Below, piece by piece: positions 1 through 64,000 of a stretch of 64,000 nt of DNA. The position numbers and the translations under genes are program-made. Source of the DNA: an uncultured Woeseiaceae bacterium (lineage in GTDB: Bacteria; Pseudomonadota; Gammaproteobacteria; Steroidobacterales; Woeseiaceae); contig CAZKZE010000005.1 in NCBI GenBank assembly GCA_964557165.1, positions 2,344 through 66,343 on the forward strand, written 5' to 3'. Position 1 is the stretch's first letter; every line of letters starts with the position of its first letter. Below the pieces are notes generated by a model. That model had not been told where the DNA came from. It was given only the letters and a program-made list of their open reading frames with translations, and did no database searches.

Positions 1-1529
1 TTATAGCCGCCGATATTTCGCACGCCCAGCTTCGACATCAGCGCATAGCGCCGGTCCATTTCCGCGACACACCAACGTAGTGAGTTCGACGCTTCCTTCA
101 TGTCCGTGACGACAGGCGCCAGAAGATGCGGAATACCCTCGTACACCGACAGCTCGAGCATCTTCGGATCGATCATGATCAGGCGAACCTGCTCCGGCTG
201 CGTCTTGTACAGGATACTGAGCACCATGGCGTTGATACCGACGGACTTGCCCGAGCCGGTCGTGCCAGCGATCAGCAGGTGCGGCATGCGCGCGAGATCC
301 GCAACGACAGAGTTGCCACCGATGTCCTTGCCCAGCGCGAGTGTCAGTGGCGATGCCATATCGTCATAGGCGCGGGATTTCAGGATCTCCCCGAGCGTCA
401 CGAGCTGGCGATTCTCATTGGGTATTTCCAGGCCGACGAACGACTTGCCCGGGATGACCTCGACAATACGAACGCTGACGACCGACAGGGAACGCGCAAG
501 GTCCTTGGCGAGATTCGCGATCTGGCTGACCTTCACACCGGGCGCCGGGTCGAGTTCAAAACGCGTGATCACGGGTCCCGGGGAGACGGACTTGACCTCG
601 ACATCGATGCCGAAGTCCTTGAGTTTGAGTTCGACCAGGCGCGACATCGCCTCGAGCGACTCCTCCGAGTAGCCCCGTTTCTGTTCCGGCGGATCGTCCA
701 GCAGCGACAGTGGTGGCAATTCACCGGCCTCGGCCGGCTCAAATAACGGGACCTGGCGCTCTTTCTCAGCCCGAGCGCTGGGCTCCAGCGATGGCAGCGT
801 GGGCTCGATTCGAGGCTTGGGCCTCGCGGCCTTGAGTTTCTTCTCGACCTTGACGACATCCTGGCGCGCCGCCGCATTGCGACGCCCTTCGGCCTTGTCG
901 CGCAGCTCGCCGAATTTCAGCATGGCTTTCTCATAGCCGACCAGGCACCAGTGCCCGACCTTGTCCATCACGTTAATCCAGGAGATGCCAAGAAACAGTG
1001 ACAATGACGCAACCCACAGGCAGAAGAGCAAGGTGCTGGCGCCGAGCAGTTTCATGACGCCCTCGAGGCTCTCGCCGACGATCTGACCCAGGATACCGCC
1101 CGCCGAATTCGTGAATCCTGCCGGTGAGAAGTGCAGCGTTGACAGCGCGCAACTCGTGATCAGCGTTGCCACGAACCCGCCAACCCGCAGGCCAAAATCA
1201 AGCCTCGTCAGCTCGATCTGGGTCTTTTGCTCGCGATACAGCATCCAGCCGAGATAGAACACCATCAGCGTGAACAGGTACGCCGGACGCCCGAAGGCGC
1301 TGAACAACATATCAGCAACATAAGCACCAACGCGGCCCACGCCATTGCGCACCGTGGCATCGGTCGTTGCATGGCTGAAACTCGGGTCGGCAGCGTCGTA
1401 CGTGAACAACGCATACCAGAGGATCAGCGCAAACGCCCCAAATACGTACAGCGCACCCTCGCGCAGTGCCCGGTGAACCTGCGATGACAGTCGCGATTCC
1501 GGCTGCTTGGCTTTAGCGGCTCTTGCCAT
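1..1529 (-). CDS. ftsK: DNA translocase FtsK, 5' part (about 509 codons; the 3' end lies beyond the left window edge)
   Basis: Absent from the ORF track because there is no in-window stop. Reverse-complement reading from ATG at 1529-1527 gives MARAAKAKQPESRLSS..., then several hydrophobic segments and a linker. It continues ...LARMPHLLIAGTTGSGKSVGINAMVLSILYK (Walker A, encoded near 200-290), in frame with that start. Confidence 0.9.
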   Translation of the reverse strand, partial: MARAAKAKQPESRLSSQVHRALREGALYVFGAFALILWYALFTYDAADPSFSHATTDATVRNGVGRVGAYVADMLFSAFGRPAYLFTLMVFYLGWMLYREQKTQIELTRLDFGLRVGGFVATLITSCALSTLHFSPAGFTNSAGGILGQIVGESLEGVMKLLGASTLLFCLWVASLSLFLGISWINVMDKVGHWCLVGYEKAMLKFGELRDKAEGRRNAAARQDVVKVEKKLKAARPKPRIEPTLPSLEPSARAEKERQVPLFEPAEAGELPPLSLLDDPPEQKRGYSEESLEAMSRLVELKLKDFGIDVEVKSVSPGPVITRFELDPAPGVKVSQIANLAKDLARSLSVVSVRIVEVIPGKSFVGLEIPNENRQLVTLGEILKSRAYDDMASPLTLALGKDIGGNSVVADLARMPHLLIAGTTGSGKSVGINAMVLSILYKTQPEQVRLIMIDPKMLELSVYEGIPHLLAPVVTDMKEASNSLRWCVAEMDRRYALMSKLGVRNIGGY

Positions 1530-1590
1530 AAAGAAACGGTTTTCCCTACACTTGCCCAAGTTCTTCACAACGGCGCACTGCTTCGCATAA

Positions 1591-2682
<1,092 letters not shown>

Positions 2683-2697
2683 ACTGGCGGTGCCCTG

Positions 2698-3840
2698 TTG
2701 AAGGTCACCGTTCACGACAGCATCTCTGCTATCGCGCGCGCGGACTGGAACGCGCTCGCAGGCAAGGCCTATCCATTTCTCGATCACGCGTTCCTCGAAC
2801 TGGCCGAGCGCTCCGGCGCCGTGAGACCTGACGCCGGCTGGACGCCCCGCCACCTCGTGCTTGAGGATGGCGGAGAGCTGCGTGCCGCCATGCCGCTCTA
2901 CGAGAAGAGCCATTCCTGGGGCGAGTTCGTTTTCGACTGGGCCTGGGCTCACGCCTACGAACAGGCGGGGCTCGACTACTATCCCAAACTTGTCTCGGCC
3001 GTTCCGTTCACACCGGCGCCCAGCTCACGAATCCTGAGGGCTCACGACGACGATACCGAAGCGACCTCGATCCTGGTCGGCGCCGCGACGCAACTCGCAG
3101 TCGATTCGGGATGCTCGTCCCTACACATCCTGTTTCCGGCGGAAGACGAAATTCCGCAGTTCGAGGACGCAGGCCTCCTGGTTCGCAAGGACTGCCAGTT
3201 TCACTGGCACAACCAGGACTACGGCAGCTTCGATGACTTTCTCGCGACGTTCACCTCGGCGAAACGCAAGAAGGCAAAGCGCGACCGTCGCCGCGTTGCC
3301 GAGCATGGCATTCGCTTCAGGCGCCTTCGCGGTGCAGAACTGGATAGTGACGCCTGGGCAACCGTGTATGCGCTGATCGCGCGAACATTCATGCAACGAG
3401 GGTCGTTGCCTTACTTCAACCAGGCTTTCTTCGAAGGTCTGAGTACTGAATTACCAGAAAATATTCTCGTCATACAGGCGGAGCTTCACGATCGACCAGT
3501 CGCTGCTGCCGTCTTTTTCGAAAGTGCCACGACGCTTTATGGACGCTACTGGGGCAGCGACGGACACTTCGACGCACTGCATTTCGAGACCTGTTACTAC
3601 CAGGGAATCGACTACTGCATCGAGACAGGGAAGCAGTTGTTTGAACCCGGGACCCAGGGCGAGCACAAAGTAAGCCGTGGCTTCTCACCCGTCACAACCT
3701 GGTCCGCGCACTGGCTGGCACATCCCGAATTTGCGAACGCCATCGAGCGCTACCTGGATGAAGAAGGACGGCATATCGATCGTTATATCGAAGCGGTCGA
3801 TGAACACACGCCTTATAAGTCAGGCGAGCACGAACAATGA
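2698..3840 (+). CDS. DUF482 / COG3146 FemAB-like GNAT-fold protein of unknown function
   Basis: 380-aa ORF with a TTG start. DWNALAGKAYPFLDHAFLELAERSG...GWTPRHLVLEDG...MPLYEKSHSWGEFVFDWAWAHAYEQAGLDYYPKLVSAVPFTP matches my memory of the COG3146 family. The stop overlaps the aat start (ATGA at 3837-3840). Confidence 0.75.
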   Translation: MKVTVHDSISAIARADWNALAGKAYPFLDHAFLELAERSGAVRPDAGWTPRHLVLEDGGELRAAMPLYEKSHSWGEFVFDWAWAHAYEQAGLDYYPKLVSAVPFTPAPSSRILRAHDDDTEATSILVGAATQLAVDSGCSSLHILFPAEDEIPQFEDAGLLVRKDCQFHWHNQDYGSFDDFLATFTSAKRKKAKRDRRRVAEHGIRFRRLRGAELDSDAWATVYALIARTFMQRGSLPYFNQAFFEGLSTELPENILVIQAELHDRPVAAAVFFESATTLYGRYWGSDGHFDALHFETCYYQGIDYCIETGKQLFEPGTQGEHKVSRGFSPVTTWSAHWLAHPEFANAIERYLDEEGRHIDRYIEAVDEHTPYKSGEHEQ

Positions 3841-4571
3841 GTAACCAGCGCGTTGTCTGGCTCACGGCTGACGACCCGCCGAACGCTTTTCCGTCGGTGG
3901 AGACAGCGTTGCGGGAACCGGACGGACTGCTGGCGGCCGGTGGCGATCTTTCTCCACAGCGGCTGCTCGCCGCGTACCGCCGCGGCATATTCCCGTGGTA
4001 CGACGAGGGACAACCGCTCCTGTGGTGGTCCCCCGACCCGCGCTGCGTCTTCCTCAAAGACGACCTTCATCTGTCGCGGCGACTTCAGCGGCAACTGCGA
4101 AGCTCCACTGCCGAAGTTCGCTTCAACACGACATTCAATGAGGTTATTACCGAGTGCGCGGGACCACGCCGATACCAGCAGGGCACGTGGATCACGGACG
4201 ACATGATCAATGCGTACCGACAGCTGCACGACAGCGGCTGGGCCCATTCGATCGAAATCTGGCAGGAGGAGCAGCTAATCGGCGGCCTCTACGGCCTGAT
4301 TATTGGCCAGGCCGTGTTCGGCGAATCCATGTTCAGCAAGCACGCCAATGCCTCGAAGATCGCGCTGCTCGTGCTCGATCGCCTGCTCGACGCCGGTGAA
4401 ATCGGGATAGTCGATTGCCAGGTGCAATCCCGCCATTTGCTGTCGCTGGGCGCGTCGATTATTCCTCGCAGCGAGTTTTCGGGCTTGCTGGAGACACTTT
4501 GCGAGCCGGTCAGACCTTACAAAAGCTGGCCGGACAGCCCGATTTCGGTGCGGGAATTGCTTTCGGAGTAA
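3837..4571 (+). CDS. aat: leucyl/phenylalanyl-tRNA--protein transferase
   Basis: REPDGLLAAGGDLSPQRLLAAYRRGIFPWYDEGQPLLWWSPDPRCVF and SIEIWQEEQLIGGLYGLIIGQAVFGESMFS are typical Aat blocks. Synteny aat-infA-clpA-clpS supports the call. Confidence 0.9.
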   Translation: MSNQRVVWLTADDPPNAFPSVETALREPDGLLAAGGDLSPQRLLAAYRRGIFPWYDEGQPLLWWSPDPRCVFLKDDLHLSRRLQRQLRSSTAEVRFNTTFNEVITECAGPRRYQQGTWITDDMINAYRQLHDSGWAHSIEIWQEEQLIGGLYGLIIGQAVFGESMFSKHANASKIALLVLDRLLDAGEIGIVDCQVQSRHLLSLGASIIPRSEFSGLLETLCEPVRPYKSWPDSPISVRELLSE

Positions 4572-4656
4572 GGCTTTGCGGGCGCCGCGCATTGCAATAC
4601 CGGGGCCGTTTCTGCACAATTCGCGAGCCTTTTAGCAGTACAGGAATTTAGACCCC

Positions 4657-4875
4657 TTGGCGAAAGAAGAAGCCATTCAGATGGAAGGCGTCGTGATGGA
4701 GACGCTGCCGAATACCACGTTCCGGGTTGAGCTCGAGAACGGCCACGTGGTGACGGCGCATATCTCCGGAAAGATGCGCAAGAACTACATTCGTATTCTC
4801 ACGGGCGACAAAGTTACCGTGGAACTCACCCCGTACGACCTTTCGAAGGGACGTATCGTCTATCGTGGACGTTGA
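4657..4875 (+). CDS. infA: translation initiation factor IF-1
   Basis: 72 aa, [72 protein letters not shown], near-identical in pattern to E. coli InfA. TTG start. Confidence 0.95.
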
Positions 4876-4884
4876 TCTCGGCCG

Positions 4885-7179
4885 CTAGTCCGTCGCCTGA
4901 TCCGTTTCCTGACCTTCAGGCTGGTGTGTCAACTCCCTGAGCACCGGTTCAGCAATTAACTCCAGCTCCCCGTCCTTGCCGACGGTGATTCGGACGTGTC
5001 CGCCCTCTTCGAGGCTACCGAACAACAGTTCCTCGGCGAGTGGCCGTTTAATGTACTCCTGGATAATACGCGCCATCGGGCGCGCGCCCATCTTCGGGTC
5101 GTAACCACGTTCGGAAATCCACGCCCGGGCCTCGTCGTCCAGTTCGAGCGTGACCGCGTTGTTGCCCAGCTTCGCCTCCAGCTCGACGACGAGCTTGTCG
5201 ACGACACGCATGATCGAATCAATCTCGAGTTCTGCAAACTGAATAATCGCGTCGAGGCGATTACGGAATTCGGGCGAGAACGACTTCTTGATGATCGACA
5301 TGCCATCGGCCGAGTGATCCTGTTGCGTGAAGCCGATCGACGCCCGGCTCATTTCCCGCGCGCCGGCATTGGTCGTCATAACCACGATGACGTTGCGGAA
5401 ATCAGCCTTGCGACCGTTGTTATCCGTCAGGGTGCCGTGATCCATGACCTGCAGCAGCAGGTTGAACACTTCGGGGTCCGCTTTTTCGATCTCGTCGAGC
5501 AGCACGACGGCGTGTGGATTCTTGGTCACAGCCTCAGTCAGCAGACCGCCCTGGTCGAACCCGACATAGCCCGGAGGGGCGCCGATAAGCCGGGATACCG
5601 TGTGCTTTTCCATGTATTCCGACATGTCGAAGCGAATCAACTCGACGCCCATGAGCAGCGCGAGTTGCCGGGTGACCTCGGTCTTGCCGACGCCGGTCGG
5701 GCCCGCGAACAGGAACGCACCGATTGGCTTTTCTTCCTCGCGTAGACCGGACCGCGACATCTTGATCGCGCTTGCCAGCGCCTCGATCGCCTGGTCCTGA
5801 CCGAAGATCGTCAGCTTGAGATCGCGCTCGAGTGTGCGCAGCGCATCACGATCCGACGCCGAGACACTCTTGGCCGGGATTCGAGCCATCTTGGCCACGA
5901 TATTCTCGACGAGTTCGACAGTGACGCGTTCCCCGCGCTCACTGACCGGCTGCAGGCGCAAATTGGCGCCGGCCTCATCCATGACATCGATGGCTTTATC
6001 CGGCAGGTGCCTGTCGTTGATGTGCCGTGCGGACAATTCTGCGGCCGCTTCAAGCGCCGCCGTGTCGTAATGAATGCCGTGATGCTCTTCGAAACGCGAC
6101 TTCAAGCCGTTCAGGATGGCAACCGTTTCGGGAACGGTCGGCTCAGGTACATCTATTTTCTGGAAACGTCTCGCAAGTGCATGATCTTTCTCGAAAACTC
6201 CTCGGTACTCCGAGTAGGTCGTCGAGCCGATGCAGCGGATCTCGCCATTCGCCAGAACCGGCTTGATCAGGTTGCTGGCGTCCATAACGCCCCCCGACGC
6301 GGCGCCGGCCCCGATGACGGTGTGAATCTCATCGATAAACAGGATCGCGCCCGGATCTTCCCGGATTTCCGCGATGACGCCTTTGAGGCGTTTCTCAAAG
6401 TCGCCGCGATACTTGGTGCCCGCGATCAGAGTTCCCATGTCCAGCGCATAAATCGTGCTGTCCTGCAGCACTTCCGGGACCCGCTCCTCGGTAATCATGC
6501 GCGCGAGACCCTCCGCCAGTGCCGTCTTGCCAACGCCCGCCTCACCGACATAGAGCGGATTATTCTTGCGCCGCCGGCAGAGAATCTGCACGGTGCGTTC
6601 GATTTCGAGCTCGCGCCCGATCAGGGGGTCGATCTTGCCGTCGATCGCGCGCTGATTGAGATTGGTTGCGTACTGCTCCAGCGGAGAAGCTTCGACGTCC
6701 ATCTCCGAGTCGACCTGCGTCTCGCCTTCCTCAGCGCCTTCGGCAGATACCTGGGGCATGCCGTGAGAAATGTAATTGATGACATCGAGGCGTGTGACGT
6801 CCTGCAAACCCAGGAAATACACGGCTTGCGACTGTTTCTCGCTGAAAATGGCGACCAGTACGTTGCTGCCTGTGACTTCTTTCTTGCCGCTTGACTGCAC
6901 GTGGAAAACCGCACGCTGCAGGACGCGCTGGAAGCCAAGCGTCGGCTGCACTTCAGCGTCTTCCTCGTCCGGCAACAACGGGGTTTGCTCGTCGACGCAT
7001 TCGGTCAACTGGCGGCGCAGTTCGGCCATGTTTGTCTCGCAGGCCTTCAATATCTCGTGCACCCTGGGGATATCAAGCAGCGCGAGCAGCAAGTGCTCCA
7101 CCGTCATGTATTCATGACGCCGGTCGCGGGCTCTTTGAAAAGCCTCGTTCAAACAGAATTCAAGCTCGCTCGAGAGCAT
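4885..7179 (-). CDS. clpA: ATP-dependent Clp protease ATP-binding subunit ClpA
   Basis: 764 aa with a Clp_N start (MLSSELEFCLNEAFQRARDRRHEYMTVEHLLLALLD). Two AAA+ modules (GEAGVGKTALAEGLA; FLFAGPTGVGKTEVTRQLA). Confidence 0.95.
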   Translation of the reverse strand: MLSSELEFCLNEAFQRARDRRHEYMTVEHLLLALLDIPRVHEILKACETNMAELRRQLTECVDEQTPLLPDEEDAEVQPTLGFQRVLQRAVFHVQSSGKKEVTGSNVLVAIFSEKQSQAVYFLGLQDVTRLDVINYISHGMPQVSAEGAEEGETQVDSEMDVEASPLEQYATNLNQRAIDGKIDPLIGRELEIERTVQILCRRRKNNPLYVGEAGVGKTALAEGLARMITEERVPEVLQDSTIYALDMGTLIAGTKYRGDFEKRLKGVIAEIREDPGAILFIDEIHTVIGAGAASGGVMDASNLIKPVLANGEIRCIGSTTYSEYRGVFEKDHALARRFQKIDVPEPTVPETVAILNGLKSRFEEHHGIHYDTAALEAAAELSARHINDRHLPDKAIDVMDEAGANLRLQPVSERGERVTVELVENIVAKMARIPAKSVSASDRDALRTLERDLKLTIFGQDQAIEALASAIKMSRSGLREEEKPIGAFLFAGPTGVGKTEVTRQLALLMGVELIRFDMSEYMEKHTVSRLIGAPPGYVGFDQGGLLTEAVTKNPHAVVLLDEIEKADPEVFNLLLQVMDHGTLTDNNGRKADFRNVIVVMTTNAGAREMSRASIGFTQQDHSADGMSIIKKSFSPEFRNRLDAIIQFAELEIDSIMRVVDKLVVELEAKLGNNAVTLELDDEARAWISERGYDPKMGARPMARIIQEYIKRPLAEELLFGSLEEGGHVRITVGKDGELELIAEPVLRELTHQPEGQETDQATD

Positions 7180-7188
7180 CGTGTCTCC

Positions 7189-7518
7189 TCAGGACTCTTC
7201 CATCGTGCACAACAGCGGGTGCTGCTGCTGCTTCGCAATACTCATAACCTGCGCAACCTTGGTCTCGGCGATTTCGAAACTGTAGACGCCGCAGATGCCT
7301 TTGCCCTTGGTATGAACTTCGAGCATAACCTGTGTGGCGCGAGTGCGCTCCATCCCGAAAATCGACTCCAGGATATCGACGACGAACTCCATAGGGGTGA
7401 AATCGTCGTTGATCAACACCACGCGGTACAGCGGTGGCTGCTTGATCTTCGGACGGGCTTCATCGACGGCGAGGTCATAACTGCCGTGCTGCTCGTTTTC
7501 GTTGCGTTGGTCACTCAT
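7189..7518 (-). CDS. clpS: Clp protease adaptor ClpS
   Basis: 109 aa. [27 protein letters not shown]...[28 protein letters not shown] is the ClpS core. Lies directly upstream of clpA. Confidence 0.93.
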
Positions 7519-7725
7519 GATCGATTTGCGGATATACGGTCAGATTTCGGTAAGTCAATGGCCATCGTACGCCGCAGGCGTACTGGCAAAGTATTATATA
7601 TGGACCCACAGCCGACCCGATATATTATTGCCAAATATAGTATTTTCGCCGTTTTGCGGCTTGTCGCTGTTGTACCTCAACCCGTATCATCGGGTCGCTG
7701 CGTTATAGATGAAGTACAGGTAAGG

Positions 7726-8682
7726 ATGCCGATCCGGCAGGACATGATCACAAAAGCCAAATGGACCGACTTTTCGAGCGCCGACGGGACCGCCGCGCTG
7801 ACGACCATCAACAGGGTTTTGCCACCCTGGGTCAGCCTGTTCCTGGCTATCGTGATCGGCTGGCAGATCGCACGCATCATCTGGATGCTCGTACCCGCCC
7901 CCTCGACCGGAGACATTGTTGTACCACCGATGGAGCTGCCCGCGGCGGCCGCCGGTCCCGCGCGCGGCGCAAACGTCCAGGATATTGCTGACAATCATAT
8001 GTTCGGAGAGGCCGACGCTGTGGACGAGCTTGTCGTGGCTGCCCCCATCGTGGACGACAACCTCGCAGACACACGGCTCACCAATCTCGTTCTCAAGGGG
8101 ACGATTGCGTCGGCCGTGCCGGAATTTTCGGTCGCGGTCATTGCCGATAACAATGCAGAGCAGCAGGTCTACGAAATCGGTGACTCGGTCGGCTCAGGTG
8201 CCACCCTGCATGCCGTGTATGCCGAGCGGGTGGTGCTCAACGAAAACGGAGCCCTCACGAACCTCAAGTTGCCGAGCGACTTCCCTGCCGGGCGTACCAC
8301 GCAGACCCGCCGGACCACGAGCACGACCCGCCAGACCAGCCAGAAGAACACGGCAAGTATTCAGAACGTCGTGACCGAAAACCTGTCGAAGCTGACCGAC
8401 GTTATTCGACCGACGCCGTACCTGGTGAACGGCGAACAGGCCGGCTATCGCGTCTACCCGGGTCGCAACAGGCAGCAGTTTGCGGCATTAGGTCTGCGGC
8501 CCGGTGATCTGATCAAGGATATCGATGGCCAATCTCTGACCGATCCGACCCAGGCCATGCAGGTCTTTCAATCTCTTGGCACAGCTGAACAAGTAACTGT
8601 GACCATCGAACGCAACGGGCAGCCGCAAACGATTGTCCTCAAAACCAGTCAACTCGATTTGTCTGGCGAGCAAACCAAATGA
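7726..8682 (+). CDS. gspC: type II secretion system protein GspC (start uncertain: ATG 7726 or 7744)
   Basis: This is the 3' third of the 593-aa ORF 6901-8682; the upstream part is antisense to clpA/clpS. It has an N-terminal TM (WVSLFLAIVIGWQIARIIWMLV) and a C-terminal PDZ-like block (LRPGDLIKDIDGQSLTDPTQAMQVFQSLGTAEQVTVTIERNGQ). It is coupled to gspD by ATGA at 8679-8682. Confidence 0.75.
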   Translation: MPIRQDMITKAKWTDFSSADGTAALTTINRVLPPWVSLFLAIVIGWQIARIIWMLVPAPSTGDIVVPPMELPAAAAGPARGANVQDIADNHMFGEADAVDELVVAAPIVDDNLADTRLTNLVLKGTIASAVPEFSVAVIADNNAEQQVYEIGDSVGSGATLHAVYAERVVLNENGALTNLKLPSDFPAGRTTQTRRTTSTTRQTSQKNTASIQNVVTENLSKLTDVIRPTPYLVNGEQAGYRVYPGRNRQQFAALGLRPGDLIKDIDGQSLTDPTQAMQVFQSLGTAEQVTVTIERNGQPQTIVLKTSQLDLSGEQTK

Positions 8683-10673
8683 CAATGAAATCAGTAACCA
8701 ACAAGCCAGGCATCTTGCGTACGCTTCTTGCAGTGACCGTGCTGGCAATTTCCGCATCAGCCTGGGCGCAGCAACCCGCCGCAACGCTCAACTGGAAAGA
8801 TGCCGACATTCGGCAGGTCGTCGAGGCCGTCTCGCTGGTCACTGGCAAGAACTTCATTCTCGACCCGCGAGTAACGGGCCGCGTTACGTTGCTGTCACCG
8901 ACACCGTTGGGCCCTGACGCACTGTACGAGGCCTTTTTGTCGATCCTTCAGGTGCATGGCTATGTCGCCGTCGAAAGTGGCGACCTGATCAAGATCGTTC
9001 CCGACGCGACTGCGCGGCAGTTCGCCAGTCCGATCGGCGTCGAGGGAGCAGAAGGTCCCGACGACATCGCAACCCAGGTTGTGCAGGTTCGCAACGTCGG
9101 CGCGACGCAGCTCGTTGCCATCCTGCGTCCTTTGATTCCACAGTACGGGCACCTCGTTGCGCATGCCGGCTCGAACATGCTGATCATCTCGGATCGAGCT
9201 GCCAACATCGCGCGCATGGTCAGCATTATTCGGCGCATCGATATGGCCAGCGATGAAGACATCGAGGTCGTGACCCTGCAGCACGCCTCAGCAGCCGAGA
9301 TCGTCCGCATCATGACCGCTCTCACCCAGTCGCCCCGATCTGACGGCGCCCCGGTTGTGACAAGCCTGGTCGCGGACGCACGCACCAACAGCGTGCTTAT
9401 CGGCGGTGACAAGAATGAGCGCCTGCGCTTGCGGACGCTGATCGCGCATCTCGACACGCCGCTCGACGGGGGTGGCGACACGCAAGTACGCTACCTGCGC
9501 TACGCGGACGCCGAAGAATTGTCCACCAAGCTGCAGCAGCACTTTACGGGCCAGGTACAGGCGGCCGCTGGCGGTGCGGCCGCGGCCGGCGGCGCCCGGT
9601 CAATGAACGAGATCAATGTATGGGCCGATACACAAACCAATGCGCTGGTCATCGATGCGCCACCGAAGATGATGCGTTCAATCATGCGGATCGTGGACAA
9701 ACTCGACATTCGACGCGCCCAGGTACTGGTTGAGGCAATCATCGTCGAGGTCATTGCTGACGAGAAAAACGAACTGGGTGTTACCTGGGCTATCGAAGGC
9801 GCGAGTACAAACGCACCTATCGGTGTCACGAACTTCCCGAGTTTCATGAATGGCGTGGTGCAACTGGGTGCCGCAGTGGGCAGCGGCGGTACCACCGTGG
9901 ACCCGACCGGACTGATTGGTGAGGGCATCACGCTTGGCGTTGGCCGGATCTCGGATGGCAACGTCAGTTTCGCCGCGATCCTGCGCGCGCTGGAGGCGGA
10001 CGCAGATACGAACATCATTTCCACCCCGTCCGTTGTGACCACGGATAATGAGGAAGCATCGCTGAACGTCGGGCAGGAAGTGCCGTTCGTGACAGGCTCC
10101 TACAGCAACACGGGCAGTGCCGGCGGAGCCGTGAATCCGTTCCAGACTGTGCAACGCCAGTCGATCGGCGTGAAACTCGCGATAACGCCGCAGATCAATG
10201 AGGGTGACTCGATGCTTCTCGATATCTCACAAGAGATCTCAAGTATCGCGCAGTCAGCCGCCGCCGTTGACCTGATCACGAACCAGCGAATCGTCGAGAC
10301 GACTGTGATCGTCGATGACGGTCAGATTCTCGTGCTGGGCGGCCTGCTCGAAGACGCGTTGCGCGAAAGCGATCAACGAGTGCCGGTACTCGGCAGTATT
10401 CCGGTGCTTGGCGCCCTGTTCCGCTCGCAGAAGACCGAGAAGGTCAAGACGAATCTCATGATCTTCATAAAACCGACGATTCTGCGCGATGCCGCAACAA
10501 CCACGTTTGAGACTAACGCCAAGTACAACACGATTCGCCAAATCCAACAGGGCGGTCAAGATAACAGCATACAGCTTATGCCTGGCAGGAATCGGCCGAT
10601 GTTGCCGCCGCTCGAAGAAGGCGCGGAAGATCAAACCCAAAGCGCTGAACCTGAAGGCGATACGAGCCAGTAA
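8679..10673 (+). CDS. gspD: type II secretion system secretin GspD
   Basis: 664 aa with a signal peptide ([17 protein letters not shown]) and N0-N3 style repeats. Secretin C-domain: [24 protein letters not shown]...[35 protein letters not shown]. Confidence 0.9.
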
Positions 10674-12193
10674 TGGTGATGGAAGCTGAAACAGATATTG
10701 TCCTTGAAACGGCGGAGGCAGCCGAGCCACAGGTTCGAAATACGCTGCCCTTCTCGTTCGCCAAGCGCCACGGCGTTCTCATCCGGGATCTCGATGACTC
10801 CGGTGGCGAAGCCGTCTATCGTGCTGGCGCGTCACCATTGAGCCTCGCCGAGGCGCGACGATTTGCAGGAGTTCCGCTCAAGATGTCGCGCGTTTCGGCG
10901 GAGGCATTCGACACGCTGCTGCAAGAATCCTACGAGCAGGACAGCACCAAAGCATCATCCATGGTCGACGGACTCGATGACGAATTCGACCTGACGCAAG
11001 TCGCACAGGAGCTGCAGGAGCCCTCCGATCTGCTCGAGAGCGACGACGACGCGCCGATCATTCGTTTCATCAACGCGGTGCTCACCGAAGCGATCAAGGA
11101 AAACGCTTCGGACGTTCACATAGAACCGTATGAGAACCGTCTTGGCGTGAGATTTCGCGTCGATGGCGTGTTGCGCGAGATACTGCAGACGCGTCGTGCC
11201 CTGGCGCCGCTGGTTGTCTCACGCATCAAGGTAATGTCGAAGCTCGACATCGCCGAGAAACGACTCCCGCAGGATGGCCGTATTTCATTGCGCATCGCTG
11301 GCCGCGCTGTTGATGTTCGTGTTTCGACGATGCCATCCGGGCACGGTGAGCGTGTCGTACTTCGCCTGCTTGACAAACAGGCAGGTCGCCTCGACCTGAT
11401 GTCGCTGGGCATGGACCCGGAGACCGAGAAGAAGACCGACGACCTGATTCACAAGCCTCACGGAATCATTCTCGTGACGGGTCCTACGGGCTCGGGTAAG
11501 ACGACGACGCTTTACGCGGCACTCGAGCGCATTAACGACAACACGCGCAATATCATGACGGTCGAAGATCCAATCGAGTACTTTATCGACGGCATTGGAC
11601 AGTCCCAGGTCAACACGAAGGTTGAAATGACCTTCGCACGTGGCTTGCGCGCCATTCTTCGACAGGACCCGGACGTCGTGATGGTGGGTGAGATTCGGGA
11701 TCTCGAAACGGCCGAAATTGCCGTACAGGCCAGCCTGACGGGACACCTCGTTCTGTCCACACTGCATACCAATACAGCGGCGGGCGCCGTGACGCGACTG
11801 CGCGATATGGGCGTCGAGCCTTTCCTGCTGTCGTCCAGCCTGCTCGGTGTGCTTGCGCAACGGCTGGTGCGTGTACTCGACGACGAGACTAAGGTCCCTT
11901 ACACGGCACGCGAATACGAATGCAAAATCCTGGGCGTTGATCCGGCCAACCCACCGACGCTGTACCACGCGGGCAACGTCCCCGGCGGCGGCTTCCATGG
12001 ACGTACGGGCATCTATGAGTTGATCACGGTCGATGACGAAATGCGGGAAATGATTCATGGCGGCGTCAGCGAGCAGGAACTCGATCGGCATGCACGCAAG
12101 ACCAGCCCGAGCATTCGTGCGGACGGACGACGCCAGGTCCTGCGAGGACATACGACACTCGAAGAAGTGTTGCGTGTCACCCGAGAAGACTAA
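10673..12193 (+). CDS. gspE: type II secretion system ATPase GspE
   Basis: 506 aa. N1E motif [13 protein letters not shown], Walker [16 protein letters not shown], Asp/His boxes ([16 protein letters not shown]; [12 protein letters not shown]). Confidence 0.92.
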
Positions 12194-12211
12194 CGGTACT
12201 GGCGGAACCTG

Positions 12212-13426
12212 ATGGGAGCGTTCGAATACGTCGCAATGGACCAGTCCGGCAAGCAGTCCAAAGGAGTGCTTGAAGGGGATACACCGAAACACGTCCGCCA
12301 GATTTTGCGCGATCGGAGCCTGCTCCCGGTCAGTGTCACCGAGGTAGCCCAGAAAGAAGCGCGGCGGCAACGCAGCTTTTCCTTTCGGCGCGGGATGTCG
12401 TCCGGCGAACTCGCGCTGATCACGCGTCAGCTTGCATCACTGTCACAATCCGGATTACCGCTCGAAGAAGCCCTGCTCGCCGTCGCGCAACAGAATGACC
12501 AGCCGCGCACCAAGAGTATCCTGCTCGGGGTGCGCGCCAAAGTGATGGAAGGCCACACGCTCGCCGATGGCCTCAGCGAGTTTCCGCAGGCATTTCCTGA
12601 ACTCTATCGAGCGACGGTCGCCGCCGGCGAACAGTCGGGACACCTGGACGTCGTGCTCGAACGGCTCGCAGACTACACCGAAGCCCGACAGGAATTGCGG
12701 CAACGGGTCACGAACGCAATGATCTACCCGATCGCCCTGGTTGTGTTCTCAGTCGGCATCATCGCCTTCATGCTGGCGACTGTGGTACCGAAAATTGTCG
12801 GAGTATTCGAGAATACGTCGGCCGACCTGCCTGGCCTGACAGTCGCGATGATTACTACCAGCGACTTTCTCCGTGACTGGTGGCTACTGGTGATCATCGG
12901 CTTCGCCGCATTGTCCTGGCTGACGTGGTGGATTCTCCAGAAGGAAGGGCCGCGCAGGAGCTATCACAGCGCCCTGCTGCGCACGCCGATAGTTGGCCGA
13001 CTGACACGTGGCGTGAATACAGCACGTTTTACGCGCACGCTCAGTATTCTTGCGGGCAGTGGCGTGCCAATTCTCCAGGCCCTGAAGATCTCCGCCGAAG
13101 TTATCGAGAACGTGCCCATGCGCGATGCTGTGACCGAGGCGACCGTGCGTGTGCGCGAGGGTGCATCGATCAGCAAATCACTGGACGCGAGTAAGCTGTT
13201 TCCGCCGATGATGATCCACCTCGTATCGAGTGGTGAGGCCGGCGGCAGACTCGAGGAAATGCTGTCGCGGTCGGCCGCCGGGCAGGAACGCGAAGTCGAT
13301 GGCCTCATCGCCGCGCTGCTCGGCATCCTGCAGCCGCTCCTGATTGTGATCATGGGCGCAGTCGTTCTCACGATTGTGCTTGCAATTTTGCTCCCGATCT
13401 TTGAAATTAATAACCTGATCAGGTGA
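12212..13426 (+). CDS. gspF: type II secretion system inner-membrane platform protein GspF
   Basis: 404 aa with the duplicated T2SSF architecture. MGAFEYVAMDQSGKQSKGVLEGDTPKHVRQILRDRSLLPVSV start, three TM regions, PPMMIHLVSSGEAGGRLEEML. Confidence 0.92.
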   Translation: MGAFEYVAMDQSGKQSKGVLEGDTPKHVRQILRDRSLLPVSVTEVAQKEARRQRSFSFRRGMSSGELALITRQLASLSQSGLPLEEALLAVAQQNDQPRTKSILLGVRAKVMEGHTLADGLSEFPQAFPELYRATVAAGEQSGHLDVVLERLADYTEARQELRQRVTNAMIYPIALVVFSVGIIAFMLATVVPKIVGVFENTSADLPGLTVAMITTSDFLRDWWLLVIIGFAALSWLTWWILQKEGPRRSYHSALLRTPIVGRLTRGVNTARFTRTLSILAGSGVPILQALKISAEVIENVPMRDAVTEATVRVREGASISKSLDASKLFPPMMIHLVSSGEAGGRLEEMLSRSAAGQEREVDGLIAALLGILQPLLIVIMGAVVLTIVLAILLPIFEINNLIR

Positions 13427-13461
13427 TTTCTGGCTGACCTGCCTGTTGTGAGGAAGATGCA

Positions 13462-13761
13462 ATGATCGGTAACAACGGCGACAAAGTAGAAACAGATCTC
13501 GACGAGTCGGTAGACGAGGTTCGGGACGACGAGGTTCGGGACGACGACGCTACGTCGGAAGACGCTATGCCAGACATCGGTGGCGATACGGTTATCGATG
13601 TTTCGGGTGAGTTCAAGGCACTCGCTGAGAAGCTCGACAAGGAAGATCCGGACGAGGCGGAGCATAAGCGCGCGGTGCGTAAGCGCCTTGAAGAAATCGA
13701 GGAACAACGCGACAAGGAACTCGACAGTACCTTCAATTTCAATCTCGACGAAGACGTCTAG
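13462..13761 (+). CDS. small highly acidic hypothetical protein (99 aa, no signal peptide or TM); C-terminus resembles my recollection of the PA3496 small-protein family
   Basis: ORF with an Asp/Glu-rich N-half and a C-terminal KRAVRKRLEEIEEQRDKELDSTFNFNLDEDV. It follows gspF by 35 nt on the same strand. The antisense ORF 13419-13742 is Ser-rich low-complexity and less plausible. Confidence 0.5.
   Translation: MIGNNGDKVETDLDESVDEVRDDEVRDDDATSEDAMPDIGGDTVIDVSGEFKALAEKLDKEDPDEAEHKRAVRKRLEEIEEQRDKELDSTFNFNLDEDV
13513..13542. repeat. perfect in-frame 15-bp tandem duplication (gacgaggttcgggac x2; DEVRD-DEVRD)
   Basis: Read directly: 13513-13527 equals 13528-13542. Confidence 0.9.
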
Positions 13762-13767
13762 TTTTTC

Positions 13768-16700
13768 CTAACGAAAGTCCCTTGAGTGCACACTCAGGTC
13801 GCCGAGCAAATCGGAGTGATCGAACAATTGCCCTGCGATCACGTGTATCACCTGCCCTTCTATCTGTAATTCCCCGGAAACCCCAAGCAAGCGCGCGTTG
13901 AGCAGCGCCGCACGATACTGTTCTGCGACCTGTTTCCACAGCACGAGATTGATCTGTCCGGTCTCGTCCTCGAGTGTCACGAAAATCACGCCACTTGCTG
14001 TGCCGGGACGCTGCTTGGTAATCACCAGTCCCGCGACATTGACCTTCTGACCATCACCGAGCACCGGCAGTTGTTCCGCCTGCACATAGCGATAACGGTC
14101 GAGATGTCGCCGTAGCAGGCAAATCGGGTGGCGCTCCAGCGTCAGGCCTGTACTTCGATAGTCCGCCACAATGTTCTGTCCTTCGGTCGGCTTCTGCAGC
14201 AAAGGTGTCGCCTCGTAACGCGCCATGTTCGGAAACAGCAGCATGGGCTTCTCTGCGCCCGCAACAGCCCAGCGTGCGCGGTGTCGGTCCCCTGAGAGCG
14301 GCTGTAACGCGCCTGACGACGCCAATACGCCAAGCTCGCGCCGGTCCAGCCCGGCACGCTCGAGCAGGGCCTGTACCTGCGTGTACTCGCCGCTAACGCG
14401 CTCGGCAACAATACGCTGGCCAGCTTCCTCGGACAGCCCTTTGACCATCCTGAGTCCAAGGCGCAACGTGGCTGTGCCGGCTCCATCCGCTTCGAGCGAA
14501 CAATCCCAGCCGCTACGATTGATATCGACCGGCTGAACGATGACACCGTGGCGCTGAACGTCCTGGACGAGCTGCGACGCCGAGTAAAATCCCATTGGCT
14601 GGCTGTTCAGAAGCGCGCAGGTGAACGCTGCTGGCTCGTGACACTTGAGCCACGACGAGACGTACACAAGCAAGGCGAAGCTCGCCGAATGCGACTCGGG
14701 AAAACCATACTCGCCGAACCCCAGGATCTGCTGGAAGATCTGGCGCGCAAACCCTTCGTCATAACCACGCTCGCGCATGCCATTGATCAGCTTCTCCTCG
14801 AACGGTCCAAGCCCACCACGCCGCTTCCAGGCGGCCATGGCACGGCGCAGGCTATCTGCCTCGCCCGGCGTAAATCCGGCGGCCACCACCGCCAGTTGCA
14901 TGACCTGTTCCTGGAAGATCGGCACACCCAGCGTTCGTTGCAACACACCCTTCACTTCCTCACTCGGGTAGTCGACGGCCTCTTCACCATTCCGACGCCT
15001 GAGATACGGGTGCACCATGTCGCCCTGGATGGGCCCGGGACGAATAATTGCCACCTCGATAACGAGGTCGTAATAACAACGTGGTCGAAGCCTGGGCAGC
15101 ATCGTCATCTGTGCGCGCGACTCGATCTGAAAGACGCCCATCGTGTCCCCAGCGCAGATCATGTCGTACACCACCGGGTCTTCAGCCGGTACCGTGGCCA
15201 GCGTGTACTCACGACCGTCGAAATCCCGGATTAGATCGAAACTCCTGCGAATCGCTGTCAGCATGCCAAGACCCAGCACATCGACTTTCAGAAGACCGAG
15301 ATCCTCGAGATCATTCTTTTCCCACTGGATAACCGTGCGGTCCGGCATGGTTGCATTTTCGACGGGTACGAGTTCATGCAACGGCGCATCGGAAATAACA
15401 AAACCACCGACGTGCTGCGACAGGTGCCTTGGAAAACCGATCAGCTCCCCAACGAGGTACAGCAAGCGCTTGATGATGGGACTATCGGGGGCGAGACCCG
15501 CCTCGAGGATACGACTGTCGTCGACTTTGTGACCGTCCCACCACTGCATCGATCGCGACAAGCGACCGACCTGCAGGTCACTCAGGCCCAGCACCTTGCC
15601 AACATCGCGTAGCGCACTGCGTGGCCGGTACGTAATGACAGTTGCCGCGAGCGCCGCACGTTCGCGGCCGTACTTCGCATAGATGTACTGGATTACCTCT
15701 TCACGACGTTCGTGTTCGAAATCGACATCGATGTCCGGTGGCTCGTTACGCTCTTTCGAAATAAACCGTTCGACGAGCATCTCCATGCGCGCCGGATCAA
15801 CCTCTGTAATCCCAAGGCAAAAACAGACGGCCGAGTTTGCTGCCGATCCGCGCCCCTGGCACAGGATGTCCTGCGAGCGCGCAAACGCAACAATGTCGTA
15901 CACAGTCAGGAAGTATGGCTCGTAGTTGAGCTCCGCAATGAGTGCCAGTTCGTGCTCGATGAGCATCGCCACTTTGCGTGACACGCCCTGCGGCCAGCGT
16001 CGCCGCATTCCTGCCTCGGTCAGCTTACGCAGGTAGGTCGCAGAGGTTTCGCCCTCAGGAATGATTTCGTTCGGGTATTCGTAACGCAACTCATCGAGTG
16101 AGAAATCAATGGCATCGGCAATGCGCACGGTTTCTTCGAGCAGGTCAGCCGGGTAGACGCGTTGCAGCACATCGAGCGAACGCAGGTGTCGTTCACCGTT
16201 CGGATACAAGGCAAAGCCGGCATTGTCGATCGTGGTGCCGTACCGTATTGCCGTCACCGTATCCTGCAGGATGCGTCGTGCCCGACAATGCATGTGCACG
16301 TCACCGCTGGCTACGAGTGGCAATTTGAGGCGGCGCCCTTCTTCGCGCAATCTCGCAAGCTGTTCGCGCTGTCGCCCGTCCGCCAGTAACTCAACCGCAA
16401 TCCACAAACGATCGCGAAACGTCTCTCGAATCCAGTGGTCTTCGACATCGAGCGTGTAGTCCTGGTCAGGAACCCACAACACGAGACAATCCGGCAGCCC
16501 GTCCTCAAAGGCAAGACGCGTCAGTTCATAACTGCCCTTCTCCGCCGCGCGGCGCGCCATGGTGATCAGACGGCATAGCGACGTATAACCGTTCTGGTTG
16601 CGAGCCAACGCGACCAGCTTGCGGCCACTGCGCAAACGCAACTCCGCACCGATAATCAGCTTCTTTAGCCCAGCCTCTTTGGCAACCGCATGGGCGCGCA

Positions 16701-16848
16701 CGATACCCGACATCGAGCATTCATCGGTGATTGCGAGTGCCTCGTAACCGAGTTTTGCCGCGGTCTCGACGAGTTCTTCGGGATGCGAGGCACCGCGCAG
16801 GAAGGTGAAGTTACTGAGCGCGTGTAATTCCGCGTAGCGACGGGACAT
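13768..16848 (-). CDS. dnaE2: error-prone DNA polymerase III alpha-like subunit DnaE2 (ImuC)
   Basis: 1026 aa. PHP start MSRRYAELHALSNFTFLRGASHPEELV, Pol III alpha core (FQIESRAQMTMLPRLRP; IIRPGPIQGDMVHPY), OB fold at the C-terminus. Last gene of the lexA-imuA-imuB cassette. Confidence 0.92.
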   Translation of the reverse strand: MSRRYAELHALSNFTFLRGASHPEELVETAAKLGYEALAITDECSMSGIVRAHAVAKEAGLKKLIIGAELRLRSGRKLVALARNQNGYTSLCRLITMARRAAEKGSYELTRLAFEDGLPDCLVLWVPDQDYTLDVEDHWIRETFRDRLWIAVELLADGRQREQLARLREEGRRLKLPLVASGDVHMHCRARRILQDTVTAIRYGTTIDNAGFALYPNGERHLRSLDVLQRVYPADLLEETVRIADAIDFSLDELRYEYPNEIIPEGETSATYLRKLTEAGMRRRWPQGVSRKVAMLIEHELALIAELNYEPYFLTVYDIVAFARSQDILCQGRGSAANSAVCFCLGITEVDPARMEMLVERFISKERNEPPDIDVDFEHERREEVIQYIYAKYGRERAALAATVITYRPRSALRDVGKVLGLSDLQVGRLSRSMQWWDGHKVDDSRILEAGLAPDSPIIKRLLYLVGELIGFPRHLSQHVGGFVISDAPLHELVPVENATMPDRTVIQWEKNDLEDLGLLKVDVLGLGMLTAIRRSFDLIRDFDGREYTLATVPAEDPVVYDMICAGDTMGVFQIESRAQMTMLPRLRPRCYYDLVIEVAIIRPGPIQGDMVHPYLRRRNGEEAVDYPSEEVKGVLQRTLGVPIFQEQVMQLAVVAAGFTPGEADSLRRAMAAWKRRGGLGPFEEKLINGMRERGYDEGFARQIFQQILGFGEYGFPESHSASFALLVYVSSWLKCHEPAAFTCALLNSQPMGFYSASQLVQDVQRHGVIVQPVDINRSGWDCSLEADGAGTATLRLGLRMVKGLSEEAGQRIVAERVSGEYTQVQALLERAGLDRRELGVLASSGALQPLSGDRHRARWAVAGAEKPMLLFPNMARYEATPLLQKPTEGQNIVADYRSTGLTLERHPICLLRRHLDRYRYVQAEQLPVLGDGQKVNVAGLVITKQRPGTASGVIFVTLEDETGQINLVLWKQVAEQYRAALLNARLLGVSGELQIEGQVIHVIAGQLFDHSDLLGDLSVHSRDFR

Positions 16849-16859
16849 GGCGGAGGCTT

Positions 16860-18506
16860 TTAACCAAAGTACCCATGCAGGTACCAGGAGGATTCGCCGG
16901 ATGATTTGTAATCGCGGTCGCGCTTACGATTTCGAAATACCCATAGTCGCCTGCCGTCCTGGCCTGCCGCCGTGTAGTAGTCACGAGAAATACCGTCCGC
17001 GTCCCACCAGCCGGTTTCGAGGCGCTCGGGGCCATCAATGAATCGCAGGCGACAGCCCTGGTGGACAGGATAACCACTGTCAGCAGGCAACAAGGCCGGC
17101 TCGGGCAGCATCCATAGCGGGCGCTGCAGGTACCGCGGGGGCTCGTCCAGCGTGTTGCTCGACCAGTCCGAAAGCAGGCTCTGGGAGCTCCAGGCATAGT
17201 GCGGCCGGTGCTCGGCCACCATGGACGTTGCCTGTACCGATTGGTCACCGATACGCGCGATGAGCCGCTCCGCGAGTTGCGTGATCGAAAACCGCCGTTG
17301 CTGTGTCCCGGGTTTGCCCTGGAAGTTCAAGATTGCCGACTCCGCCTGCAGCGCTTGTGCCATGCCACTGCGCAAGCGTACGGCGATAACCGGTTCAGGC
17401 AGTACCAATTGCTCAAAACGAATACCCAGCAACTCGAACCAGCGGCTGGCCGAGCGTTCCGCCTGGGCGCAACCGAGACGCAGTTCCGTCGCCGGTCCCT
17501 TGAGATGGAAAAAACTGAAACTTAGACGCTGCGCCCCGAGTTGGCGCGCCAGCAAGAATTGCTCATGTGACTGCAGCAGCTCATTACAAATATTGAGCAG
17601 CACCTCGCGATCGATTTGCTCTTCGGTCATCTCGTAATCCACACAAAACCGTTCGGGGGCACGCCAGGAATTACGTGGGTCGGGCAAATGGCCGAGCGCC
17701 CGATCGAGTGCGAGCAAATATTCGGCGCCAAAGCGCCGTGTAAATCCTTCTCGCGGCAGGCGCAGGCAATCACCAACCGTGGTCACACCCATTCCCGTCA
17801 GTGCCTCGCACAACGTGGCCGGCCAATTGAGGCAGGTAATCGACAGTTTGCGTAAGGCCGGCACCAGGTTTGTTTCATCGCGTACGCAGACACGGTGCCC
17901 GGAGCGCGCCAGCCAGGTTGCCGCAAGCGGCGTCGGCGCAATCGCAGGCGATGCTGTAAACCCGAGTTCCCGCAGGCCTGCAGAAATTTTTTGCCGCAAT
18001 TCCTGTAAACCATCAAACAAACGCAGGCTACCCGCGATCTCGAGTAGCAACACGTTCTGATCGGCAATGGAGACAAACGATGAAAATCGTTCCAGCCAGG
18101 TCGCCAGTCCTTCAAGTGCCTGCTGTTCGCGGAGCAAACTACGCTCTTCGAGTTCCAGACCTGGCAGTAATGCAAGCGCTGCGTTGGCAGCCTGCCCCGG
18201 CATCACGCCGGCAGCGCGGGCCTCGGCATCGGCCAGCAGGATACGGTGAATGCCGTGTTGTTCCTCGACCACAGCTGTCGCACCATCTGAGGACCTGTTT
18301 GCTTCCAGCGGCAGGTGCGGCAGCCACACGCAAAACCACAGCCGCTCCACGGCTGCAGGAGCGGCCACTGGCCGCGACTTGTCGCGAACCGAAACCTCCT
18401 GGCGGCCGATGGCCGCTCCTACGAGCGGCAGGTCCTGCTGTACCGCAGGGGAAGTCGGGGCAACGTCCCGCCCCATGACGGGTGGTTTGCAGGCCCGTGA
18501 TTTCAT
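16860..18506 (-). CDS. imuB: Y-family-polymerase-like translesion protein ImuB (the N-terminal ~52 residues may not be translated)
   Basis: 548 aa. The conserved start-like block ERLWFCVWLPHLPLEA occurs at residue ~54; a GTG at 18350-18348 is an alternative start. ATG at 18506 abuts the imuA stop (TAAATG). Sits between imuA and dnaE2. Confidence 0.85.
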   Translation of the reverse strand: MKSRACKPPVMGRDVAPTSPAVQQDLPLVGAAIGRQEVSVRDKSRPVAAPAAVERLWFCVWLPHLPLEANRSSDGATAVVEEQHGIHRILLADAEARAAGVMPGQAANAALALLPGLELEERSLLREQQALEGLATWLERFSSFVSIADQNVLLLEIAGSLRLFDGLQELRQKISAGLRELGFTASPAIAPTPLAATWLARSGHRVCVRDETNLVPALRKLSITCLNWPATLCEALTGMGVTTVGDCLRLPREGFTRRFGAEYLLALDRALGHLPDPRNSWRAPERFCVDYEMTEEQIDREVLLNICNELLQSHEQFLLARQLGAQRLSFSFFHLKGPATELRLGCAQAERSASRWFELLGIRFEQLVLPEPVIAVRLRSGMAQALQAESAILNFQGKPGTQQRRFSITQLAERLIARIGDQSVQATSMVAEHRPHYAWSSQSLLSDWSSNTLDEPPRYLQRPLWMLPEPALLPADSGYPVHQGCRLRFIDGPERLETGWWDADGISRDYYTAAGQDGRRLWVFRNRKRDRDYKSSGESSWYLHGYFG

Positions 18507-19139
18507 TTACAGAAGCTGACTGATAACCGTCGGGCGACCGCCACGACTTTTGAGAATCTGTACGCGCGTACCCTGTCCATTCGAATGCAGTTCAAGACGC
18601 AATGCCGCTGCCGAGTTTTGCTGGCGTGCGGCCAGGGGCCGAAACGCGATAGCCCAGCTGCCACCTTTCTCGGCAGCCAGTTGCAACCGCCGGCTCGCCT
18701 GGTCATCAAGCGTTTCCGGCCACAGCAACACGGCAGCACAGGTCCCCGATGACAAGGCTTGCTCGGCCGACCAGAGTATCTCGTTGGCATTTTTAGGGCG
18801 CACGATAAGCATCCGCGATAAATCGATACCGCATTGCTGCAATGCAGGCGGGTACGGCTGGAACGGGGGCGCTACCCAGGCAAGCCAGCCGGGCTCGGTG
18901 AAATCATGTTGTGGTGATTCGGTGCTGAGTCTTGCAAGTGCCGGCATCAGCAGGCGCAGCTCGCCAATGCCGTAATGTGCGGTCAGGATTTCGGTCAGTG
19001 ACGCGGGCGGCCAGCCTCCCCCGGGCAGGTGCCTGTCGAGCTCCGCATAGCCGGTCGGCAGTCCTGCCTTCTGTCCGGCCTGGTCACGTCCGCGCCAGAC
19101 ACGCGGGCTCTCCAGTAGTTTGTCGAGCGACGATGACAA
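18507..19139 (-). CDS. imuA: SulA/RecA-fold translesion-associated protein ImuA
   Basis: 210 aa. GLPTGYAELDRHLPGGGWPPASLTEIL...GIGELRLLMPALARL...LSRMLIVRP...EILWSAEQALSSGTCAAVLLW is the SulA/ImuA pattern. The position between lexA and imuB favours ImuA over a division inhibitor. Confidence 0.75.
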   Translation of the reverse strand: MSSSLDKLLESPRVWRGRDQAGQKAGLPTGYAELDRHLPGGGWPPASLTEILTAHYGIGELRLLMPALARLSTESPQHDFTEPGWLAWVAPPFQPYPPALQQCGIDLSRMLIVRPKNANEILWSAEQALSSGTCAAVLLWPETLDDQASRRLQLAAEKGGSWAIAFRPLAARQQNSAAALRLELHSNGQGTRVQILKSRGGRPTVISQLL

Positions 19140-19142
19140 TGC

Positions 19143-19760
19143 TCAATGCAACGGCAGGCCGTCGCGAATGACGCCAACAACGACGCCTTCGATGACCAGT
19201 GACTGCTCCTTGAGATCAACTTCGATAGGTTCGAACTCATCGTTCTCGGGCAAGAGCGATACCAGTGACCCATTCTGGCGGTAACGCTTGACCGTCACCT
19301 CGTCATCGAGACGCGCAACGATAATCTGCCGGCTGCGCACTTCCGGCGTGCGATGCACCGCAACGAGGTCCCCGTCGAGAATGCCCGCATCTTTCATACT
19401 CATACCATGCACGCGCAACAAGTAGTGCGGTTTGGGATTAAACAGCTGTGGATCGATTTTGTAATGTGCCTCGATATGCTCCTGCGCGAGGATCGGGCTG
19501 CCCGCCGCAACACGACCGACCAGCGGCAAGCCCATCTGGTCACGCAGTGAATCCTTGAGTTGAATACCACGCGAGGCACCCGGCAGGAGTTCGAGCGCCC
19601 CCTTTCTCTGCAGGGCACGGAGATGCTCTTCAGCCGCGTTGGCGGATTTGAAACCGAGTTGTCGCGCGATCTCGGCGCGCGTCGGTGGCATACCGGTCTC
19701 AGAGATAAACTCTTGAATCATCTCGAGAATTTGCTTTTGTCTGGGGGTTAGTTCGCGCAT
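19143..19760 (-). CDS. lexA: LexA repressor
   Basis: 205 aa. Winged HTH start [37 protein letters not shown], cleavage site [15 protein letters not shown], catalytic GMSMKDAGI and [13 protein letters not shown]. Confidence 0.95.
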
Positions 19761-19771
19761 TTGAGCAGTTC

Positions 19772-19787
19772 CTGTATGGATTCACAG
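19772..19787. promoter_or_regulatory. SOS box 1 (CTGTATGGATTCACAG; CTG-N10-CAG)
   Basis: Perfect match to the gammaproteobacterial CTGT-N8-ACAG pattern, 12 nt upstream of the lexA ATG. Confidence 0.85.
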
Positions 19788-19790
19788 TAT

Positions 19791-19806
19791 ATGGGATTAT
19801 ATACAG
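19791..19806. promoter_or_regulatory. SOS box 2 (reads CTGTATATAATCCCAT on the lexA strand; one mismatch in the distal CAG)
   Basis: Overlaps the TATAAT -10 hexamer. The arrangement of two tandem boxes resembles E. coli lexA. Confidence 0.65.
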
Positions 19807-19823
19807 TACCCAGCCTGGTGCAA
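19796..19823 (-). promoter_or_regulatory. candidate sigma-70 promoter of lexA-imuA-imuB-dnaE2 (-35 TTGCAC, 16-nt spacer, -10 TATAAT)
   Basis: Hexamers read on the minus strand: TATAAT at 19801-19796 and TTGCAC at 19823-19818. Confidence 0.5.
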
Positions 19824-20085
19824 CATCAAAATCGAACTACCGCAGGAGCGCGCCTGCAGGAACCCGTCTTACGGGTGAAGCGCAAGCAGCCGCCGCCGAG
19901 CGGCGGCTTTTCAAGGTCGGTCATTGAGGTGGCTTGGAGAATCGCCCGCAAGGCGGGCTCCTACAACTATCTATTTGTCGCTATCCACAGACAAAAGACA
20001 ATAAAAACAGGAGTTTTCATTGCAGCAGCGGGCCGTTTGGGAAATAATGCGCCTGCAGTTTTACCCAACAAAGGAACCTTCCAAA

Positions 20086-20379
20086 ATGAAAAAGACCGCA
20101 CTCAGAGCAAGCGCACTTGCACTGTTCGTTGCACTGGCCGCTGGTTGCGCCAGCACAGATGAAATTCAAGCTACGGCTGATCGTGCCGCCGCTGACGCAG
20201 CCGCTGCTGCATCTGCTGCTGAAGCTGCTCGCGCAGCCGCTGATCGCGCTTCCCAAGCCGCTGCTTCGGCCCAGAGCACCGCTGATCAGGCACTCGCTGC
20301 CGCTACGGCATCGCAGGCATGTTGCGAAGCTAACAAAGAAAGCATGGAGCGCATGTTCCAGAAGTCGATGTCCAAGTAA
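20086..20379 (+). CDS. OprI/Braun-lipoprotein-like alanine-rich outer-membrane lipoprotein
   Basis: Internal ATG 20086 of ORF 20020-20379 gives MKKTALRASALALFVALAAGCAS (lipobox LAAGC). An Ala-rich helical body follows, ending ...QSTADQALAAATASQACCEANKESMERMFQKSMSK with a terminal Lys, like P. aeruginosa OprI (...[21 protein letters not shown], from memory). Confidence 0.8.
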   Translation: MKKTALRASALALFVALAAGCASTDEIQATADRAAADAAAAASAAEAARAAADRASQAAASAQSTADQALAAATASQACCEANKESMERMFQKSMSK

Positions 20380-20418
20380 TCAGGACCAAGACTTAGTAGC
20401 TTTAAGACTACAAATGCT

Positions 20419-21435
20419 CTATTCAGACGCCGCGCTTGTCGCGGCGTTTTTTATGCGCGTACCAACGACTTCGGGGATGCCATCTGACCGTCCGACGAGT
20501 TCTTCGACCCGGTCCCAATCGAGTTGCCCTGCCCGCTCCGCTGTCGCCGCAATGAACTGCTCGGTCACATGCGTCAATGGATCTTTGCTTTCGGGATTCG
20601 GCGCAGGTAACTCGATATCGGCATCGAGCTCCTCGATCTGCTCGAGCGACTCGTCAGCCAGCGGCTGTGCCGACTCGAGCAGGGGATGCACTTCGGCAAC
20701 GAGCTTCTCGCCATCCCAGCCAATCTTGACCGGAACGTTGATGATGCGCACGGGCGTCTTGACCCCGATCCTTTCGAACAGGAACTCAATATCCTCGGGG
20801 AACATGCGCACGCAACCGTGTGATACGCGCATGCCGACGCCGGCTGGCCGGTTTGTCCCGTGGATCAGGTACCCCGGCAGACCCAGGCGCAGCGCCCGCG
20901 TACCCAGTGGGTTTTCGGGCCCCGGCGGCACAATACGTGGCAGCGGGTCGCCCTCAGCCGCATGTTCTTCGCGCACCGATTGCGGCGGATACCAGGCCGG
21001 GTTCTTTGCCATCGCCACGATACTCGTCTTGCCCAGCGGCGTTTCCCAGTCCATGCGCCCGATGCTCATCGGGTAGGTATATACGTAGGCCGGCTCACCC
21101 TCCCTGGCCTCCGGGTAGTAATACATGCGGTACTCGGCGAGATTCAGGACGAGCCCTTTGCGTGGTCCCGGCGGTAACACGAAGCGGTTAGGCAGGACGA
21201 TTTCGGTACCCTCGCCCGGCACCCAGACATTGACACCGGGATTTGCCCGCACGACATCGTAGTAGCCGAGCCCATGACGCCGCGCAATGTCCACGAGCGT
21301 GTCTTCGTAGCGCGCAGTTACCGTCGCGACGGAGCCGATGACGTCATAGCCTTCCGGCGGCAGTTCGAAGACGTCCGCGTAAACGGGTGCGGTGACCAGC
21401 GTTACCGCGGCCAGGTGAAGAAACAGTTTGCGCAT
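20419..21435 (-). CDS. L,D-transpeptidase (YkuD/ErfK-YbiS family) with N-terminal LysM-like segment
   Basis: 338 aa with a signal peptide MRKLFLHLAAVTLVTAPVYA and YEDTLVDIARRHGLGYYDVVRANPG (LysM-like). Catalytic block YLIHGTNRPAGVGMRVSHGCVRMFPEDI. Confidence 0.9.
   Translation of the reverse strand: MRKLFLHLAAVTLVTAPVYADVFELPPEGYDVIGSVATVTARYEDTLVDIARRHGLGYYDVVRANPGVNVWVPGEGTEIVLPNRFVLPPGPRKGLVLNLAEYRMYYYPEAREGEPAYVYTYPMSIGRMDWETPLGKTSIVAMAKNPAWYPPQSVREEHAAEGDPLPRIVPPGPENPLGTRALRLGLPGYLIHGTNRPAGVGMRVSHGCVRMFPEDIEFLFERIGVKTPVRIINVPVKIGWDGEKLVAEVHPLLESAQPLADESLEQIEELDADIELPAPNPESKDPLTHVTEQFIAATAERAGQLDWDRVEELVGRSDGIPEVVGTRIKNAATSAASE
20427..20452 (+). terminator. rho-independent terminator after the lipoprotein gene
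   Basis: 8-bp GC-rich stem (acgccgcg / cgcggcgt), 5-nt loop, then a TTTTTT run. It lies inside the last codons of the convergent L,D-transpeptidase ORF. Confidence 0.6.
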
Positions 21436-22091
21436 TACTGGCCTTTTTCGTCCGCCTCAATGACCTCAGTCTCGCATTCTGCGGCAGCGAGCCATTCTTG
21501 CATAGCCTCGCTTTCGAGCAAGCGATGAGGATAGTAGCCCGCGGAATCCGGCAGGTTAATGCCATAGGTCCGGAGGCGAATCACGACCGGCGCGTACATG
21601 GCGTCGGCCACCGAGAAGGTGCCGAACAACCAGCCGCCACGATCGCCATAGTGCTTGTGGCACTCCGCCCAGATATCGATGACCCGAGTGATGTCGTCGC
21701 CAAGTTCATCGGGAATATGCACCTTGCGCCCCATGGCTCTGCAGTTCATCGGCATGCAGTTGCGCAAATGCTCGAATCCCGAGTGCATTTCGGCGGAAAT
21801 CGCACGCGCATGCGCGCGCTCGGCAGGATCCTCTGGCCACAGCTTTTTCTCGGGCCAGCGTTCGGCCACGGTTTCGGCGATCGCCAGCGAATCCCAGACG
21901 GTCACGTCCTCGAGTTGCAGTACGGGCACTTTGCCCGCCTCAGAAAACTCGGCGATCTCCTTGGCCGTCGTCGGCGTATCCAGGACGATTCGATGCTCAT
22001 CGAACTCGATGCCCGCTTCCTTCATCAGGAGCCATGGCCTTAACGACCACGTGGAATAGTTCTTGTTACCAATAATAAGTTTCGGTTTCAT
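21435..22091 (-). CDS. glutathione S-transferase family protein
   Basis: 218 aa. MKPKLIIGNKNYSTWSLRPWLLMKEAGIEFDEHRI...GKVPVLQLEDVTVWDSLAIAETV is a GST N-domain pattern. The stop overlaps the ldt start by 1 nt. Confidence 0.8.
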   Translation of the reverse strand: MKPKLIIGNKNYSTWSLRPWLLMKEAGIEFDEHRIVLDTPTTAKEIAEFSEAGKVPVLQLEDVTVWDSLAIAETVAERWPEKKLWPEDPAERAHARAISAEMHSGFEHLRNCMPMNCRAMGRKVHIPDELGDDITRVIDIWAECHKHYGDRGGWLFGTFSVADAMYAPVVIRLRTYGINLPDSAGYYPHRLLESEAMQEWLAAAECETEVIEADEKGQ

Positions 22092-22171
22092 TGCTCTGGA
22101 CCCGCTACGCTGTGGCTATGGTAAACCATCGCGCGTTGACCGCCATAGGGACTTGCCGTTAGCCTGTCCGA

Positions 22172-22717
22172 ATGAGCCTCAGGATATCCTTCGAACTCAC
22201 TGACCGCGACCTGCGGTTCTTCCGCAAAGCGCTCCGCCAGTCACGTGCAGCCGTCAAAGATGCGGAGGATACCGAAATAATCGAGGCTATCCGGGCGGTC
22301 CTCGAGGAAATTCGAGGCAGCGAGCCGTTGCCGGACTTCGTCGGCAAGCGCATTCCGGAGCTCGAATCGTTGATCAGCATGCTGACCGACGATGAATGGC
22401 AATTGCCCGAATCTGATCGTGAGCGCCTTCTGGCAACCTTCGTCTATTTCGCGGACCCGGAGGACATACTCCCCGACGATATCCCGGTTATCGGCTATCT
22501 GGATGACGTCATTATCATCGAGCTGGTGGCGCGTGAACTGCAACATGTGCGTGAAGCCTACGATGACTTCTGCGATTTCAGGGACGATTACGAAAAAGCA
22601 CACGGCGCCGACGAAGACCCGGTCATTCGCCGCGATCGACTGGACCGGCGACGTCAACAGTTGCACCAGCGAATGCGACGCCGCTCAGCGCAAGAGAAGA
22701 AAAGCAGTTTGTGGTAA
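22172..22717 (+). CDS. DUF1232 (YkvA-like) domain protein
   Basis: 181 aa. DPEDILPDDIPVIGYLDDVIIIELVARELQ is the DUF1232 signature as I remember it. Basic C-terminal tail; no obvious TM. Confidence 0.65.
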   Translation: MSLRISFELTDRDLRFFRKALRQSRAAVKDAEDTEIIEAIRAVLEEIRGSEPLPDFVGKRIPELESLISMLTDDEWQLPESDRERLLATFVYFADPEDILPDDIPVIGYLDDVIIIELVARELQHVREAYDDFCDFRDDYEKAHGADEDPVIRRDRLDRRRQQLHQRMRRRSAQEKKSSLW

Positions 22718-22805
22718 ATAAGGTGCCAGTCACCCTATTTCCGTTGATATCTTCAGCCTGGCGATAGCGGGTTTCAGGAAATAGGGTGACTGGCACCTTA
22801 TTTAC
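22714..22805. repeat. perfect 29-bp inverted repeat (arms 22714-22742 and 22777-22805, 34-bp spacer), member of the GGTGCCAGTCACC palindromic repeat family; likely bidirectional terminator
   Basis: Left arm gtaaataaggtgccagtcaccctatttcc is the exact reverse complement of the right arm. The arms contain the TAA stops of both convergent genes (22715-22717 and 22802-22804). Confidence 0.9.
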
Positions 22806-23770
22806 AGTCGCATCAGGACCGAACCCCACGTAAATCCGCCGCCAAAGGCTTCCATCAGGATCAGCTGGCCTTTCTTGACCCGACCATCGCGAATACCGAC
22901 ATCAAGCGCCAGCGGCACCGATGCCGCCGACGTGTTGCCGTGGTCCTGAACGGTCAGAATGACTTTCTCCATCGGCATGCTGAGACGCTTAGCCATCGCC
23001 TGGATGATGCGAATGTTGGCCTGGTGTGGCACGAGCCAATCGAGCTCTTCCTTTGTCATGCCGGCCTTGTCGAGTGCGGCCTGAGCTATCCTGCCCAGCG
23101 TCTTGACCGCGACTTTGAACACCTCGTTGCCCTGCATGATGATATTGGCTTCTTCGGTACCTGCCGCGGCGAGGTTTTTGGATACGCCAACCGGGTAATG
23201 CAGCAACTCGCGATACTGGCCGTCCGCTCCGAGTTCGCAGGAGAGAATGCCCGGCTCCTCCGAGGGCACCACGATAGCTGAGCCCGCGCCATCACCGAAA
23301 AGCACACAGGTATTGCGATCGCCCCAGTCGAGCAGCTTCGTAATGCACTCGGCACCCGTCACAAGTACACACTTCGCCTCGCCAGCCTTGACAAATTTGT
23401 CTGCAACTGTCAGCGCATAGATGAATCCGGAACACGCGGCCTCGAGACTGAAAGCCGTGCACGCCGGAATACCAAGGCGGTGTTGAATAATGGTCGACAC
23501 ATTGGGAAATACAACATCTGGTGACGTCGTGCCGGTAATGACCATGTCGATATCGGCAGGTGTAACACCGGCCGCATCCATCGCTTTCTTCGCTGACTCC
23601 ACGCACATATCGGACGTGGTTTGGTCCTCTTCCACAACGTGGCGGCGCTCAACACCGGTGCGGGTACGGATCCACTCATCCGACGTTTCGACTATCTTCT
23701 CCAGGTCGAAGTTAGTCATCACACGTTCAGGCAGGTACCGTCCTGTGCCAATGATGCGCGAATACGTCAT
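22802..23770 (-). CDS. fabH: 3-oxoacyl-ACP synthase III
   Basis: 322 aa. Active-site context SLEAACSGFIYAL, HQANIRI, GNTSAASVPLAL, and C-terminus GGGFTWGSVLMRL as in E. coli FabH. Confidence 0.93.
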   Translation of the reverse strand: MTYSRIIGTGRYLPERVMTNFDLEKIVETSDEWIRTRTGVERRHVVEEDQTTSDMCVESAKKAMDAAGVTPADIDMVITGTTSPDVVFPNVSTIIQHRLGIPACTAFSLEAACSGFIYALTVADKFVKAGEAKCVLVTGAECITKLLDWGDRNTCVLFGDGAGSAIVVPSEEPGILSCELGADGQYRELLHYPVGVSKNLAAAGTEEANIIMQGNEVFKVAVKTLGRIAQAALDKAGMTKEELDWLVPHQANIRIIQAMAKRLSMPMEKVILTVQDHGNTSAASVPLALDVGIRDGRVKKGQLILMEAFGGGFTWGSVLMRL

Positions 23771-24777
23771 GCGGATTCCCTCTCCAGTAGCCTGCCAATC
23801 TGCTGCGGCAATTGATTACGAACCTCGACGACGGCCGTCTCAATCGCGTGCTCGAATGCGTAGGCATCCGCGCTGCCGTGACTCTTGATCACGATACCAT
23901 TTAGGCCCACAAGAGTCGCACCGTTGTATTTGCGCGAGTCCATCGTTTCGGCGAGATTGCTCAGGACATTCTGTGCCAGCAGCGCCTGCAATTTGGAAAA
24001 CCAGTTGCGTTTGAATTCGCGTTTCAGATAGTGCACGCAAATACCGACCGTTCCTTCCACAGTCTTCAGAGCGACATTGCCCGTAAAGCCATCCGTCACG
24101 ACGACATCGGTCTTGCCTTTAAACAATTCGCTGCCTTCTATGAAACCGACGTAGTTTAGTGTGCTCTTGGCAAGCATCGCGGCCGCTTCCTTGACCGTGT
24201 CGTGCCCTTTGGTGTCCTCGGCCCCGATATTCAGGAGCGCAATCCGCGGCTGCTCGATACCGACAATATCGGCGGCAACAATCGAGCCCATTACCGCGTA
24301 CTGGAACAAGCGGTCAGCCGTTGCTTCGGCACTCGCACCGAGATCGAGCATGTGCACTGAGCCGCCGATGGCGGGCAATTCGGTAATAATCGCCGGACGA
24401 TCGATGCCGGGCAGCATCTTGAGGACGAATCTCGCCGTCGCCATGAGCGCGCCTGTGTTGCCGGCGCTGACGCAGGCGTCCGCTTCGCCTGTCTTGACAA
24501 GATCAATGGCGACGCGCATCGAGGAATCTTTCTTTTTGCGCAATGCGTCCGCCGGGGGTTCCGACATTTCAACGACCTGGCTCGCGTGATGCACGCGTAG
24601 CCGGGAGTCGTTTCCAATGATGGTGCCCACGAGGCCCGACAGTTCGCGTTCGTCACCGACAAGCACGAGTCCGATGTTGCGGTAACGGTCAAGCGCCGCG
24701 GCAGCCGCGCGCACGACGACCTCGGCACCAAGGTCACCGCTCATCGCATCAAGTGAAATAGTCGAGTGCGAACTCAC
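23767..24777 (-). CDS. plsX: phosphate acyltransferase PlsX
   Basis: 336 aa. ISLDAMSGDLGAEVVV..., VSAGNTGALMATA, GFTGNVALKT motifs. Synteny rpmF-plsX-fabH. Confidence 0.93.
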   Translation of the reverse strand: MSSHSTISLDAMSGDLGAEVVVRAAAAALDRYRNIGLVLVGDERELSGLVGTIIGNDSRLRVHHASQVVEMSEPPADALRKKKDSSMRVAIDLVKTGEADACVSAGNTGALMATARFVLKMLPGIDRPAIITELPAIGGSVHMLDLGASAEATADRLFQYAVMGSIVAADIVGIEQPRIALLNIGAEDTKGHDTVKEAAAMLAKSTLNYVGFIEGSELFKGKTDVVVTDGFTGNVALKTVEGTVGICVHYLKREFKRNWFSKLQALLAQNVLSNLAETMDSRKYNGATLVGLNGIVIKSHGSADAYAFEHAIETAVVEVRNQLPQQIGRLLERESA

Positions 24778-24820
24778 CGGCAGACTGGTCGGACGCGTTT
24801 CGCGCCGACCAGTGATGAAA

Positions 24821-25015
24821 TTACTCGTCTTCTTCGATCATCTCAGGCTGCGAAACAACCTGGTTGCCGCGATAGAAACCGTCCGGCGTTACGCGATGGC
24901 GCAGATGTGTCTCGCCCGACGTAGGGTCAACCGACAGCGCCGGTTTCTTCAACTTGTCGTGCGAACGACGTGCGCCGCGCGTTGCAGGGGTCCTGCGACT
25001 TTTTTGAACAGCCAT
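24821..25015 (-). CDS. rpmF: 50S ribosomal protein L32
   Basis: Internal ATG (25015-25013) of ORF 24821-25027 gives [40 protein letters not shown]. Confidence 0.93.
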
Positions 25016-25051
25016 AATTTTCTCCAATCGACCCGGCTATCAAGCCGAACC

Positions 25052-25609
25052 TCAGTTATCCTGTGCCATCTGATCGCGCAAGGCGGCAAAAGGCGTTGTC
25101 ATTTCCTCGGCGCTTTCCTCCGCCTCCGGCGAAAGCGCTTTGCACGAGCTTGAGTCCGCGTGCATCGCCGAAAACGGCAACGCCATGATCAGCAATTCTT
25201 CCACAATGTCCTGCGGCCGGAGCAGTGTCTCCTCCAGCTCCCAGACCTCGAGTTCGTCGAAGCCATCAGCATCCTGCTCAAGCTCCAGCAAGAGCAGATC
25301 GGCCTCCACTTCAAGCGGTAACCGGAACGCTTCGACACAGCGCTGACAGACCGCATCAACCGTTACCCCGACCCGGCAACTGACCTTCGGCAGCAACTGC
25401 TGCGCATCGGCAAAGCCGAATTCGAGGCTCCCTTCAACAGCGGAGTCGCGCCATCCCGTGGGCATTCTATCAGCATCGAGCGCGGCAAGATCCGCTTCGA
25501 CAATTGCCGACAGTTGCTCGAAATCGCCGATTTTCTCAGAAATTTCAATTACTTGAGCGCCCGCCGCCAAATCGGCCGCGGAGCGGCGTTCGCGTAGCGG
25601 ATTACCCAT
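25052..25609 (-). CDS. yceD: YceD (DUF177) large-subunit rRNA accumulation protein
   Basis: 185 aa, acidic, with the CQRCVEAFRLPLE pattern. Lies immediately upstream of rpmF as in E. coli. Confidence 0.85.
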   Translation of the reverse strand: MGNPLRERRSAADLAAGAQVIEISEKIGDFEQLSAIVEADLAALDADRMPTGWRDSAVEGSLEFGFADAQQLLPKVSCRVGVTVDAVCQRCVEAFRLPLEVEADLLLLELEQDADGFDELEVWELEETLLRPQDIVEELLIMALPFSAMHADSSSCKALSPEAEESAEEMTTPFAALRDQMAQDN

Positions 25610-25728
25610 GGCGCGCGCATGATAAGGACCGTCGCTGCTTAAGTCAAAGCCTTGGGGACATAAATTTCAGCCCGCGGCGCCAAACCGGGTAGACTTTGGC
25701 GTTCTTGTCTTAAGGTTTTGATTTGTTT

Positions 25729-26322
25729 ATGCAAAATCCGTCAGCACCGCAGATCGTCCTGGCATCGTCGTCATCCTACCGGCGGGGCCTGCTGAATCGA
25801 TTCCTCGACCAGTACGAAGTCGTCTCGCCGGAGGTCGACGAGCGCAACGACCAGGACCTTGGGCCGGCGGACCTCGCAAGACATCTCGCGCGCAAGAAGG
25901 CCGAAGCGGTCGCGCCCAATGCTCGCGATGCGCTGGTCATCGGTGCAGATCAATTGGCAGTAATCGAAGACAAGGTGCTTGGCAAGCCGGGCGACCACTC
26001 GAAGGCCATCGAACAGTTGCTCGCCGCATCCGGCAAGGCCGTGACCTTCCTGACGGCTGTCTGCATCCTGGATCCCGTCGGTCGGGCGCGCTACGAACAC
26101 ACCGACAAGACCATCGTTCGTTTCCGACAGTTCGACCGCCGCCTGGCTGAGGCCTACCTGCGCCACGACGAGCCTTATGACTGCGCCGGAAGCTTCAAAC
26201 TTGAGGGCGCGGGCTTTGTCCTGTTCGAAGCGGTGCAGACAGATGACCCGACCGCCATCATTGGCCTGCCAATGATCTGGGTTGCCGACCGCCTGCTGCA
26301 GCTCGGATACCTGTTGCCGTAG
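25729..26322 (+). CDS. Maf-like nucleoside triphosphate pyrophosphatase (YceF type)
   Basis: ORF 25723-26322; ATG at 25729. IVLASSSSYRRGLLNRF...VIGADQLAVIEDKVLGKPGDHSKA...YDCAGSFKLEGAGFVLFE motifs. Divergent from yceD as in E. coli. Confidence 0.85.
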   Translation: MQNPSAPQIVLASSSSYRRGLLNRFLDQYEVVSPEVDERNDQDLGPADLARHLARKKAEAVAPNARDALVIGADQLAVIEDKVLGKPGDHSKAIEQLLAASGKAVTFLTAVCILDPVGRARYEHTDKTIVRFRQFDRRLAEAYLRHDEPYDCAGSFKLEGAGFVLFEAVQTDDPTAIIGLPMIWVADRLLQLGYLLP

Positions 26323-26346
26323 CACCGTGAACGGAATGAAGAGTCC

Positions 26347-27360
26347 ATGATCGCGTCAGCTGCGCTTGTTCTTATCGGATTCTCGATCGTCGCGGCGCCA
26401 ATATTGCTCGTCGCCTACCTGTTTTTCCTGCGCGACATGGGAAAATCGAGACTCGGGTACATCGCTTGCATAGCTTTATTGCTTGCCATGACCGGATTGC
26501 AGCTCTATCACTGGTTCTTCTTGCTGCACGGGCTCGAGCCATTCGATCACCGGACCTATGTAATGCTCCAGATCATTACGCCGGCAGCGTTCTATTTCTT
26601 CAGTCGCGAAGTACTGGTCCCGGGAAGTACGCGTTCGCCCTGGAATTTCCTGCACCTTCTGCCGCTTGTCGTTGGGCTATTGTTGCCACTTGCCTGGGTT
26701 CCCATAATCGCTTTTGTCTTGGGCGCCGGGTACGCCGTCTGGTTCACCATGTTCGTGTTCGGCCTCAGAAGGCATGTAAATCGCTATTTGTTCGAGCTGT
26801 TCTTCTTCTGCTATTTCGCTGCGCTGGCGATCACAATGCTGGTTCTCGCGACGTCGGCGAAAGTCCTTGGTAACGATGTCTTCTACCTGGCCTATGCCTT
26901 GTTCACCGGAGCGACCTTTGTGCTCGTTACCGCGGCGATGATCTGGTTCCCGGAAATTCTGGATGACATGTCCGACGCTGCGCGACTTGCCTACGCGTCT
27001 TCGACACTCGGCGGCGTGGATATTGAAGGCAGGATCAAGGCTCTCGAACACGCTATGACTGACGACAAACTCTTCGAGAATGAAAACCTCAGCCTCGCAA
27101 TTCTCGCCGAGGCGGTCGAACTGTCGCCACACCAGCTTTCGGAACTAATCAACTCTCACGTCGGCTACGGCTTTTCTCGATATGTTCGCGAATACCGTGT
27201 TGCCGCGGCTAAACGCCTCCTGATCGAGGACCGCTCTGCCTCGATCCTCTCGATCGGCCTGGCGACCGGTTTCCGTTCCCAGTCGAATTTCTATGCCGCG
27301 TTTCAGGAATTGACTGACATGTCGCCCGGCAATTGGCGCAAACGTCACAGCGACAGTTGA
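26347..27360 (+). CDS. membrane-embedded AraC-family transcriptional regulator
   Basis: 337 aa with six to seven hydrophobic segments in residues 1-200. C-terminal AraC HTH: LSLAILAEAVELSPHQLSELINSHVGYGFSRYVREYRVAAAKRLL...GFRSQSNFYAAFQELTDMSPGNWRK. Confidence 0.8.
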   Translation: MIASAALVLIGFSIVAAPILLVAYLFFLRDMGKSRLGYIACIALLLAMTGLQLYHWFFLLHGLEPFDHRTYVMLQIITPAAFYFFSREVLVPGSTRSPWNFLHLLPLVVGLLLPLAWVPIIAFVLGAGYAVWFTMFVFGLRRHVNRYLFELFFFCYFAALAITMLVLATSAKVLGNDVFYLAYALFTGATFVLVTAAMIWFPEILDDMSDAARLAYASSTLGGVDIEGRIKALEHAMTDDKLFENENLSLAILAEAVELSPHQLSELINSHVGYGFSRYVREYRVAAAKRLLIEDRSASILSIGLATGFRSQSNFYAAFQELTDMSPGNWRKRHSDS

Positions 27361-27474
27361 GTCGTCTCCGGAATGATCAATCAGTAAGGTTATAAATAGC
27401 TGATTATTAAGGTCTTTTCAGCTTCTTGTTCCATTCGGGCCAAGCAGGAAGCCGGTCACCACCCTGCCACTTAC

Positions 27475-27505
27475 TGTCTCCTGCCTATCAATCGTAAAGG
27501 AGACA
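27475..27505 (+). promoter_or_regulatory. hairpin sequestering the Shine-Dalgarno of the 27509 ORF
   Basis: tgtctcct (27475-27482) pairs perfectly with aggagaca (27498-27505). The 15-nt loop is followed by ATG at 27509. Confidence 0.4.
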
Positions 27506-27508
27506 AAC

Positions 27509-27877
27509 ATGCTGACCACCGCAAATTACGTCATTTATCTCGCGCTAAGCATCTTCACGGTCGCTTATATTTCATCCACCCTGAATCGCGACGGGCGAAC
27601 CTTCCTCGTGGAAGGATTTGAAGGCGATAACAACCTCGCCTATGCGATCAGCCGACTCCTCATGGCCGGTGTTTACCTCATCAGCCTCGGATTCGTCCTT
27701 CTGCGTATGCGCACACGAGTGCAGATCGATACCTTTGAAGAAATGCTCGTCTACCAGGCCGAAGGCATCGGTCTCGTCCTGCTCGTGCTCGGCGTCGGGC
27801 ACTTCTTCAGCATCAACGTTGTACTCCGCATCGCACGGCGTGGGCTCGGCATGTACACGAGAGCAGGACTGAAATGA
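27509..27877 (+). CDS. small polytopic membrane protein, unknown family (122 aa, about 3 TM)
   Basis: Strong SD (aaggaga) 6-7 nt upstream. Hydrophobic segments YVIYLALSIFTVAYISS, LLMAGVYLISLGFVLL, GIGLVLLVLGVGHFFSINVVL. No family recognised. Confidence 0.55.
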   Translation: MLTTANYVIYLALSIFTVAYISSTLNRDGRTFLVEGFEGDNNLAYAISRLLMAGVYLISLGFVLLRMRTRVQIDTFEEMLVYQAEGIGLVLLVLGVGHFFSINVVLRIARRGLGMYTRAGLK

Positions 27878-28275
27878 GCAGTCTGCTATTCATCGTATTT
27901 GGCGTATTGCCAGTGGTCGCCCTGGGATTGCTGGCATTTATACCACTCGTCTTCGGCTTTGCGATTGTGCTTTCAAAGCCGGCTTCAGGCATGTTGCTGA
28001 TTGTCTGGGCCACGGCTGGGCTGTTCGGCGCCCGTACCATGTTGCAGATATGGAGCGGCACATATACCGAGAACACGACGCTCGGCCTGCTGGCTGGTAT
28101 CGCCGCTGCCTCCCCTCTCACCGTGCCGATCCTCCTGGACGGGCACGTGTCGAGCTCGTTTGCGTGGCTCTATTTCACCGTCAGTCCGGTAATCGTGGCC
28201 GCAGGATTGCTTGCGGACCGACTGCTATTCCGGCTGGATGGCGACGCACGAATCGCCGAGTACGAAGACGCATGA
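27874..28275 (+). CDS. small polytopic membrane protein, unknown family (133 aa, about 4 TM)
   Basis: ATGA overlap with the preceding ORF (27874-27877). Hydrophobic segments LLFIVFGVLPVVALGLLAFIPLVFGFAIVL, MLLIVWATAGLFG, LGLLAGIAAASPLTVPILL, WLYFTVSPVIVAAGLL. Confidence 0.55.
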   Translation: MSSLLFIVFGVLPVVALGLLAFIPLVFGFAIVLSKPASGMLLIVWATAGLFGARTMLQIWSGTYTENTTLGLLAGIAAASPLTVPILLDGHVSSSFAWLYFTVSPVIVAAGLLADRLLFRLDGDARIAEYEDA

Positions 28276-28292
28276 GTTGAGCGGCGGACATT

Positions 28293-28334
28293 GTCGCCGA
28301 TCGCCTGCTGCAATTGGGATACCTGCTCCCCTAG
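28293..28334 (+). pseudogene. orphan second copy of the maf 3' end (encodes VADRLLQLGYLLP plus stop)
   Basis: 34/42 nt identical to 26281-26322. All 8 differences are synonymous in the maf frame, and the stop codon TAG is the same. Confidence 0.7.
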
Positions 28335-28337
28335 AAC

Positions 28338-28407
28338 GGTGCCAGTCACCTTATTTCCAGTCTAAGGTGACTGGCACCCTTAGACTGGAAATAAGGTGAC
28401 TGACACC
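28338..28407. repeat. nested palindromic repeat with three copies of the GGTGCCAGTCACC core (same family as 22714-22805)
   Basis: 29-bp arms 28338-28366 and 28379-28407 are complementary with one mismatch. The central core 28366-28378 is the exact complement of 28338-28350. The element fills the gap between the orphan maf stop and the rluC stop. Confidence 0.85.
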
Positions 28408-28409
28408 AA

Positions 28410-29396
28410 TTAACGCTGTTTCTTGCGGCGCTGCGCTTCGATCACGCCTGCCGTCAGGAATTCCTCGAGGTCATCGGCCAGCGGCGCCGTGAAGTGCAGT
28501 TCGTTACCACTATCGTCCGCAAAGGCGATGGACTGGGCGTGCAGGAACAGGCGTTTGAGACCGAGTCCTTTCGCCTGTTTGTTCGCTTCTTCATCGCCGT
28601 ACCGAGTGTCCCCAGCTATTGGATGCCCGGCATGTTGCAGGTGTACACGGATCTGGTGGGTACGCCCGGTCGCCGGGGCACATTGCAGCAGGCTGTAAAT
28701 CCCGTAGGTACGAGACAGGCTGATACGTGTCTGTGCCTCTTTGCCCTTGTCACTGACGATAACGTGCCGTTCACCACCTTTGCGGTTTTGCACCAGTAGC
28801 GGCACATCGATAAGTTGCTCGCCGTACTGCCAGTCCCCCACCGCCAGCGCCAGGTAATTCTTCTCGACCTGCCCGACCCGAAATCGCTCGTTCAACTCGC
28901 GGAGCGCGCTGCGCCGCTTGGCCATGACCAGGCAGCCTGACGTTTCCCGGTCGATGCGATGGACGAGGCCCAGATCCTTTAGATCCGGCCGCGCGAAGCG
29001 CAGAAGCTCGATCACGCCGTGGCTGATCCCGCTGCCACCGTGAACCGCGAGCCCCGTCGGCTTGTTGATCACCAGCAGCCGCTTGTCCTCGTAAATCACA
29101 CGATCGAGCATGGCCGTTGCCAGCTTCTCGGGCGGCGGCGGGCTGCCGACGCTCACTCGTGCCGGCGGTATACGCACCTCATCGCCTTCCTGGAGCTTGT
29201 ATTCGGCCCGGATGCGGCCGCCGTTAACTCGTACCTCGCCACGCCGCAGCAGGCGGTAGACCCGCCCTTTCGGAACCCCGGGCAACTCATTGCGCAGAAA
29301 ATTGTCGATTCGTTGACCCGCGCGCTCTGAATCGACCTGGACCTTGCGGACGCCCGTGGCGCGCAAGTTCGCGTCTTTGGGGGAGTTTTCTTGCAT
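28410..29396 (-). CDS. rluC: 23S rRNA pseudouridine synthase RluC
   Basis: ORF 28410-29552; the conserved protein starts at internal ATG 29396. S4 domain (AGQRIDNFLRNELPGVPKGRVYRLLRRGEVRVNG) and catalytic HRIDRETSGCLVMAK. Divergent from rne as in E. coli. Confidence 0.9.
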   Translation of the reverse strand: MQENSPKDANLRATGVRKVQVDSERAGQRIDNFLRNELPGVPKGRVYRLLRRGEVRVNGGRIRAEYKLQEGDEVRIPPARVSVGSPPPPEKLATAMLDRVIYEDKRLLVINKPTGLAVHGGSGISHGVIELLRFARPDLKDLGLVHRIDRETSGCLVMAKRRSALRELNERFRVGQVEKNYLALAVGDWQYGEQLIDVPLLVQNRKGGERHVIVSDKGKEAQTRISLSRTYGIYSLLQCAPATGRTHQIRVHLQHAGHPIAGDTRYGDEEANKQAKGLGLKRLFLHAQSIAFADDSGNELHFTAPLADDLEEFLTAGVIEAQRRKKQR

Positions 29397-29423
29397 GATC
29401 TTTGCTTTTGCGGCGAGGAGGTG

Positions 29424-29741
29424 TGCTATATTAGCGCCCAGAGGCGTTTGGGCATACCAGCCTATGCGCTCCATACGAATTATTTTTTGGTCCCGCAAGC
29501 CTGCGAGACCTGATTTCAGATGGCAGCAAGCCCGGAATCCGGCCTGCGCCAACGCGGCAAAGCCGCAGGGAAATCATGCTGATTGTATTTTTGGTACTGA
29601 CCAATCTGGGTCAGACCTACACAGAGATAACGAGCTTTATAGCCGACGCAATCCGGCGTCGCTCTCCTGTGCGTGACATCCCCTGCGCCCGCATGGCGCC
29701 CAGCCCCGTATTGCTGTCCTCTTACAAACAAGTAGGACAAC
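29424..29741 (+). promoter_or_regulatory. candidate rne promoter (extended -10 TGcTATATT at 29424-29432) and long structured 5' leader
   Basis: 345-bp non-coding gap upstream of rne. It has an extended -10 and several GC stem-loops (for example ggtcccgca/tgcgagacc near 29490-29511 and cgacgc/gcgtcg near 29643-29660). E. coli rne has a ~360-nt autoregulatory leader. Confidence 0.4.
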
Positions 29742-32510
29742 ATGAAAAGAATGCTAATCAATGCAACTCAGCAAGAAGAGTTGCGCATGGCGATGGTCGA
29801 CGGCCAAAAGTTGTACGACCTCAATATCGAAGCACCGGCTAGCGAACGCAAAAAAGCCAACATCTACAAAGGCAAGATTACGCGCATCGAGCCCAGCCTC
29901 GAAGCCGCGTTTGTCGATTACGGTGCCGAACGTCACGGCTTCCTGCCGCTGAAGGAAATCTCCAGCGAATACTTCGTCAAGGATGCCAAGGGCGGCGGCA
30001 AGCCCAATATCAAGGACGTGCTCAAGGAAGGCCAGGACATCGTTGTCCAGGTCGACAAGGAAGAGCGCGGTAACAAGGGCGCTGCCCTGACGACGTTTGT
30101 CAGCCTCGCAGGCCGCTTCATCGTTCTCAAGCCGAACAAGTCGCGCTCCGGCGGCGTCTCGCGACGCATTACCGGCGGAGACCGTGATGCCGCCAGAAAA
30201 TCGCTGAATGAAATCGTCGTCCCCGATGGTATGAGCGTCATTCTGCGAACGGCCGGTATCGACCGCAGTGCGGAAGAGCTTGCCTGGGATCTCGAGAACC
30301 TGCTGACCGTCTGGACGGCCATCCTGAATGTCGTTCTCGAACGGCCGTCACCGTTCCTGATCTACCGTGAAAGTGACTCGGTCGTGCGTGCTTTGCGCGA
30401 TTACCTCACCAACGAAATCGGTGAGATCCTGATCGATGACGAGCAGACCTATAAAGATGCTTGCGAGCACGTCGAAGCGACGATGCCGCACAACATCAAG
30501 AAACTGAAGCACTACGTCGACCCGGTACCCCTGTTTACGCGCTTCCAGATCGAGTCACAGATCGAGTCTGCATTCGCACACACGGTCCACCTCCCCTCGG
30601 GTGGCAGCATCGTCATTGATCACACCGAAGCGCTCGTGTCGATCGACATCAACTCGGCGCGCGCGACCAAGGGTGGCGACATCGAAGCCACTGCATTGAA
30701 CACCAACCTCGAGGCGGCGGACGAGGTCGCGCGCCAGTTGCGTGTCCGCGACCTTGGCGGCCTTATCGTCATCGACTTCATCGACATGGGACCTTCCAAG
30801 CATCAGCGCGATGTCGAGAATCGCCTGCGCGAGGCGGTCCGCCAGGATCGTGCCCGCGTGCAAATCGGCAAGATCAGCCGTTTCGGATTGCTCGAGATGT
30901 CTCGCCAGAGGCTGCGCCCGTCAATCGGCGAATCGGCCCACATGACCTGCCCGCGTTGCTCGGGCTTTGGCAATATTCGCAGCGTCGAGTCACTCGCGCT
31001 CGCTATCCTGCGAATCGTCGGCGAAGAAGCACGTAAGGAGCGCACGGCAAAAGTCATCGCGCAATTACCAGTTGAGGTATCGACCTACCTGCTGAACGAA
31101 AAACGCGACTGGGTACAGAGCCTCGAAGATAGCAACGACACGCAGATCGTGTTGATCGCCAACCCACAGCTCGAAACACCGCATTACGAAGTTCGCCGGG
31201 TTCGCGACGATCAAACCGACTTGCCCGAGAACACCGGCGTCAGCTACGCGCTCTCCGATGCAGCGGCCGAACCAGAGGCACCGCAGGCAATTCTCGAACG
31301 CAAAGCGATTGAAGCGCCGGTTGTGGGTACGTTGAAACCATCGAAGCCCGCTCCAAAACGTGAGAAGCCGAAGGGCAAAGGACTGATCGCATCGATCGTC
31401 TCGCTATTCGCTGGCGAAGAAGAGGATGACCAGCCGCAGAAGTCTCGTAAGAAAGGCGCTCAGCAGAGTCGCAGCCGCCGTTCACAGCAATCGAAACGCC
31501 GCGGCAGTGATCAGCGCGGAACACAGCGCAAGAAGACGCAAAAGAAGACCACCAAGAAAGCGCAGCCCAAGAAGTCGGCGAAAAAGACCTCGTCACGCCG
31601 CAAGCCAGCGCAGAAGGACGTGCAGAAGGACGCGCAGAAGAAGCCGCAGCAGTCTGCCGCCAGCGAGGCCAAAGACGAGTCGCAGAACGAGCCAAAACGC
31701 TCACCGCGGAGTCGGCGCAGCCGGGGTGGACGTCGTCGCCGTCGCGGCGCTGAAAAGCCCGAGCAGGCAGCAGATACGCAACAGCAGACAAGTTCGCCCG
31801 AGCAGGCCGATAAGGCGCCGCAGCAACCGCCGAAGGAATCGGCTGAAAAGAAATCCAGGCCACCTCGCGCACGGACTGACGCCGAGCGCGCGGAAGCTGC
31901 TGACAAGCCAGACGGTGCCGCGGAGAAAAAAGCGGCGAAGCCTGAACAGACGGAAAAGCCGGCAGATACACAGGCTGCCGAAGCCAAACCAAAACGTCCT
32001 CGGGCGAGGAAGCCGGCCGCGAAGAAGGCGGCGGCGGAGTCTTCAACATCTTCCACCGAGAAGCCCGCAGAGAAGCCCAAGGCGGACAAACCGAAGGCCG
32101 ACAAGCCCGAAGCCGACAAGCCCAAGGCTGCCAAACCGGAAGCTGATAAGCCCAAGACGGACAAACCCAAGGCAGAGAAGCCCAGAGAACAGAAGAAACC
32201 GGAATCCAGGCCGGCTGCGACCGGCGGTAATGGCGCAGAAGGCGCGGCGAAGCCGCGGCTCCTGCCATGGGAACCACAGTCATTGCCGGTAGCCGCGAAG
32301 CCTGCTGACAAGCCCGCCGCGGCATCAGACAACAAGCCCGAGAAGAAGAAACCGGAAGCGGCGAAACCGAAGCCTGAGCCGAAATCCGAGGCGCCGCCCT
32401 CGCCCAAGCCGGTTCAGGAAGCGCCCAAGCCTGAAGCTGCGCCCGCACCCAAACCGGCGCCGGAAATTACGAAGCCGGCAGAGAAGCCTGCCGACCCAAT
32501 TCAGGACTAG
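29742..32510 (+). CDS. rne: ribonuclease E
   Basis: 922 aa. MKRMLINATQQEELRMAMVDGQKLYDLNIE start, S1 domain, catalytic core (GGSIVIDHTEALVSIDINSARAT; LGGLIVIDFIDM), Zn-link CPRCSGFG. Long Lys/Pro/Ala/Glu-rich C-terminal scaffold. Confidence 0.95.
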   Translation: MKRMLINATQQEELRMAMVDGQKLYDLNIEAPASERKKANIYKGKITRIEPSLEAAFVDYGAERHGFLPLKEISSEYFVKDAKGGGKPNIKDVLKEGQDIVVQVDKEERGNKGAALTTFVSLAGRFIVLKPNKSRSGGVSRRITGGDRDAARKSLNEIVVPDGMSVILRTAGIDRSAEELAWDLENLLTVWTAILNVVLERPSPFLIYRESDSVVRALRDYLTNEIGEILIDDEQTYKDACEHVEATMPHNIKKLKHYVDPVPLFTRFQIESQIESAFAHTVHLPSGGSIVIDHTEALVSIDINSARATKGGDIEATALNTNLEAADEVARQLRVRDLGGLIVIDFIDMGPSKHQRDVENRLREAVRQDRARVQIGKISRFGLLEMSRQRLRPSIGESAHMTCPRCSGFGNIRSVESLALAILRIVGEEARKERTAKVIAQLPVEVSTYLLNEKRDWVQSLEDSNDTQIVLIANPQLETPHYEVRRVRDDQTDLPENTGVSYALSDAAAEPEAPQAILERKAIEAPVVGTLKPSKPAPKREKPKGKGLIASIVSLFAGEEEDDQPQKSRKKGAQQSRSRRSQQSKRRGSDQRGTQRKKTQKKTTKKAQPKKSAKKTSSRRKPAQKDVQKDAQKKPQQSAASEAKDESQNEPKRSPRSRRSRGGRRRRRGAEKPEQAADTQQQTSSPEQADKAPQQPPKESAEKKSRPPRARTDAERAEAADKPDGAAEKKAAKPEQTEKPADTQAAEAKPKRPRARKPAAKKAAAESSTSSTEKPAEKPKADKPKADKPEADKPKAAKPEADKPKTDKPKAEKPREQKKPESRPAATGGNGAEGAAKPRLLPWEPQSLPVAAKPADKPAAASDNKPEKKKPEAAKPKPEPKSEAPPSPKPVQEAPKPEAAPAPKPAPEITKPAEKPADPIQD
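32058..32183 (+). repeat. in-frame 15-nt (pentapeptide xDKPK/xEKPx) tandem repeats in the RNase E C-terminal region
   Basis: EKPAEKPKADKPKADKPEADKPKAAKPEADKPKTDKPKAEKP read from the translation; the nucleotide units are imperfect. Confidence 0.8.
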
Positions 32511-32519
32511 GTTCGGCTG

Positions 32520-32993
32520 TTACTTTTTGGAAAGCGTCTCGAGCAAACCTCGGGACGCTTCTTCTACCAGGTCGAGTACGCGCTCGAATCCTGCTGCGCC
32601 GCCGTAATACGGATCCGGCACTTCGCGCTCGTCACTGCTCGCAAACTCGAGGAACAGGCGTAGCTTGCCACGATGTTGCTCTGGCGACTCGTCGCGCAGG
32701 CGCGAGAGATTGTCTTCATCCATGGCGATGATGTAGTCGAAGCGTTCGAAGTCTTCACCCGACACGCGGCGCGCATAGATACCGTCGAGGTTCATACCAC
32801 GTCGTTCCGCGGCCTCACGGGCGCGGCGATCAGGTGGTTCGCCTGCGTGGTAGGCGTGTGTACCGGCTGAATCAATGTCGAGCCGTTCTATCGCACCGGC
32901 CTGCTCGGCGTGATAGCGAAACACGCCTTCTGCCGTTGGCGAACGGCAGATATTGCCCATGCAGACGAACAGCACGCTCGTAGTCTGTGTCAT
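32520..32993 (-). CDS. low-molecular-weight protein-tyrosine phosphatase
   Basis: 157 aa. VLFVCMGNICRSPTAEG P-loop and DPYYG motif. Confidence 0.88.
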   Translation of the reverse strand: MTQTTSVLFVCMGNICRSPTAEGVFRYHAEQAGAIERLDIDSAGTHAYHAGEPPDRRAREAAERRGMNLDGIYARRVSGEDFERFDYIIAMDEDNLSRLRDESPEQHRGKLRLFLEFASSDEREVPDPYYGGAAGFERVLDLVEEASRGLLETLSKK

Positions 32994-33736
32994 TTCCGCA
33001 ACTCCGCAGCGACACGCTGTAAATCTTCTTCAGTATCCACGCCCGGACCCGGACGCTCAGAGGCAACACCGACGGCAATCGTCATTCCGAGCGACAACGC
33101 CCGTAACTGTTCGAGTTGCTCGCATACTTCGAGTTCGGACGGCTCCGCCGCGACGAATTGTCGCAAGACACCGCAGCGATATGCGTAAACACCGTGGTGA
33201 TGCAATGCCGCACTCGCCGCGCGCTCGTCGCTACCGTCGTCCCGTGGATACGGTACCGTCGCCCGGCTGAAATAGATCGCGTGCGCATGCACATCCCGGA
33301 TTACTTTCACACAGTTGGGGTTGTTGAAGTGATCCTGTGCCAGGAACGGCGACGCTAATGTGGCTATGTCCGCGGTGGCGTCATCCAGCAACGCGGCACA
33401 TTCATCGATCAGTACTGCCGACATGGTCGGCTCATCGCCCTGCAGGTTTACGACAACCTGATCGTCCGGCCAGTTCATGAGGTCCGCAACTTCCGCGATT
33501 CGTTCAGTGCCGGACTGATGATGGTTGCCGGTCATGCAGACAGTTGCGCCAAACGCCTCAGCCGCCTCGGCGATGCGCTCATCATCCGTCGCAATGACAA
33601 CCTCAGTTGCAGCGCTCTCCTGACCGCGCTCATAGACATGCTGTAGCATCGGCTTGCCGTTGATATCGCGCAGCGCTTTTGCAGGCAACCGGGTCGACGC
33701 GTAGCGCGCGGGTATCACAACGACGAAATCCGTCAT
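32990..33736 (-). CDS. kdsB: 3-deoxy-manno-octulosonate cytidylyltransferase
   Basis: 248 aa. VVIPARYASTRLPAKALRDINGKPMLQHVYER and VVNLQGDEP motifs. Confidence 0.92.
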   Translation of the reverse strand: MTDFVVVIPARYASTRLPAKALRDINGKPMLQHVYERGQESAATEVVIATDDERIAEAAEAFGATVCMTGNHHQSGTERIAEVADLMNWPDDQVVVNLQGDEPTMSAVLIDECAALLDDATADIATLASPFLAQDHFNNPNCVKVIRDVHAHAIYFSRATVPYPRDDGSDERAASAALHHHGVYAYRCGVLRQFVAAEPSELEVCEQLEQLRALSLGMTIAVGVASERPGPGVDTEEDLQRVAAELRK

Positions 33737-34767
33737 TGCTGCCTCGCACGCAGACGCGATTCAATTTGCTCAAGCAACGGGGCCGCTTCGACCGGGTCCA
33801 TTATCAGCTCCACAGGCACATACCAGAATTTGTCGCTGCTACTGCGCCCGAGTTTAACGGCATCTTTCTCCGTCATGAAAACCTCGAAGTCGTCGCCGAA
33901 CTCGAGATCCCCGCGACTGACTGCAGCGTGATCGGGAAACTCGTGCTCGATCACCTGGATACCGTGCAGGCGCAGCAGATCGAAGAAGCGACGCGGATTG
34001 CCGATTGCGGCCACAGCGTGCACGGTCGTGCCCGCAAAACGCTCTATAGGTCTCGACAACGAACCGTTCAGGCGGCAAACCTCGGTGGCAGCCAGTTCAA
34101 ACGAAATCGCGTTCTGTTCAGCCGTTGTCAGTTCTTCGTCACGACGTTGCAGCACACCATTCACGAGAACCTGTTCGACATCATCGAGACGATGTTCACC
34201 CTCGCGTAACGGCCCCGCTGGCAGTAGTCGCCGGTTTCCAAGACCCCGAGCACCATCGATGACGCAGATCTCATAATCACGCGCCAATTGATAGTGCTGC
34301 AAACCATCATCGGCAACGACGACATCCACGCCGTCTTCGGCCAGCATAGCCGCCGCTCGCACGCGGTCGGGGTCGACGACGACCGGACACTGCCCGCGAC
34401 GAGCAAGTAGCACCGGCTCATCGCCTGCGACGGACGCATTGGTATCTGCTTCAACACGCATTGACGTATTGGCTTTGTCTCCGCCGTATCCGCGACTGAC
34501 TATGCCGGGCGTAAAACCACGCGTACGAAGTTGCTCCACGAGCCACAGAACGGTTGGCGTCTTGCCAGTACCACCCGCAGTGATATTGCCGACGACTACG
34601 ACGGGAATGTCAGCTTTAAGAGTCTTGAACACGCCGGTGTCGTAGAGGAATTTGCGCAGGCCGAGGACCAGCCAGTAGAGACCGCTCAATGGCAGCAGCA
34701 CCCAACCCGAGGGTGCATCCTCATACCAGACGCGATGAATCCAGTTATAGGTTGCGCTTGCGCTCAC
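33733..34767 (-). CDS. lpxK: tetraacyldisaccharide 4'-kinase
   Basis: 344 aa. VVVGNITAGGTGKTPTVLWLVEQL P-loop and SRGYGG. 4-nt overlaps with msbA and kdsB. Confidence 0.9.
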   Translation of the reverse strand: MSASATYNWIHRVWYEDAPSGWVLLPLSGLYWLVLGLRKFLYDTGVFKTLKADIPVVVVGNITAGGTGKTPTVLWLVEQLRTRGFTPGIVSRGYGGDKANTSMRVEADTNASVAGDEPVLLARRGQCPVVVDPDRVRAAAMLAEDGVDVVVADDGLQHYQLARDYEICVIDGARGLGNRRLLPAGPLREGEHRLDDVEQVLVNGVLQRRDEELTTAEQNAISFELAATEVCRLNGSLSRPIERFAGTTVHAVAAIGNPRRFFDLLRLHGIQVIEHEFPDHAAVSRGDLEFGDDFEVFMTEKDAVKLGRSSSDKFWYVPVELIMDPVEAAPLLEQIESRLRARQQ

Positions 34768-36536
34768 TCGTTTCGCGACTCGTCACTGAATTGCATGCGA
34801 TACAAGCCGGCATAATCGCCGTCCAGCGCCAGCAACTCGTTGTGCGTACCCGATTCGACGATACGGCCGTCGTCGAGCACAATAATCTTATCCGCTTTCT
34901 CGACAGTTGATAAGCGATGCGCAATGACCAGCGTCGTGCGGTCCTGCATCAGGGCCTGCAGTGCGTCCTGAATACGCCGCTCTGAATGCGTATCCAATGA
35001 AGATGTCGCCTCATCGAGAATTAGTATGGGCGCGTTCTTGAGCAATGCGCGCCCGATAGCGATGCGCTGCCGCTGGCCGCCAGACAACAGGACTCCGCGG
35101 TCTCCCACCATCGTATCCAGGCCGTCCGGCATATCCTCGGCAAAATCGAGTACGTGAGCTGCATCGGCGGCAGCAAGCAGTTCCGCTTCGGACTTGTCGC
35201 GCAATTGCCCATACGCGAGATTGTTTGCGATCGTGTCATTGAACAACACAACATCCTGCGACACGAGCGCAATATTGCCACGCAGGCTGGCCAGCGAGTA
35301 ATCACTGATTGGCGTGTCGTCGATCAGGATTTCTCCGGAACTGAGCTCGTAGAACCTCGGCAGCAGATTGGCAAGCGTCGTCTTGCCGCTACCGGAATGA
35401 CCGACGATGGCGAGCGTCTTCCCGGCAGCGACATCGACATTGACGCTGTCCAGCACCTTGCCCTTCTCGCCATCGTAGGCGAAACCGACGTCGCGGAAAC
35501 TTACGTCGCCGCGGACACGTTCGACGTCAACCGTACCTCTGTCTGCCTCGTCCTCTTCGTCCATGATCGCGAACAGGCTGTCGGCGCCGGCAACACCACG
35601 CTGCAGCGTTGCATTGACGTTCGTGATTCTGCGCACTGGTTGCAGCATCAGCATCATCGCCGAGAAGAACGCGATGAACTCACCGGCGCTCAGCCTGTCG
35701 TTGAGCGACTCTCTTGCCGCCATGTAAATAACAAGCGCGATACCGAGACCAAACACCAGCTGCGTGACCGCGACGCCCAGCGAACGCACGCGAATCATCT
35801 TGAGGTGCTGTTTGCGATTGCGTCCATCCGCATCCTCCAGGCGCTCCCGCTCGTAGTCGTGCCCAGCAAATGCTTTAACGACCCAGTTACCGCGGACGAC
35901 CTCTTCGGTCACCTGGGTGACTTCACCAACCGAGTCCTGGATGCGGCCGCTGTAACGTCGGAACGCGATGCCGAGAAGACGCACGAGCACGGCGACGATC
36001 GGAAACAGGATGGCAACAAATATCGTCAGCTTCGGGCTATACCAGATCATCACGCCAAAAGCGGCAATCACGGTCAGCACATCGCGAACCGCGATCGTGA
36101 CGACGCTGGTCACCGACTCTGCGACCATCTCGACGTTATACGTCATGCGCGACAGCAGCGGCCCGGAGGTCTGCGCATCGAAGAAACTGGCTGGCAATGT
36201 CAGGAACTTGTGAAAGAGCTGGCGGCGCAGATCACTGATGACCTGCCGGCCTATCCAGCCGAGCGATGCTTCGGTGGCAAAACCGGAAATACCGCGCAAG
36301 ATGAAGATCGTCATAAACGCGTACGGAATCCACTTGACCGTCTCGAGCTGTTTCGCAACCAGCGCTTCATCGGTCAGCGGGGCAAGCAATGCGACGAGGC
36401 CCGCTTCAACGGCCGCCGTCGACGCCATCCCGACTACAGCGATAGAGCCGATCAGCTTGTGTGGCGTGACATAGCGCCACAGTCGGCCATAAACAACTCG
36501 AACCTCAGGATCGATGCGCTTGCTCACGTCACTCAA
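34764..36536 (-). CDS. msbA: lipid A export ATP-binding/permease protein MsbA
   Basis: 590 aa with a six-TM ABC exporter domain. Walker [15 protein letters not shown], signature LSGGQRQRIAIGRALL, Walker B ILILDEATS. Confidence 0.92.
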   Translation of the reverse strand: MSDVSKRIDPEVRVVYGRLWRYVTPHKLIGSIAVVGMASTAAVEAGLVALLAPLTDEALVAKQLETVKWIPYAFMTIFILRGISGFATEASLGWIGRQVISDLRRQLFHKFLTLPASFFDAQTSGPLLSRMTYNVEMVAESVTSVVTIAVRDVLTVIAAFGVMIWYSPKLTIFVAILFPIVAVLVRLLGIAFRRYSGRIQDSVGEVTQVTEEVVRGNWVVKAFAGHDYERERLEDADGRNRKQHLKMIRVRSLGVAVTQLVFGLGIALVIYMAARESLNDRLSAGEFIAFFSAMMLMLQPVRRITNVNATLQRGVAGADSLFAIMDEEDEADRGTVDVERVRGDVSFRDVGFAYDGEKGKVLDSVNVDVAAGKTLAIVGHSGSGKTTLANLLPRFYELSSGEILIDDTPISDYSLASLRGNIALVSQDVVLFNDTIANNLAYGQLRDKSEAELLAAADAAHVLDFAEDMPDGLDTMVGDRGVLLSGGQRQRIAIGRALLKNAPILILDEATSSLDTHSERRIQDALQALMQDRTTLVIAHRLSTVEKADKIIVLDDGRIVESGTHNELLALDGDYAGLYRMQFSDESRNE

Positions 36537-36951
36537 CCGGGTCGTTTACCGTGGCGATACTGATCTGGGTGAAGCCGAGCCGGGCCGCCACGTCCATCGC
36601 TGTTACAACGTGCTGGTGCGTCGCGTTGGCGTCGGCACTGATCGTCAGCGGGAGGTTGTTGTTGTTCCCCGACGTTTTCTGTATCGCGTTGCGAATCGTC
36701 TCTGCGCGATTGTTGATGAGTTCACGGCCATTGACGAGGTACGTACCCGCTGCGGTGATCATGATGTCGATCTGTTCCGGAACTTCCTGAACGATCGCCG
36801 TACTTTCGGCCTCGGGAAGGCGAATCGTGATTTGAGACTGCTTGACGAAGCTCGTCGATACCATAAAGAACACAAGCAGCAGGAGGACAACGTCGATCAG
36901 AGACGTCAGGTTGACCTCCGGCTGTGCGCGCGCCCGCAGACTCAGCTTCAC
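36529..36951 (-). CDS. exbD: ExbD/TolR family biopolymer transport protein
   Basis: 140 aa. EVNLTSLIDVVLLLLVFFMVSTSF TM with the conserved Asp. Paired with exbB. Confidence 0.88.
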   Translation of the reverse strand: MKLSLRARAQPEVNLTSLIDVVLLLLVFFMVSTSFVKQSQITIRLPEAESTAIVQEVPEQIDIMITAAGTYLVNGRELINNRAETIRNAIQKTSGNNNNLPLTISADANATHQHVVTAMDVAARLGFTQISIATVNDPVE

Positions 36952-37592
36952 TTACGGTCCTTTTTCTTTTTCTTGCCGCCTTCCTTGTCCTGGCGACGGT
37001 GCAGTGCCTCAACGAGCTTGATCGCCTCCTTTTCCATGTCGACGACCAACGTGTCCACGCGCGAGCGATAGTAGCGGTAGCCGATCAAGGACGGAATGGC
37101 GACCGACAGGCCCGCCGCGGTCGTTATCAAAGCCTGTGCGATGCCGCCGGCCAGCACGGTTGGGTTGCCGACACCGTGGGTCGTAATCGCCGTGAACACC
37201 TGGACCATGCCGATGACCGTGCCGAGAAGGCCGAGTAGCGGCGTGACGGCAGCAATCGTGCCCAGCGTCTCAAGGTAACGTTCGAGTTCATGCACGACGT
37301 GCCGCCCCGTGTCCTCGATCGCGTCTTTCAGGACCACGCGATCCCGGTCACGATTGATCAGGCCTGCCGCCAGGATCTGGCCGAGCGCCGATCCCTGGTG
37401 CAGCGTCTGAATCTGCTTCTGATCCAGCTGGTCCTTCTTCACCCAACCCCAGACCTTGCTCGTCAGGTCTTCGGGAATCACGCGTTTTTGTTGCAGCGTC
37501 CAGAAACGCTCGAGAATGATGCCCATAGCAACGATCGCGCACAGGATGATCGGCAACATCAACCAGCCGCCGGATTTGACTATCTCAACCAT
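36948..37592 (-). CDS. exbB: MotA/TolQ/ExbB proton channel family protein
   Basis: 214 aa. GGWLMLPIILCAIVAMGIILERF, LGTIAAVTPLLGLLGTVIGMV, AQALITTAAGLSVAIPSLIGY. Confidence 0.88.
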   Translation of the reverse strand: MVEIVKSGGWLMLPIILCAIVAMGIILERFWTLQQKRVIPEDLTSKVWGWVKKDQLDQKQIQTLHQGSALGQILAAGLINRDRDRVVLKDAIEDTGRHVVHELERYLETLGTIAAVTPLLGLLGTVIGMVQVFTAITTHGVGNPTVLAGGIAQALITTAAGLSVAIPSLIGYRYYRSRVDTLVVDMEKEAIKLVEALHRRQDKEGGKKKKKDRK

Positions 37593-37635
37593 AAAAGCCC
37601 AGACCGAATCGGAAAAATGAAATATACATTAGTAT

Positions 37636-39909
37636 TCAGGTCTCGGCATGCCAGAAACGACGCCTCAGGTCACGTTCGCCGCGCACGCGAATCACGCCTT
37701 GGTCAGCGCATACTCGAAAGTACAGTGCGCCGGAGGTCGCGGTGTTCAAGACCGCGGCCCCCATGGCCTCCCAGCGCCTGACCACGCGCTCTTTCGGAAA
37801 ACCCCAGCGATTGGCGTACCCGGCCGAAACTACTGCGAAATCGGGATACACGGAGTCTACGAACGGCACGGTCGAGGACGTGAGGCTGCCATGATGCGGG
37901 ACAATCGCAATGTCGGCGGCGAGGGGCGCGCGCGCCTGGACCAGCTCGCGCTCCGATTGCGCTTCGATATCGCCAGTCAGCAGCAGCGAATACGGGCCCG
38001 CCGAGACCCGCAAAACGCACGATGATGCGTTCCCTTCACGAAGGTCATAGCGGCCAGGGTGCAGGATTTCGAAGCCAATGCCGCCGGACCCCCATTGCTG
38101 ACCGCTCGCGCAGCGTCGCTCACGCGACAGGCCCAGTGGCTCACCAACGATCACATCGTCAACTCTGAGCCCTTCCAGGATAGCGGGGACGCCGCCGCTG
38201 TGATCGAGATCTGCGTGTGAAATCACGAGTCGGTCGATACGGTCGACCCGCCGCGAACGCAGAAATGGCAGGATGACCTGCTCAGCGGCGCTACCGCCAC
38301 TACGCCACGCCATCCCGCTGTCATAAACCAACAAAGAAGTCCGCGTTTGCACGGTTACAGCCAGGCCCTGCCCTACATCCAGTGCCCGTGCATCGAAGCA
38401 GCCGTCGGGAGGCACCCCCGGCTTCCACATTACTATTGCCAGAACTCCGAGCACGGCGATGTGGCGACCCGGCCAGGCGCGTGGCAGCACGACCCAGGCA
38501 AGCGGTACCCAGAGGAACAACCATGCGACCCCCTGAATCTGCGCCAACGTGATGCTGGCGAAAGGCAATTTGACGATGTATTCAATCAGCCATTCGATCG
38601 CGTCGACGCTGTGTGCGGCGAGCTTCAACAGGAACGAAGCTATGCTCGGCGAAAAACCGGCGCTCACCATCCCGGCCAGCGTCAGCGGCACGGTGACGAA
38701 ACTGAATACCGGGACCGCGACCAGGTTGACGGGCGTCGCGGCCACCGCAAAGCGCTGAAAGATCAATGCGGTCAGCGGTAACAGCCCGAACAGCAGGAAT
38801 ACCTGCATGACAAACAGCTGGCGAGGCAGAGAAATAATTCGACCGCCGGAAACCGCAGCATCCCTGTGCTTCGCAAGCCACAGCAACAGGACGACCGCAG
38901 CGAACGACAAGTGAAAGCCCGGCCTCATCGTAGCGATCGGATCTGTGATGAATACGACGACACCGGCCAGGGCCACGGTGGCCGCGGGATCAACCTGGCG
39001 GCGGCGCCATACAGCGAGCGCAACAACAGCCAGCATCAGGATGGCGCGCCTTGCCGGAATACCGAAACCGGAGACGAGTGAGTAAGCCAATGCACAGACT
39101 GCACCGACGACGATCGCTGCGACGTAGCCATTCGTTCGAATCAGTGGCGTAAGAAAAACGAACGAGACGACGAAGGCTGCGAGGGCCGCGAGCCCCACGT
39201 GCAGGCCGGATATGGCCATCAGGTGGCTAGTGCCTGACGCGGCGAACCTGTCCCACTGCTCGCGCGTTATCGCGTGACGCGCGCCCACGCCAATGGCGGC
39301 CAGCACTGCCGCCGCAGATTCTGACTCGGTCGCGCCATTTGCAGTTGCAACGAAATTGGCGCGCAGCCGCTCCATGCGTGTCAACGACCCGGTGGCCAGC
39401 AGGCGATTGCGCTTCCCTCCCACGACATACCCTGACGCCCGGATTTTTTCGCGAAACATCCAGGTCTCGAGATCGAATACGCCTGGATTGAGGGTGCCGC
39501 GGGGCTGCCGCAGGCGCAGTTCGAGCTGCCAGGTATCGCCGATGAGCGGCTGGACCGGAGCATCGAACCAACTAACGCGCGTTCGTTCCGGAACGCGGGC
39601 GTCGTCGACTGGAGCAACGTTCAGCACCATGGACTCCCCGGTAACTTTCGGAAAATCGACGACCCTGACGGTGGTTAGTATGCTGTCGCCAGCATAGGCA
39701 GGATCAAGCCGTGTCGTTATCACTGCTTGTCCCGCCAACATGAAGAGTGCATAGCCGAACAGGACCACTCCCAGGGGCCGAGTACGGGCCCGGTACATCG
39801 CGCAAGACGATGCAACCAAAAGGGCTATGCAGTAGTCCGAGTGTAATGGCAGCGTGGTATGCTGCGCCGCCAGACCACCCACCAACAGCAAGCAACAGGT
39901 TCTTATCAA
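37636..39909 (-). CDS. comEC: DNA internalization-related competence protein ComEC/Rec2
   Basis: 757 aa. Polytopic competence domain plus a C-terminal metallo-beta-lactamase domain (ALDVGQGLAVTV; ISHADLDHSGG; VPHHGS). Confidence 0.88.
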   Translation of the reverse strand: MIRTCCLLLVGGLAAQHTTLPLHSDYCIALLVASSCAMYRARTRPLGVVLFGYALFMLAGQAVITTRLDPAYAGDSILTTVRVVDFPKVTGESMVLNVAPVDDARVPERTRVSWFDAPVQPLIGDTWQLELRLRQPRGTLNPGVFDLETWMFREKIRASGYVVGGKRNRLLATGSLTRMERLRANFVATANGATESESAAAVLAAIGVGARHAITREQWDRFAASGTSHLMAISGLHVGLAALAAFVVSFVFLTPLIRTNGYVAAIVVGAVCALAYSLVSGFGIPARRAILMLAVVALAVWRRRQVDPAATVALAGVVVFITDPIATMRPGFHLSFAAVVLLLWLAKHRDAAVSGGRIISLPRQLFVMQVFLLFGLLPLTALIFQRFAVAATPVNLVAVPVFSFVTVPLTLAGMVSAGFSPSIASFLLKLAAHSVDAIEWLIEYIVKLPFASITLAQIQGVAWLFLWVPLAWVVLPRAWPGRHIAVLGVLAIVMWKPGVPPDGCFDARALDVGQGLAVTVQTRTSLLVYDSGMAWRSGGSAAEQVILPFLRSRRVDRIDRLVISHADLDHSGGVPAILEGLRVDDVIVGEPLGLSRERRCASGQQWGSGGIGFEILHPGRYDLREGNASSCVLRVSAGPYSLLLTGDIEAQSERELVQARAPLAADIAIVPHHGSLTSSTVPFVDSVYPDFAVVSAGYANRWGFPKERVVRRWEAMGAAVLNTATSGALYFRVCADQGVIRVRGERDLRRRFWHAET

Positions 39910-39961
39910 GGGTTGTAGCGATTTTCGCCGGCAGCATTAATTGAAGCCAGGTCAGCAAGGA

Positions 39962-40492
39962 ATGCCCAGACGTATTTTCAAGAAGTTTGCCTTTAAACGG
40001 CAGCATATGGCCAGGCAGTGGTTCATGACGCCGTTCCGGCACATGCTGAATGATCACCGTTTGTGGGGCATTCGCCGGCGCTGGGTCGTGCCGGCATTTT
40101 CGCTCGGCCTGTTCATCGCTTTCCTGCCCTTCCCGGGACATACGTTGACCGCGGCGCTGGTCGCGCTCGCGATGCGCGTCAATATTCCGATTGCCGCCGT
40201 ATCAACCTGGGTCAGCAACCCGGCGACGATGTTCCCGATGTACTACCTCGCGTATCGCCTGGGCTCAGCATTGCTCGGCTGGGAACTGCAGCCATTCGCC
40301 TTCGAGCTGTCCTGGGACTGGGTGACTCACACGTTCGTCAATATCTGGCAACCGATGTTGCTTGGCAGCATCGTCCTGGGGACCACTGCCGCTATCGCTG
40401 GCTACGTGACACTGGACATTCTCTGGCGCTTTTCGCTGGCTGACTACAAGGCTCGCAAGCGCAGCCGCCGCAAGGACAAGAATTCAGGCTGA
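39962..40492 (+). CDS. DUF2062 domain membrane protein
   Basis: Internal ATG 39962 of ORF 39941-40492 ([14 protein letters not shown]...). [64 protein letters not shown]. Divergent from comEC as in Pseudomonas. Confidence 0.75.
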
Positions 40493-41167
40493 TTCCTTCA
40501 GGATCCCGTCCTCGAGCACGAGGATACGGTCCATGCGTTCTGCAATCGAATGGTCGTGTGTGACGATGACGAGGCTGGTCTGCAATTCCTGGTTCAGCTC
40601 GAGCATGAGCTTGAGAACATGTTCGCCATTGCCCGCATCGAGATTTCCTGTCGGCTCGTCAGCGAGAACCAGCTGCGGCCTGGTGATCAGGGCCCGCGCC
40701 ACGGCGGCGCGCTGGCGTTCCCCGCCTGACAACTCGCCGGGCTTGTGCGTGAGACGTTCGCCCAGGCCGACCCGACCGAGCAGTTCCCGGGCGCTCTGAA
40801 AGGCCACTTCCTTCGGCTCGCGTCGGATCAGGAGCGGCATGGCGACATTTTCTTCGGCCGAGAATTCGGGCAGCAAGTGGTGAAACTGGTAGACGAATCC
40901 GATGTAACGATTCCGCAGCTCGCCCTTGGCGGTCTCAGTCGTCCCGTGCATCGGCGCACCATTGACGAGTACGCCGCCCTGGGTCGGCTCGTCGAGGCCA
41001 CCCATGATCTGCAAAAGGGTCGTCTTGCCGGAACCCGACGCACCGATGATCGCTACCCTTTCTGCAGGCATCACTGCGAGATCTACGCCACGCAGGACTT
41101 GCAGCGTAGTTGGGCCTTCGCTGAATTCGCGCACAACACTGCGGCACTCGAGAACTGCTTCAGTCAT
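40484..41167 (-). CDS. lolD: lipoprotein-releasing ABC transporter ATP-binding protein LolD
   Basis: 227 aa. [45 protein letters not shown]. Confidence 0.9.
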
Positions 41168-42410
41168 ATCTTAGAGCCTCCGCCGGGGCTGTCTTTGATG
41201 CAACCCAGGCCGGATACAAAGTGGAAACAAGGGCGAGCACGAAAGCGATCAACCCGATTTTCACGACGTCGCCATAGTGCAGATCGGATGGCAGGTCGCT
41301 GATGAAGTAGACGTCGGCCGCGAGAAACTTGATGCCGAACATCGTCTCGAAGAAGCCTACAATCGCCTCGAGATTCGTCGCGATAAGCACGCCGAGCAGC
41401 ACGCCCGTGAGCGTGCCGCCAATGCCGACGATGCTGCCCTGGGTCACGAAGATCTTGAGAATGCTCGACGGTTTGGCGCCGACGGTTCGCAGAATCGCGA
41501 TATCTGCCTGCTTGTCCTTCACTACCATCACGAGCGTCGACACGATGTTGAAAGCTGCAACCGCCACGACCATCAATAGAATGACAAACAGGATCGACTT
41601 CGTGATCTGGATAGAGCGGAAGAAATTCACATGGCGTCGCGTCCAGTCGGATACATAGACCTGCTCGCCATGTTCCCGGGCCACCTCGCGCACGATACTC
41701 GGCGCGGCATAGATTTCGGACACGGATAATCGCACGCCTGTCACTGCCCCCTTCATGCGGAACAGTCGCTGCGCATCACTTAGGTTGACGAACGCAAGCC
41801 TGCGATCAAACTCGTACATGCCAACACGATAGATGCCCGTAACCGTAAAGCGCTTTGTCCGCGGGATTACACCGGCCGGCGTGACCATGCCATCGGCCAG
41901 TGTCAGCGTCACCTTGTCGCCCACCTTGGCCTGCAGCGCTTCTGCCAACTCGATGCCCAGCACAACATTGAATTTGCCGGCCACGAGTTCATCCAGCGAA
42001 CCCTGCTGCATGACGCCGCCAACGCCTGATACCGTGTCCTCGAGCACCGGGTCGATACCACGCATCTCGACGCCACTGAGTTGCATGCCCGCGACCAACA
42101 GTCCCTGGCCGTGCACATACGGCGCCGCGCCAACAACGCGAGCATTACCAAGTGCAGTTTCACGCAGCGCATCGTGGCCTGTAAGCCTGCGGTCAGGATG
42201 CTCGACGACTGCATGAGCAGTCATCGCGAGCAGGCGCTCCTGGAGCTCTCTCTCAAAGCCGTTGACGACAGACATGACGACGATAAGAACCAGCACGGCG
42301 ATCGCGATGCCCAGCATCGAGATAGCTGAAATCAGCGACACGAAGCTGTTGCGGCTGCGAGACCGCACATAGCGGCCACCCATCCAGAGTTCGAAATGCT
42401 TGCCCATCAC
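41160..42410 (-). CDS. lipoprotein-releasing system permease, LolC/LolE family (second permease)
   Basis: 416 aa. MacB-like FtsX permease: [48 protein letters not shown]-terminal FtsX domain. Confidence 0.85.
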
Positions 42411-43651
42411 TCGTACCTCAGCGCTTCAGCAGGATTAACGAGCGCAGCCCGGCGTGCCGGGTACAAGGTTGCGAGCGACGTCAAAATGAACGCAGCGACT
42501 GCCGTGATCAGGACATCCGGCATCTCGAGTTCTGACGGAATGCGCGACACGTAGTAGACGTCGCCGGGCATGATCTGGAACGAGAGCAGCTTCTCGAGGA
42601 ACGGGACGATTACCGGAACGTAGATCGACAGAACCACCCCGAGCACGACGCCAATCAGAACCCCTGCCCAGCCGATCATCGCGCCTTGCACGAAGAACAC
42701 ACGGACGACGCCGTCAGGACCCATACCAAGCGTTCGCAGTACCGCAATGTCAGTGGTCTTATCGGTCACAACCATGACGAGACTCGCCACGATATTGAAC
42801 GCGGCGACACCGATAATCAGCGAGAGAATCAACGACATCATCATTTTCTCGACGCGAATCGCACGGAAATAGCTGACGTTCTCCTTCGTCCAGTCACTCG
42901 TCGCAACCGCGTCACCAAGTCGCTGTTGTAACGATGCCGCAATTGCCGGCGCGGCCATGACGTCCTCGGTCCGGAAGCGCACGGAACTGACTGCCTCACC
43001 AATATTGAGAATGCGTGCCGCATCATTTGCATGCATCAACGCCAGCATCGTGTCGTGCTGGATAACTCCAGCTTCAAAAACGCCACCGAGCACGAAGCGC
43101 TCGAGCACGGGTTCGAGCGTGCCGTCACCGACAGGTCGGGGAATCAGCAACACGACCCCGTCCCCGACTCGCGCATTCAGATCGTAGGCCAGGTTGCGGC
43201 CAAGGATGATGCGGCGTTCACCGGTCTGGAGCGCGCCGAGGCTTCCCTCCACCATGTTGATCACATTGCCCGAGAGCTCCTCCTCGTACGCTGGATCGAT
43301 GCCGTGCACGACCACCGCGAACAAGTCCCGCCCGGACTGAATCATCCCTTCCATCTGCACAAACGGTGCAGCAGCCGTCACGCCCTCCTCGGCTACAATG
43401 TCATCGATAAGTGGCCGCCATTCCCGGATCGGGCCATCACTGGCACTGACGGTGCCGTGCGCGCTCATGCTGAGGATGCGACTTCGCAGTTCACCTTCGA
43501 ACCCGTTCATGACCGACATGATGACGATCAATGCGGCGACACCGAGTGAAATCCCGATCAGGGAAATCAGCGTGATGAAGGACACGAAGCGGGTGCGCCG
43601 CTTGGCTCGCAGGTAGCGCAGCCCGACGAATAATTCGACTGGATTCAGCAT
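42407..43651 (-). CDS. lipoprotein-releasing system permease, LolC/LolE family (first permease)
   Basis: ORF 42407-43678; the likely start is internal ATG 43651 (MLNPVELFVGLRYLRAKRRTRFVSFITLISLIGISLGVAALIVIMSVMNGFE). Confidence 0.85.
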   Translation of the reverse strand: MLNPVELFVGLRYLRAKRRTRFVSFITLISLIGISLGVAALIVIMSVMNGFEGELRSRILSMSAHGTVSASDGPIREWRPLIDDIVAEEGVTAAAPFVQMEGMIQSGRDLFAVVVHGIDPAYEEELSGNVINMVEGSLGALQTGERRIILGRNLAYDLNARVGDGVVLLIPRPVGDGTLEPVLERFVLGGVFEAGVIQHDTMLALMHANDAARILNIGEAVSSVRFRTEDVMAAPAIAASLQQRLGDAVATSDWTKENVSYFRAIRVEKMMMSLILSLIIGVAAFNIVASLVMVVTDKTTDIAVLRTLGMGPDGVVRVFFVQGAMIGWAGVLIGVVLGVVLSIYVPVIVPFLEKLLSFQIMPGDVYYVSRIPSELEMPDVLITAVAAFILTSLATLYPARRAALVNPAEALRYE

Positions 43652-43745
43652 TGGGCCGCATTGTGACACAGTTCGCATGTGTCATCCCACGCGGCGATGC
43701 TATAGTCGCGGGACCCGAAAAATGAACATGTGGTGGAGAAGGAAC

Positions 43746-44021
43746 ATGGCCAACTTGCGCAAGATTTCATTGATCGCCCTGTTGTTGGCGGCAATGGGCA
43801 CAGCGAGTGCTGACACGGTCAGCATGGGTGGCGCTACGGCTGCCGCTATCGATGGACGCCCGACCCGCGGCATGACTCAGGCCAGCGTTGAATCGAAGTA
43901 CGGTAGCCCATCTGCGGTCACAGCGCCGGTTGGCGAACCGCCGATTACGCGCTGGGAATACGCCGGCTTCGTCGTCTTTTTCGAGCACGACAGGGTCATT
44001 CACGCCGTCCTGAAGCGCTAA
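43746..44021 (+). CDS. small secreted protein, BamE/SmpA-OmlA-like fold suspected (91 aa)
   Basis: Internal ATG 43746 with SD ggagaagga upstream. Signal peptide MANLRKISLIALLLAAMGTASA, then GMTQASVESKYGSPSAVTAPVGEPPITRWEYAGFVVFFEHDRVIHAV. Confidence 0.55.
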   Translation: MANLRKISLIALLLAAMGTASADTVSMGGATAAAIDGRPTRGMTQASVESKYGSPSAVTAPVGEPPITRWEYAGFVVFFEHDRVIHAVLKR

Positions 44022-44042
44022 CGACAACGATACAATCGAGTA

Positions 44043-44075
44043 AGCCCGGGACGTTGCCGTTCCGGGCTTTTTTTA
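44043..44075 (+). terminator. rho-independent terminator
   Basis: Stem agcccgg / ccgggct (7-8 bp) with a 10-nt loop and a TTTTTTT run (44068-44074). Confidence 0.65.
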
Positions 44076-44082
44076 TGCCTGA

Positions 44083-47000
44083 ATGCCTCGCCGCTACCGG
44101 TGCCTGTGTAATAATCGCGACCCCAAAAACGCGCATATCTCGCCGAGCGATACCTTGAACACGCCCCAGCTCCTCCCTGCCAAGACAAAACTGCCCTCAC
44201 CGGGCACCAACGTTGCCTGGGGCCGACTGATTGGCGCGAGCCTGGCGCTCGCGGCCGCCGAACTGGCGCAGGCCGAAGCGCAGCCAATTCTCGTACTCGC
44301 CGAAGATCCGCGCCACGCGGATCAACTCGAGGCCGAGATCCGATTCTTTGCTGGCGACGCATTGCCAGTGGAACATTTCGTCGAATGGGAAACCCTGCCC
44401 TGGGACAGCTTCTCGCCGCACCAGGACATCATCTCGCAGCGCCTGCGCGTGTTGGCTGAACTGCCCGGCATGTCGCGCGGCGTAATCATCGCCGCTGCAA
44501 CCGTATTGCAGCAGCGATTACCACCGGTGGAATACGTCGCCGCGCGCTCGCTCTCACTGCGACGGGGCCAGGAGCTGCCGCGCGCGCCATTTACGGATTC
44601 GCTGGTGGAATCGGGCTACCTGCGTGTACCGCAGGTTTCCGAGCATGGCGAGTTCGCCGTACGTGGCTCATTGATCGACGTATTTCCGATGGGCGCGGAC
44701 ACGCCCGTGCGTATCGATTTCTTCGATGATGAGATCGAATCTCTGCGCTACTTCTCGGCCGAGAACCAGTTGTCCGGTGAACGTCTCGAGACGGTCAGCA
44801 TTCTTCCTGCACGCGAAGTTCCCCTCGACAGTGACGCGATACGCACGTTCCGCGATAAGTATCGCGAGCGGTTCGAAGGGCAACCTGCCAGATCGCGTGT
44901 CTATCGCGAAGTATCCGATGGAATTGCTCACGGCGGCATCGAGTACTACTTGCCGCTGTTCTTCGAGACGACCGCGGCGCTGGTCGACTACCTGCCGCCT
45001 GAGTGCGTCATACTCGCGCCAGGCGGGCTCGAATCCCTGACCGATCAGTTCTGGGCTGAGGCGCAAGAGCGCTATGAACTCTGTAGCCTGGACAAGGAAC
45101 GTCCGATACTGAGCGTCGACGAGACGTTCATCTCCCCCGACTCGATTCCGCAGATGCTCTCAGCGTTTGCCGGCGTTCGCTACTCGTCGCAATCATTGGC
45201 GGATGGCGGCAACAGCCTGAACCTCGATACCCGTTTGCCGCCGGCCATGAAAATTGAGGCCCGCTACGACGACGCGGCTGCCTCGCTGGTGCAATTCCTC
45301 GATAGTTTCGATGGACGCGTACTGTTCTCGACCGATTCCCCGGGTCGACGCGAACAGCTATTCGACATGTTGTCAGGGCGTGGCCTGGACCTGGCGCGGA
45401 TCGACGCATGGCAGGAATTCCTGGACGACCAGCACCGAATCGGCGTTGCAATTGCGCCCATCGACAACGGGGTACTGTTGCCAGGTGCGCACATTGCCGT
45501 CATCAGCGAACAACAGCTGTTTGGTGAGCGAACGAAAGCACGCAAACGCCGCCGCAAAAGCGAGCGCGATCCCGAAACGATTATCCGGCAACTCGATGAC
45601 CTCGAACCGGGTTCGCCTATCGTCCACGAGGAGTACGGCATTGGCCGATATCACGGACTGATCACGCTGGAGACGGGTGGTATCAAAGCGGAATTCCTGC
45701 ACCTCGAGTACGCCGACGGCGACAAGCTCTACGTACCCGTACACGCACTCGACCTGATCTCGCGCTACACCGGTGCCTCCGCGGAAAACGCACCGTTGCA
45801 TCGCCTGGGCAGCGACCAATGGAGCAAGGCAAAGCAACGCGCTATCAAGAAGATTCGCGATGTAGCAGCCGAGCTGCTTGACGTTTACGCACGCCGTGCG
45901 GCACGGCCGGGCCATCGGTTCCTTTGGCCCGAATCTGATTATCGTACATTCGAGTCAGGCTTCCCGTTCGAACTGACCGAAGACCAGGCCGATACGATCG
46001 ACGACGTACTCGAGGACCTCGGGACCGATCAGCCCATGGATCGCGTCGTCTGCGGCGACGTTGGTTTCGGCAAGACCGAGGTCGCATTGCGCGCCACGTT
46101 CGCTGCGGTCCATGGCGGCAAACAGGTCGCGGTGCTCGTGCCGACAACGCTGCTGGCACAGCAGCACGGACAGAATTTCCGGGATCGTTTCGCCGACTGG
46201 CCGGTTCGGATTGAAGTCCTCTCGCGGTTCCAGTCGGCCAGGGAAGTCAAAGACATTGTGGCCGGCCTTCGGTCCGGCGCGGTTGACGTTGTTATTGGTA
46301 CCCATCGACTGCTGCAACATACGAAGGACTTCCATGATGTCGGTCTTGTCATCGTCGATGAAGAGCACCGTTTCGGCGTACGCCACAAGGAAGCCATCAA
46401 GTCACTGCGCAGTGAAATAGACATTCTGACGCTCACAGCAACACCAATACCGCGAACCCTCAATATGGCGTTGGGCGGACTGCGCGAGATGTCACTGATC
46501 ACAACGCCGCCTGCAGAGCGCCTGGCGATAAAGACGTTTGTCTCTGAATGGAACGACGTCATCATCAGGGAAGCCTGTCTCAGAGAGATCAAGCGAGGCG
46601 GCCAGGTCTACTTCATTCACAATCGGGTGGAGGACATCGGTCGTATCGAGCAACATCTCGAGAAGCTGGTTCCCGAGGCGAACATCCGCATCGGCCACGG
46701 TCAGATGCCGGAACGTGAACTTGAACAGGTGATGCTCGATTTCTATCACCGGCGCTTCAATATCCTGCTCTGCACGACGATCGTCGAGAGTGGCATCGAC
46801 GTACCAACGGCCAATACGATCATCATCAATCGTGCAGATCGGTTTGGCCTGGCGCAGTTGCACCAGCTACGTGGCCGCGTCGGGCGCTCCCACCACCGCG
46901 CTTACGCCTTTCTCATGGCGCCGCCGAAAGCCCAGATGACCGCCGATGCGGTGAAACGTCTCGAAGCCATCGATTCGCTCGAGGACCTGGGGTCCGGGTT

Positions 47001-47625
47001 CACACTGGCGACGCATGATCTCGAGATTCGTGGCGCCGGCGAACTGCTCGGCGATACCCAGAGTGGACAGATACAGGAAATCGGATTCTCTTTGTACACG
47101 GAACTGCTGGGACGCGCGGTCGAATCGCTGCGTGCCGGTGATGAACCGGACCTCGACGCACCGTTACACGCCGGCGTCGACATCAACCTGCACATTCCAG
47201 CCCTCCTGCCGGACGATTACGTACCCGACGTGCATCTGCGCCTGATTCTCTACAAGCGTATCTCGGCTGCCGAAACCGAGCAGGAACTGCGAGATTTGCA
47301 GGTCGAGCTGATCGACCGCTTCGGGCTGCTACCGGAGGGCGCGAAGAACCTGCTGCGCATCGCTGCAATCAAGAAGTCGGCTACCAGGCTGGGCATTGAG
47401 AAGATCGATGTGGCCGACGCCGGGGGATATTTCGTATTTGCTGCGGAAAGCCATGTCGATCCGGTTGCGCTCATTCAACTCGTGCAGTCCGAAAGCCAGC
47501 GCTACCGCCTGCAGGGCTCCCACCGGCTGCAGATCCGCAAAGAACTGGGTGATATCGACAAGCGATTCGATACAATTGAGAACCTGTTGGACCGACTTGC
47601 GGTCAAAGATGAAAGCGATGCATAG
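44083..47625 (+). CDS. mfd: transcription-repair coupling factor Mfd (exact start uncertain)
   Basis: 1180 aa. UvrB-homology N-region, CarD-like RNAP-interaction domain (GSPIVHEEYGIGRYHGL), SF2 helicase motifs (CGDVGFGKTEVALRA; VIVDEEHRFG; LTLTATPIPRTL), TRG motif and C-terminal D7. Confidence 0.93.
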   Translation: MPRRYRCLCNNRDPKNAHISPSDTLNTPQLLPAKTKLPSPGTNVAWGRLIGASLALAAAELAQAEAQPILVLAEDPRHADQLEAEIRFFAGDALPVEHFVEWETLPWDSFSPHQDIISQRLRVLAELPGMSRGVIIAAATVLQQRLPPVEYVAARSLSLRRGQELPRAPFTDSLVESGYLRVPQVSEHGEFAVRGSLIDVFPMGADTPVRIDFFDDEIESLRYFSAENQLSGERLETVSILPAREVPLDSDAIRTFRDKYRERFEGQPARSRVYREVSDGIAHGGIEYYLPLFFETTAALVDYLPPECVILAPGGLESLTDQFWAEAQERYELCSLDKERPILSVDETFISPDSIPQMLSAFAGVRYSSQSLADGGNSLNLDTRLPPAMKIEARYDDAAASLVQFLDSFDGRVLFSTDSPGRREQLFDMLSGRGLDLARIDAWQEFLDDQHRIGVAIAPIDNGVLLPGAHIAVISEQQLFGERTKARKRRRKSERDPETIIRQLDDLEPGSPIVHEEYGIGRYHGLITLETGGIKAEFLHLEYADGDKLYVPVHALDLISRYTGASAENAPLHRLGSDQWSKAKQRAIKKIRDVAAELLDVYARRAARPGHRFLWPESDYRTFESGFPFELTEDQADTIDDVLEDLGTDQPMDRVVCGDVGFGKTEVALRATFAAVHGGKQVAVLVPTTLLAQQHGQNFRDRFADWPVRIEVLSRFQSAREVKDIVAGLRSGAVDVVIGTHRLLQHTKDFHDVGLVIVDEEHRFGVRHKEAIKSLRSEIDILTLTATPIPRTLNMALGGLREMSLITTPPAERLAIKTFVSEWNDVIIREACLREIKRGGQVYFIHNRVEDIGRIEQHLEKLVPEANIRIGHGQMPERELEQVMLDFYHRRFNILLCTTIVESGIDVPTANTIIINRADRFGLAQLHQLRGRVGRSHHRAYAFLMAPPKAQMTADAVKRLEAIDSLEDLGSGFTLATHDLEIRGAGELLGDTQSGQIQEIGFSLYTELLGRAVESLRAGDEPDLDAPLHAGVDINLHIPALLPDDYVPDVHLRLILYKRISAAETEQELRDLQVELIDRFGLLPEGAKNLLRIAAIKKSATRLGIEKIDVADAGGYFVFAAESHVDPVALIQLVQSESQRYRLQGSHRLQIRKELGDIDKRFDTIENLLDRLAVKDESDA

Positions 47626-48421
47626 ACCGATACCTCAAATACTCGCCAGCCTGCTGTCCCTCGCGATATTCCTGCCGGCATTTGCCCAGGAACCCGAGGA
47701 GGTCATAGACGAGGAACCCGAGATTCGCCGGTACACGGTGGAAGTGATCATCTTCAAATACGCAGAAGAGGTCTCAACAGGCAGCGAGGTGTTTTTGCCC
47801 GACGAAATCGCTGCAGAACAGATACTCGAGGAGCTGACATTCGAAGAGGAGATCGAGATCCTCGAAGAGCCGGACCCCGGGGTCGAAGAAGAGCCAGAGC
47901 CACTTCCGGACACAGAGTTCATGCTACTCGTTGAAGAGGACTACCAGCTGGGCGAGGTACTCGAGCACCTGACACGTCTCGATGCCTATGAGCCGGTCAT
48001 GCATTTCGGCTGGACCCAGGCAACCTGGCCCGCGGAAGAAACCGAAGCGATTCCCTTGAATCGCTTTGCCGAACCACCCGAAGACTTTGACGGCAACCTG
48101 ACGCTCTACCTGAGCCGTTACCTTCACCTTGTCGTCGACTTGCAGCTCGATGCAACACCTGAAGCCGAGGTCGTTGGCCAGGACGAGTTCGATTACCGGT
48201 ATGACACGACAACGAACGGCGAATTCCTCGGCTACGGAGAGGATCCGCAACCGGCGCTTCCGGTGCGCTACAGCATCGAGGAAAACCGGATCCTCAAGAA
48301 TGGTGAGCTACGTTACTACGATCACCCGAAATTCGGTGTGCTCGCCATGGTGACTCGTGTCGAGGAAGAGGAAGAAGATCTGGATGACGTTGGCGAACTA
48401 CTCGGCTACGGTCCCGAGTAA
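47609..48421 (+). CDS. CsiV-like (DUF2803) periplasmic peptidoglycan-associated protein
   Basis: In-frame ATG 47609 (or 47618) of ORF 47396-48421, overlapping the mfd stop. Signal peptide ILASLLSLAIFLPAFAQ. RRYTVEVIIFKY near the N-terminus and LRYYDHPKFGVLAMVTRVEE near the C-terminus match my memory of V. cholerae CsiV motifs. Confidence 0.6.
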   Translation: MKAMHRPIPQILASLLSLAIFLPAFAQEPEEVIDEEPEIRRYTVEVIIFKYAEEVSTGSEVFLPDEIAAEQILEELTFEEEIEILEEPDPGVEEEPEPLPDTEFMLLVEEDYQLGEVLEHLTRLDAYEPVMHFGWTQATWPAEETEAIPLNRFAEPPEDFDGNLTLYLSRYLHLVVDLQLDATPEAEVVGQDEFDYRYDTTTNGEFLGYGEDPQPALPVRYSIEENRILKNGELRYYDHPKFGVLAMVTRVEEEEEDLDDVGELLGYGPE

Positions 48422-49282
48422 TTCGTCCAGGAACTCCGACGCGCTCCGCGACTCATTCGCTGCGTCCGCCACGGTGACATCGAAACTCACGGTAACGAAC
48501 TTTCCGGAGCTCGAGCGCGGATGATGCAAACCGAGTTCGCGTACGGCCGTTGCTATACGTGACGCGAATTCTCGCACGCCATCCTCTTCGGACGCGTGGG
48601 ACAAGGCCACGAAGCACGCACCCTCCGGCCTCGCGACGACGTCGCTGGCCCGTTTGAGGCAGCGACGAATCGCCTGTCCGACGCGCCGCAGGCACGAGTC
48701 GGATGCATGGCGCCCGAATACTTCGATGTAGGCGTCGAACTCATCCAGGCGAAACGTCACCAGTGACATGCAGCTCTTCTCGCGACTCGCAACTGCCCAG
48801 TCGTGCTCGAACACATCCCGAAACGCGTGGTTGTTCAGCAGCCCGGTAACCGGATCGTCGCGCGACAGGTCCCGAATGCGGCGCTTGGCCTTGAGTAACG
48901 CGTGGTGCATTTCCGCACCGTCAGCCGGCGCAGCGTTGGTTCCACTGCGCCAATAGGCCGCGTAGAAAGACGCCGAATCTTCCGCATCGTCGTGGAGTGG
49001 CTTTAACACGAGCAGGTATTCCCTGCTGTTCGACTCCACGGGAAAGCTGGTCTCCTGTTGCGAGCGAACAGACTCACTAACCTCGAGAGCAAGGTCGCGA
49101 CCGCCCAGGTCCTCTACGACATCCGCGAACGGCTTGTTGAGCACCTCGTCGGAACAGATATTTCCAAACGCGGGGTTGGCGAGAACAACCGGCCAATCCG
49201 GCTGATCGATTCGCACGACCAGGAGAGGCTCGGTCGTACCTGACAGAACTTGCTCGAGAATTATTCGCTTCACGGGTTTCAT
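48398..49282 (-). CDS. PAS-like + degenerate GGDEF domain protein (active site EGACF; RxxD I-site kept)
   Basis: 294 aa. DPVTGLLNNHAFRDVFEH opens the GGDEF fold. RASD-VVARP-EGACF (48611-48652) sits where RxxD-x5-GG(D/E)EF is expected. The FK..ND substrate motif is replaced by FDAYIEVFG. Confidence 0.8.
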   Translation of the reverse strand: MKPVKRIILEQVLSGTTEPLLVVRIDQPDWPVVLANPAFGNICSDEVLNKPFADVVEDLGGRDLALEVSESVRSQQETSFPVESNSREYLLVLKPLHDDAEDSASFYAAYWRSGTNAAPADGAEMHHALLKAKRRIRDLSRDDPVTGLLNNHAFRDVFEHDWAVASREKSCMSLVTFRLDEFDAYIEVFGRHASDSCLRRVGQAIRRCLKRASDVVARPEGACFVALSHASEEDGVREFASRIATAVRELGLHHPRSSSGKFVTVSFDVTVADAANESRSASEFLDELLGTVAE

Positions 49283-49289
49283 CGCGAAC

Positions 49290-50027
49290 TCATTTTGGTG
49301 CCCGAAAGAAGGCCTGAAGTGTTGTCATTGTCGCATGCCGCGCCGCTGCCGTGCTGGCTTCGACATCATCATGAATGGGTACGTCACCGCGACCGGCTGC
49401 GCGATTGACTATCATCGCGATGCACGCGTATTCGAGTCCGGCCTCGCGGGCAATCGCGGCCTCCGGCATCGCGGTCATACCCACGTAGTCGGCCCCATCG
49501 CGCTCCAGTCGATCGACTTCGGCAGCAGTCTCGAGGCGAGGACCCTGGGTGGTCGCGTAGACGCCACCGTCATAGCAATCGACCCCCTCTCCCGCCGCGG
49601 CCTCGAGCAAGCCCTTGCGCAGGCTCTCCGAGAACGGTTCCGTGAAATCGATATGCTCGACGACCCCGCGCCTGCCGTCGAACAGTGTGTGATCGCGTCC
49701 ATGGGTGTAATCGAGTAGCTGGTCGGGAACGGCGATCTGGCCAGAGTCACGAACGTTGGAAACAACGCCGACCGTATTGAGCGCAATGACTGACTCGGCG
49801 CCCAGCTTTTTGAGAGCCACGATATTCGCACGATAGTTGATCGTATGCGGTGGCAACGTATGACCTTCGCCATGGCGCGCCATCGACAATACATGGCAAT
49901 CGCCGAAACACACACGATGAACCGGCGCCGACGGAACGCCCCAGGCAGTCTGCACTTCCGTGCCGCTGCCCTCGCCTTCCAGGATGTCCCAGCCGCTTCC
50001 GATTATGAGTGCGTATGTCGATGCCAT
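49290..50027 (-). CDS. S-methyl-5'-thioadenosine/thioinosine phosphorylase (MtnP/MTIP-type PNP)
   Basis: 245 aa. GVPSAPVHRVCFGDCHVLSMARHGEGHTLPPHTINYRANIVALKKLGAESVIALNTVG resembles the Pseudomonas PA3004-type enzyme. Next to nagZ as in Pseudomonas. Confidence 0.85.
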   Translation of the reverse strand: MASTYALIIGSGWDILEGEGSGTEVQTAWGVPSAPVHRVCFGDCHVLSMARHGEGHTLPPHTINYRANIVALKKLGAESVIALNTVGVVSNVRDSGQIAVPDQLLDYTHGRDHTLFDGRRGVVEHIDFTEPFSESLRKGLLEAAAGEGVDCYDGGVYATTQGPRLETAAEVDRLERDGADYVGMTAMPEAAIAREAGLEYACIAMIVNRAAGRGDVPIHDDVEASTAAARHATMTTLQAFFRAPK

Positions 50028-50036
50028 TCCTTTTCC

Positions 50037-51083
50037 TCAGGCGTCCAGATGAAACTCGGGCCGGTCACTCCAGTGCGCAAACCGTTCGTTCACTGTCTGC
50101 CACTGCTCGCTTGCAAGTAACTCCTCGCGCAACAGGCTGCCAGTACCATGCAGCCGGGCCAGACGAACCAGCGACAGCGGATTCGAATAGGCATTCAGCG
50201 AATCGACAGCCTCGTGTGCCGCGTCGCGATCATTGCACACCAGGATCATGTCGCATCCGGCATCGAGCGCAAGGCGTCCCCGTTCGGCCATTGAGCCATA
50301 GCCCCGCGTAGCCTTCATACTCAAATCGTCGCAGAACACCGCACCACCAAAACCGAGCCTCGAGCGCAATTCACGCTGAATCCAGAGTTCAGAAAAGCCG
50401 GCCGGTTGCGCCTCGATCTGCTCGTACACGATATGCGCGAGCATCACGCCGGCGATAGCGCTATTGCCAATCAATCGTTCATACGGCCGCATGTCGTCGA
50501 GAATCAGGCCGTAATCCCTGCGATCGACGGGAAGTTTCAGATGCGAATCTGCAAGCACCGCTCCGTGACCGGGAAAATGTTTAGCGACCGCAGCCATACC
50601 TGCGCTGCGCAGGCCGCGGGCAAATTCATTTGCCAGGTCAGCGACGATCCCGGGTTTCTTATGGAACGAGCGATCACCGATGATATCGCTGACACCCCAG
50701 TCGAGATCGACGCAGGGAGCGAAACACAGATCGATACCAACCGCGCGCAACTCCGAGGCGATCAGCCAGCCCGCCTCGCGAGCCGCCACAAGCCCCGACG
50801 CGGAATCCCGGTCGTACTCCCGGCCGATACGCCGCATCGGCGGAATCCGCGTGAAGCCGTCGCGAAAGCGCTGTACACGACCACCCTCGTGGTCGACGGC
50901 GATCAGCAATGGTGGACTGCGCAAGGCACGTATATCGGCGACCAGGTCGGTGATCTGATCCGCAGACTCGAAATTTCGCGTGAAGAGAATGACGCCACCC
51001 ACCGCCGGCTCCCGCAGCAGATCACGGTCGGCCGGGCTCAGGGACTGCCCTTCAATATCTAGCATTACGGGTCCGAGTGACAT
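50037..51083 (-). CDS. nagZ: beta-N-acetylhexosaminidase NagZ
   Basis: 348 aa. GPVMLDIEGQSLSPADRDLLREPAVGGVILFTRNF, IAVDHEGGRVQRF, KHFPGHG. Confidence 0.92.
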   Translation of the reverse strand: MSLGPVMLDIEGQSLSPADRDLLREPAVGGVILFTRNFESADQITDLVADIRALRSPPLLIAVDHEGGRVQRFRDGFTRIPPMRRIGREYDRDSASGLVAAREAGWLIASELRAVGIDLCFAPCVDLDWGVSDIIGDRSFHKKPGIVADLANEFARGLRSAGMAAVAKHFPGHGAVLADSHLKLPVDRRDYGLILDDMRPYERLIGNSAIAGVMLAHIVYEQIEAQPAGFSELWIQRELRSRLGFGGAVFCDDLSMKATRGYGSMAERGRLALDAGCDMILVCNDRDAAHEAVDSLNAYSNPLSLVRLARLHGTGSLLREELLASEQWQTVNERFAHWSDRPEFHLDA

Positions 51084-51106
51084 CCGTTGTGCCTCATCGC
51101 TAACGG

Positions 51107-52429
51107 TCAGGATTTCGTAAATACCGCGATAGATTCTACATGTGCTGTGTGCGGGAACATATCGATGATCCCGGCTGATTCCAGTTCGTAGCCTTGCTCA
51201 TGCACAAGGGTGCCGGCGTCTCTCGCCAGGGTACCGGGGTGGCAAGACACGTAGACAATTCGTTTCGGCTTGAACAGGTGCATGCGCGTCACGACTTCCG
51301 CCGCGCCGCTGCGCGCCGGATCGAGGAGCATCCGGCCCCAGCCCTCCCGGACCCAGGCCTCCGTACCGTCAATCTTGCCCAGGTCCGCAACCCGGAACGC
51401 GACGTTGTCGAGCCCGTTGCGCGCGGCGTTCTCGGTCGCGCGTCGCACGAGGCTTTGTTCGCCTTCGACACCGAGCACCGTGCCCGCTTTGCGGGCCAGT
51501 GGCAGCGAAAAATTGCCGATACCACAAAACAGGTCGAGTACCCGATCATCGGTGCCTGCATCAAGCTGCTCCACGGCGAAATGCACCATGCGCTGATTGA
51601 TATCGCTATTAACCTGCACGAAGTCGATCGGCTCGAAATCGACGCGAATATCAAATTCGGGAAGCGTGTAGAACAGGGATTCTTCGACCGAATCCGGATA
51701 CAACATTGCGACGGTATCCAGCCCACCCGTCTGCAGGTAAATGCGTAGTTCATGCTCCTTGCCGAATGCGCGCAACGCCTCGGTATCGGCATCGCTTGGC
51801 GGATCAAGAACGCGAAGAACCAATGCGATGTCGTTCTCCGCGACGGCCACTTCGATCTGTGGCAAACGTGCTCGTATCGAAAGTCCGCCGATCAGCCCGC
51901 TCAGATCGGCGATCATGGAATCCATTGGCGCGGCGAGTACCTCGCAGCGATTCATATCCGTTATATACGGTGCGTGGCGCTCACGGAACCCGACGAGTGT
52001 GCGGCCTTTTCCGTACACGTCCTTGACGGCAAGCCGCGCCCTGCGACGATAATTCCAGACCGGCCCGGTCATCGGTTCCAGCCACGTCCCGGGCTCGACA
52101 CGACCGATGCGCTCGAGATTGTCCCTGAGCGTCTGGGATTTGATGGCGCGCTGCTGTTCCGCGCTGACATGCTGCAGCGAACAGCCGCCACAACGACCGA
52201 ACGCCTCGCACTTCGCCTCGATTCGATCGGGCGACGCCTCGTGTACTTCGAGCAATTCGGCTTCGTCGAAGTTGCGCCGGGATTTTCGCCGTATGAACGT
52301 GACGCTCTCACCTTCCAGCGCGCCCACAACAAAGGTCTTCTTGCCGTCGGTGTCGGCAATACCTCTGCCGTCGTGGGCAACAGCCACGATCCTGGCCGTT
52401 TCCGGCTCGCGTCGTTTCCTGCGCGCCAC
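51107..52429 (-). CDS. rlmD: 23S rRNA (uracil1939-C5)-methyltransferase RlmD
   Basis: 440 aa. TRAM domain, Fe-S Cys cluster (CEAFGRCGGCSLQH), SAM fold (VLDLFCGIGNFSLPLA) and the catalytic VYVSCHPGTLARD. Confidence 0.9.
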   Translation of the reverse strand: MARRKRREPETARIVAVAHDGRGIADTDGKKTFVVGALEGESVTFIRRKSRRNFDEAELLEVHEASPDRIEAKCEAFGRCGGCSLQHVSAEQQRAIKSQTLRDNLERIGRVEPGTWLEPMTGPVWNYRRRARLAVKDVYGKGRTLVGFRERHAPYITDMNRCEVLAAPMDSMIADLSGLIGGLSIRARLPQIEVAVAENDIALVLRVLDPPSDADTEALRAFGKEHELRIYLQTGGLDTVAMLYPDSVEESLFYTLPEFDIRVDFEPIDFVQVNSDINQRMVHFAVEQLDAGTDDRVLDLFCGIGNFSLPLARKAGTVLGVEGEQSLVRRATENAARNGLDNVAFRVADLGKIDGTEAWVREGWGRMLLDPARSGAAEVVTRMHLFKPKRIVYVSCHPGTLARDAGTLVHEQGYELESAGIIDMFPHTAHVESIAVFTKS

Positions 52430-52431
52430 TA

Positions 52432-53208
52432 TCAGCTGCTCTCAGGCCAGGCAGCGAGAAATTCATTGAGATGCGGCTGGTCCATCCCTGCCAACGTGCT
52501 CCGCACCAGCGCGAACTCCCGCTGGAGGTCCTTGCCGTCCAGGTTGCCACGCATGTACTCGAAGCGCAGGTAGACGAGCCAGGTATTCAGTACGTCGGTC
52601 TCACAATAGTCGCGGATCTCCTTGATCCCGCCCTCGAGCCAGGTATCCCAGACCTTCGCGCCGCTCATGCCCAGCTTTCCAGGTAGCCCGAGCATGACTG
52701 CAATCTCATCGAGCTTCGCGAACGCGCGATTGTTGTAATTCGCGAGCACATCCATCAGGTCGACGTGCCGCCAATGATAGCGGCTCAAATAGTTATTCCA
52801 TTTAAAATCGCGATCCGATTCGCCTTTCTCCCAATAACGCGGCGCCTGGATGCCGTGCTTGAGGGCGCGATAATGCAAAACCGGCAAATCGAATCCGCCT
52901 CCGTTCCAGGAGACCAGGTCGGGTGTGTAGCGATCCACGCCGTCATAGAATCGTTGCACGAGTTCGGCCTCGTCCGACGCTTCGTCGCCGAGACTCCATA
53001 CCTTGAACGTATCTGCCGTACGGAAGGTCACCGAAATCGCGACAATTCGATGCTGGTGCAGCGGCAGGAAATCGTGACCGACGGCCTGTTGCCGCTTGAA
53101 CAACATCGCCGTCGCGACGTCCTCGTCCGACAGCCCGTCGAGATCGAGCAAAGCTCGCCCAAGCTCGACGTCGGGTATCGTCTCAATATCGAATGAAAAA
53201 CAATGCAT
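52432..53208 (-). CDS. predicted 3'-5' exonuclease related to the PolB exonuclease domain (COG3298-like)
   Basis: 258 aa. FSFDIETIPD (ExoI), VSWNGGGFDLPVLHYRAL (ExoII), YCETDVLNT (ExoIII). Confidence 0.75.
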   Translation of the reverse strand: MHCFSFDIETIPDVELGRALLDLDGLSDEDVATAMLFKRQQAVGHDFLPLHQHRIVAISVTFRTADTFKVWSLGDEASDEAELVQRFYDGVDRYTPDLVSWNGGGFDLPVLHYRALKHGIQAPRYWEKGESDRDFKWNNYLSRYHWRHVDLMDVLANYNNRAFAKLDEIAVMLGLPGKLGMSGAKVWDTWLEGGIKEIRDYCETDVLNTWLVYLRFEYMRGNLDGKDLQREFALVRSTLAGMDQPHLNEFLAAWPESS

Positions 53209-53214
53209 TCCAGA

Positions 53215-53607
53215 CTATTCCTTGTGTTCCGCATTCTCGACGACAGCGAATGCCATGATCAGGCCAGCGTCATCGGTAAGACTGACGTGACCGCTGCCGA
53301 TGCCGAGGCGCGCACAAACCCGACTGCCCCGCTCCGACCAAACGATGACGGGGCGGCCCCAGTTGTTATTCAGGATACCGACGTCTCGCAGCCAGACACC
53401 ATGGGCGAACCCGGTGCCCATCGCCTTTACGGTAGCTTCCTTACCTGCAAACCGCATTGCCAGGAAACGCACAGGATTCTTGCTGCGTTCATAGAGTTCA
53501 AGCTCCTCATCCATCAGGATCCGTCGCGCGAAATGATCACCGAAACGATCATAGATTCCCTGGACGCGACTCAGTTCGACAATGTCGGTGCCAATTCCGA
53601 AGATCAT
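53215..53607 (-). CDS. acpS: holo-ACP synthase
   Basis: 130 aa. MIFGIGTDIVELSRV and FAGKEATVKAMGTG. Confidence 0.9.
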   Translation of the reverse strand: MIFGIGTDIVELSRVQGIYDRFGDHFARRILMDEELELYERSKNPVRFLAMRFAGKEATVKAMGTGFAHGVWLRDVGILNNNWGRPVIVWSERGSRVCARLGIGSGHVSLTDDAGLIMAFAVVENAEHKE

Positions 53608-53614
53608 CCGCTCG

Positions 53615-54355
53615 TCACTCCGCGCGCGCCTCGAGCATCAGCCGTTTCATCTCACTGACAGCAATCGACAGTCCATCAAAGACCGCGCGAGCCACGATTG
53701 CATGCCCGATGTTCAGTTCGACAATCTGTTCAATGCGCGCGATCGGTTTGACGTTCTGGTAATGCAGTCCGTGACCGGCATTGATGACCAGGCCGAGGCC
53801 ATGCCCATAGCTGGCGGCATCGACAATGCGTTCGAGTTCGGTCGCATGCACATCGCCTTCTGTGTCCGCATATCTGCCCGTATGTAGTTCGACCACCGGT
53901 GCTCCCGCGGAGACGGCCGCATCAAGTTGCGCACGCTCGGGATCAATGAATAACGACACGCGTATGCCGGCGTCTCCGAGTTCCCGGCAGGCTGCGCGCA
54001 CCTTGTCCAGTTGACCCGCAACATCCAGGCCGCCTTCCGTTGTCAGTTCCTCACGTTTCTCCGGCACAAGGCAAACATCCGCGGGCCGCATTTGTTTCGC
54101 GATGGCGACCATCTCGTCTGTTACCGCCATTTCGAGATTCATGTGGGTCTTCATAAGCTCGTTGATCTCGTCGAGATCATGGTCCTGAATATGGCGTCGA
54201 TCCTCGCGCAAGTGCACGGTGATGCTGTCTGCGCCAGCCATTTCCGCCAGGCGCACTGCATCGGCAGGCCGCGGGTAACTAGTACCACGGGCCTGGCGCA
54301 GCGTTGCCACGTGGTCGATATTGACGCCGAGAAATATCGGTTTCGCGTCATTCAT
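53615..54355 (-). CDS. pdxJ: pyridoxine 5'-phosphate synthase
   Basis: ORF 53615-54541; the conserved protein starts at ATG 54355 ([28 protein letters not shown]). [12 protein letters not shown] and VELHTG motifs. Confidence 0.92.
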
Positions 54356-55106
54356 CAAGGGTTGTCCGATCCTGAGGAGGCGCAATTCTACCGCGATGTA
54401 CTTCGCGCAGCACCTTGCGGCTCTGTAGTTCCTTGCCGCCGAGGTGGTGGGCAATGGCGGCACGTAGCAGGCGATTTGCGGATCGCAACACATCCGGGTC
54501 TGCAAACTCCCGAGCGGCAATTGCGAGCAAGGTAGCACCACGAAATACCAGCGGGCCGTCCGAGCGCGCTACTGGCGCCGGCCCCTGGTCGACGCGGTAT
54601 TCGTAATTGCCGTCCGGATCGATGTCGTCGTTCGTTCCAGCCACATGTCCGAGCGTCACGGCGTAGCCAAGCAGGCTCAGCAACTCGAGTTCAAAGTTGC
54701 GCAGGCATGACGCGATATCCACGTTGCGACAAAGAGAAGGAATTGTCTCGGCGTAGAGTTCGAATATTTCGGGTTGCGGATCATGACGGTGCAGGAAATA
54801 GAGCAACAACTCATTGATGTAGTAGGCCGACAACAGCGCATCGCCTTTCAATCCGCAAGGCGGACCGTTGGCCTCGGCGCCGGTGAGCGTGCCGAGATCC
54901 GACCTGGCCACCCACGATATTCGCAGGGGCATGAATGGCCGCAGCAGGCCCGCAAGCCTGGATTTCGAGCCACGACTGCCACGCGCCACCGCGGCGACTG
55001 TGCCGTAGTCACGCGTCAATACATCGATGATCTGGCTGGAGTCGCGAAACGGACGCCGGTGCAGAATATACGCTGGCTGTTGCTGTACGCGCCTGGGATT
55101 ATTCAC
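54348..55106 (-). CDS. recO: DNA repair protein RecO
   Basis: 252 aa. [28 protein letters not shown]-fold start. Synteny era-recO-pdxJ. Confidence 0.88.
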
Positions 55107-55130
55107 TGTTTCACTGCTATGGTCGCGCGG

Positions 55131-56024
55131 CTACGGCGACTCGTAGCCGAGGTTCAGTAGATCCTGCTCGTTGTCGGCCCAATTGGTCTTGACCTTTACC
55201 CAGAGCTCCAGGTGCACATTGCGCTGCAGCTGTTCCTTTAGTTCGAGTCTTGCCGCCCTGCCCACTTTCTTAAGCACGCTGCCATTCTTGCCGACCACGA
55301 TGCCTTTCTGACTATCGCGCTCCACCCAGATCACGGCATTGATCGTGATACCGCCCTCTTCTTCAAGGTAGCGTTCGATCTGCACCGTTAGCCCATACGG
55401 CAGTTCCTGGTGAAGCAGCAGCGTGAGCTTCTCCCGGATGATCTCGGACGCGTGAAATTCCCGGCTGCGATCCGTGAGCATGTCTTCCGGAAACAGCGGC
55501 GGGGATTCGGGCAAAAACTGCGGCAACAGATCCATCAGTTTGTCGAGGTAGTCGTGCTTCAAAGCCGAAACCGGCAGGATCTCCGCGAACTCCCGACGTG
55601 CCGACATGAGCGCCAACGCATCGAGCAACTTCTCCTTCGGATGCACCTTGTCAACTTTGTTCAGCACGGCCACGACCGGCGTCTGAACCCTGGCCAGGCG
55701 TTTCAGGACGTCATCATCTTCGCCGGTCCAGTGAGTAGCATCGCTGACGAACAGGATAACATCTGCATCGGCCAGCGCGTTCACGGCGGTGCGGTTCATC
55801 AACCGGTTCATGGCTTTGCCGGCCTTGCGATGCAGGCCGGGCGTATCGACGAAGATTATTTGTGCATCCGCCGACGTGTGAACGGCGAGAATGCGATGAC
55901 GCGTTGTCTGCGGCTTGGCAGTTACGATGCTGACCTTCCGGCCCATAACGGCGTTGATCAGCGTCGACTTGCCGACGTTGGGCCGGCCAATGACGGCGAC
56001 AAGACCGCAACGATGCGCACTCAC
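55131..56024 (-). CDS. era: GTPase Era
   Basis: 297 aa. GRPNVGKSTLINAV, DTPG, NKVD, and a KH domain at the C-terminus. Confidence 0.95.
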   Translation of the reverse strand: MSAHRCGLVAVIGRPNVGKSTLINAVMGRKVSIVTAKPQTTRHRILAVHTSADAQIIFVDTPGLHRKAGKAMNRLMNRTAVNALADADVILFVSDATHWTGEDDDVLKRLARVQTPVVAVLNKVDKVHPKEKLLDALALMSARREFAEILPVSALKHDYLDKLMDLLPQFLPESPPLFPEDMLTDRSREFHASEIIREKLTLLLHQELPYGLTVQIERYLEEEGGITINAVIWVERDSQKGIVVGKNGSVLKKVGRAARLELKEQLQRNVHLELWVKVKTNWADNEQDLLNLGYESP

Positions 56025-56704
56025 GGCCGCTCTCCGGACAGGATTACGAGCATATCCCTCGCCGCACGCTGTTCAGCCTTGCGGCGCGATGTCGACTGGC
56101 CTTCGGTTGTCTGGGAGAGTTCGATCACGGTGCACGACACAACGAATTTTTGTCGATGATCCTTGCCAGTCACACTGACAAGATCATAAGCAGGAAGCGA
56201 CAGTTTGCGCGCCTGCAGCCACTCCTGCAAACGGGTTTTCGGGTCGCGCAGGTCTGCCGCGTCTGGCAGCGCCGCAAGGCGCTGTTCGAACACGCGATCG
56301 ATAATGTCTTTCGCGGCGTCATATCCTGAATCGAGATAGACCGCGCCGAAGATCGCCTCAAGCGCATCAGCCAGGATCGACTCGCGGCGGTGCCCGCCTG
56401 TCTTGCGTTCCCCGCTACCGAGAATCAGATGCTCGCCGAGCCCCAGGTTAACGGCGAGTTCTGCAAGCGTAGTGTCTTTGACGAGTGATGCCCTCAATTT
56501 GCTGAGGTCACCCTCATCGGCATCGGGGCGGATATAGAACAGCGCATCCGAAATGACGAAATCAAGAACCGCGTCGCCAAGAAACTCCAGGCGTTCGTTG
56601 TTGGGTCCGGTTGCGCTTCTATGTGTAAGTGCCTGAACGAAAAGCCCGGCATCATGAAACCGATAATGCAGCGTCTTTTCGAGCCAGCTTTCGGCCTTTT
56701 CCAA
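56021..56704 (-). CDS. rnc: ribonuclease III
   Basis: 227 aa. NERLEFLGDAVLDFVISD signature and a C-terminal dsRBD. Confidence 0.95.
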   Translation of the reverse strand: MEKAESWLEKTLHYRFHDAGLFVQALTHRSATGPNNERLEFLGDAVLDFVISDALFYIRPDADEGDLSKLRASLVKDTTLAELAVNLGLGEHLILGSGERKTGGHRRESILADALEAIFGAVYLDSGYDAAKDIIDRVFEQRLAALPDAADLRDPKTRLQEWLQARKLSLPAYDLVSVTGKDHRQKFVVSCTVIELSQTTEGQSTSRRKAEQRAARDMLVILSGERP

Positions 56705-56751
56705 TGTTATCGCTCTTGGTTTGCCCTGCCGCTGTTCACGGCCGGATAAGT

Positions 56752-57147
56752 CTATCGGCGAACAAGCGTCCGCTTGTCGAAGTCCACAATGAAGGAGACG
56801 TTGGCGATGAAGGGTGCTTTATGCGAATAGGTCGCTGCGACCTCGAAACCGCCATCTACGGCCGTGACTGTGACGTCCCTCGCCGTAATCTGGCCCACAG
56901 CATCGATGTCAAAACGTCGAGAAATGGAACTGCGAATGGCCGAACGGCTAGCGCCCGTACCGTCGAATTCCTCGCCTACACCATCCACGACACCCACGAC
57001 TTTCATGTAGTTTAGGTACACCGGGGTCAGGCGAATACCGGCAAATGCGAACAGGCCAACGAATGCAACGAGGATAATCAGGCCCAGCGTTGTCATACCG
57101 GCCTGCTGGCGTCTTCCACGCCGTTTTTCCAAGTAATTCAAAGACAT
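56752..57147 (-). CDS. DUF4845 domain protein (single N-terminal TM)
   Basis: 131 aa. GMTTLGLIILVAFVGLFAFAGIRLTPVYLNYMKV. The position between lepB and rnc matches what I recall for Pseudomonas-like genomes. Confidence 0.7.
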   Translation of the reverse strand: MSLNYLEKRRGRRQQAGMTTLGLIILVAFVGLFAFAGIRLTPVYLNYMKVVGVVDGVGEEFDGTGASRSAIRSSISRRFDIDAVGQITARDVTVTAVDGGFEVAATYSHKAPFIANVSFIVDFDKRTLVRR

Positions 57148-57216
57148 ACTAAACTCTCCGATCTGTCAGCCGCGCGTTTCCTGCGCTACATCGCCCAACC
57201 TACAGTGATACTACCC

Positions 57217-57237
57217 GGCAAATCAGTGACTGGCACC
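57217..57237. repeat. solo degenerate copy of the palindromic-repeat unit (ggcaaatcaGTGACTGGCACC)
   Basis: 12-nt core gtgactggcacc is identical to 22787-22797 and 28367-28378. The flank matches 15/21 overall. It lies 3 nt from the lepB stop codon. Confidence 0.45.
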
Positions 57238-57240
57238 ACA

Positions 57241-57999
57241 TTATTGGATTTTTGTCCCGATACGTCCCCAATCCGGCATATTCCAGGGAATGAAGTGCAT
57301 CCAGACGCGGACGGCTTCGCCCACCAGGAATTCCTCAGGAATGGCGTTGATAAATCGACTGTCCTTGCTGCGGTCGCGGTTATCGCCCATGACGAAGTAG
57401 TGGCCCTCGGGGACGCGGTAGGTCCCATCGCGCGTCGAGTATTCCGGATCGTGAATCAGAATATCGTGTATGCGGCCATCCAGATCCTCGACAAAGACCG
57501 GAACCCTGCCGAACTCACGTTCGCCGTAGCTGAGGTCGATCATTTCCCCATTTATCTGCAATCGGTGGCGTTCGTAAACCACGGTATCACCGGGTAGCCC
57601 GACGACGCGCTTGATGTAATTGATGCTTGGATCAGACGGCAGGCGGAATACGATGACGTCGCCCCGGTTCGGGGAGCCAGTCTCGATGAACTTGGTCTCG
57701 GTGACCGGGAGGCGTAGACCGTACGCGTACTTCTTGACGAAGATGAAATCGCCTTCGACCAGCGTGGGCATCATCGAGCCCGATGGAATTCGAAATGGCT
57801 CGAAGATAAATGAGCGAATAACAAGGACAAACAACAACACCGGAAAAAACGATCGTGAGTACTCGACAAGAACGTCCCGGGCACCCGGCGCCTGTCGCGA
57901 ATCGGCCTCTTCGGTCTTCCACACAAGTTTGTCTATCGCTACCACGACACCCGAAACCAGTGTCAGCACCGTCAGTATCAATGCGAGATTAACGATCAA
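57241..57999 (-). CDS. lepB: signal peptidase I
   Basis: 252 aa. IPSGSMMPTL (catalytic Ser), YIKRVVGLPGD, GDNRDRSKDSRF. Confidence 0.93.
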   Translation of the reverse strand: MIVNLALILTVLTLVSGVVVAIDKLVWKTEEADSRQAPGARDVLVEYSRSFFPVLLFVLVIRSFIFEPFRIPSGSMMPTLVEGDFIFVKKYAYGLRLPVTETKFIETGSPNRGDVIVFRLPSDPSINYIKRVVGLPGDTVVYERHRLQINGEMIDLSYGEREFGRVPVFVEDLDGRIHDILIHDPEYSTRDGTYRVPEGHYFVMGDNRDRSKDSRFINAIPEEFLVGEAVRVWMHFIPWNMPDWGRIGTKIQ

Positions 58000-58021
58000 T
58001 ATTTCTACTCACTCTTACCGT

Positions 58022-59812
58022 CTATTTGTCCACACGTAGCACAGCGAGGAACGCCTCCTGTGGAATTTCCACAGACCCGACTTGTTTCATGCGCTTCTTG
58101 CCCGCTTTTTGTTTTTCGAGCAGCTTGCGCTTACGCGATACGTCACCGCCGTAGCATTTGGCGGTCACATTCTTACGTAGTGCCTTGACGTTGCCGCGGG
58201 CGATGATCTGGCTGCCAACAGCCGATTGAATCGCGACATCGAACATCTGTCGCGGAATCAATTCTCTCATCTTTTCGACCAGCTCGCGTCCACGAGTTCT
58301 CACTTTTTCCTTGTGAATAATCAGGGAAAGCGCGTCAACGCGGTCACCATTGATCAACACGTCGAGCCTGACGAGCTGCGCTGGCTCGAAACGCAGGAAA
58401 TGGTAATCGAACGACGCGTACCCGCGGCTAACCGATTTCAGGCGATCGAAGAAATCGAGGACCACCTCCGCCAGCGGCAACTCGTACTCGATCGACACCT
58501 GGCCGCCCAGATAACGCATGTGGGTTTGCGCACCGCGTTTCTCGATGCACAACTTGATGACCGCGCCGACATACGCTTCGGGTACGAGAATGTTGGCGGC
58601 AATGATTGGCTCTCGCAGCTCTTCTATCTCATTGGATGGCGGCAGCTTCGACGGATTGTCGATCTTCAGAATCTCTCCGCTCGTATCGACAACTTCGAAG
58701 ACTACAGTTGGGGCGGTTGTGATCAACTCGAGGTCGTACTCGCGCTCGAGTCGCTCCTGTACGATCTCCATATGCAGCATGCCGAGGAAGCCGCAGCGGA
58801 ATCCAAAGCCGAGTGCCGCTGACGTCTCTGGCTCGAAGTGCAATGCAGCATCGTTCAAGCGCAATTTTTGCAGCGCTTCGCGGAAGCTTTCATAGTCGTC
58901 TGAACTGATCGGAAACAGGCCGGCGAAGACGCGTGGCTGAACCTGCTTGAAGCCCGGCAAGGGTGTTTCGCAGGAATTCTTTGTCGTTGTCAGCGTGTCG
59001 CCGACTGGCGCCCCGTAAATGTCCTTGATCGCGGCTATGACAAAGCCGACCTCGCCGCTTGCGAGCACTTTGCGATCTTCCATCTTGGGCGTATAGACGC
59101 CAACGCGATCCGCATTGTAAGAGATCCCGGTCGACATGACCTTGATCTTGCTGCCTTTGACCAGGCTGCCGTTGACGACCCGGACGAGTGAGACCACGCC
59201 CACATAGTTGTCGAACCAGGAATCGATGATTAGTGCCTGCAAGGGACCTTCGGGCTCCCCGCCGGGCGGCGGAATCACCTCGACGATTTGCTCGAGAAGA
59301 TCAGGAACGCCGAGGCCCGTCTTGGCGCTGACCTGCAGCGCATCATGCGCCTCGATGCCGATGATATCCTCGATTTCCGCCACGACTTTCTCAGGATCCG
59401 CGGCCGGCAGGTCGATCTTGTTCAGAACCGGCACGACTTCGAGCCCTTGGTCGATCGCCGTAATGCAATTGGCGACACTTTGCGCCTCCACGCCCTGGGC
59501 CGCGTCAACGACCAGCAAGGCACCTTCGCAAGCGGCCAGCGAACGCGATACTTCGTAAGAAAAATCCACGTGTCCCGGCGTATCGATGAAGTTCAGCTGG
59601 TAGGTCTCGCCGTCGCGGGCCTGATAGTCCAGCGATACGCTCTGCGCCTTGATCGTGATACCACGCTCACGCTCGAGGTCCATTGAATCCAGGACCTGCT
59701 CGGCCATCTCGCGATCCGTCAGCCCACCGCAATGATGAATGAACCGGTCAGCCAGGGTCGACTTGCCGTGATCGATATGGGCGATGATCGAAAAGTTACG
59801 TATATGCTTCAT
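58022..59812 (-). CDS. lepA: elongation factor 4 (LepA)
   Basis: ORF 58022-60049; the conserved protein begins at ATG 59812 ([24 protein letters not shown]). [13 protein letters not shown]. LepA C-terminal domain. Confidence 0.95.
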
Positions 59813-59850
59813 TGACGGGGGGATTCTGGCACTCACGCTATGCACGCTGG

Positions 59851-60090
59851 CTAAATGCAGCCGCGGAGTATACCTGTAATCGCGTCGCGATCGAGAAAAT
59901 GCATGCACACCACCTCGCCTTCGTATTCCACGACAGGGATATCCATGAAGAATCGCTCGTGCCACTCCGAGCGGGTGTCGATATCGCGTACCTCCAACGT
60001 CAGTTTTCCCTGGATCATCGACAGCAGTTCCTCGATCAATACGTCGCACAGGTGGCAGCCCTGGCGACTGTAAACCGTCAACCTGGGCAT
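59851..60090 (-). CDS. glutaredoxin-like small protein (DUF836-like, CxxC)
   Basis: 79 aa. [19 protein letters not shown] ... [11 protein letters not shown]. Confidence 0.7.
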
Positions 60091-60546
60091 TCAGTCACCT
60101 GCCGCCGCGACGCGGGCCGTCACGACCGGCGTGAAAGCGCGCAGGCAACTCGTGCGTTGCAGGCGCAAGCGCCCGGCCAACATGCCAACCCCGGCACCAG
60201 CAAGCGCTGCAATGGCGGCGCCAAGATCACCCATACCCGATAGCCAGGCCCCGGCAGCGCCGATCAGGGCGCCAAGCAACGGCAGTCCGTAGACGATCAA
60301 TGACGCGCGCAACAGGTTGTTCGGCGACAGTTCTATCTTCACCTGGTCCCCCTCGCCGAGGGCAAGGTCGCGCGCAATCAGCGCATCGACGCGGCGCGGC
60401 TTTTCGTCGCCACCGAGAAGCCCCGCGCCGCAGCCCTTGCCGGCTGCGCAGCGGGCACAGCGAATAGACGCCGCTACTTCAACCACAGCGTGAGGTGGCG
60501 AATCATTCAGGTGGATAGACAGAATTCGACCCAGGGGAGTATCCAT
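60091..60546 (-). CDS. rseC: RseC/MucC family (SoxR-reducing system) protein
   Basis: 151 aa. Cys-rich N-part ([11 protein letters not shown]) and two C-terminal TM segments. Follows rseB. Confidence 0.8.
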
Positions 60547-60570
60547 GGCCGAAGTTTACCGCAGCGAGGC

Positions 60571-61542
60571 TTAACGGAGGCTCATCGTTGTGGCGATTTG
60601 CTCAACCGTCATGGCCGGGACTTCACCGACAGCCGTGATCCGGTAACCGTCGATACTCGCACTGTATGAATTCGAACCACCGACACGCGACGGGCCCGCG
60701 GCAGTTGCCTGTTTCTGCTGAGTAACAAACACAGAGATATTGGCGAGGCCATCGCTGTAGAGGATGTGCGTCACAACTTCTTCATTGCCGGGCATGGTTT
60801 CGCCGTGAGTCGCGACGGCCCGGAAACCCGGCGGCAGGTCGGTGCTTTCCCAACGGGTCTCAATCTCGTGTTTCACATGCTGCGATGGCTGATTGAGCCA
60901 ACGGAAATTCTCGGTGCTGATCGACGGTGCGAGCGCGCTTGCGTGAATTTCCTTGTTCAGGCTGATATCGGCGAACTTGACCTGCTCGATGGCCGTTCCG
61001 TCCTCGCCGATCAGCTGCGTTTGCAACGGAAATGCCGTCTCCGTATCCAACCAGATTCGGTGTCCGTATCGATAGCCATCGTGTGGCCGAATCGCCAACA
61101 GGATCGTTCGCCGCCCCGCAACGCGGTCTTCCCGGACAATTGACACATCGTATTCGCTGCCGAATCGGACCCGGCTCGATGGGAGGGTCGAAAACAGCGT
61201 CGACTGATCGTCCCACTCCTCCACCAGGACCGACTTGCGGTCCGGAAGAATGCAATGAACTTCATTGCCGATACGAATAATCTCGAGGCCGTTGCCTTCC
61301 TGCGCTACGACCTTTTCGCGAATGACACCATCGGTCACGGTATGAACGACTTTGAGTGCTTCAGCCTTGCCATCCTGGATGCGGATGACGGTGCCCTGGT
61401 AACTCGTCTGTTGCACGGCTGCGCCCATGCGATTCAGCCAGTCATTCGGCTCGACGCGCTCAGCAACTGCGGCAGCACTGCACCCGAGCTGAGCCGCAAT
61501 GAATACCGGCCACAGCAGCGTGCTAAATCGCAAACCGCGCAT
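60571..61542 (-). CDS. rseB: sigma-E regulatory protein RseB/MucB
   Basis: 323 aa with a signal peptide. WLNRMGAAVQQTSYQGTVIRIQDGK is the typical MucB_RseB start. Confidence 0.88.
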   Translation of the reverse strand: MRGLRFSTLLWPVFIAAQLGCSAAAVAERVEPNDWLNRMGAAVQQTSYQGTVIRIQDGKAEALKVVHTVTDGVIREKVVAQEGNGLEIIRIGNEVHCILPDRKSVLVEEWDDQSTLFSTLPSSRVRFGSEYDVSIVREDRVAGRRTILLAIRPHDGYRYGHRIWLDTETAFPLQTQLIGEDGTAIEQVKFADISLNKEIHASALAPSISTENFRWLNQPSQHVKHEIETRWESTDLPPGFRAVATHGETMPGNEEVVTHILYSDGLANISVFVTQQKQATAAGPSRVGGSNSYSASIDGYRITAVGEVPAMTVEQIATTMSLR

Positions 61543-62147
61543 CAGGGCAGTGTCGCCGACTCGTCAGCCGCCTCTTCAGCAGCTTCTGTTTCGTCTGATT
61601 CTTCCCTGGGCAACGGGTCCTCACTGAGCCGCAATCCCACCAGGCGGGCGTTCATGCCATTGGCGCCCTGCTCTGCCGTTGAAGCTCCGTGGAGGCGGAG
61701 CATTTGTTCCAGTGGGTCATTGGCCTGCTGCGGTACTGTGTAGCCAGGTTCCTCAACGCTTTCGGCCACGGTCGTTCCATCTGCAACGCCGTTCGTCGAA
61801 TCGATACCAGGCGTCACTTGCAGCCCGAAAATGGCGATGAGCGCCACCGATGCGGCGACCGCGACTCCGACCAGCGGCCGCATCGAGCGACCCTTGGACT
61901 CCTCGGCCGGCACTTCTGCGTCGGCCAGTGGTTCATCATTAATGCCCGCGGCAATGCGCTCCTGCAGACGCTCGATACCGCGCACACTTGCTTCACCGCG
62001 CATGGCTCGACCGATCTCGAGGTACTCGGCAGCTTTTCTTCTGAGCTCTGCATCCTGGCTCATTCTGCGCAGAAGAAGATCCGCTTCGGCGTCAGGCAAT
62101 TCGCCATCGACAAACGCGGAAATCTGCATTCTTATTTGGTCATTCAT
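61542..62147 (-). CDS. rseA: anti-sigma-E factor RseA/MucA
   Basis: 201 aa. ISAFVDGELPDAEADLLLRRMSQDAELRRKAAEYLEIG N-domain and a central TM (LVGVAVAASVALIAIFGL). Confidence 0.8.
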   Translation of the reverse strand: MNDQIRMQISAFVDGELPDAEADLLLRRMSQDAELRRKAAEYLEIGRAMRGEASVRGIERLQERIAAGINDEPLADAEVPAEESKGRSMRPLVGVAVAASVALIAIFGLQVTPGIDSTNGVADGTTVAESVEEPGYTVPQQANDPLEQMLRLHGASTAEQGANGMNARLVGLRLSEDPLPREESDETEAAEEAADESATLP

Positions 62148-62180
62148 ACTCCACCCGCACGGGCCTTCCCGCCCTTGAGC

Positions 62181-62756
62181 TTATCGGGTCAACGGACCGA
62201 CTTTCTTACCAATCGCGTCTCGCGCCCTGAAAATTCTCGACCGTACAGTGCCCACCGGGCAATCCATGGTCTGAGCTATCTCTTCGTAACTCATGCCCTC
62301 CAGCTCTCGCAGGATGATCGCTGTCCTCAGATCTTCCGGCAGCGCTGCGATGGCACGCTCTACCACTTCTTTCAATTCATTCCCGAGCGTCAAGCCCTCG
62401 GGAGTGTCCGTTTCCTTGAGCTTCGCATGCAGGTCGTATTGTTCCGGATCCTGCATATCAAGCTCGACATCCATCGGCCTCCGCCGCTGCGCCGCAAGAT
62501 GGTTCTTCGCCGTGTTCACAGCGATTCGGTACATCCAGGTGTAGAAGGCACTGTCACCTCGAAATCGTGGTAGAGCCCTGTACGCCTTGATGAACGCTTC
62601 CTGGGTAATATCGAGCGCGAGCTCCGGATCCCGTACATATCGCATCACCAGGTTCACTATCTTGTGCTGGTATTTGAGTACCAGCAGATCAAACGCGCCC
62701 TTGTCACCTTTCTGGACTCGCTTGACCAGCTTCTTGTCAGACGACTGATTCGACAT
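62181..62756 (-). CDS. rpoE: RNA polymerase sigma-E (RpoE/AlgU)
   Basis: 191 aa. DKKLVKRVQKGDKGAFDLLVLKYQHKIVNLVMRYVRD, FRGDSAFYTWMYRIAVNTAKN, LRELEGMSYEEIAQTMDCPVGTVRSRIFRARDAI. Confidence 0.95.
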   Translation of the reverse strand: MSNQSSDKKLVKRVQKGDKGAFDLLVLKYQHKIVNLVMRYVRDPELALDITQEAFIKAYRALPRFRGDSAFYTWMYRIAVNTAKNHLAAQRRRPMDVELDMQDPEQYDLHAKLKETDTPEGLTLGNELKEVVERAIAALPEDLRTAIILRELEGMSYEEIAQTMDCPVGTVRSRIFRARDAIGKKVGPLTR

Positions 62757-62801
62757 TCAGGCTCGCTCGCCGGAAATTCCGTTCAGCCAGTCGACACCGG
62801 G

Positions 62802-62830
62802 ATAGACCGGCATAAGGGCGATAAGTTCTC
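62802..62830 (-). promoter_or_regulatory. candidate sigma-E-dependent autoregulated promoter of rpoE (GAGAACTT-N16-TCTAT)
   Basis: Read on the minus strand: GAACTT at 62828-62823, a 16-nt spacer, then TCTAT at 62806-62802, about 45 nt upstream of the rpoE ATG. Compare the E. coli/Pseudomonas consensus GGAACTT-N16-TCnnA. Confidence 0.5.
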
Positions 62831-62952
62831 GAATTTCTGCCTTATTCATCTTTATTCTGTGACGCCGTTCCGGCGTACTTCGGAAGATCGCCCTTGCAAC
62901 CGTCGTTGTTACGAATATTTCCTGATCTATGAGCATGTTAGCAGCTTCGTAT

Positions 62953-63399
62953 CTAAGCTCCAATGTGCCGCCAGATAACCTGCAGACGGCGCCAGTCCGT
63001 GCCCCGGCGGCCGTCGCCGCGCAGCAGCTCCCCGAGAATGAGTTTTCGCCCGGTCGGCAGTTCAAATGAGAGCCGAATCCAGCCCATTTTGCGCAGCAAC
63101 ACGCCACCCGACAGCAGGACAGCTGGCCGCCAGGTTTGCCCCGGGGCCAGAACGGCAATGGTCCCGTCCGCGAAGAATCGCAGCGCCTGGCAGGTGTTCC
63201 AGGCAAGACGTGCCCGTGACAGTTCGCGTATCGCCAGGGCGGCCCAGGTAAACACCGCTATTGCACGAATTTCCAACGCGATTGGCAGGATCTGGATCAG
63301 TGGAACGCCGACCAGCGCCAGCGCAACGCCGGACGCGAGGACAATCCGGCGCAAAACAGGGTCAGGACGAATTTCGGCGAAGTATGCGGTCGATGACAC
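62953..63399 (-). CDS. YgfX (CptA, DUF1434)-like inner-membrane protein
   Basis: 148 aa. Two N-terminal TM segments (IVLASGVALALVGVPLIQILP; AIAVFTWAALAI) then a basic soluble part ending DWRRLQVIWRH. Directly downstream of sdhE as ygfX is in E. coli. The start overlaps sdhE by 38 nt, so a later start is possible. Confidence 0.6.
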   Translation of the reverse strand: MSSTAYFAEIRPDPVLRRIVLASGVALALVGVPLIQILPIALEIRAIAVFTWAALAIRELSRARLAWNTCQALRFFADGTIAVLAPGQTWRPAVLLSGGVLLRKMGWIRLSFELPTGRKLILGELLRGDGRRGTDWRRLQVIWRHIGA

Positions 63400-63604
63400 G
63401 AGCGATCGGCTCCGAGGACGGCGTTTGCCGCTGCAACAGATAACCGTTCAACTCGGGATCAGCCAGCTCCAGAACTGCGCGAAATGCCTGTTTATCGTCT
63501 TCGCCGTCACCCGGGTAGCATTCCTCGAGGTAGCGCAGTAGCAGCTCGTCAAGCTCGCGCATGCCGCGTCGGCACTGCCACCTGAGTCGGGATTCTTCAG
63601 ACAT
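63362..63604 (-). CDS. sdhE: FAD assembly factor SdhE (YgfY/CptB)
   Basis: Internal ATG 63604 of ORF 63362-63619. RLRWQCRRGMRELDELLLRYLE ... DKQAFRAVLELADPELNGYLL, including the RGxxE motif. Confidence 0.88.
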   Translation of the reverse strand: MSEESRLRWQCRRGMRELDELLLRYLEECYPGDGEDDKQAFRAVLELADPELNGYLLQRQTPSSEPIARVIDRILRRNSS

Positions 63605-63643
63605 CAACGATACTTCCATAGGAGCGCGCCCCAGCGCGCGACA

Positions 63644-64000
63644 CTAATATTTGCGTTCCGCAAGCATCTTCTTGGTCTCGGCGATGGCCTGTGCCGGATT
63701 GAGCCCTTTTGGACAGGTCTGGGTGCAGTTCATGATCGTGTGGCAACGATATAGCCGGAACGGGTCCTCGAGTTCGTCGAGACGCTCACCCGTGGCCTCA
63801 TCGCGGCTATCGACGAGCCAGCGATAGGCGGCCAGCAAGGCGGCCGGCCCGAGATAGCGATCCGAATTCCACCAGTAGCTCGGACAACTTGTCGAACAAC
63901 AGGCACACAGGATGCATGCCGCCGGCTCATTGATGAGTTCCTGGTCTGCTTTCGACTGCAGCCGCTCCTGGTCAGGTGGCGGTGGCGTGCGCGCCTGGAG
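63644..64000 (-). CDS. sdhB: succinate dehydrogenase iron-sulfur subunit, 3' part (5' end beyond the right window edge)
   Basis: My reading of the open frame up to the window edge gives ...[78 protein letters not shown], the Fe-S cluster motifs of SdhB. Confidence 0.9.

Follow-up and report, generated by a model that had tools for sequence, protein, structure and literature searches.

A stranded second end of maf beyond a maf-rluC gene cassette in a Woeseiaceae bacterium, probably a scar of recombination between alternative alleles

A 64,000-nucleotide stretch of the genome of a Woeseiaceae bacterium (hereafter the window) carries, 2 kb downstream of the real end of maf, a second version of the last 42 nt of that gene. 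This orphan terminus is most likely functionless now. It lies on the far side of a three-gene cassette, against a palindromic repeat and the end of the convergent gene rluC. It is very probably the scar of a recombination event, in one direction or the other, between an allele of the locus that bears the cassette and an allele that is empty apart from the repeat. Most likely we are dealing with an ordinary type of scar in a new place and with no new molecular system. Woeseiaceae are an uncultured, very abundant group of marine-sediment bacteria, and their maf-rluC locus would provide a clean natural case in which small cassettes of accessory genes, set between core genes, are swapped, dropped and now and then mis-joined as diverged relatives recombine.

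The maf gene, coding for a Maf/YceF-type nucleotide pyrophosphatase (PF02545, E = 4.5e-47), occupies positions 25723-26322 on the plus strand; gene callers set its start at 25729 on same-species contigs. Convergent with it, on the minus strand at 28410-29498, is rluC, the gene of a 23S rRNA pseudouridine synthase (PF00849 and PF01479); it has an alternative start at 29390, and gene callers give it 362 aa on contigs of the same species. The current, functional maf terminus is copy 1 of the 42-nt repeat (26281-26322, plus strand, GTTGCCGACCGCCTGCTGCAGCTCGGATACCTGTTGCCGTAG) and the orphan is copy 2 (28293-28334, plus strand, GTCGCCGATCGCCTGCTGCAATTGGGATACCTGCTCCCCTAG). Translation of either yields the same 13 residues, VADRLLQLGYLLP, followed by a stop. 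Once recomputed, the comparison of the two is identical to that given in a preliminary description of this DNA: 34/42 positions match, and the eight differences, located in six codons, are silent in 8/8 cases. Upstream of the 42 nt the similarity between the copies breaks off at once, and past the stop codon it is slight (5/7); their longest identical run is 11 nt. A 30-nt degenerate core of the repeat occurs in only two places in the window, with 0 expected from shuffles; together with the all-silent probability given below, this rules out a chance similarity.

Random differences would all be silent with a probability of 5e-6 if there were eight of them and of 0.005 if there were four. Because the differences are silent only, the copies must, to judge from their codons, have diverged while each was a functional gene end, in different lineages; the range of 5e-6 to 5e-3 under neutral decay upholds the earlier view of two termini that diverged under selection in two lineages. 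A silent-only duplicate of this kind is usefully diagnostic of two lineages' gene ends having been united, as opposed to a local duplication, and a duplicated gene terminus around an insert is by itself no proof of an integrative element.

The orphan is a non-coding relic. It has no start codon, and an in-frame TGA stands 15 nt upstream of it (28278-28280), so that it is not part of a longer conserved ORF, an eventuality raised when it was first described. An assembly artefact is excluded as well, the same structure being present in every covering same-species contig from other samples (JGI, ENA and Logan; 97.9-100% identity), and the orphan is unchanged in 10/10 of the contigs that reach it. 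Among 160 related loci it is found in this species only, and no other species among 15 insert-bearing loci has a duplicate of the gene end.

Between the two copies lie three ORFs. They are separated from maf by a 24-nt spacer (26323-26346, plus strand, CACCGTGAACGGAATGAAGAGTCC) that is orthologous to the spacers of other carriers of the cassette, aligning with that of L093 (CCAGGTGCCGGAATGACGAACCC) and also with those of L109 and L003. The 337-aa product of cargo gene 1 (26347-27360, plus strand) combines a multi-pass membrane domain at the N-terminus with an AraC-type HTH at the C-terminus (PF12833, residues 253-333, E = 3.6e-21). Next comes an AT-rich intergenic region (27361-27508, plus strand, 46% GC), which is presumed to be the promoter or operator region of cargo genes 2 and 3; no match to the sigma-70 consensus was found in it, and a promoter and terminator scan was uninformative. 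Cargo gene 2 (27509-27877, plus strand) codes for a highly conserved 122-aa small membrane protein, o122, and cargo gene 3 (27874-28275, plus strand) for a fast-evolving one of 133 aa, o133; neither has a Pfam match. Amino-acid identity among carriers is 69-79% for cargo gene 1, present at the same site in nine loci, 89-93% for cargo gene 2 and 45-55% for cargo gene 3. The ORFs and a profile search of the three cargo proteins (Pfam and NCBIfam) confirm the initial report of three genes with no integrase or transposase: no recombinase of any of these kinds is present, and the AraC-type HTH is the sole match.

As far as comparison between relatives reveals, the cassette has long been established at the site and is no recent import, because nine other loci are occupied, the cassette co-diverges with its flanks, its GC3 is native, an integrase is absent and the duplicate is limited to one species. 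Seven of the occupied loci span the site (L003, L022, L028, L093, L109, L147 and L156), and two are on partial contigs (L092 and L111). The junction between the maf stop and the araC start is orthologous in 9/9 carriers, with a second maf terminus in 0/9, and REP1 lies between cassette and rluC in 0/7 of the carriers that reach rluC. Divergence of araC follows that of the flanks (r = 0.91; window versus carriers, araC 67-77% and flanks 76-78%). In L093 the cassette is decaying in place, and a remnant of the N-terminus of cargo gene 3 persists. The low GC content first reported for the insert is roughly right as a figure (54.9% overall and 35% at 27361-27420, against 62% in maf and rluC) but misleading as a sign of origin: GC3 of the three cargo genes is 0.675-0.687, the same as the window mean of 0.685 +/- 0.043, which refutes a foreign composition.

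In the nearest relatives sampled, L001, L002 and L081, the cassette is absent and maf adjoins rluC. The window maf is over its whole length closest to these three (84% nt; ~16% diverged). The closest Maf match in protein scans, at 91-93% aa, also belongs to an empty site, and exact-protein look-ups for a closer relative returned the same species only. Single-target empty sites occur in these three, in L027 and L008 and in many more relatives. In L027 and L008 the end of maf is followed by the same palindromic repeat as in the window and then by the rluC stop. L027 is collinear with window positions 28296-28560, that is, with the orphan, the repeat and the 3' end of rluC, and is 85% identical over 268 nt; L008 is likewise collinear over this stretch, at 77%. 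The empty site that the preliminary description had proposed to look for, a maf stop followed by the repeat and rluC, thus exists, but side by side with the nine occupied loci that have a single terminus. Two of the outcomes which that description had named as refuting its reading are therefore observed, namely relatives with the three genes and a single maf terminus, and a codon composition like that of the rest of the window.

Lineages with the cassette and lineages with an empty site are mixed among one another in an NJ tree of maf, rluC and rne, which implies that alleles have turned over repeatedly. No cassette remnants above shuffled controls were detected in the empty-site gaps of the sisters. 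At least eight kinds of content are found at the maf/rluC junction in Woeseiaceae: besides the present cassette there are a TPR protein of 674 aa, several ORFs without annotation and four or more families of palindromic repeats, the family at this junction differing between relatives.

The repeat in the window is a 75-nt REP-like nested palindrome that extends from the orphan stop to the rluC stop (28335-28409). It consists of three GGTGCCAGTCACC-type units and has 30-nt arms that are 97% complementary; the fold of 28276-28420 has an energy of -70.6 kcal/mol (z = -7.7). A second copy of the family, with no maf fragment, is found at 22714-22805, in agreement with the earlier remark that the orphan adjoins a palindromic repeat family present elsewhere in the window. 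Other members are located at the equivalent maf/rluC position in L027 (92-94%) and L008, and further copies in L051 and L039. Made of palindromic units, intergenic and dispersed in multiple copies, the element has the features of a REP family; like REP and REPIN elements it is a family-specific nested palindrome between convergent genes. Yet it accounts for the neighbourhood of the orphan and not for the 42-nt coding duplicate. The orphan itself is no part of the REP, given that the other REP copy lacks a maf fragment and that the 42-mer occurs twice only. Inspection of the REP by eye for an integron attC-like nature revealed no R''/R' consensus, and Rfam returned only sub-threshold miRNA-like hairpin matches.

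On its other side the orphan is preceded by a 17-nt spacer (28276-28292, GTTGAGCGGCGGACATT), which ends at the putative novel illegitimate joint, 28292/28293. In its first bases it is similar to the spacers between o133 and rluC in L156 and L022. A second type of palindromic repeat, located after the maf stop of L081 and L105, has as its left end the same GAGCGGCG with which the spacer starts. The joint between o133 and the orphan has no counterpart in the 160 related loci. No clear microhomology could be shown at it: GCCGATC, a string present at the start of the orphan, recurs in the L022 spacer between o133 and rluC, yet the joint in the window is located elsewhere. To the right of the joint, orphan, REP and rluC follow one another unbroken; to the left, the junction of maf and cassette is orthologous to that of the carriers.

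We propose the following course of events. The maf-rluC junction of Woeseiaceae would exist as alternative alleles: a cassette allele, in the order maf, membrane AraC-type regulator, two small membrane proteins and rluC, and empty alleles, of which some have the maf and rluC stop codons separated by a REP-type palindrome. In an ancestor of the species, DNA of a relative with the other allele would have recombined here. Homologous pairing would have served one end, and the other, having no usable homology, would have been joined illegitimately, in the manner of homology-facilitated illegitimate recombination (HFIR). The product would be a cassette allele, from maf to o133 and the next 17 nt, fused to an empty allele that begins 42 nt before its maf stop and continues through REP and rluC. 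Each terminus would once have worked in its own lineage, hence the silent-only differences. By comparison of the loci, both parental architectures are shown to be present in relatives, the cassette in L003, L022, L028, L109, L147 and L156 and the empty site with REP in L027 and L008, and the joint is confined to this species. One novel joint and a seamless other side, as HFIR produces, are both found here. Neither parent allele of precisely this lineage was found, the best match to the orphan being 36/42; a surviving parent allele would join the body of maf to the orphan version, reading CCAATGATCTGG directly continued by GTCGCCGATCGCCTGCTGCAATTGGG. The HFIR mechanism, its direction and the uptake of DNA are what we infer from the arrangement of these alleles.

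Precedents for HFIR and for orphaned 3' ends of genes have been published (PMC3240628, PMC5361080). HFIR on uptake of linear DNA is described for Streptococcus pneumoniae, Acinetobacter baylyi and Pseudomonas stutzeri, and with low efficiency for conjugation in E. coli (PMC3240628). Its products resemble the present locus in having one side seamless in homologous sequence and a novel non-homologous joint on the other, the net outcome being an insertion between conserved core genes, perhaps with replacement of a short stretch. In contrast to those cases, our reading comes from comparative sequence alone, and both partners are same-locus alleles of related lineages instead of foreign DNA. In Rhs, CDI and T6SS effector loci, displacement of 3' ends leaves arrays made up of 'orphaned' 3' regions and immunity genes, for which HFIR has been proposed as the mechanism (PMC5361080 and references therein). 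There, as here, a working 3' end is kept while an older or alternative one is stranded beyond newly adjacent genes. However, the two maf ends encode the same 13 residues of a housekeeping enzyme, and there is one orphan and no array. Toxin and immunity logic is absent, the cargo being a regulator and small membrane proteins, and no selective benefit is apparent.

As to the direction of the exchange, we weakly favour, as somewhat probable, a scar in which the cassette was resident and the orphan, REP and 3' end of rluC were imported. The incoming DNA, from an empty-site relative, would have comprised the last 42 nt of maf, the REP and the 3' end of rluC; the crossover in rluC would have been homologous and the joint just past o133 illegitimate, in effect an aborted deletion of the cassette. 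The current 42-mer matches the sister L001 at 38/42 positions and the cassette carriers L109/L111 also at 38/42, whereas the orphan matches L001 at 32/42. L081 and L002 match the current and orphan versions about equally (34/33 and 33/34). The gene maf is sister-like to its very end, with 88% identity to L001 in the last 173 nt. The 5' part of rluC is sister-like too, but its last 150 nt share 82-86% identity with L091/L109/L027, as against 79-81% with the sisters, a signal of 3-7 nt. The non-sister features, orphan, REP and rluC tip, are thereby contiguous. Scans of maf for mosaicism found no clear switch, and the maf and rluC signals for the direction of transfer are weak. On balance these data hint that the orphan came in from outside and is not the native terminus; the opposite guess of the preliminary description is, if anything, disfavoured. 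The favoured direction depends on a handful of sites.

The reverse direction, which comes nearest to the preliminary description, is possible, though unlikely. Here a genome with an empty maf-REP-rluC site would have taken up the DNA of a cassette-bearing relative, with a homologous crossover in or upstream of maf and an illegitimate joint 42 nt before the resident maf stop. Its own terminus would thereby have been pushed downstream, much like the 3'-end displacement of the Rhs type; displacement of 3' ends by HFIR is a documented model (PMC5361080). Parsimony favours it because the three closest relatives, L001, L081 and L002, have no cassette, and the REP family on the orphan's side is native to the genome, with its second copy at 22714-22805. 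It is opposed by the sister-like 3' end of the current maf and by the absence of a close cassette donor, araC being at most 79% identical in amino acids to that of any carrier and diverged like the flanks. Moreover, the gap in L081 and L105 holds another repeat type, and it is this type that the stump left of the orphan resembles.

Prophage e14 and phage 21 integrate into the 3' end of E. coli icd, supply a replacement end and leave an icdC fragment. The preliminary description invoked a similar integration, Campbell-type or site-specific, of DNA that carried a replacement maf terminus. A circular element would then have brought the cassette and this terminus, the 42-nt copies would be attL and attR, and the recombinase would act in trans or have been lost. 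We consider this very unlikely. A duplicated terminus with direct repeats does bracket the insert, relatives have empty sites, the gene is intact, and silent-only differences recall the mostly silent ones of prophage-supplied ends. Nevertheless, the insert contains no recombinase and no phage or island genes, and the longest identical run between the supposed attachment sites is just 11 nt. Nine relatives carry the same three genes at the same site with a single terminus, and the repeat is also missing from all 14 other insert-bearing loci. Finally, the maf-cassette junction is orthologous across carriers, and the cassette, which co-diverges with its flanks, is native in GC3 and phylogeny.

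It is comparably improbable that the maf/rluC junction is a dedicated, recombinase-independent site of cassette exchange, at which REP-type palindromes by the strongly conserved end of maf help small gene modules to be captured and lost, the orphan being a frozen intermediate and no one-off accident. Still more doubtful is a local duplication in place, through target duplication at cassette insertion or replication slippage, followed by divergence or by replacement of the maf allele through homologous recombination. The copies are indeed direct repeats that flank the insert precisely at the maf stop, but neutral decay of the orphan would be mostly non-silent (p = 0.005 for four changes), an old event should have left remnants in other carriers, where none are seen, and a local duplication does not predict that the orphan runs into a REP and an rluC end matching another lineage's empty allele. 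Least credible is an orphan kept for a function, for example because it forms, together with the REP hairpin, part of a 3' UTR or terminator module that serves rluC or the cassette operon, or because it is translated into a peptide: its identity in all same-species contigs and the very stable adjoining hairpin would suit this, but 42-nt identity is expected by chance at 0-2% strain divergence, the upstream TGA and missing start codon oppose translation, Rfam gives no match, and no other lineage among the 160 related or 15 insert-bearing loci has such a copy.

The cargo itself, in which an AraC-type regulator anchored in the membrane is accompanied by conserved small membrane proteins, is uncharacterised. 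A homologue of cargo gene 1 found outside this genomic context is 51% identical. For cargo gene 2, 62 homologues were found, and between the 98% of the same species and the next level of identity, about 92%, there was none. The gene is always paired with the AraC-like gene, and such a pair is seen also in L165 and L177. The cargo recurs between housekeeping genes of other genomes and may warrant a separate study.

The end of maf (26281-26322) recurs as an orphan copy at 28293-28334, in front of rluC. Pairwise comparison gives 34 of 42 identical positions and one peptide for both copies, VADRLLQLGYLLP, followed by a stop codon; the eight differences, spread over six codons, are all silent, as the preliminary description had reported. 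Their likeness breaks off abruptly at the upstream boundary, and past the stop codon it is low. A degenerate 30-mer derived from the repeat finds only these two sites in the window, with none expected by chance, and the orphan lies outside any longer ORF. Silent changes make up 29% of single substitutions in the maf-terminal 42-mer: the probability that eight random differences would all be silent is 5e-6, and even for four it is 0.005. Because silence on this scale is improbable for random changes, the two copies diverged while both were working gene ends, and the earlier reasoning on this point was sound. An assembly artefact is ruled out, since the orphan is unchanged in 10 of 10 same-species contigs reaching it (97.9-100% identity; JGI, ENA and Logan samples). 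Nor are silent-only differences the pattern expected from the decay of a local duplicate.

Between the two copies lies a cassette of three genes. The first (26347-27360, 337 aa) joins a multi-pass membrane N-terminal domain to an AraC-type HTH; the second (27509-27877, 122 aa) and the third (27874-28275, 133 aa), which overlap, have no Pfam match. The obvious guess would be a sensor-regulator anchored in the membrane, with the two small membrane proteins as its partners. The orphan is followed, up to the rluC stop, by a 75-nt REP-like nested palindrome (28335-28409). A second family member at 22714-22805, between another convergent gene pair, bears out the recurrence of this palindrome noted earlier. 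Three short-read contigs of the window species, from independent assemblies (L164, L175 and L176), end inside the REP at 28367-28372, a typical case of fragmentation caused by a repeat.

Scanning representative genomes and metagenomes with Maf yielded 160 loci. Almost all come from Woeseiaceae or unclassified gammaproteobacterial MAGs and share the yceD-maf ... rluC-rne synteny. The nearest relatives, L001, L002 and L081 (the sisters), have an empty site; their amino acid identity to the window is 91-92% for Maf, 93% for RluC and 95-98% for RNase E. The spacing of maf and rluC in these three is 118 nt, 38 nt or an overlap of 16 nt. An overlap of exactly 16 nt is frequent in Woeseiaceae (L002, L016, L017, L024, L025, L033, L035, L036 and others); other overlaps measure 4-12 nt, with a few of 65-102 nt by stop-codon extension. 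Any insertion at overlapping 3' ends must therefore rebuild one gene end. In two metagenome contigs, L084 and L116, YceD is 91-92% identical to that of the window and the adjacent Maf only 83-86%, the reverse of the ranking of L001 and L081; this discordance indicates that recombination among the lineages has had breakpoints between the two genes. Further along the window, the C-terminal half of RNase E (31450-32500) is a long low-complexity tail rich in lysine, proline, alanine and glutamate, with a very pronounced AT skew of +0.5 to +0.7.

The cassette occupies the same site in nine more distant loci: complete in L003, L022, L028, L109, L147 and L156, on partial contigs in L092 and L111, and decayed in L093. 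The spacer between the maf stop and the araC start is recognisably orthologous between these carriers and the window, and their third cargo gene ends about -12 to +47 nt from the rluC stop. No second maf terminus was found in these nine loci, nor, in the seven that reach rluC, a REP of the window type on the rluC side of the cassette. The orphan maf end is absent from all other loci of the 160, and none of the 14 other insert-bearing loci has a duplicated maf or rluC end.

The preliminary description had proposed Campbell-type or site-specific integration into the maf 3' end, and had noted a lower GC in the insert. Total GC of the cargo is indeed lower (55-58%), but codon composition matches the flanks: GC3 of the three genes is 0.675-0.687, equal to the window mean of 0.685 ± 0.043 (55 ORFs). 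The low total reflects membrane-protein composition and one AT-rich intergenic stretch. Moreover, araC nucleotide identity correlates with that of maf and rluC (r = 0.91, 8 carriers); between the window and other carriers araC is 67-77% identical and the flanks 76-78%. We therefore reject an integrative element: no recombinase is present, none of the other occupied sites has the repeat, composition and phylogeny both mark the cargo as native, and the longest identical run shared by the copies is 11 bases. Two of the outcomes that the preliminary description had named as refuting its proposal are observed, namely carriers without a duplicated terminus and a codon composition like that of the flanks; the third, an orphan inside a longer ORF, is not.

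The cassette is thus an old resident of the site, not a recent import. In L093 only the AraC-like gene is kept, and the 93-nt spacer between it and rluC (L093:3345-3438) has kept the coding sequence for FLIYLVFGVIPVIVLGLLA, the N-terminal part of the 133-aa protein; this remnant shows decay in place, by internal deletions. In a neighbour-joining tree of maf, rluC and rne, the window groups with the empty-site sisters, and the clade around them also contains the carriers L109, L093 and L003 and more empty-site loci. Loci with and without the cassette are thus intermingled, and repeated gain, loss or replacement must have taken place at the site. Deletion would hardly restore the ancestral overlap of 16 nt as precisely as is seen in L002; allelic replacement, with homologous recombination acting in the conserved flanks, is probably the best account of it.

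The empty arrangement envisaged earlier (maf stop, repeat, rluC) does exist. In L027 and L008 the maf end is followed by the same REP family and the rluC stop, and the window from 28296 to 28560 (orphan, REP and rluC 3' end) is collinear with both, at 85% over 268 nt for L027 and 77% for L008. The joint at 28292/28293 is the sole sequence of the window locus without a counterpart elsewhere: the locus combines two alleles, each present in relatives. Its left part, through the 133-aa gene and 17 nt more, is that of a cassette allele, and its right part that of an empty-plus-REP allele, beginning 42 nt ahead of the maf stop. A single recombination event, homologous at one side and illegitimate at the other, most likely joined them. 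We infer such homology-facilitated illegitimate recombination as the mechanism; no parent allele of the window's lineage was found, and microhomology at the joint could not be established. The process is documented in naturally transformable bacteria (PMC3240628), and for Rhs and T6SS loci it has been invoked to account for 3' gene ends, and immunity genes, that were left orphaned (PMC5361080). The orphan is most likely a recombination scar of an ordinary type, which became fixed at a variable core-gene junction in a single species of Woeseiaceae.

As to direction, an empty-plus-REP genome may have acquired a maf 3' end with the cassette, its own terminus being pushed downstream, which fits the locus. 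We weakly favour the converse, with the cassette already resident. The genome would have taken up a fragment from a relative with an empty site, made up of the last 42 nt of maf, the REP and the 3' end of rluC. Crossovers at both ends would normally have deleted the cassette; the left end, short of homology, would instead have been joined directly after the 133-aa gene. This preference arises because maf is sister-like throughout (its last 173 nt are 88% identical to L001); L001 agrees with the current terminus at 38 of 42 positions and with the orphan at 32, the best matches to the orphan being other lineages, L156 (36) and the L004/L005 group (35, with 6 of 8 diagnostic sites); the 17-nt spacer before the orphan starts with GAGCGGCG, which also forms the left end of the type of repeat that L081 and L105 carry behind the maf stop; and over its last 150 nt rluC is slightly nearer to L091, L109 and L027 than to the sisters. 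The non-sister features all lie side by side, and a single import explains them. Against a resident cassette, these signals come to no more than a few nucleotides, neither L081 nor L002 discriminates between the 42-nt copies, and the cassette is absent from the three nearest relatives.

The two small cargo proteins differ strongly in their rate of evolution: identity among carriers is 89-93% for the 122-aa protein and only 45-55% for the 133-aa protein. The AraC-like and 122-aa genes form a conserved pair, whose homologues (51-53% identity) are adjacent in unrelated contexts: flanked by prs and rplY-pth-ychF and accompanied by two more small ORFs (L177:3843-6252), and in a further context without the 133-aa gene (L165:4786-6369). 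No integrase or other mobility gene is near either pair, and the module has apparently come to lie between housekeeping genes repeatedly. The maf/rluC junction itself behaves as a small hot spot for gene-content variation. It holds a 674-aa TPR protein in L037 (2945-4969) and several ORFs of 125-311 aa without Pfam match in L010, L029, L034, L040 and L131; this unrelated cargo shows no recombinase match or gene-end duplicate.

At least four REP-like palindromic families occur in the maf/rluC gap of relatives. The GAGCGG...CCGCTC type lies in the empty-site gaps of L081, L105, L001, L084, L013 and L023, the GGGGACA... type in those of L011, L026, L102 and L115, and the GGGGACGGTAACC type in L007; a palindrome of the second of these types, GAGCGGCC...GGCCGCTC, is found in the window at 18357-18420. 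Between the three-unit palindrome at 28335-28409 and its counterpart L027:7601-7679 the outer units agree and the middle one is reversed (GGTGACTGGCACC in the window, GGTGTCAGTCACC in L027), which suggests an inversion or an independent rearrangement inside the REP cluster.
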